20,000 bases of DNA from an uncultured virus (IMG/VR IMGVR_UViG_3300027686_000002) (lineage: Duplodnaviria > Heunggongvirae > Uroviricota > Caudoviricetes). Shown in pieces: positions 1 to 20,000 of the stretch. Both the position numbers and the translations under genes were made by a program. The notes below the pieces were generated by a model, which was not told where the DNA came from, ran no database searches, and worked only from the letters and a program-made list of their open reading frames with translations. Numbering within the stretch: the first letter of the stretch is position 1; every line of letters begins with the position of its first letter. The DNA lies in the IMG/VR virus record IMGVR_UViG_3300027686_000002. One strand, written 5' to 3'.

Positions 1-142
1 TAGCCAGTATCCAGACCGTTTTTGGATTAACTTTGAAGGTGAATGGATGAATGGCTTTGGAAATATGGTACCGTTTACTGCTCATTGCAAACTTGATATG
101 AATTCAACTGCTGGTAAAATAGTTGATATGTGGATTAAATAA
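1..142 (+). CDS. 3' end of a hypothetical protein (truncated by window edge)
   Basis: Frame starting at nt 2 is open (SQYPDRFWINFEGEWMNGFGNMVPFTAHCKLDMNSTAGKIVDMWIK) and stops at TAA 140-142, just before a promoter. Confidence 0.6.
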   Translation, partial: SQYPDRFWINFEGEWMNGFGNMVPFTAHCKLDMNSTAGKIVDMWIK

Positions 143-145
143 AGG

Positions 146-174
146 TTGACAAGCAAGACATCTTGCTGTATAAT
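146..174 (+). promoter_or_regulatory. sigma70-type early promoter with palindromic spacer (copy 1)
   Basis: TTGACA-17 nt-TATAAT, perfect consensus; spacer contains AGCAAGA-CA-TCTTGCT. Confidence 0.9.
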
Positions 175-219
175 ACATAGTATAAGTTAATTAAATAACA
201 ACAACAAGGAGAAACATAT

Positions 220-558
220 ATGTACGAAGTAGCAGAAATTAAGGCAATTGTGGAAAAAGCAAAAGCGGCAGCTCACACTGCATCACTAAAATACTTAAAT
301 GAAAACCTAAAGGGTGAAGATACTTATCCTTGTGGATTTGCTTGGGTTACTATTAACGGTATTAAAGGTAATACTAAGTTTGGAATGAACATGAAAAAAG
401 CCGGTCTTGAGCAAGATTATACTAAGGCTTGGAAAATTTGGAACCCTGGTACAGTTAACGTGCAAAACGTTGATGTTAAAGAAGCTGGTGCAGACGCGGC
501 AGCTAAGGTGTTTGAATCATTTGGATTTAAAGCATACTCAAACAGTAGGTTAGATTAA
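220..558 (+). CDS. hypothetical phage protein (CGFAWV...SRLD type)
   Basis: 112 aa ORF with AAGGAG RBS, downstream of the promoter. Confidence 0.8.
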   Translation: MYEVAEIKAIVEKAKAAAHTASLKYLNENLKGEDTYPCGFAWVTINGIKGNTKFGMNMKKAGLEQDYTKAWKIWNPGTVNVQNVDVKEAGADAAAKVFESFGFKAYSNSRLD

Positions 559-559
559 T

Positions 560-706
560 ATGGATGATGCAACAATCGCATTGTACGAACGCAGAATAGA
601 TAGTTGCGTTCGTGCTTCAAAGGCCGCAGAAAAGGGAACGTGGGCACACACCTTTTGGATGCAAACTGCTTCAGCTATTTTGAGAAAACTTCGTAGAAAC
701 TCTTAA
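560..706 (+). CDS. small hypothetical protein (48 aa, not in ORF track)
   Basis: ATG 560 follows the previous stop; reads MDDATIALYERRIDSCVRASKAAEKGTWAHTFWMQTASAILRKLRRNS* and fills the gap exactly up to the next promoter. Confidence 0.65.
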   Translation: MDDATIALYERRIDSCVRASKAAEKGTWAHTFWMQTASAILRKLRRNS

Positions 707-714
707 AATAAAGG

Positions 715-743
715 TTGACAAGCAAGACATCTTGCCGTATAAT
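715..743 (+). promoter_or_regulatory. sigma70-type early promoter with palindromic spacer (copy 2)
   Basis: TTGACA-AGCAAGACATCTTGCCG-TATAAT. Confidence 0.9.
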
Positions 744-789
744 AATAGTATAAAGTAAGAATTTAATAACAAAGCCTGGAGGCATATAT

Positions 790-1920
790 ATGTTAGAAAA
801 TATTGTAAAACTTGATACTCTGTTTAAAAGAGATACAAAAAGTAAAGTTCGCATGTGGGAAGTTGAATATGGACAAGGTCCTAGGCTACTTGCAGGAACA
901 CGTACTATCAGTGGTTTAGTTGATGGTGCCAAAGTTACAAGCGAATGGAATATGAGTGCTCCCAAGAACGTTGGTAGAGCAAACGAAACAACCGCATTAA
1001 GCCAAGCACAAGCCGAAGCCCAATCTTTATGGGATAAACGTATTGAGAAAGAGTACTTTACAAATGTTGACAGCATTGACTCTTATGAACAATTTAAGCC
1101 AATGCTTGCACATGATTATACAAAGCGTCCACAAGACAAAGGTTGGAGTCAGCCTAAGTTAGATGGTATTCGTTGTGTAGTTAATAGTAACGGAATGTGG
1201 ACACGTAGTGGTAAAGCTATTACAAGTTGCCCACACATTTGGGAATCTTTAAAAGGTTACATGGCAGAGCATCCAGGTCATATATTAGATGGTGAACTTT
1301 ATAACCATGAACTTAAAGCAGATTTTAATAAAATTATCTCACTTGTTCGTAAAACAAAAAGCACAGAAAAAGATATGGCTGAAGCTGAAACACTAGTGCA
1401 GTATCATGTTTATGATATGTTTAATACAACAGCACCAGATATGAATTTTGTTAATCGTGTTAAGCAAGCATATTGGGCTAAAAACGATTATGTTCATATT
1501 GTAAAAACTGACTTTGCAAACAGCCAAGAAGAGCTTGATATATTGTACAGTGAATACACAGAGCAAGGTTACGAAGGCCAAATGGTACGTAACGACACAG
1601 CATATGAAAGCAAACGTAGTAAGAACTTACTGAAACGTAAAGAGTTCATTACTGAAGAATTCAAAGTTCTACAAGTACTTGAAGGCCAAGGAAATTGGAG
1701 CGGATATGCTAAACGTTTTATACTTGAACTAGCAGACGGTAGACAGTTTGGTAGTGGAGTACGTGGACAGCAAGCACAGTTGGCAGAACTGTGGGCGGCT
1801 GGCAAAACAGCTAAAGGCATGCCCAATTGGGCCACTTGTAGATACTTTGAACTAACACCAGATGGAGTTCCACGTTTTCCAGTTATTGTGGACTACGGAT
1901 ACGGTGTACGTACTGATTAA
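790..1920 (+). CDS. lig: ATP-dependent DNA ligase
   Basis: PMLA, motif I QPKLDGIR, motif III LDGELY, IIIa YHVYD, IV EGQMVR, V LLKRK, C-terminal OB region ending in PRFP; GGAGG RBS. Confidence 0.95.
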   Translation: MLENIVKLDTLFKRDTKSKVRMWEVEYGQGPRLLAGTRTISGLVDGAKVTSEWNMSAPKNVGRANETTALSQAQAEAQSLWDKRIEKEYFTNVDSIDSYEQFKPMLAHDYTKRPQDKGWSQPKLDGIRCVVNSNGMWTRSGKAITSCPHIWESLKGYMAEHPGHILDGELYNHELKADFNKIISLVRKTKSTEKDMAEAETLVQYHVYDMFNTTAPDMNFVNRVKQAYWAKNDYVHIVKTDFANSQEELDILYSEYTEQGYEGQMVRNDTAYESKRSKNLLKRKEFITEEFKVLQVLEGQGNWSGYAKRFILELADGRQFGSGVRGQQAQLAELWAAGKTAKGMPNWATCRYFELTPDGVPRFPVIVDYGYGVRTD

Positions 1921-1944
1921 CTATAAATTAATTTAAATTAAATT

Positions 1945-1972
1945 AAAAACCCTTGTATTTTAAGGGTTTTTT
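1945..1972 (+). terminator. intrinsic terminator
   Basis: AAAAACCCTT-GTATTTT-AAGGGTTTTTT hairpin with U-tract after the ligase gene. Confidence 0.75.
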
Positions 1973-1986
1973 CTTTACGATTCCGG

Positions 1987-2015
1987 TTGACAAGTAAGAC
2001 GTCTTGCCGTATAAT
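1987..2015 (+). promoter_or_regulatory. sigma70-type early promoter with palindromic spacer (copy 3)
   Basis: TTGACA-AGTAAGACGTCTTGCCG-TATAAT; AAGACGTCTT is a perfect palindrome. Confidence 0.9.
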
Positions 2016-2050
2016 TAGTATATAAGTTAAACAAAACAAAGGATATAAAA

Positions 2051-2383
2051 ATGCAAAATGAAATAAACACATTGTTAGCAAGTATCAAGCAAGATTATAT
2101 TAGATGGACTACCCAAGATGGTAAGAAAGAGCTTACAGGCTATAACAAAGACCAAGTAGACAATTGGGATTCGTTGATGGAAGTTAAAGAAGGTAAAAAG
2201 TATATTAAGATTATCAGAGACAGGGGTGTTTGGGGTTTTGTTGTTAAGGAAGACGGTCCTAAATTTAAAAAAGGTGATATACTAAAAGCCGCAGGTTATA
2301 ATGCACCAGCTACTAACGCCGCAAGGGGTAACATTTTTGAAGAATTTAGTGTTGCTTGGACCGGTCCACATTACTTAAAATAA
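2051..2383 (+). CDS. hypothetical phage protein
   Basis: 110 aa with AAGGA RBS; KKYIKI..VWGFV..GDILKAAG..APA..ARGNI pattern resembles small early proteins of marine myophages (recalled, not searched). Confidence 0.8.
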   Translation: MQNEINTLLASIKQDYIRWTTQDGKKELTGYNKDQVDNWDSLMEVKEGKKYIKIIRDRGVWGFVVKEDGPKFKKGDILKAAGYNAPATNAARGNIFEEFSVAWTGPHYLK

Positions 2384-2394
2384 GGGAATATAAA

Positions 2395-2799
2395 TTGACA
2401 CCAGTACTTTACATACTAATGAGAAATGACCTTGCTTCGCTTAATGCGGGCAAGGCGATGGCACAGGCTAGCCATGCTAGTAATGCATTTCTCTTCAACT
2501 TAGTAAATGATCCATCAAAAGCTGACTATAAGGATTTAGTTGAAGAATGGATATCCACTACAACACAAGGCTTTGGCACTGTTTTTGTTCTAGCAGTTAA
2601 TGAAGAACAATTAAATAAGGCTATTGATCTTGCAGATGCAGATGGATTTGCAACTAACATAATTACTGATCCAACTTACCCAATCAAAGACGGTGACGTT
2701 ACGCACCATTTACCACTAGACACTTGTGGATATATATTTGGTGATCATGAAGATCCAATGTTGAGATTGATAACACAGGATTTAGAATTATATCCATAA
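2395..2799 (+). CDS. peptidyl-tRNA hydrolase, PTH2 family-like
   Basis: YILMRNDL..LNAGKAMAQASHA matches the PTH2 N-terminal motif (R-x-D-L...GK-x-x-AQ-x-x-HA), with a later D..T. Likely start is TTG 2395 after an AAGGG RBS (ORF track starts at 2356). Confidence 0.75.
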   Translation: MTPVLYILMRNDLASLNAGKAMAQASHASNAFLFNLVNDPSKADYKDLVEEWISTTTQGFGTVFVLAVNEEQLNKAIDLADADGFATNIITDPTYPIKDGDVTHHLPLDTCGYIFGDHEDPMLRLITQDLELYP

Positions 2800-2805
2800 T
2801 AGGAC

Positions 2806-2834
2806 TTGACAACCAAAGCGTCTTACCCTATACT
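2806..2834 (+). promoter_or_regulatory. sigma70-type promoter (degenerate copy 4)
   Basis: TTGACA-ACCAAAGCGTCTTACCC-TATACT; 17-nt spacer retains the GTCTT half-site. Confidence 0.75.
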
Positions 2835-2866
2835 GTATATATAACTTAATTAAAAAGGAAAACGAT

Positions 2867-3376
2867 ATGACACTCATTCAAAAAGCAGATCTTTTCGCAA
2901 GTGTAGCACATGCCGCAATTGGACAGAAACGCAAGTACAGCAATGATGACTATATCGTTCATCCTCGTAGAGTAGCAAAAACTGTTGAAACTGTTGGCGG
3001 CTCAGATGAGATGATTGCCGCGGCTTTGCTACATGATGTTATTGAAGATACTGCAATTACAGGTCCAATGATAATGTCAGCATTTGGAGCGACTGTATTT
3101 AAACTTGTATTGGAGTTAACTGACACTAGTAAGCCAGAAGATGGAAATCGTGCAGTACGCAAAGGAATTGACGCCACACGCTTAGGGTTTGCAAGCAAAG
3201 ATGCACAGATAATTAAACTTGCAGACTTAATTGATAACAGTAATGATATTGAAGCAAATGATCCAAGTTTCTCAAAAGTGTTTCTTAAAGAAAAAGCACA
3301 CTTACTTGATGTAATGGATAAGGTTCATGATCATGAGTTATATGTAACCGCACGTAAAAACTTAGGAGGTAAATAG
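2867..3376 (+). CDS. HD-domain hydrolase, RelA/SpoT (small alarmone hydrolase/Mesh1-like)
   Basis: AH..QKRK....YIVHP..VA, AALLHDVIEDT, V.ELTD and IKLAD.IDN motifs; no synthetase domain. Confidence 0.88.
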   Translation: MTLIQKADLFASVAHAAIGQKRKYSNDDYIVHPRRVAKTVETVGGSDEMIAAALLHDVIEDTAITGPMIMSAFGATVFKLVLELTDTSKPEDGNRAVRKGIDATRLGFASKDAQIIKLADLIDNSNDIEANDPSFSKVFLKEKAHLLDVMDKVHDHELYVTARKNLGGK

Positions 3377-3380
3377 TTAT

Positions 3381-3581
3381 ATGGAATTAGATTTTATCAT
3401 AGTAATGGGTGTGTTCACAATGTGTTGTGCATACTTTAACTGGAAAAGTGGATACCGTAATGGTGTAGCCGAAGGCATGGAACTAACATTAAAGATGTTA
3501 GAAGACGGCGGATACATTAAGATCGTAAATGATGAGATTACAGCAATTGCGAAAGTCTCTGAAATACGAAATGACGCATAA
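3381..3581 (+). CDS. small membrane-anchored hypothetical protein
   Basis: 66 aa, hydrophobic N-terminus, GGAGG upstream. Confidence 0.65.
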   Translation: MELDFIIVMGVFTMCCAYFNWKSGYRNGVAEGMELTLKMLEDGGYIKIVNDEITAIAKVSEIRNDA

Positions 3582-4404
3582 TTTATTCACATACGAAACA
3601 CTTGATGAGTTTCAGCAACAAGGTAAATGGCCTATTGCTGATTCTCTACTACTTTCTACGAAATACAAAGACAGATGGGAAATAGCAGAACGTTTATTTG
3701 ATGATGTTAATGAAGACTTCTTTATTAGACTTAACAAACAAGACGAATACAGTATAACAAAGTCTGTAGACCCAGAAATTCCACACAAGAGTTATTCCTT
3801 TCATCAATCAGGATCAGTGTTCAGTTACGACAACGACTTTATGGCAGGCCCAACAGACTGGGCATTAGATACACAGCACCCTAAAGAAGTAGTAGAACGT
3901 AGTAAGGTTTACATATACGATTGGACAGCAGATAATGTTAAAGAAAGTTCTCCAGAGTTTGATTACTTTGTAGAGATGCATAAAGATTTTAAACCAGTAC
4001 TAGATCATTATTTAAATGAGTGCTATTCAGACCAACAAGAATTAATAGAAAAAACTCTTTACAAATTAATGATAATACGTTATACTAATCCTAGTGCTAC
4101 CAAACACAACTTAGTAGAACATCGCAAATGGAATACAGAACGATTTGGAGATGGACACTTTGATGAAACATTAGGAGGTTTGCACTTAGGTGAAAATTAT
4201 TCTGAATTTACAGCAAGAAATGAAACAACAAACGAATGGGAAATTATTACTGAATTAACTGAAGATAAGAAAATGTGGATGCATGGAGAACATGCACAAC
4301 AAAGTGGCTGGATTCCTACTACACATGGAATGTCACATAATCCACAACCAGATCTTAAGGACCGTTACAGTATAATTTTTGATTTACAAGCAAGATACAA
4401 ATAG
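3571..4404 (+). CDS. putative 2OG-Fe(II) oxygenase (IPNS-like fold)
   Basis: IIRY...[12 protein letters not shown] (HxD)...PTTHGM (distal H)...RYSIIF (RxS 2OG-binding). Start ATG 3571 is preferred over 3529. Confidence 0.6.
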
Positions 4405-4412
4405 GAGATATT

Positions 4413-5000
4413 ATGATAATACCAACAGTAATTGAATCAACAGGACGCGGCGAACGTGCATACGATATTTACAGTCGTTTGCTTAAAGATCGAATTGTAA
4501 TGCTTAATGGCGAAGTTAACGACCATACTGCAAATTTAGTAGTTGCACAGATGTTATTTTTAGAATCACAAAATAGTAGTGAAGATATTAATTTCTATAT
4601 TAATAGCCCAGGTGGTGCAGTTACAGCAGGCCTAGGAATTTACGATACTATGCAGTTTATTAAATCTCCAGTAAGTACAATTGTTATGGGCCAAGCATGT
4701 AGCATGGGTTCGTTCCTTGCTAACGCAGGCGAGCCAGGTAAGCGTTTAGTATTACCTAACAGTCGTACAATGATTCATCAGCCAAGCGGTGGTGCAGGTG
4801 GACAAGCAACTGATATGCAGATTCAAGTAAATGAGATTATTAAGATAAAAGAAAGTCTTACACGCATTTATGAGAAGCATAATAGTAAGGGCAAAACATA
4901 CGAAGTACTTGCAGAAGCTATGGAGCGTGATAACTTTATGTCCGCACAAGAAGCTGTAGACTTTGGTTTGGCCGATAAAGTTATAGAACGTAAAGTTTAA
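4413..5000 (+). CDS. clpP: ATP-dependent Clp protease proteolytic subunit
   Basis: [31 protein letters not shown], catalytic ACSMG (S), IHQP (H), RDNFM (D); AGGAG RBS. Confidence 0.98.
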
Positions 5001-5002
5001 GA

Positions 5003-5008
5003 TAAATA
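5003..5008 (+). promoter_or_regulatory. T4-like late promoter core TAAATA, 5 nt before ATG
   Basis: GA-TAAATA-ATAGT-ATG(5014); no SD sequence. Confidence 0.6.
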
Positions 5009-5013
5009 ATAGT

Positions 5014-5706
5014 ATGAAGATACACGACATACTAGAATCAGAACAAATAGACGAAGGTCCAAACGACCCACATATATTCAAGGCAGTATTCCTAGCCGGC
5101 GGACCCGGCAGTGGAAAGAGCTTTGTTGCAAACGATATGTTGGGAGGTTCGGGACTAAAGACTATTAATAGCGATATGGTCTATGAATACATGGCTCAAA
5201 AGAAACAATTGGATTTAAGAGATCCTGAGCAAGTAGCTAGTCCAGATGGTCAAGAGATACGAAACCATTCAAAAACGTTAGCTGATCGAAGAAAGAACAT
5301 CTATCTAGACGGCCGCCTTGGAATTATTATAGACGGAACAGGAAAAGATGTGCAAAAGGTTGCAGACAGTATTAAGGTAATGAAAGACCTAGGATACGAG
5401 TCTATGATGATATTTGTTAATACAAGTCTAGAAATAGCACAGGAGCGTAACGACAAAAGGCAACGTAGATTGCCAACAGAGCTCGTTGCGAATATGTGGG
5501 GTACTGTACAAAATAATATAATGAAATTTCAACAATTATTTGGTGCGAGTGATTTCCATGTTGTTGACAACAGTGGAGGATTAGAAGATCCGTCAAGAAA
5601 AGAGAATTTTGGAAAAGTTTATAAAGAAATCCAAAAGTTTCTTAACAGACCACCAGCGTCAAGGATAGCGAAACAATGGTTAACTGACGTTAGAAGTAAA
5701 CCATAG
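5014..5706 (+). CDS. P-loop kinase (zeta toxin/AAA_33-like)
   Basis: AVFLAGGPGSGKS Walker A, INSD, IIDGTG, lid ERNDKRQR. Confidence 0.8.
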   Translation: MKIHDILESEQIDEGPNDPHIFKAVFLAGGPGSGKSFVANDMLGGSGLKTINSDMVYEYMAQKKQLDLRDPEQVASPDGQEIRNHSKTLADRRKNIYLDGRLGIIIDGTGKDVQKVADSIKVMKDLGYESMMIFVNTSLEIAQERNDKRQRRLPTELVANMWGTVQNNIMKFQQLFGASDFHVVDNSGGLEDPSRKENFGKVYKEIQKFLNRPPASRIAKQWLTDVRSKP

Positions 5707-5730
5707 TTATAAGTTCCCTCGATACTAAAA

Positions 5731-5763
5731 TAAATACTAAGCAGTTCAACATAGAATTGCTTA
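5731..5763 (+). promoter_or_regulatory. late promoter core TAAATA followed by a 10-bp hairpin
   Basis: TAAATA 5731-5736; TAAGCAGTTC-AACATA-GAATTGCTTA 5738-5763. Confidence 0.45.
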
Positions 5764-5783
5764 TCAATATGTGAAAGAATTAT

Positions 5784-6137
5784 ATGTATACTTACAGTGC
5801 GAAATTAATAAGAGTAATTAACGGTGACACATTGGACCTAGATATCGACTTAGGTTTCGATCTGTCTACAAAGCAACGATTAAAACTCCATGGTGTAAAT
5901 GCACCCGATTCTAGATCAATGGATATCGATATCAAACAAAAAGGTATTGATGCTAAACAAAGACTAATTGATCTATTGACTAAAGAGTTTAAAGTAACGA
6001 CTATCCTCAATAAGCGAGGAAAGTATGGAAGGATCTTAGGATTCATTTACGTAATTGATTCTAAGGGTAATGAAGTTAACGTAGGTGAAGTATTGGTCGA
6101 AGAAGGCCATGCGATACACTACAACACAGGAAAATAG
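5784..6137 (+). CDS. thermonuclease (SNase-like) family protein
   Basis: RVINGDTLDLDIDLGF, RLKLHGVNAPDS, GKYGRILG, LVEEGHA. Confidence 0.85.
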   Translation: MYTYSAKLIRVINGDTLDLDIDLGFDLSTKQRLKLHGVNAPDSRSMDIDIKQKGIDAKQRLIDLLTKEFKVTTILNKRGKYGRILGFIYVIDSKGNEVNVGEVLVEEGHAIHYNTGK

Positions 6138-6138
6138 T

Positions 6139-7824
6139 ATGAGGTATTTTGGTTATTGGACAATTTTAGTTGCACTATCAATAAGTGCTGTGGCGGCCTA
6201 CTATAGCATAGTTGGTCTTGTGGCTATCTTTGCCAGTGCCATTATACCGATTATTATTATGGGTACCGTATTAGAAATCGGTAAGTTAACCTCAGCAGTG
6301 TGGTTACACTTGCATTGGCGAGAAGCTCCCATGCTTATTAAGACGTATCTCACTGTAGCCGTGCTTATGCTAATGCTTATTACAAGCATGGGTATATTTG
6401 GCTTTTTATCTAAAGCACACATAGAACAAACTAGCCGGGCTACTGAGAACGTTGCTCAAATAGAACGCATTGAAGAAAGTATCGTAAGACAAAAGTTTAT
6501 TATTACTAAAGCAGATACTAGCATAGACAAACTTGAAAATACAGACAACAATAAAGACGAAGGTATTCAAGCAAAAATCAATGTAGAACAAGAAAGAATT
6601 AATTCAGCATACGCAGGTGTGCAACCATCAATTGATGAACAGAATGCAATTATTACAGATCAAAAAAATAGCTTAGAAAAACAAACAGCACCGTTTACTA
6701 GACAGTTAGAAGAGATTGATAATCAACTAGCGTCAATAGAAACGTATATTGCTAATGAAGATATTAAAAAATTACAAGGACTAATAGGCGCATCACAGGA
6801 TGGACGCTATGGAACTAAAACTGCTCAAGCAGTGAATGAATATAGAGCTGAAAAAGAAAAGAACAGACGCATGGTTTTATATCAGCTAAATAATATTAGA
6901 AGCCAGGAAGATACAGTTACTAAGGAAGCTAGAATAGAGATTAAAAGACTTAGAGCCTTTGCAGAACAACAAATTGCAGACTCTAACGCATTAATAACTA
7001 GACTTAGAGCAAACTTGGGACAAGGACAGTTAGTAGATAGTACAGACCAGATTAATGCACAACGTACTATTATTACTACAGCAGAAGATGTCCTAGATAC
7101 GTTATACACCGAGAAGTTTACATTAGAGGGCGATAGCAGATTATTAGAAGCAGAAGTAGGCCCTGTAAAGTATATTGCTGAATTAATATGGGGTGCAGAT
7201 CCTACTCGAAACATGTTGGACGATGCTGTTCGATTTGTTATATTAATGTTAGTACTAGTATTTGACCCACTAGCAATTGTGCTTGTAATATCAGGCATAA
7301 CACTAGTAGAAAGGTTTCCACGTAAGAAGAAACCAAAGGTAATATATGAAGAAAAAGAACCAATTTCTGAAAACATTGAAACAGACGATAGCGTCGAAGA
7401 AAATGTTGAAGTCATTGAAGAAACAAACGAAGATCAATCCAGTGTTAGCGTTCAAGATGAGATACTTGAAGAAGACGTAATACACACGGACGGCGAAGGC
7501 AAAGAGTACACAGTCGATGCACTTACAGGCAAGCGCCAATATCTTTTAGATGAATCACAGTATAGTTTAAACGACACAGCAAGATCAACTTTAAAAAAGG
7601 AAAAAAAAGAACTGGTAAATAAAATAGTAGCAGAGATGCGAAGCACAGGCAGTTGGCCCGGAGCAGGTTACTTATCAGATGATGGCGTAATCAAGAAAAG
7701 AATAGAAGATATATTTGCAGATGACGCATCGTTAGAGTTGAAAGAGTTAATGGCTAAGGCAGACTCAGCAGTGTTAAATGAAGTATACAAAGAAATCATA
7801 AAAGATACCAGAGATGAAAATTGA
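6139..7824 (+). CDS. membrane-anchored coiled-coil protein with a peptidoglycan-binding-like motif
   Basis: Three N-terminal TM segments, long coiled coil containing KKLQGLIGASQDGRYGTKTAQAV, a further TM (ILMLVLVFDPLAIVLVI) and an acidic tail. ATG 6139 is preferred. Confidence 0.75.
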   Translation: MRYFGYWTILVALSISAVAAYYSIVGLVAIFASAIIPIIIMGTVLEIGKLTSAVWLHLHWREAPMLIKTYLTVAVLMLMLITSMGIFGFLSKAHIEQTSRATENVAQIERIEESIVRQKFIITKADTSIDKLENTDNNKDEGIQAKINVEQERINSAYAGVQPSIDEQNAIITDQKNSLEKQTAPFTRQLEEIDNQLASIETYIANEDIKKLQGLIGASQDGRYGTKTAQAVNEYRAEKEKNRRMVLYQLNNIRSQEDTVTKEARIEIKRLRAFAEQQIADSNALITRLRANLGQGQLVDSTDQINAQRTIITTAEDVLDTLYTEKFTLEGDSRLLEAEVGPVKYIAELIWGADPTRNMLDDAVRFVILMLVLVFDPLAIVLVISGITLVERFPRKKKPKVIYEEKEPISENIETDDSVEENVEVIEETNEDQSSVSVQDEILEEDVIHTDGEGKEYTVDALTGKRQYLLDESQYSLNDTARSTLKKEKKELVNKIVAEMRSTGSWPGAGYLSDDGVIKKRIEDIFADDASLELKELMAKADSAVLNEVYKEIIKDTRDEN

Positions 7825-8263
7825 TAACGATAGTTACACAGTAACACCCCCAGATTTAATGATGACGGAACATGGGATTGGAATTCTAATCTCCTCAACT
7901 AATCACGAACTAGTAGATGACATTAAAGCAGTATTTGAACAATACATTGCTACAAGTGTTGTGTTTATGGTTCAAAATAATAAAACAAATGGAGGAACAT
8001 TACCTTGGATGTGGAATGTTTCTAAAACATGTGACTTCATGATAATTGATGTTGACACTTGTGCATGGGAAGATATTATGGCAGCACTTTTGAAATCAAA
8101 AGAAGAACCAAATACCGTCCTATTTTATAGTGATAAGTACAAGAGAAGGGAGACAGTTAAATTGATTAATGCAACAGGAACAAACTTAGTGGTTAGGTCA
8201 ATAAAAGATATAACAGCCTATATCCAAGTACAAATGAGCACAGAGTATCTAAATGAAATCTAG
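7814..8263 (+). CDS. hypothetical protein
   Basis: 149 aa ORF overlapping both neighbours (translational coupling). Confidence 0.75.
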   Translation: MKIDNDSYTVTPPDLMMTEHGIGILISSTNHELVDDIKAVFEQYIATSVVFMVQNNKTNGGTLPWMWNVSKTCDFMIIDVDTCAWEDIMAALLKSKEEPNTVLFYSDKYKRRETVKLINATGTNLVVRSIKDITAYIQVQMSTEYLNEI

Positions 8264-9479
8264 TTCTTCGTTAGTTCAGTGCAATTTTTGTAGTAAAGAT
8301 ACAACACAGGTAAAGAAGCTACTAGCAGGTGAAAACCATACGCATATATGTAGTGATTGTGTTGAGCTTTGTTATGGCATAATCAAGAACGAAACTGTTA
8401 AGATAGAAAACGCTATTCAAAAGAAAACTAAAAACGTTATACCCACTCCCAAAGGAATACACAAGCACTTAGACAAGTATGTTATTAGCCAATCACATGC
8501 TAAGAAAACATTAAGTGTTGCAATGTATAATCATTATAAAAGAATTAGTAGTAAAACAAAATCAAGGTTACAAAAAAGCAACGTGCTTATTGCAGGTCCT
8601 ACTGGAACTGGCAAAACATTAATGGCACAAACACTAGCTAGGTTTTTAGATGTTCCATTTGTAATTACAGATGCTACAGTTATCACAGAAAGCGGATATG
8701 CAGGTGATGATGCAGAAGTATTAATACATAAATTATTTGCCGCAGCAGATTACGATATTGACAGATGCCAACGTGGTATTATATATGTAGATGAAATTGA
8801 TAAGAAAGCCAAGCGAAATGACTATGTTAGCTTGAGTAGAGACGTTTCTGGAGAAGGAGTCCAACAGAGCCTTTTAAAGCTCATGGAAGGTACTATAGTA
8901 GCGGTTCCGAACAAACCGACACATAACCCGGAGAAGGTCGAAATCGACACCACTAACATACTATTTGTAGTAGGTGGAGCCTTCGTTGGCCTACAAGATG
9001 TTGTGCTTGATCGACTCGGTAAAGCAAAGATAGGTTTTAACGACTCTAACGATGCCGCAATTAAAGACTGGCAAAGGCACTTACAAACACGTGACTTAGT
9101 AAAATATGGATTAATACCTGAGTTTATAGGTAGACTTCCTAGTGTTAATGTGTTAAACTTATTAAGTAAGCAAGATTTAGTAGAAATATTGACAGAACCA
9201 ACAGATAGTATTATTGATCAAATAAAAGATTTATTTTTACTTGACAAAATACAAATAGAGTTTACAATAAGTGCATTAGAAGAAGTTGCAACTGTTGCTA
9301 TAAACGAAGAAATGGGTGCTAGAGGTTTACGTAAGATTTTAGACGAAGCACTTTTAGACATCCAATATGAGTTACCTGAGATGTATGAACAAGGAGTTAG
9401 AAAAATTATTATTAACGAAAATGTAATACGCAATACCGGAAAACCCATAATTATTAAAGGCACAAACACAGTTGAATAA
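8253..9479 (+). CDS. clpX: ATP-dependent Clp protease ATP-binding subunit ClpX
   Basis: C4 zinc-binding domain (CNFC..ICSDC), GPTGTGKT, YVDEIDK, RDVSGEGVQQ, IGF loop, GLIPEFIGRLP, GARGLR. Confidence 0.97.
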   Translation: MKSSSSLVQCNFCSKDTTQVKKLLAGENHTHICSDCVELCYGIIKNETVKIENAIQKKTKNVIPTPKGIHKHLDKYVISQSHAKKTLSVAMYNHYKRISSKTKSRLQKSNVLIAGPTGTGKTLMAQTLARFLDVPFVITDATVITESGYAGDDAEVLIHKLFAAADYDIDRCQRGIIYVDEIDKKAKRNDYVSLSRDVSGEGVQQSLLKLMEGTIVAVPNKPTHNPEKVEIDTTNILFVVGGAFVGLQDVVLDRLGKAKIGFNDSNDAAIKDWQRHLQTRDLVKYGLIPEFIGRLPSVNVLNLLSKQDLVEILTEPTDSIIDQIKDLFLLDKIQIEFTISALEEVATVAINEEMGARGLRKILDEALLDIQYELPEMYEQGVRKIIINENVIRNTGKPIIIKGTNTVE

Positions 9480-9993
9480 AAGCAATTTTAAAAAGAGAGA
9501 CATCGGTCCTAAAGTAGTAGCAAATAACAGGATTAGGTGCAAGACAGTAAGAGTTTCCTTTCCAGATGGTGATAGTCAAATACTATCGATTGAGGACGCA
9601 CAGAGGAGTGCATTAGAACTAGACTTAGATTTAGTGTTGATCACTGAAACAGCAGATCCACCAGTTTGTAAAATAACTGATCTAGCTAAGTTTATATACG
9701 CCTCTAAGCAAAAAGACAAGTTGGCTAAACGAAAGCAACGTGAAAGCGTTGTTGAGACAAAGGAAATACGTTTGGGAATTAACATCGATATAGGTGACAT
9801 AACTACCAAGGCTAAGCAAGCACGTAAATTCTTAGACAAAAACAACAAAGTTACGGTTACCATTATTCTTAAAGGTAGAGAGCGGGGGAAAAGCGATAGA
9901 GCTAAAGAACTGCTAAATACATTTGCTGACACTCTAGGTGTTGAATATGAAAATATAAGCATTCAGAATAATAGAGTGACTGGAAAGATATAA
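9472..9993 (+). CDS. infC: translation initiation factor IF3
   Basis: N.RI...VR, LDLVLI...ADPPVCKI.D..KFIY, KEIRL..NID..D...K, KV.V.I..KGRE; TTG start overlaps the clpX stop. Confidence 0.92.
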   Translation: MNKSNFKKRDIGPKVVANNRIRCKTVRVSFPDGDSQILSIEDAQRSALELDLDLVLITETADPPVCKITDLAKFIYASKQKDKLAKRKQRESVVETKEIRLGINIDIGDITTKAKQARKFLDKNNKVTVTIILKGRERGKSDRAKELLNTFADTLGVEYENISIQNNRVTGKI

Positions 9994-9999
9994 CAAAAT

Positions 10000-10236
10000 A
10001 TGTCAAAAAATAATCATAAAGATCAACGAGGCGGCGGTGGCCTAACAGTTGAAGTTAGAAACAATAATGTAGAACAAGCACTACGTAAGCTAAAGAAAAT
10101 GATAGCCAAAGACGGTATCATGCAAACAATACGTGACCGTAGTCATTTTGTAAGTAATACTGAGAAACGATTAAAAGCAAATGCCGCGGCAGCTGCCAGA
10201 CATCGTAGACGTATTAAGGAAAACAAGTACGAATAA
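10000..10236 (+). CDS. rpsU: ribosomal protein bS21
   Basis: VEVRNNNVEQALRKLKK....DGI....R.R.HF....EKR signature. Confidence 0.9.
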   Translation: MSKNNHKDQRGGGGLTVEVRNNNVEQALRKLKKMIAKDGIMQTIRDRSHFVSNTEKRLKANAAAAARHRRRIKENKYE

Positions 10237-10264
10237 TTTAACAGAATTTGTCCATTTTTATGGG

Positions 10265-10351
10265 TAAATAATAATGCGTGTTAGAACTGATTTCTGCATG
10301 CAGGAATGCCGAAAGGGTTCCAAAAATCTTGCTTAACAAAGGAGAACAATT
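10265..10351 (+). promoter_or_regulatory. late promoter core plus ROSE-like RNA thermometer 5' UTR
   Basis: TAAATA 10265-10270, then three hairpins; the last has TCTTGCTT (UUGCU motif) pairing with the SD AAGGAGA. Confidence 0.7.
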
Positions 10352-10777
10352 ATGACAAGACTTACAACACTAAACCTACCAGACTTCTATAAAGCCACTA
10401 TTGGTTTTGATAGAATGTTCGATGAGATGCAAAATGCATTTAATCCAACAACTACAGGCGGGTATCCACCCTACAATATCGTTAAAGTAAACGAAACAAG
10501 CTATGCAATTAGTTTAGCAGTAGCTGGTTTTAATAAGAACGATATTAGCGTGGAGCAAGACGGTAACATGCTTACTATCAAAGCTGAAGATACTTCAGAA
10601 GAAGATGTTAAGGAATATCTACACAAGGGTATTGCAACTAGAAACTTTACAAGAGAATTTAGTTTAGCAGATTATGTAGATGTAACTGGAGCGAAACAAA
10701 ATGACGGAATTTTAGAAGTCACTTTGCAACAAAACATTCCAGATAACAAGAAACCACGTAATATTAAAATTGGATAA
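10352..10777 (+). CDS. small heat shock protein Hsp20 (IbpA-like)
   Basis: IGFDRMF, YPPYNI, LAVAGF, YLHKGIATRNF.REF.LAD, DGIL.V.L. Confidence 0.96.
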   Translation: MTRLTTLNLPDFYKATIGFDRMFDEMQNAFNPTTTGGYPPYNIVKVNETSYAISLAVAGFNKNDISVEQDGNMLTIKAEDTSEEDVKEYLHKGIATRNFTREFSLADYVDVTGAKQNDGILEVTLQQNIPDNKKPRNIKIG

Positions 10778-10788
10778 CAGGTAAAACA

Positions 10789-11091
10789 ATGGCTCAAGCA
10801 TCACACGAAGACATAGCAGAAATGACAAGGTTAAAATCACCACCTAAATTTAACGTGATTCTAATGAATGATGAAGCTACGCCTCAAGAGTTCGTAGTTA
10901 ATGTTTTAAGATCAATTTTTAATAGAACATCAGACGAAGCAGAGGCAGTGATGCTTGAAGTCCATAACAAGGGCAGAGGCATAGCTGGTACATACAGTTA
11001 CGAAGTTGCTGAACAAAAATGCGTTGAAACGATTACTGACGCAAGGCGTAATAGCTACCCACTAGACGTCACATTAGAAAAAACAGAATAA
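10789..11091 (+). CDS. clpS: Clp protease adaptor ClpS
   Basis: PPKFNVILMND..TP.EFVV.VL..IF, MLEVH..GRGIAG.Y..EVAE.K, YPL. Confidence 0.93.
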   Translation: MAQASHEDIAEMTRLKSPPKFNVILMNDEATPQEFVVNVLRSIFNRTSDEAEAVMLEVHNKGRGIAGTYSYEVAEQKCVETITDARRNSYPLDVTLEKTE

Positions 11092-11097
11092 AATTAA

Positions 11098-11667
11098 ATG
11101 AAAATAGCAATCACGCAACGTGTGATTGACTTTCGAAACGGCCCTTACGACAGCTTAGATCATGGATTCTATGACATGTTTGCAGGGCATACATTACGTC
11201 CCATTCCAAACAACTTAGAACATTATCAAACAGAGATTATAGTTAATAGTGATTTAGTAGTTTTTACGGGCGGCAATAGTATGATACCGGGCAACTGGCA
11301 ATACAATGAAGACCGGCTACGTATAGAAAAACACACGTTAGATCTAGCAAAACTTTATAATAAACCAATATTAGGTATTAGTAGAGGATGTCAATTCCTT
11401 ACTGTAAGCCTTGGCGGAAGTATTAAAGAAAGTGGTAGACATAAAGCTGATCATACAGTATACTATAAAGATAGTGAAGTAGAAGTTCATAGCAGGCATG
11501 AAGAAATATTAAGTAGTATTCCACATGGTGCTACATGCCTTGCTACAGACGACGAAGGAAATTGCGAAAGTTGGAAACTAGATAACATATTAACTGTACT
11601 TTGGCATCCTGAAAGAATGAATACACACTGGCTTCCGTATGAAGCATACAACATACTAGGATTATAA
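11098..11667 (+). CDS. class I glutamine amidotransferase-like (peptidase C26/gamma-glutamyl hydrolase) protein
   Basis: IAITQR, FTGGN, PILGISRGCQ (nucleophile elbow with Ser in place of Cys), WHPER. Confidence 0.85.
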   Translation: MKIAITQRVIDFRNGPYDSLDHGFYDMFAGHTLRPIPNNLEHYQTEIIVNSDLVVFTGGNSMIPGNWQYNEDRLRIEKHTLDLAKLYNKPILGISRGCQFLTVSLGGSIKESGRHKADHTVYYKDSEVEVHSRHEEILSSIPHGATCLATDDEGNCESWKLDNILTVLWHPERMNTHWLPYEAYNILGL

Positions 11668-11668
11668 T

Positions 11669-12085
11669 ATGAAAGTTGGAATAACATTTAGTACATTTGA
11701 TCTACTCCATGCCGGACACATTGGCATGTTGAGGGAAGCGAAATCAAATTGCGATTATCTTATTGTGGGTTTACAAAGTGACCCTACAATTGATCGCCCA
11801 AAAACAAAAAACAAACCCATACAAACAATGGTAGAGCGTTATGCACAACTTAATGCAATTAAGTTTATTGACGAAATTGTGCCATACCAAACAGAAGAAG
11901 ATTTAGTGGATATACTAGAACTGTTTGAAATTGATGTACGGTTCCTTGGTGAAGAATATAAGGAAGATGAATTCAGCGGTAAAGACGTATGTCGTAAACG
12001 TGGAATTGACTTGTATTTTAATAAACGTGAACACAGGTTTAGCACGAGCGGCCTTAGAAAAAGAGTGTGTGATAATCAAAAATGA
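11669..12085 (+). CDS. glycerol-3-phosphate cytidylyltransferase-like (TagD family)
   Basis: FSTFDLLHAGH (HxGH), YLIVGL..DP, C-terminal R.H.FSTS.LR. Confidence 0.88.
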   Translation: MKVGITFSTFDLLHAGHIGMLREAKSNCDYLIVGLQSDPTIDRPKTKNKPIQTMVERYAQLNAIKFIDEIVPYQTEEDLVDILELFEIDVRFLGEEYKEDEFSGKDVCRKRGIDLYFNKREHRFSTSGLRKRVCDNQK

Positions 12086-12414
12086 AATATATAATTGATA
12101 TAGATGGTACTATTTGTAAAGAAGTTTTTCTTGCAGATGGTAAGAAAGACTATGCTAACCATATTCCATATATGGATCGTATTGCAAAAGTAAACAAACT
12201 ACATGAAGCAGGTCATACTATCAAGTACATGACTGCACGTGGAATCACTAGTGGAATAGATTATTTTAAACTAACAAATAATCAGCTAGTAGAATGGGGT
12301 GCAAAGTTTGATGAACTTGATGTAGGTAACAAACCCCATTACGATATATGGATTGATGACAAAGCATTTTGGAGTGAGAACTTCTTTAGAGAAACAGGTG
12401 AAACATATGAGTAA
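12082..12414 (+). CDS. HAD-superfamily small phosphatase
   Basis: IDIDGTIC (DxD), TARG, KP.YD.WIDDKA. Confidence 0.85.
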   Translation: MKYIIDIDGTICKEVFLADGKKDYANHIPYMDRIAKVNKLHEAGHTIKYMTARGITSGIDYFKLTNNQLVEWGAKFDELDVGNKPHYDIWIDDKAFWSENFFRETGETYE

Positions 12415-13201
12415 ATTTATAGCCGCAATGGACCACAGTGGTGGAAGCACAGGCGGAGTACTAGAACGTTACGAACAAGATTATACAGAAGATAATAAAA
12501 TGGACCTTGTACATCAAATGCGTATGCGTATGGTTAATAGTCCAGACTTTAACAGTAATAATATTTGGGCCTCAATACTTTATAAAGATTCAGTTGAACG
12601 AGGTTTATCTATGATCCTACGTGCAAAAGGCATTGAACCATATCTTAAAATTGATAGTGGGTGTGAAGAAGATGGAACACTCAAACACTTTGATTTAGAA
12701 GAGATGTGTAAGTATGCACTTGAAATGCAATGTAGTGGTACTAAGATGCGTAGCATTATTAAAAGCGAAGAGATGATTGATGCAGTACTTAAACAACAAT
12801 TTGGTATGGCTGCATATATTAGTAACAAAGGCCTTATGCCAATTGTAGAACCAGAAATTCCAATTGATCATCCAATGAAGCGTTCGTTAGAGATTATGCT
12901 TTTTGAACAGTTAAACAATCATCTACAAACATTAGATGGTAAGTGTATTCTAAAACTTACACTACCTGATATTAAAGAACTCTATAAACCATTGACAGCA
13001 CATGAAAGTTGTAGTAGTATTGTAGCATTAAGTGGTGGATACACTACAGAAGAAGCATGCAAAAGACTAGCAAATAATCCTTCAATGGGTGCTAGCTTTA
13101 GTAGAGCATTAAGCGAGGGATTGTTCTATGGACAGACTGAGCCGGTATTTGACACACGAATAAGTGCAAATATTGATAACATTAAAAGGAGTTGTGAATG
13201 A
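12407..13201 (+). CDS. fda: fructose-bisphosphate aldolase class I
   Basis: [38 protein letters not shown] (Schiff-base K), VALSGGY, ASFSRAL.EGL; start ATG 12407. Confidence 0.92.
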
Positions 13202-14346
13202 GAATCGAAACAGAACACAAGCTAGATTATAGCGATGTATTAATTAGACCAAAGCGTAGTACGTTAGGGTCGAGAAAAGACGTTGATTTACAACGTGGAT
13301 TTACATTTAGAAACTATTTGGGAGCAAGGCCTTTAAATGAACCAGAAGACTACAGCGGTATTCCTATTATGGCTTCTAACATGGATGGAGTTGGTACATT
13401 TGAAATGGCAGACACACTTGCTAAACAAAGTATCTTCACTTGCTTAGTTAAAACATACAGCGTAGAAGAACTTGTTGAATTCTTCAATACGGATAATGAG
13501 TCTCGCACAGATAATGTTGCTATTAGTATTGGCATCATGGAAAAGGATCAACAGAAATTTAGTGACGTATATGAACAAGTTGGTGCCCGTATCAAGTATG
13601 TTTGTATTGATGTAGCAAATGGATATAGTGAACGATTTAGTAACTTTGTTAGAAAGTTTAGAAAACAATATCCATACGTAGTAATTATTGCTGGTAATGT
13701 AGTAACAGGCGAAATGACAGAGGAGTTAATTCTTAATGGAGCAGACATTGTTAAAGTTGGAATCGGACCAGGTTCCGTGTGTACAACAAGAATCCAAACA
13801 GGTGTCGGATACCCACAGCTATCTGCAGTTATTGAATGTGCAGATGCGGCACATGGACTTGGTGGACATATTATCGCTGATGGGGGTTGCAATTGTCCTG
13901 GTGACGTGGCTAAGGCATTCGCTGGCGGTGCAGATTTTGTAATGCTTGGCGGAATGCTAGCAGGACATGATGAAGGCGGTGGAAAAACTATTCTTAAACA
14001 TTATGAGACAAATGAACTTGTATATGAAATAGGTAGTCACTTGGATAAGCATACAAAGAAAATTGAAACAAAAGAGTTTGTAGCATTCTACGGAATGAGT
14101 TCAAATGCGGCAAACACAAAGCACTTCGGAGGATTGAAAGATTATAGATCAAGCGAAGGACGTGAAGTACTTGTTCCTTATCGTGGAACAGTAGAAAATA
14201 CTATACAAAATATATTAGGCGGAATACGTAGTACATGCACATACGCAGGTGCAAACCGTCTTAAATACCTAAATAAATGCACTACATTTATTATGGCTAA
14301 CAAACAGTACAACGCAGTATATGAAGCGACTACAACGAAGATTTAG
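13198..14346 (+). CDS. guaC: GMP reductase
   Basis: [70 protein letters not shown]. Confidence 0.96.
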
Positions 14347-14446
14347 CACTCTAAGACGCCGAATAAGTAGCCAGGCAAAGATTTAACAGAAGCACCTTAA
14401 AGGACTATAGGCTAAAGGAAAAAGGTAGTCATAGGAGACAATATAC

Positions 14447-14497
14447 ACTCATGCACATACGGCATAACGAAAATGCTTTACGTGCATGAGTCTTTTT
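14447..14497 (+). terminator. probable intrinsic terminator
   Basis: ACTCATGCAC...GTGCATGAGT 10-bp stem (inner GCAT/ATGC stem) followed by CTTTTT. Confidence 0.6.
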
Positions 14498-14534
14498 GTG
14501 GTCTATGTGATAAATAGAAGTGTTAAATAAGACA

Positions 14535-14682
14535 AGCGACCTCAGCTTTGAAAAAATGAGTGGCACTAGGGAAAGACCAGGGCATAACCCATGCCTTACA
14601 AGTGATGCTACAACTGTCAGGCATCGTGGTAACACCGGGAGAGACCGGAAAATTGAGACCGGATGCTTTCCCAAAAACATCC
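14535..14682 (+). ncRNA. candidate structured RNA / cis-regulatory leader
   Basis: GC-rich run of about seven short hairpins after TAAATA motifs (14511, 14524); the CTTTCCC loop is complementary to GGGAAAG and GGGAGAG. Confidence 0.55.
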
Positions 14683-14705
14683 AAAACTTTTATTAGGAGA
14701 CTAGA

Positions 14706-14933
14706 ATGACAACTCACTTTTTTAGTGGCTTGGCAGGAATCTTTGGTAAGCGCCGATGTGACTACCGTAGAGACCTCGAGAGTTACGCAAAGACGGAATA
14801 TAAACATGACTGGCGATTTGCTTATGATTATATGGTAGCTAATGAGGGCAGAGGCCCTTCAGCTTACGCACTACATCAAGAGTTAATTAAAGGAGCTGAA
14901 ATGGCTCGTTTAGAAATGGATATAAAACGATGA
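14706..14933 (+). CDS. small hypothetical protein
   Basis: 75 aa with AGGAG RBS. Confidence 0.75.
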   Translation: MTTHFFSGLAGIFGKRRCDYRRDLESYAKTEYKHDWRFAYDYMVANEGRGPSAYALHQELIKGAEMARLEMDIKR

Positions 14934-15148
14934 CAACACTAACAATTTATCAAACAACATGCAACGTATGCGAATACATAGCAGACAAGATTTCAAACGC
15001 TTGTAATAATATGATTAAAAGTTTTGAAGTAGTTGGAACAGCGAGAGCCGCTTCACAACTAGCAAGCATGGGTTATTACAAAGAAGCAGAAGCTCTTATG
15101 TTACAACTCAAAGATATAAGAAAAGAATTAGAGGCCATTAAAAAATGA
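14930..15148 (+). CDS. small protein with N-terminal CxxC
   Basis: 72 aa, ATGA-coupled; MTTL...CNVC; ARAASQLASMGY.KEA.ALM. Confidence 0.75.
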   Translation: MTTLTIYQTTCNVCEYIADKISNACNNMIKSFEVVGTARAASQLASMGYYKEAEALMLQLKDIRKELEAIKK

Positions 15149-15360
15149 CAACACTAGCAGAAACTTACTGTGCATTTTGCGATAGAATTGCACTTACCGT
15201 TAACAACTTAATTAGTAAATGGGAAAATAGAGAAAGACCGTATAACAGAGATACATACAATGCTTTATCGAAGTTGTCAGATCATGACTTAAAGGATATT
15301 GGGTTATGCCGAGGCGATATCATGTTTATCGCTAAGGGTGGATCGATTTACCGTAAATAA
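15145..15360 (+). CDS. DUF1127 domain small protein with N-terminal CxxC
   Basis: R.TYNALSKLSDHDLKDIGLCRGDI is the DUF1127 signature (L..LsDr.L.DIGl.R.di). Confidence 0.88.
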   Translation: MTTLAETYCAFCDRIALTVNNLISKWENRERPYNRDTYNALSKLSDHDLKDIGLCRGDIMFIAKGGSIYRK

Positions 15361-15396
15361 AAAACCCTTGCTCAGATAACACTAGTTTTAATCGGC

Positions 15397-15402
15397 TAAA
15401 TA
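15397..15402 (+). promoter_or_regulatory. T4-like late promoter core TAAATA, 5 nt before ATG
   Basis: GC-TAAATA-GTTGT-ATG(15408); no SD sequence. Confidence 0.6.
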
Positions 15403-15407
15403 GTTGT

Positions 15408-16379
15408 ATGAGCAAGGTACATCTTTTATCACAAATAATAGCTAATTTACAGCTACCTACAACTCAAGACGAGAAGATTGAGTTACTAACCACCTATAAT
15501 AAAGAAATCATACTGAAACGCATTATAAGTATTGCGTATAATCCATGGATTGATCTTGGTATGACTAAGTTTAAGCCTAGACATACTGGTAAACAGTTTG
15601 GAATGGGTATAGCTAGATTCTTACATATTCTAGATGATATTATAGATGAAAAATATTCACATAAAGAAAAAGAGTTTTCATGCAATATGGCACTTATGCA
15701 TATTGAACAAAATGATGCTAAACTCTTTACTAGCTTAATTACACAGTCATTAGATCTATGCTTAGATATTGAATCAATCAATACAGTTTGGCCTGGATTA
15801 ATAATGAACTATCCAATAAGCACTCCAGTTACTACAGACTATAAAGAATTTAAATTGTTTCCAGCATCAGTACAACCACTTAGCAGAGGCTTACGAGTCA
15901 ATGTAATGGTTTACAATGATGTTGTATTCTATAAAGACAAGCTAGGTAATAATATACTAGGTTGGGAAATATATGACAAACAATTTATTAACCTAGCACA
16001 AGGTAACAATACAGTATTTGATGGGCATGCAGTAGTTGCAGAAGGCGTTAACGTTGTTGAAGTTGCAAACGATAAGGTACTAGAAGCAGAAGCAGAGAAC
16101 ATTAGATTCATGTTATGGGACGTTATACGTTATGATGGGTTTGTTAAAGGTGAAGACACACGCATGGGTTATAACTGGCGTTACAACGGTATTGAACATA
16201 TGCAAATATTAGCCATAGACAAGAATCCTGCTCCTTGTTATGATTTAGTTCGTGCTGAATTAGTAGGTAGTCAAGAGCAATTAGCACTTACTGTGTCTAA
16301 ATTCAGTGGATGTGTTATTAAGAGCTTAGATGGTATCTGGAAACACGGTCCAGATGAAACACAAGTTATTTGCGTCTAA
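15408..16379 (+). CDS. degenerate T4 gp30-like DNA ligase paralog (no catalytic Lys, no OB domain)
   Basis: Helical N-terminal domain, FPASVQPLSRGLRV in place of motif I (FPA..Q.KxDG.R), VFDGH (III), FMLWDVI (IIIa), GCVIKSLDGIW (IV); the protein ends there. Confidence 0.65.
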   Translation: MSKVHLLSQIIANLQLPTTQDEKIELLTTYNKEIILKRIISIAYNPWIDLGMTKFKPRHTGKQFGMGIARFLHILDDIIDEKYSHKEKEFSCNMALMHIEQNDAKLFTSLITQSLDLCLDIESINTVWPGLIMNYPISTPVTTDYKEFKLFPASVQPLSRGLRVNVMVYNDVVFYKDKLGNNILGWEIYDKQFINLAQGNNTVFDGHAVVAEGVNVVEVANDKVLEAEAENIRFMLWDVIRYDGFVKGEDTRMGYNWRYNGIEHMQILAIDKNPAPCYDLVRAELVGSQEQLALTVSKFSGCVIKSLDGIWKHGPDETQVICV

Positions 16380-17133
16380 GTATTTTCTTAAGGTAGTTAG
16401 CACTCAAGTGATCATAAAAATTATCAAAGAACTGAAACTTACTCCAAGCCTTTAATCTTCCTTTTATTCTATCTCTCATTCTATGCAAAAAAGTTGTGTT
16501 AGTCTGTATATGATCAGTGTATGATATATAGAACAAATCACCTATGTGTTCATAGTAACCACCTGGTGGAACTTGTGGCACAATATCGTTGTTATTCACA
16601 AAACGATAAGCATCTATTCCATCAAATTGCTTAGTCCATGCAAGTGTTCCTACTTTAGGGCATCCATATGTATAAAGAGATATATCCTTATTGTCTACAT
16701 GAATACGTGTAGCGGCTATAGTTGCCATTGCGGCACCTAAGCTATGTCCACATATTACAAACTTGCGTGATTTTATACTTTTACCTAGCCACTTAGTTAG
16801 TGCTGGCCAAAGTTTATCAAGTTCAGTTTTAAATCCACCATGTACATGTCCTACAGTTTCAGCACTACTTGGCCATGCTTTAACGTCTGCAAGTATGTCT
16901 CCGAATTGTGTTGGTTCAGTTCCTCTAAATGCAATTAATGTATACTTGGGAAATTTAATTCCGTAACATTGTGCAGAACCTTTAGAAAAGAACTTTATAG
17001 TGGAATATTTTATTTTATGTTTTATTAGATACGCTTCCATTGTATCAATATCGTTATATGCTTCTTCTACCATTTCCGCTGTTAATTCAACAACGGCCCA
17101 ATCTATCTTATTTTTTGTTGTTTGATTTGGCAA
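16366..17133 (-). CDS. class 3 lipase (alpha/beta hydrolase)
   Basis: IAFRGTE, VHGGF, CGHSLGAA (GxSxG), YTYGCPKVG, RFVNNNDIVPQVP, terminal DH..ANY. Confidence 0.92.
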   Translation of the reverse strand: MPNQTTKNKIDWAVVELTAEMVEEAYNDIDTMEAYLIKHKIKYSTIKFFSKGSAQCYGIKFPKYTLIAFRGTEPTQFGDILADVKAWPSSAETVGHVHGGFKTELDKLWPALTKWLGKSIKSRKFVICGHSLGAAMATIAATRIHVDNKDISLYTYGCPKVGTLAWTKQFDGIDAYRFVNNNDIVPQVPPGGYYEHIGDLFYISYTDHIQTNTTFLHRMRDRIKGRLKAWSKFQFFDNFYDHLSANYLKKILRRK

Positions 17134-17440
17134 TTACTTTCTCCAGTCTCATCATAGGCATTCTTTTGTTTTCAACATATCTCCACACTTTACCGCGGCC
17201 GTTGTCAATTTCAAAAATAGTTTCTCGTAAACCAATGCTGATGATTGTTGCTTGTTCACCTTCAAGAAAAACTACATCTCCGGGTTCAAACCCAGGTTTC
17301 ATTTTCCATCTTATACTTGCTACTATATCAGCAACTGCTTCTTTAAACCACATTGCTATTATACCACCAATTAGTACTATAATAAACGGCTTAAAGAATT
17401 CTTCTATGTCAATTGCGTATTTTAGTGCTTCTGTTTCCAT
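17108..17440 (-). CDS. minimal MscS-like membrane protein (TM plus beta domain)
   Basis: TM helix followed by FEPGDVVFLEGEQATIISIGLRETIF...YVEN, matching the MscS middle domain. Confidence 0.7.
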   Translation of the reverse strand: METEALKYAIDIEEFFKPFIIVLIGGIIAMWFKEAVADIVASIRWKMKPGFEPGDVVFLEGEQATIISIGLRETIFEIDNGRGKVWRYVENKRMPMMRLEKVIAKSNNKK

Positions 17441-17445
17441 GCTTG

Positions 17446-17451
17446 TATTTA
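17446..17451 (-). promoter_or_regulatory. T4-like late promoter core TAAATA, 5 nt before ATG (minus strand)
   Basis: Reverse complement reads CA-TAAATA-CAAGC-ATG (17440). Confidence 0.6.
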
Positions 17452-17500
17452 TGCGTAATTGAAATTAACATTTGTGTTAATTAAATATTTGATAAATAGG

Positions 17501-17531
17501 TTGACAGAAGACACTACATAGTGTATAAATA
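17501..17531 (+). promoter_or_regulatory. composite sigma70/late promoter of the tmRNA
   Basis: TTGACA-17 nt-TATAAATA; the -10 region doubles as a full T4 late consensus. Confidence 0.75.
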
Positions 17532-17536
17532 TAACT

Positions 17537-17866
17537 TGTAACGTTGAAACTTAATTGAACGCTAAACTGGACCTGGGGGCAGTACCCAGCAGCTCCACCA
17601 TAAACACATCGCCGTGTGGACCGAAAGACGGATTCTATAGGCGTTTCGGCATATGTCGCAGTAGAATATTACGGTGTGTTTTTGATGGGGCTGATATAGG
17701 ATCGACAGGTAGACTAGATAAGTGGAGTTATCCCGATGTAAGCTGGGTTAACGCGAACAAACTTTATAATTGCAAACGCAAATTATGAGCCAGAAATGGC
17801 AATAGCAGCCTAAATTAGGTATGTAGGGGTTTTGGTAACTTGGACCTGGCAACAGAATCAAGTTGC
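17537..17866 (+). ncRNA. ssrA: permuted (two-piece) tmRNA, alphaproteobacterial type
   Basis: Acceptor piece ends GGACCTGGGGGCAGTACCCAGCAGCTCCACCA (17600); intervening segment 17601-17686; coding piece starts GGGGCTGATATAGGATCGAC (17687); tag frame 17772-17813 encodes ANANYEPEMAIAA*; 3' hairpin contains CCTGGCAACAGAA. Outer ends are approximate. Confidence 0.93.
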
Positions 17867-17911
17867 AAACTTCATGGACATAAGTTCATGATTATCTTAA
17901 ACAGGAATAAT

Positions 17912-18496
17912 ATGAAAAATTTAATGATGACTGCGGCCGCAATAGCCGTAATTTCTACAGCCGCATTGGCTGAGGATTATGACAATACATCTATTACTAT
18001 GGCAGCTGAAGGTGCTACAGTAGGAGTTGAGTTGTCAACAAATGATACAACTAGATCACTGGGCGTATACACAACTAACACTGCACTCGATTATGGTGTG
18101 CAAATGATTGATAATGGCACTAAGCGTGACTATAATCTTTCAGTTGGTAATACAGTTGAAATGCCTGTTGGATTTGCCGGAACGGCATATGTTAAAGGCG
18201 AAGCTGAGTATAATTGGGGTGACTCATATACTAAAGCAGAAATGCACATTACACCAGCAGTTGGCTTTAAAACAAAGTTAGCTCAAATTGCTCCATTCGT
18301 TGAAGCTGGTTATAGATTGAAATCAATCGAAGGTGATTATACTAATGTAAACCGTGATGCTCCTTATGCAAAACTTGGTACTTCGTATCAGTTAACGCTT
18401 AACACAGCATTGAACTTAGACGTAACACAGTCTATGGATAAAAAGTGGAAATCAACAGACCGTGAACTTGGTGCAAAATTAACATTTAAATTCTAA
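17912..18496 (+). CDS. outer-membrane beta-barrel protein
   Basis: Signal peptide MKNLMMTAAAIAVISTAALA, alternating amphipathic strands, C-terminal LTFKF beta-signal; AGGA RBS before ATG 17912. Confidence 0.8.
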   Translation: MKNLMMTAAAIAVISTAALAEDYDNTSITMAAEGATVGVELSTNDTTRSLGVYTTNTALDYGVQMIDNGTKRDYNLSVGNTVEMPVGFAGTAYVKGEAEYNWGDSYTKAEMHITPAVGFKTKLAQIAPFVEAGYRLKSIEGDYTNVNRDAPYAKLGTSYQLTLNTALNLDVTQSMDKKWKSTDRELGAKLTFKF

Positions 18497-18510
18497 AAAT
18501 ACTTAAACGG

Positions 18511-18545
18511 AAAAGGGAGCTACTTCTTAAAAGCTCCCTTTTTTT
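18511..18545 (+). terminator. intrinsic terminator
   Basis: AAAAGGGAGC...GCTCCCTTTTTTT. Confidence 0.9.
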
Positions 18546-18563
18546 CTGGCTAAATTACCAAGG

Positions 18564-18592
18564 TTGACTTTTGGCTTCTAATGTGTTACTAT
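18564..18592 (+). promoter_or_regulatory. sigma70-type promoter
   Basis: TTGACT-17 nt-TACTAT with an extended TG; overlapping TATAAT at 18590. Confidence 0.7.
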
Positions 18593-18641
18593 AATAATGT
18601 AGAAATGAATTCTACAACACACAAACACACAGGAGAAGTAA

Positions 18642-18872
18642 ATGGTAACAAATAATAAAAATGCGTATGAGATACGTACAGAAATACTAAGTATGGCCCA
18701 AGGGTTCGTTATGGACAAGTTTCATAATGAAAGAAACAATTGGGAAAGTTCTACAAGTAGACATCCTGAAACAGGACAATTATTATCTACAAAAGATGCA
18801 CCAGTGTATCCTTCATCTGAAGATATACTAGCAGAAGCAAATAAGCTATATTCGTTTGTTGATAGTAAGTAG
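18642..18872 (+). CDS. hypothetical phage protein
   Basis: 76 aa with AGGAG RBS, its own promoter and terminator; NAYEIR.EIL.MA...P..EDIL..A.KLY.FV pattern. Confidence 0.8.
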   Translation: MVTNNKNAYEIRTEILSMAQGFVMDKFHNERNNWESSTSRHPETGQLLSTKDAPVYPSSEDILAEANKLYSFVDSK

Positions 18873-18884
18873 TTAAATTACGGG

Positions 18885-18910
18885 AAAAGCCATCGAAAGG
18901 TGGCTTTTTT
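18885..18910 (+). terminator. intrinsic terminator
   Basis: AAAAGCCATC-GAAA-GGTGGCTTTTTT. Confidence 0.9.
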
Positions 18911-18926
18911 ATGACTAAAATACCGG

Positions 18927-18954
18927 TTGACTTTGGGGTAAATTCTTATATAAT
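18927..18954 (+). promoter_or_regulatory. sigma70-type promoter of the tRNA
   Basis: TTGACT-16 nt-TATAAT, 9 nt upstream of the tRNA. Confidence 0.65.
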
Positions 18955-18963
18955 AGTAAATAT

Positions 18964-19040
18964 GCACCCTTAGCTCATCTGGATAGAGCGTTGGTTTGCG
19001 GAACCAGAGGTAATAGGTTCGAGTCCTGTAGGGTGCACCA
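18964..19040 (+). tRNA. tRNA-Arg(GCG)
   Basis: Acceptor GCACCCT/AGGGTGC, D arm GCTC/GAGC with A20, anticodon arm TTGGT-TTGCGGA-ACCAG, T arm ATAGG-TTCGAGT-CCTGT, encoded CCA. Confidence 0.95.
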
Positions 19041-19060
19041 AATTCATAAAAGAGATATAC

Positions 19061-20000
19061 ATGTTTAAAGGAAAATACAACGAACTAGTAAGTCATCAAA
19101 CTATGATTCAAGATGAAACTAGAACACAAGGTTATATGGAAGCTATTGAAAAAGCAGTTGATCCAGGAGACACTGTTATTGATTTTGGCAGTGGCACAGG
19201 AATATTAGCTATTAAAGCCGCTAAGTGTGGAGCAAATAAAGTTTGGGCAATCGAGCGTAATCCTGTTACAGCTATGATACTCAGAAAAAACATATTATCT
19301 AATAATGTAGATGTTGAAGTATTTGAAGGAACTGCTGCTGAATTTATAATAATGCATCATGGCGAATTTAAAGCAGATGTTGTTATTAGTGAATGTATAG
19401 GAGATCACATATTTGAAAATACTATGGTCTTAGATTTCCACGAAATATGCAAACACTTTTATGCAACAAAATGCATACCTTCAAACTTTAAATTATATTG
19501 TCATGGCGAATACATTACTAGAAAGCAAGATAAATTTGATAATGCAAAAGACAATTTAGCAAAACATGATATTAATTTAGAAATGTTAAACGAAGAATTG
19601 TTTCCAAATGCATTTTTAGATACATGCTATTTTGAAAATAATGATGATAATTTAGATTATTATTTTAAGTTTATTCCAAGTGATAAAGAACATTTACTAT
19701 TTGAATGGAATAATTCAGCTACATTGTTAAATTATGAAGACAATGATGAAATTATTAAAACTAGTTTTACTATGGACAAGTTACCTAATGCAGGTGACTA
19801 CTTAATGTTGTATTGGGATATTGATTTATTTAAAGGTACAATGTTTACAAATAGGCCTAGTAGAAAGAGTACTAAAAATCATTCATATTTTCAACGAACA
19901 ATCAACGTAAGTAGTTATGTAATTCCAGAGTTCAACTTAGGTATTAACATACTATTTGATAAAATAGCAAATGAAGATACTCCTTGTAATAATATTAAAT
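19061..20000 (+). CDS. SAM-dependent methyltransferase, protein-arginine methyltransferase (PRMT)-like; runs off window
   Basis: Translated by hand, open to the end: HQTMIQDETRTQGYMEAI, VIDFGSGTGILAIKAAKCGA.KVWAIE, DVVISECIGDHIFE (double-E loop), YWDIDLF...HSYFQ. Confidence 0.8.
   Translation, partial: MFKGKYNELVSHQTMIQDETRTQGYMEAIEKAVDPGDTVIDFGSGTGILAIKAAKCGANKVWAIERNPVTAMILRKNILSNNVDVEVFEGTAAEFIIMHHGEFKADVVISECIGDHIFENTMVLDFHEICKHFYATKCIPSNFKLYCHGEYITRKQDKFDNAKDNLAKHDINLEMLNEELFPNAFLDTCYFENNDDNLDYYFKFIPSDKEHLLFEWNNSATLLNYEDNDEIIKTSFTMDKLPNAGDYLMLYWDIDLFKGTMFTNRPSRKSTKNHSYFQRTINVSSYVIPEFNLGINILFDKIANEDTPCNNIK

Follow-up and report, generated by a model that had tools for sequence, protein, structure and literature searches.

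A covarying, modular leader RNA at the head of small-protein operons in uncultured marine phages

The window analysed here is a stretch of 20,000 nucleotides from an uncultured virus of the Caudoviricetes (IMG/VR record IMGVR_UViG_3300027686_000002). With little room for doubt, positions 14522-14705 form the 5′ leader of a late-transcribed phage operon encoding three small proteins, and this leader represents a family of structured RNAs that had not been described before. The family is a conserved, covarying, non-coding RNA element of the + strand, with covariation support as strong as that of many curated Rfam families. In the window the leader is about 185 nt long and spans the interval between a T4-type late-promoter box, GATAAATA (14509-14516), and the AUG at 14706. 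An earlier note, made from the letters of the window, had proposed a new structured RNA between a late-promoter-like box and the ribosome-binding site of a small-protein operon. The element does lie there, its relatives covary and Rfam 15 has no match to it.

Distribution of the family and comparative evidence for the fold

A covariance model (R1) seeded with 11 relatives matched 89 of 89 related loci, once per locus. All 89 matches share the strand of the operon and come immediately before the first small ORF of a homologous small-protein operon; the window's own match covers 14560-14684 with 34.1 bits. Each phage record, including a complete genome of 342,607 bp, carries a single copy. The motif of the last hairpin (H5) alone retrieved more than 120 viral contigs, and the family extends over at least several hundred uncultured marine phage contigs. 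The stretch had been described as GC-rich; it is enriched in G+C but only modestly (0.44-0.46 against 0.32-0.40 in its surroundings).

At gathering thresholds, Rfam 15 matched only tmRNA and tRNA in the whole window, both of them elsewhere. A search of 14300-14800 with E up to 10 returned sub-threshold chance rows only, the best in the leader being a minus-strand match to Esr41 with 17.3 bits, where the gathering score is 102, and seven relatives gave no Rfam 15 match with E up to 1. Neither blastn with three leaders nor tblastn with two ORF1 proteins recovered a real match in deposited phage genomes; all that turned up were stretches of 22 nt within Salmonella phage genes, matched by chance (E 0.1). 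No cultured phage in the searched collection carries the leader RNA, and a full-text search of the literature, covering main texts, found it nowhere described. The earlier note had named two outcomes that would speak against its proposal, homologous loci lacking conservation and membership of a known Rfam family; neither was seen.

Pairing was evaluated in 77 distinct sequences, giving 1731 cells over 26 pairs. In the R1 alignment 96.4% of cells can pair, compared with 78.5% after shuffling and 32-44% when the partners are slid, and 22 of the 26 pairs show compensatory changes on both sides. A structure-naive MAFFT alignment gave 96.3% pairing against 28-42%, with compensatory changes at seven pairs. 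At one position the commonest pair is G-U (45/59), which would read C-A on the opposite strand and thus fixes the strand of the RNA. Fold energy alone is uninformative, with z = -1.59 on the + strand (16 of 200 shuffles were equally stable) and z = -1.31 on the minus strand. Every hairpin that had been listed from the window lies where it was placed, and five are backed by relatives (14566-14580, 14581-14595, 14604-14625, 14635-14648 and 14661-14682). The GTGG..CAC unit, which had been seen to occur twice, is above chance: GGGARAGACCRG is found twice against 0.10 expected, and two copies were reached in none of 200 shuffles.

The probability that a small protein gene on either strand, such as an 83-aa minus-strand frame at 14429-14680, accounts for the conservation is negligible. 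A stop-free frame crosses the core in 56/73 distinct sequences on the minus strand and in 36/73 on the plus strand, and a peptide-like match, LVRHGxCPGLS, is present in two lineages. Core lengths, however, fall in all three modulo-3 classes (13, 36 and 24), substitutions are concentrated in paired columns where they compensate one another, and a conserved start codon or ribosome-binding site was not seen in the aligned sequences.

Modular architecture of the leader

Upstream of the leader, a long terminator-like hairpin, ACTCATGCAC...GTGCATGAGT followed by CTTTTTGT, can be read on the + strand at 14447-14499. It would close the upstream GMP reductase gene, so that the leader would start a transcription unit of its own. 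Rfam rows at this hairpin (14431-14506) were exclusively sub-threshold microRNA-type hairpin models. The late-promoter-like box at 14509-14516 follows on the same strand, and transcription is predicted to start just downstream of it, at about 14521-14522. A box with at most one mismatch to TATAAATA, which we take to be the consensus of T4-type late promoters, lies within 150 nt upstream at 67 of 71 distinct loci and is exact at 44; in background windows the corresponding frequencies are 20% and 4.7%.

The hairpins of the leader follow one another independently, and no helix encloses them. Its recurring element is a purine-loop unit of the form (U)GAC(R)-stem-G[NAWAGA]C-stem, present in one to four copies. 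Among 76 distinct leaders, 41 have one canonical unit, 22 have two, 11 have three and 2 have four. The unit loops read GAUAGA, AAAAGA, GAAAGA, GAGAGA or CAAAGA, with GACA or GACG on the 5′ side of the unit. Some family members have one or two additional hairpins, and all end in a near-invariant hairpin with the pyrimidine-rich loop CUUUCCYNAA. Minimal members (L087, L091) consist of two units and H5 only; where units stand in tandem, as in L064 and L188, they measure 19-21 nt. Stems drift with compensation, loops and linkers stay constant and the number of units differs between lineages, a pattern that points to an array of recognition sites for a protein or another macromolecule and not to a ligand pocket.

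From the 5′ end, the first hairpin in the window is the weakly supported H0 (CUCA/UGAG, 14541-14544 with 14557-14560), which has the A-rich loop GCUUUGAAAAAA. Its module, AGCGNCCUCAGCU..AAAAAUGAG, is conserved among members of the window's clade and in part of the type A leaders, with one compensatory change from C-G to A-U (L040/L136) and a G-A mismatch in the L071 group. H1 (14566-14580) is a purine-loop unit, CU(A)GG-GAAAGA-CCAG, with A14568 bulged and GGCAC preceding it; all four of its pairs change on both sides, 99.6% of cells pair and the loop consensus is GAWAGA. H2 (GGCAU-AACCC-AUGCC, 14581-14595) abuts H1 directly and has both-side changes in 5/5 pairs, with 97.8% of cells pairing and compensation also on the MAFFT alignment. 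The single-stranded junction UUACAAGU (14596-14603; family consensus WUAMAAGYG) shows little or no variation among lineages that have different stems beside it. H3′ (GAUGCU/AGGCAUC, 14604-14625, with a 10-nt loop) has a hairpin at the same place in other lineages, where the stem is GGCGC/GCGCU, GAUAC/GUAUC, GACAC/GUGUC or AUAUAG/CUAUAU, and in the type A equivalent seven of eight pairs change on both sides.

The linker GUGGUAACA (14626-14634; clade consensus GUGGUARC) repeats the GUGGCAC that precedes H1. A GTG-GTAA-CAC hairpin had been proposed here (14626-14635) and is not conserved; it shares C14635 with H4 and is impossible in the other four lineages of the clade, the pairing being available in the window alone. 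H4 (CCGG-GAGAGA-CCGG, 14635-14648) is again a purine-loop unit, with both-side changes in 4/4 pairs and 100% of cells pairing; within the clade its third pair changes from G-C to A-U or U-A. The last bases of the A-rich linker that follows (14649-14660) begin a second copy of GAGACCGG (copies at 14641-14648 and 14655-14662), a duplication confined to the window lineage. It allows a long alternative hairpin, which is the ViennaRNA minimum-energy fold and has no comparative support. H5 (GGAUG-CUUUCCCAAAAA-CAUCC, 14661-14682), with its pyrimidine-rich loop, is the most conserved module of the family and takes the form GGUAU-UGC-UUUCCUCAA-GCA-UCC in type A. One GC pair of its inner stem is invariant (77/77) and the remaining pairs form in 92.9-95.7% of cells. 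H5 ends some 10-12 nt upstream of the Shine-Dalgarno (SD) sequence, read as AGGAG at 14695-14699, and the start codon of ORF1 is at 14706-14708; within the family, the median distance from the end of the model match is 9 nt to the start of the SD and 20 nt to the AUG.

Three further arrangements were rejected. A closing helix of the 5′ CA-rich flank or J2/3 with the pre-SD spacer (UGAUU/AAUCA) can be seen by eye in some members and is unconserved. A kiss between the H1 and H2 loops (GGAUA/UAUCC) is available in some combinations only, and these hairpins abut without a linker. A regulon of unit hairpins beyond the leader found no support in five phage records, where the unit pattern gave 9 matches, three of them the leaders, against 12 for a reversed-pattern control.

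The earlier note had also read the leader as a loop-loop switch, in which the H5 loop CUUUCCC would kiss either the H1 loop (GGGAAAG) or the H4 loop (GGGAGAG). The complementarities are present: CTTTCCC (14666-14672) is the exact complement of GGGAAAG (14569-14575) and pairs through G-U with GGGAGAG (14637-14643). Complementary stretches of 6-8 nt, allowing G-U and including stem bases, recur in many relatives, and the ViennaRNA minimum-energy fold pairs GGGAGAG with CUUUCCC. We nevertheless consider the switch very improbable, as the loops do not covary. Leaders with a variant H5 loop (CUAACCAUAAAG/CUAACCACAAAG in seven distinct sequences, CUUCCC in five, CUGUCC in two and CUAUCC in one) keep their purine loops and retain at most 4 nt of complementarity, with no compensation, and some half of the H1 loops read GAUAGA, so that a U-U mismatch falls at the centre of the kissing helix. 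The complementary stretch lies partly within the covarying stems of H1 and H4, and the nested alternative depends on the GAGACCGG duplication of the window lineage. A 7-nt complement is at chance level, arising in 39.5% of 1000 shuffles (one observed, shuffle mean 0.67).

Sensing of a ligand, in the conserved junctions or by tandem hairpins, is in our judgement most improbable. The tandem-hairpin type is exemplified by the guanidine-II riboswitch, whose two small hairpins have conserved loops that dock on ligand binding. The leader does lie in a 5′ UTR near a ribosome-binding site, and unpaired UUACAAGYGAUUGAC, CACCG and GGGGUAU are strongly conserved beside covarying stems; the conserved junction nucleotides (UUACAAGYGAUUGAC) could equally mean tertiary structure. 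Against a ligand sensor, and a generic riboswitch in particular, the architecture shows no fixed aptamer, as units number from one to four and minimal members lack H2, H3 and the conserved junction. Nor does the leader have an enclosing helix; no terminator and no consistent SD-sequestering alternative was found, and the small proteins encoded downstream are unknown or regulatory, with no enzyme or transporter that would point to a metabolite. Single-sequence thermodynamic predictions give the SD a mean unpaired probability of 0.39, with partners that differ between sequences: among 76 sequences the predicted partner is the core in 35, coding sequence in 17, the 5′ end in 8, the spacer in 3 and the H5 loop in 3, and the SD is unpaired in 10. 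No conserved pairing partner of the SD and no conserved SD-sequestering helix was predicted in these 76. Pairing of the H5 loop with the SD (UUUCCU/AGGAGA, 6 bp with one G-U) was rejected; it is impossible for the CUAACCA, CUGUCC and type B variants, and the partition function makes the loop the main SD partner in only 3/76 sequences.

The operon and the proposed function of the leader

ORF1 (14706-14933, + strand, 75 aa) defines a new small-protein family with the motif AKTEYxxDW..AY..M..G..P. It has no Pfam or PHROG match, and Pfam searches of 40 members gave scattered hits with E ≥0.035. Relatives number 221 in viral contigs, at least 501 in metagenome contigs and 3 in MAGs. The AF2 model has four helices (pLDDT 70.5); Foldseek found nothing for it in the PDB (best hit E = 5), and the ESM Atlas gave no usable hit for ORF1 and viral hypothetical clusters only for ORF2. 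ORF2 (14930-15148, + strand, 72 aa) has no Pfam match and was found in 149/164 loci in the first-round search; at its N-terminus it has a T-x-C-x-x-C segment in common with the DUF1127 proteins encoded alongside it. ORF3 (15145-15360, + strand, 71 aa) is a DUF1127 protein (PF06568, E 2.1e-11). From the overlaps between the genes and the missing terminator we infer that the operon, about 650 nt long, is co-transcribed. A scan for terminator-like sites with loops of up to 8 nt found none on the + strand between 14300 and 15500, including inside the leader; the hairpin at 14447-14499 was missed because its loop exceeds 8 nt.

The element had been described as the leader of a DUF1127 operon. This is correct for the window, where DUF1127 is the third gene, but DUF1127 is present in only 97 of 164 related operons, and the most constant neighbour of the leader is ORF1. 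Among loci found through the RNA alone, ORF1 is the next gene in 70 of 77 that could be evaluated; the first gene in the other seven encodes a DUF1127, DUF3563 or ORF2-like protein. Leader subtype and DUF1127 presence show no positive association in a descriptive count that is confounded by relatedness. Leaders with an AAAAGA-type H4 mostly have no DUF1127 within 1 kb (16/19), so DUF1127 cannot be the general partner of the RNA.

The leader with ORF1/ORF2 is present in Logan contigs of four RNA libraries from three studies, including seawater libraries; contigs of this kind do not resolve RNA ends, transcript strand or processing. Contig depth, a weak measure, is about three times that of neighbouring genes in libraries X2 and X5. 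Contigs start at 14521 (X3) and 14535 (X2), which as contig ends are a weak hint to the RNA start, and an X5 contig (14314-14906) crosses the predicted promoter. A 3.5-kb stretch is uncovered in parts in some of the RNA-library runs.

Tentatively, and with rather more doubt than confidence, we read the leader as an array of protein-binding sites that would control the operon mRNA, functionally like CcsR/DUF1127 (CIN1) loci. The leader would serve as an operator or processing platform: late in infection, a small RNA-binding protein may coat its hairpins and so govern how the operon mRNA is translated, how stable it is or whether it is cleaved. The partner would most plausibly be encoded by the operon itself, as ORF1 or as the arginine-rich ORF2/DUF1127-type protein; otherwise it may be a host protein. 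Several points count against an operator: ORF1 has no recognisable RNA-binding fold and gives way to another first gene in seven of the 77 evaluated loci, about a third of the operons lack DUF1127, the predicted state of the SD is inconsistent, and the strong conservation of the junction nucleotides could equally reflect tertiary structure.

A passive 5′ stabiliser or translation enhancer with no specific partner, in which stacked hairpins would block 5′-end-dependent decay and A/CA-rich linkers would aid ribosome loading, is decidedly unlikely. It would fit a hairpin right after the predicted start, hairpins packed densely to within about 10-12 nt of the SD, the raised contig depth of the operon and the failure to find a conserved SD-sequestering helix. 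Stabilisers, however, need structure and not sequence, and the constancy of the loops (GAWAGA, AAAAGA and CUUUCCUCAA) and linkers (GAC, GGUAU and UUACAAG) despite total turnover of the stems therefore counts against one.

The leader may alternatively be excised from the late mRNA and act in trans, as a phage counterpart of CcsR ('cuckoo')/CcaF1 or as an RNA decoy sequestering a host RNA-binding protein; we give this a minority share of belief. The pyrimidine loop of H5, CUUUCCUC, would then be an anti-Shine-Dalgarno-like seed and the purine-loop hairpins would be handles for protein. In CIN1 loci of alphaproteobacteria, pyrimidine-loop hairpin sRNAs are co-transcribed with DUF1127 genes, and RNase E releases them, aided by the DUF1127 protein (PMC8034643). 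An AU-rich single-stranded spacer directly 3′ of H5, the conservation of H5 above all other modules and a unit number that varies, as in sponge RNAs, also agree with a trans-acting RNA. On the other side, contig depth of the leader in X2 (102) is not above that of ORF1/ORF2 (123), giving no hint of a separately accumulating RNA, and the leader is not followed by a terminator. Neither the CUUUCCCAAAAA loop that H5 has in the window's clade nor the CUAACCAUAAAG variant resembles an anti-SD sequence, and neither the CCUCCUCCC motif nor a match to any Rfam model, including ar14, is found. It is unlikely that the leader is a trans-acting device, released from abundant late mRNA, that works with the operon's small arginine-rich proteins on the host. 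Such a device would possibly be a decoy for a host RNA-binding or defence protein recognising G[NAWAGA]C hairpins, or a CcsR-like regulator that masks ribosome-binding sites. If true, marine phages with large genomes would widely carry their own counterpart of the sRNA/DUF1127 (CIN1) module known from alphaproteobacteria.

The leader heads operons of very small proteins only (the ORF1 and ORF2 families, DUF1127 and DUF3563). What such proteins do is a question of current interest, for which a conserved RNA tied to their genes offers a concrete handle; a 2025 paper reportedly finds that DUF1127 proteins regulate the phosphate sensor PhoR (PMC12501420). The loops amount to a testable candidate recognition code, and the phage setting suggests host takeover late in infection. 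Model R1 enables the annotation of these operons and their late promoters in marine viromes.

Comparison with known systems

The closest parallel is the CIN1 CcsR/ccaF1 locus. The published account describes CcaF1, a DUF1127 protein, as binding RNA and promoting the processing of co-transcribed hairpin sRNAs, which lie in the 5′ or 3′ UTR of the ccaF1-type gene (PMC8034643). This agrees with the background given in the earlier note, where RNA binding and co-transcription with sRNAs are called established for some DUF1127 proteins of alphaproteobacteria. The same account defines cuckoo/CcsR RNAs by two stem-loops with CCUCCUCCC in each loop, and reports a position in the 5′ UTR for Sinorhizobium (PMC8034643). 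The leader shares with these loci an array of short hairpins with conserved loops on a transcript with small DUF1127-type proteins, the possible 5′ UTR position, a copy number that varies between taxa and a pyrimidine-rich loop in one hairpin. It also adjoins an operon containing DUF1127 (as third gene), though not universally. Judged by its sequence, the leader is not a member of the CcsR/'cuckoo' (Rfam ar14) family. The loops in the window are GAAAGA, GAGAGA, AACCC and CUUUCCCAAAAA, and a search of the window for CCTCCTCCC with up to one mismatch gave no match. The leader has mostly purine-rich loops (GAWAGA, AAAAGA), no CCUCCUCCC loop and no Rfam match. It is phage-encoded behind a T4-type late-promoter box, its constant neighbour is ORF1 with DUF1127 dispensable, and no terminators divide its hairpins into sRNA genes.

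The boxB hairpins of lambdoid nut sites are bound by the arginine-rich N protein. The leader shares with boxB a short stem, a purine loop beginning with GA, its place in a phage leader and arginine-rich small proteins nearby, for example WRRNRARKAMIARTRR in the DUF1127 protein of L008. It differs in hexaloops that end in AGA, where boxB has GNRA-like pentaloops, and in having several units with a pyrimidine-loop hairpin after them; a boxA was not found, and downstream terminators to override are absent.

Repeated-loop RNAs include CsrB/RsmZ, which bind CsrA, and the coat-protein operators of MS2 and PP7. Like these, the leader has small repeated hairpins in which the loop rather than the stem is conserved, and a variable copy number. 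A sponge for CsrA/RsmA was rejected, as most hairpin loops do not carry GGA, the motif required by CsrA: it is absent from AAAAGA (27 units), CAAAGA (7) and GCGCAGA (5), and GAWAGA has it only if the G of the closing stem is counted. Unlike sponge and operator RNAs, the array is confined to one 5′ leader per genome and does not recur at other genes. ToxI-like antitoxin RNAs are tandem direct repeats of about 34-45 nt beside a ToxN-type toxin gene. A type III toxin-antitoxin array was rejected as well; the leader's tandem units are 19-21 nt, the genes downstream are ORF1, ORF2, DUF1127 and DUF3563, and no ToxN-like gene was found among the scanned ORFs of the window.

A homologous operon is present in Melnitz EXVC044M, a cultured Methylophilales phage (Kyanoviridae). 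There, a TATAAATA box precedes an untranslated leader of about 105 nt and three small ORFs, the first of which contains RTEY and the third of which is a DUF1127 protein 42% identical to that of the window over 99% of its length. Model R1 has no match in the Melnitz leader even with filters off, its best + strand match lying elsewhere at 4.9 bits. The operon is thus older or more widespread than the RNA family that heads it in the marine phages described here.

Comparative evidence for a structured leader

Strong comparative support from sequence places the leader, the folded 5′ end of a small-protein operon's RNA (about 14522-14705), in a new RNA family, though one whose general kind is familiar. 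Taken singly, the window stretch folds no better than its shuffles (z = -1.59) and an exact 7-nt internal complement is present in 39.5% of dinucleotide shuffles; these observations prove little, so the case rests on relatives. GGGARAGACCRG occurs twice in the window against 0.10 expected.

Relatives were first sought through ORF1 (14706-14933), the gene next to the leader. An initial search recovered an identical contig and a single divergent lineage with 55% identity across a matched 31-residue segment; the upstream DNA of this lineage has long blocks identical to the window, split by a hairpin of differing sequence. A 17-mer from a conserved block matched 20 viral stretches; 19 have the same kind of leader before an ORF1 homologue, and the other (L013) is a chance match and not a leader. 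Searches with an ORF1 alignment found 221 relatives in viral contigs (80 retrieved), at least 501 in metagenome contigs (80 retrieved) and, among one genome per prokaryotic species, only three, all in MAGs. By nhmmer profile the leader lies upstream in 153 of 163 of these ORF1 loci; the upstream DNA is absent in four of the ten misses. The leader is single-copy in each phage record, among them a complete, terminally repeated genome of 342,607 bp, and the unit-hairpin pattern was not enriched elsewhere in five phage records. In a MAG labelled Candidatus Neomarinimicrobiota, two contigs of 335 kb and 12.5 kb (L109 and L110; PBPT01000067.1, PBPT01000016.1) contain identical copies of leader and operon; this either reflects the binning of a large phage genome with the MAG or hints at the host.

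A covariance model with 26 pairs in five hairpins, drawn by hand on a MAFFT alignment of 11 sequences, had exactly one match in each of the 89 sources searched, in every case on the operon strand and just before the first small ORF, with E-values between 1.4e-30 and 0.08. The window's match, at 14560-14684, has a score of 34.1 bits (E 8.3e-6); those of six minimal, AT-rich members are no better than E 0.07-0.08. In the model-fitted alignment (77 distinct rows), 96.4% of cells are paired, compared with 78.5% when shuffled and 32-44% when partners are slid by 1-3 columns; 22 of 26 pairs change on both sides (shuffled mean 11.9), and none of 500 shuffles equalled any observed measure. Because this alignment is fitted to the model, the count was repeated on 22 sequences aligned with MAFFT alone, where 96.3% of cells pair (28-42% when slid) and seven pairs are compensatory. 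G-U predominates at one paired position (45 of 59 rows), which fits the + strand only. Within the window's clade of five lineages, hairpin 14604-14625 differs in sequence in every lineage while staying self-complementary, and the third pair of 14635-14648 changes from G-C to A-U or U-A. Conservation of a coding sequence instead has negligible probability: core lengths fall in all three modulo-3 classes and substitutions are compensatory, which excludes it.

The core of the earlier note's interpretation, a new structured RNA before a DUF1127-containing operon, therefore stands, being conserved and covarying in relatives. Its hairpins, repeated unit and complementary loops are all where it placed them, although its GTG-GTAA-CAC hairpin is not conserved. 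It had further proposed a switch in which the pyrimidine loop of the last hairpin (H5) pairs with the purine loops of earlier hairpins, and in many members these are indeed complementary over 6-8 nt, with G-U allowed and stem bases included. However, where the H5 loop varies (CUAACCAUAAAG or CUAACCACAAAG, CUGUCC, CUAUCC, CUUCCC) the purine loops are unchanged and complementarity is at most 4 nt. About half of the loops of H1, the first purine-loop hairpin, are GAUAGA, with a central mismatch to CUUUCC. The minimum-energy fold pairing GGGAGAG with CUUUCCC needs a GAGACCGG duplication that only the window lineage has and competes with covarying stems. We thus regard the switch as unsupported and improbable. 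For the window's clade, in which none of the loops concerned varies, this verdict is less firm. The GAGACCGG copies lie at 14641-14648 and 14655-14662, the other four clade lineages having no second copy, and offer CCGG 14635-14638 an alternative partner that would disrupt the last hairpin.

Leader anatomy and proposed role

There are two layouts. Type A, found in most members, runs GACAC, H1 (loop GAWAGA), H2, UUACAAGYGAUUGAC, H3, CACCG, H4 (loop GGAAGUU or AAAAGA), GGUAU, H5 (UGC-UUUCCUCAA-GCA) and UCC. Type B, that of the window, runs from a 5′ hairpin with an A-rich loop through H1 (14566-14580), H2 (14581-14595), UUACAAGYG, a variable hairpin (14604-14625), GUGGUARC, H4 (loop GAGAGA; 14635-14648) and an A-rich linker to H5 (GGAUG-CUUUCCCAAAAA-CAUCC; 14661-14682). 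The module that recurs has the form (U)GAC(R)-stem-G[NAWAGA]C-stem. A strict scan of 76 distinct leaders counted one unit in 41, two in 22, three in 11 and four in 2; in some (L064, L188) the units are tandem repeats of 19-21 nt, and minimal members retain two units and H5. No helix encloses the whole leader.

Loops and linkers conserved over fully turned-over stems, a variable number of units and a serial, unenclosed chain of hairpins point to recognition sites for a macromolecule. We tentatively propose that the leader would serve as a protein-binding operator or processing platform for the operon mRNA. DUF1127 proteins, which are arginine-rich and one of which, CcaF1, is reported to bind RNA (PMC8034643, PMC11707872), are candidate partners; their absence from many operons (present in 97 of 164 loci) counts against them. 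ORF1 adjoins the leader more consistently than any other gene, but no recognisable fold was found in it. A released trans-acting RNA or decoy is a less probable reading of the element, and a passive stabiliser somewhat less probable again. A riboswitch is very unlikely, since the architecture is not fixed, no terminator was found in the window's leader, predictions gave no consistent SD-sequestering helix, and nothing in the downstream genes suggests a metabolite.

A H5-motif search, independent of protein, gave more than 120 matches. In the 80 loci examined the first gene is ORF1 in 70, DUF1127 in two, DUF3563 in two and ORF2-like in three; three were too short to tell. ORF2-family and DUF1127 genes follow ORF1 in varying order and number, and their proteins share an N-terminal T-x-C-x-x-C segment. 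Of 19 distinct loci whose H4 is of the AAAAGA type, 16 lack DUF1127, which also counts against it as the partner. The small DUF3563 protein (PF12086) occurs in some operons (L026 909-1064, E 1.6e-9; L254 378-533, E 2e-7) and comes first in L254 and L257.

Genomic setting and transcripts

The window belongs to a 40-kb viral contig (an estimated 12% of a genome). Upstream of the leader is a GMP reductase gene (13198-14346, PF00478), followed by a hairpin and U-run at 14447-14499 (10-bp outer stem ACTCATGCAC/GTGCATGAGT, inner GCAT/ATGC, then CTTTTTGT), which is probably the intrinsic terminator of that gene; this long hairpin accounts for sub-threshold microRNA-model rows in Rfam. Just 3′ lies the late-promoter-like box GATAAATA (14509-14516). 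Of 71 distinct loci, 67 have, no more than 150 nt upstream, a box that differs at one position at most from TATAAATA, which we take to be the T4-type late promoter; in 44 the box is exact. The corresponding rates in background windows are 20% and 4.7%. Three overlapping small ORFs follow the leader (14706-14933, 14930-15148, 15145-15360), only the last of which belongs to a Pfam family, DUF1127.

At least part of the stretch is present in thirteen runs, ten of them recorded as RNA. When contigs from four RNA libraries (three studies) were mapped, all four covered the leader, ORF1 and ORF2. Contig depth there is 102-123 in run X2, against 37 upstream and 23-30 downstream, and 54.8 against 10-15 in X5. 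Contigs start at 14521 (X3) and 14535 (X2), and one in X5, from 14314, spans the promoter. Such contigs, which give no ends, strand or processing, hint weakly that the leader-operon unit is transcribed and abundant. X2 also yielded a contig from another, related leader of the L071 type (loose ends at 14569 and 14602 of the window), so that sample contains more than one family member.

A ClpP-like protease (4413-5000) has its closest counterparts, at 64-66% identity, in two jumbo phages, Agrobacterium Atu_ph07 (490 kb) and Sinorhizobium Phosso (469 kb), which hints at a jumbo phage infecting an alphaproteobacterium; together with an alpha-type permuted tmRNA it suggests a large phage of such a host. 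The two-piece tmRNA (17497-17904 and 18964-19040) scores 106.4 bits with Rfam tmRNA_permuted and 99.3 with alpha_tmRNA, and ARAGORN reads its tag as ANYEPEMAIAA. It begins 2.1 kb beyond the DUF1127 operon, on the downstream side, and DUF1127 proteins are reported in the CcaF1 paper to co-precipitate tmRNA (PMC8034643). The window also has a tRNA-Arg(GCG), and an auxiliary run (9472-13201) encoding a translation-initiation-factor-like protein (phrog_9787), Hsp20, a ClpS-like adaptor and glutamine amidotransferase-like, heptose-pathway and class I aldolase-like proteins, with GMP reductase just downstream. Two ORFs have matches to phrog_114, a family of ATP-dependent DNA ligases: 790-1920 (E 3.8e-64) and 15408-16379 (E 1.3e-20), the second directly 3′ of the small-protein operon.

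Relation to known systems

The RNA was found neither in the deposited phage genomes nor in the literature searched. The cultured marine T4-like Methylophilales phage EXVC044M (Melnitz; MZ577097.1, L319 1285-2019) has a TATAAATA box and a three-gene operon for small proteins, homologous to the window's and with DUF1127 as its last gene, but its leader of about 105 nt is unrelated. Melnitz could stand in experimentally for the proteins, not for the RNA. Among marine phages the RNA family is widespread, and it goes with small, functionally uncharacterised proteins.

Of the systems already described, the nearest is the alphaproteobacterial CIN1 locus, in which hairpin sRNAs (CcsR, 'cuckoo', Rfam ar14) are reported to be co-transcribed with a DUF1127 gene, in its 3′ or 5′ UTR, and the DUF1127 protein to promote their RNase E-dependent maturation (PMC8034643). 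Unlike the CIN1 sRNAs, the phage element lacks the CCUCCUCCC loop, and the Rfam search proposed in the earlier note returned no match, so it is not a CIN1 member. Its layout and gene company nevertheless resemble those of CIN1, and by analogy it may function like that locus.
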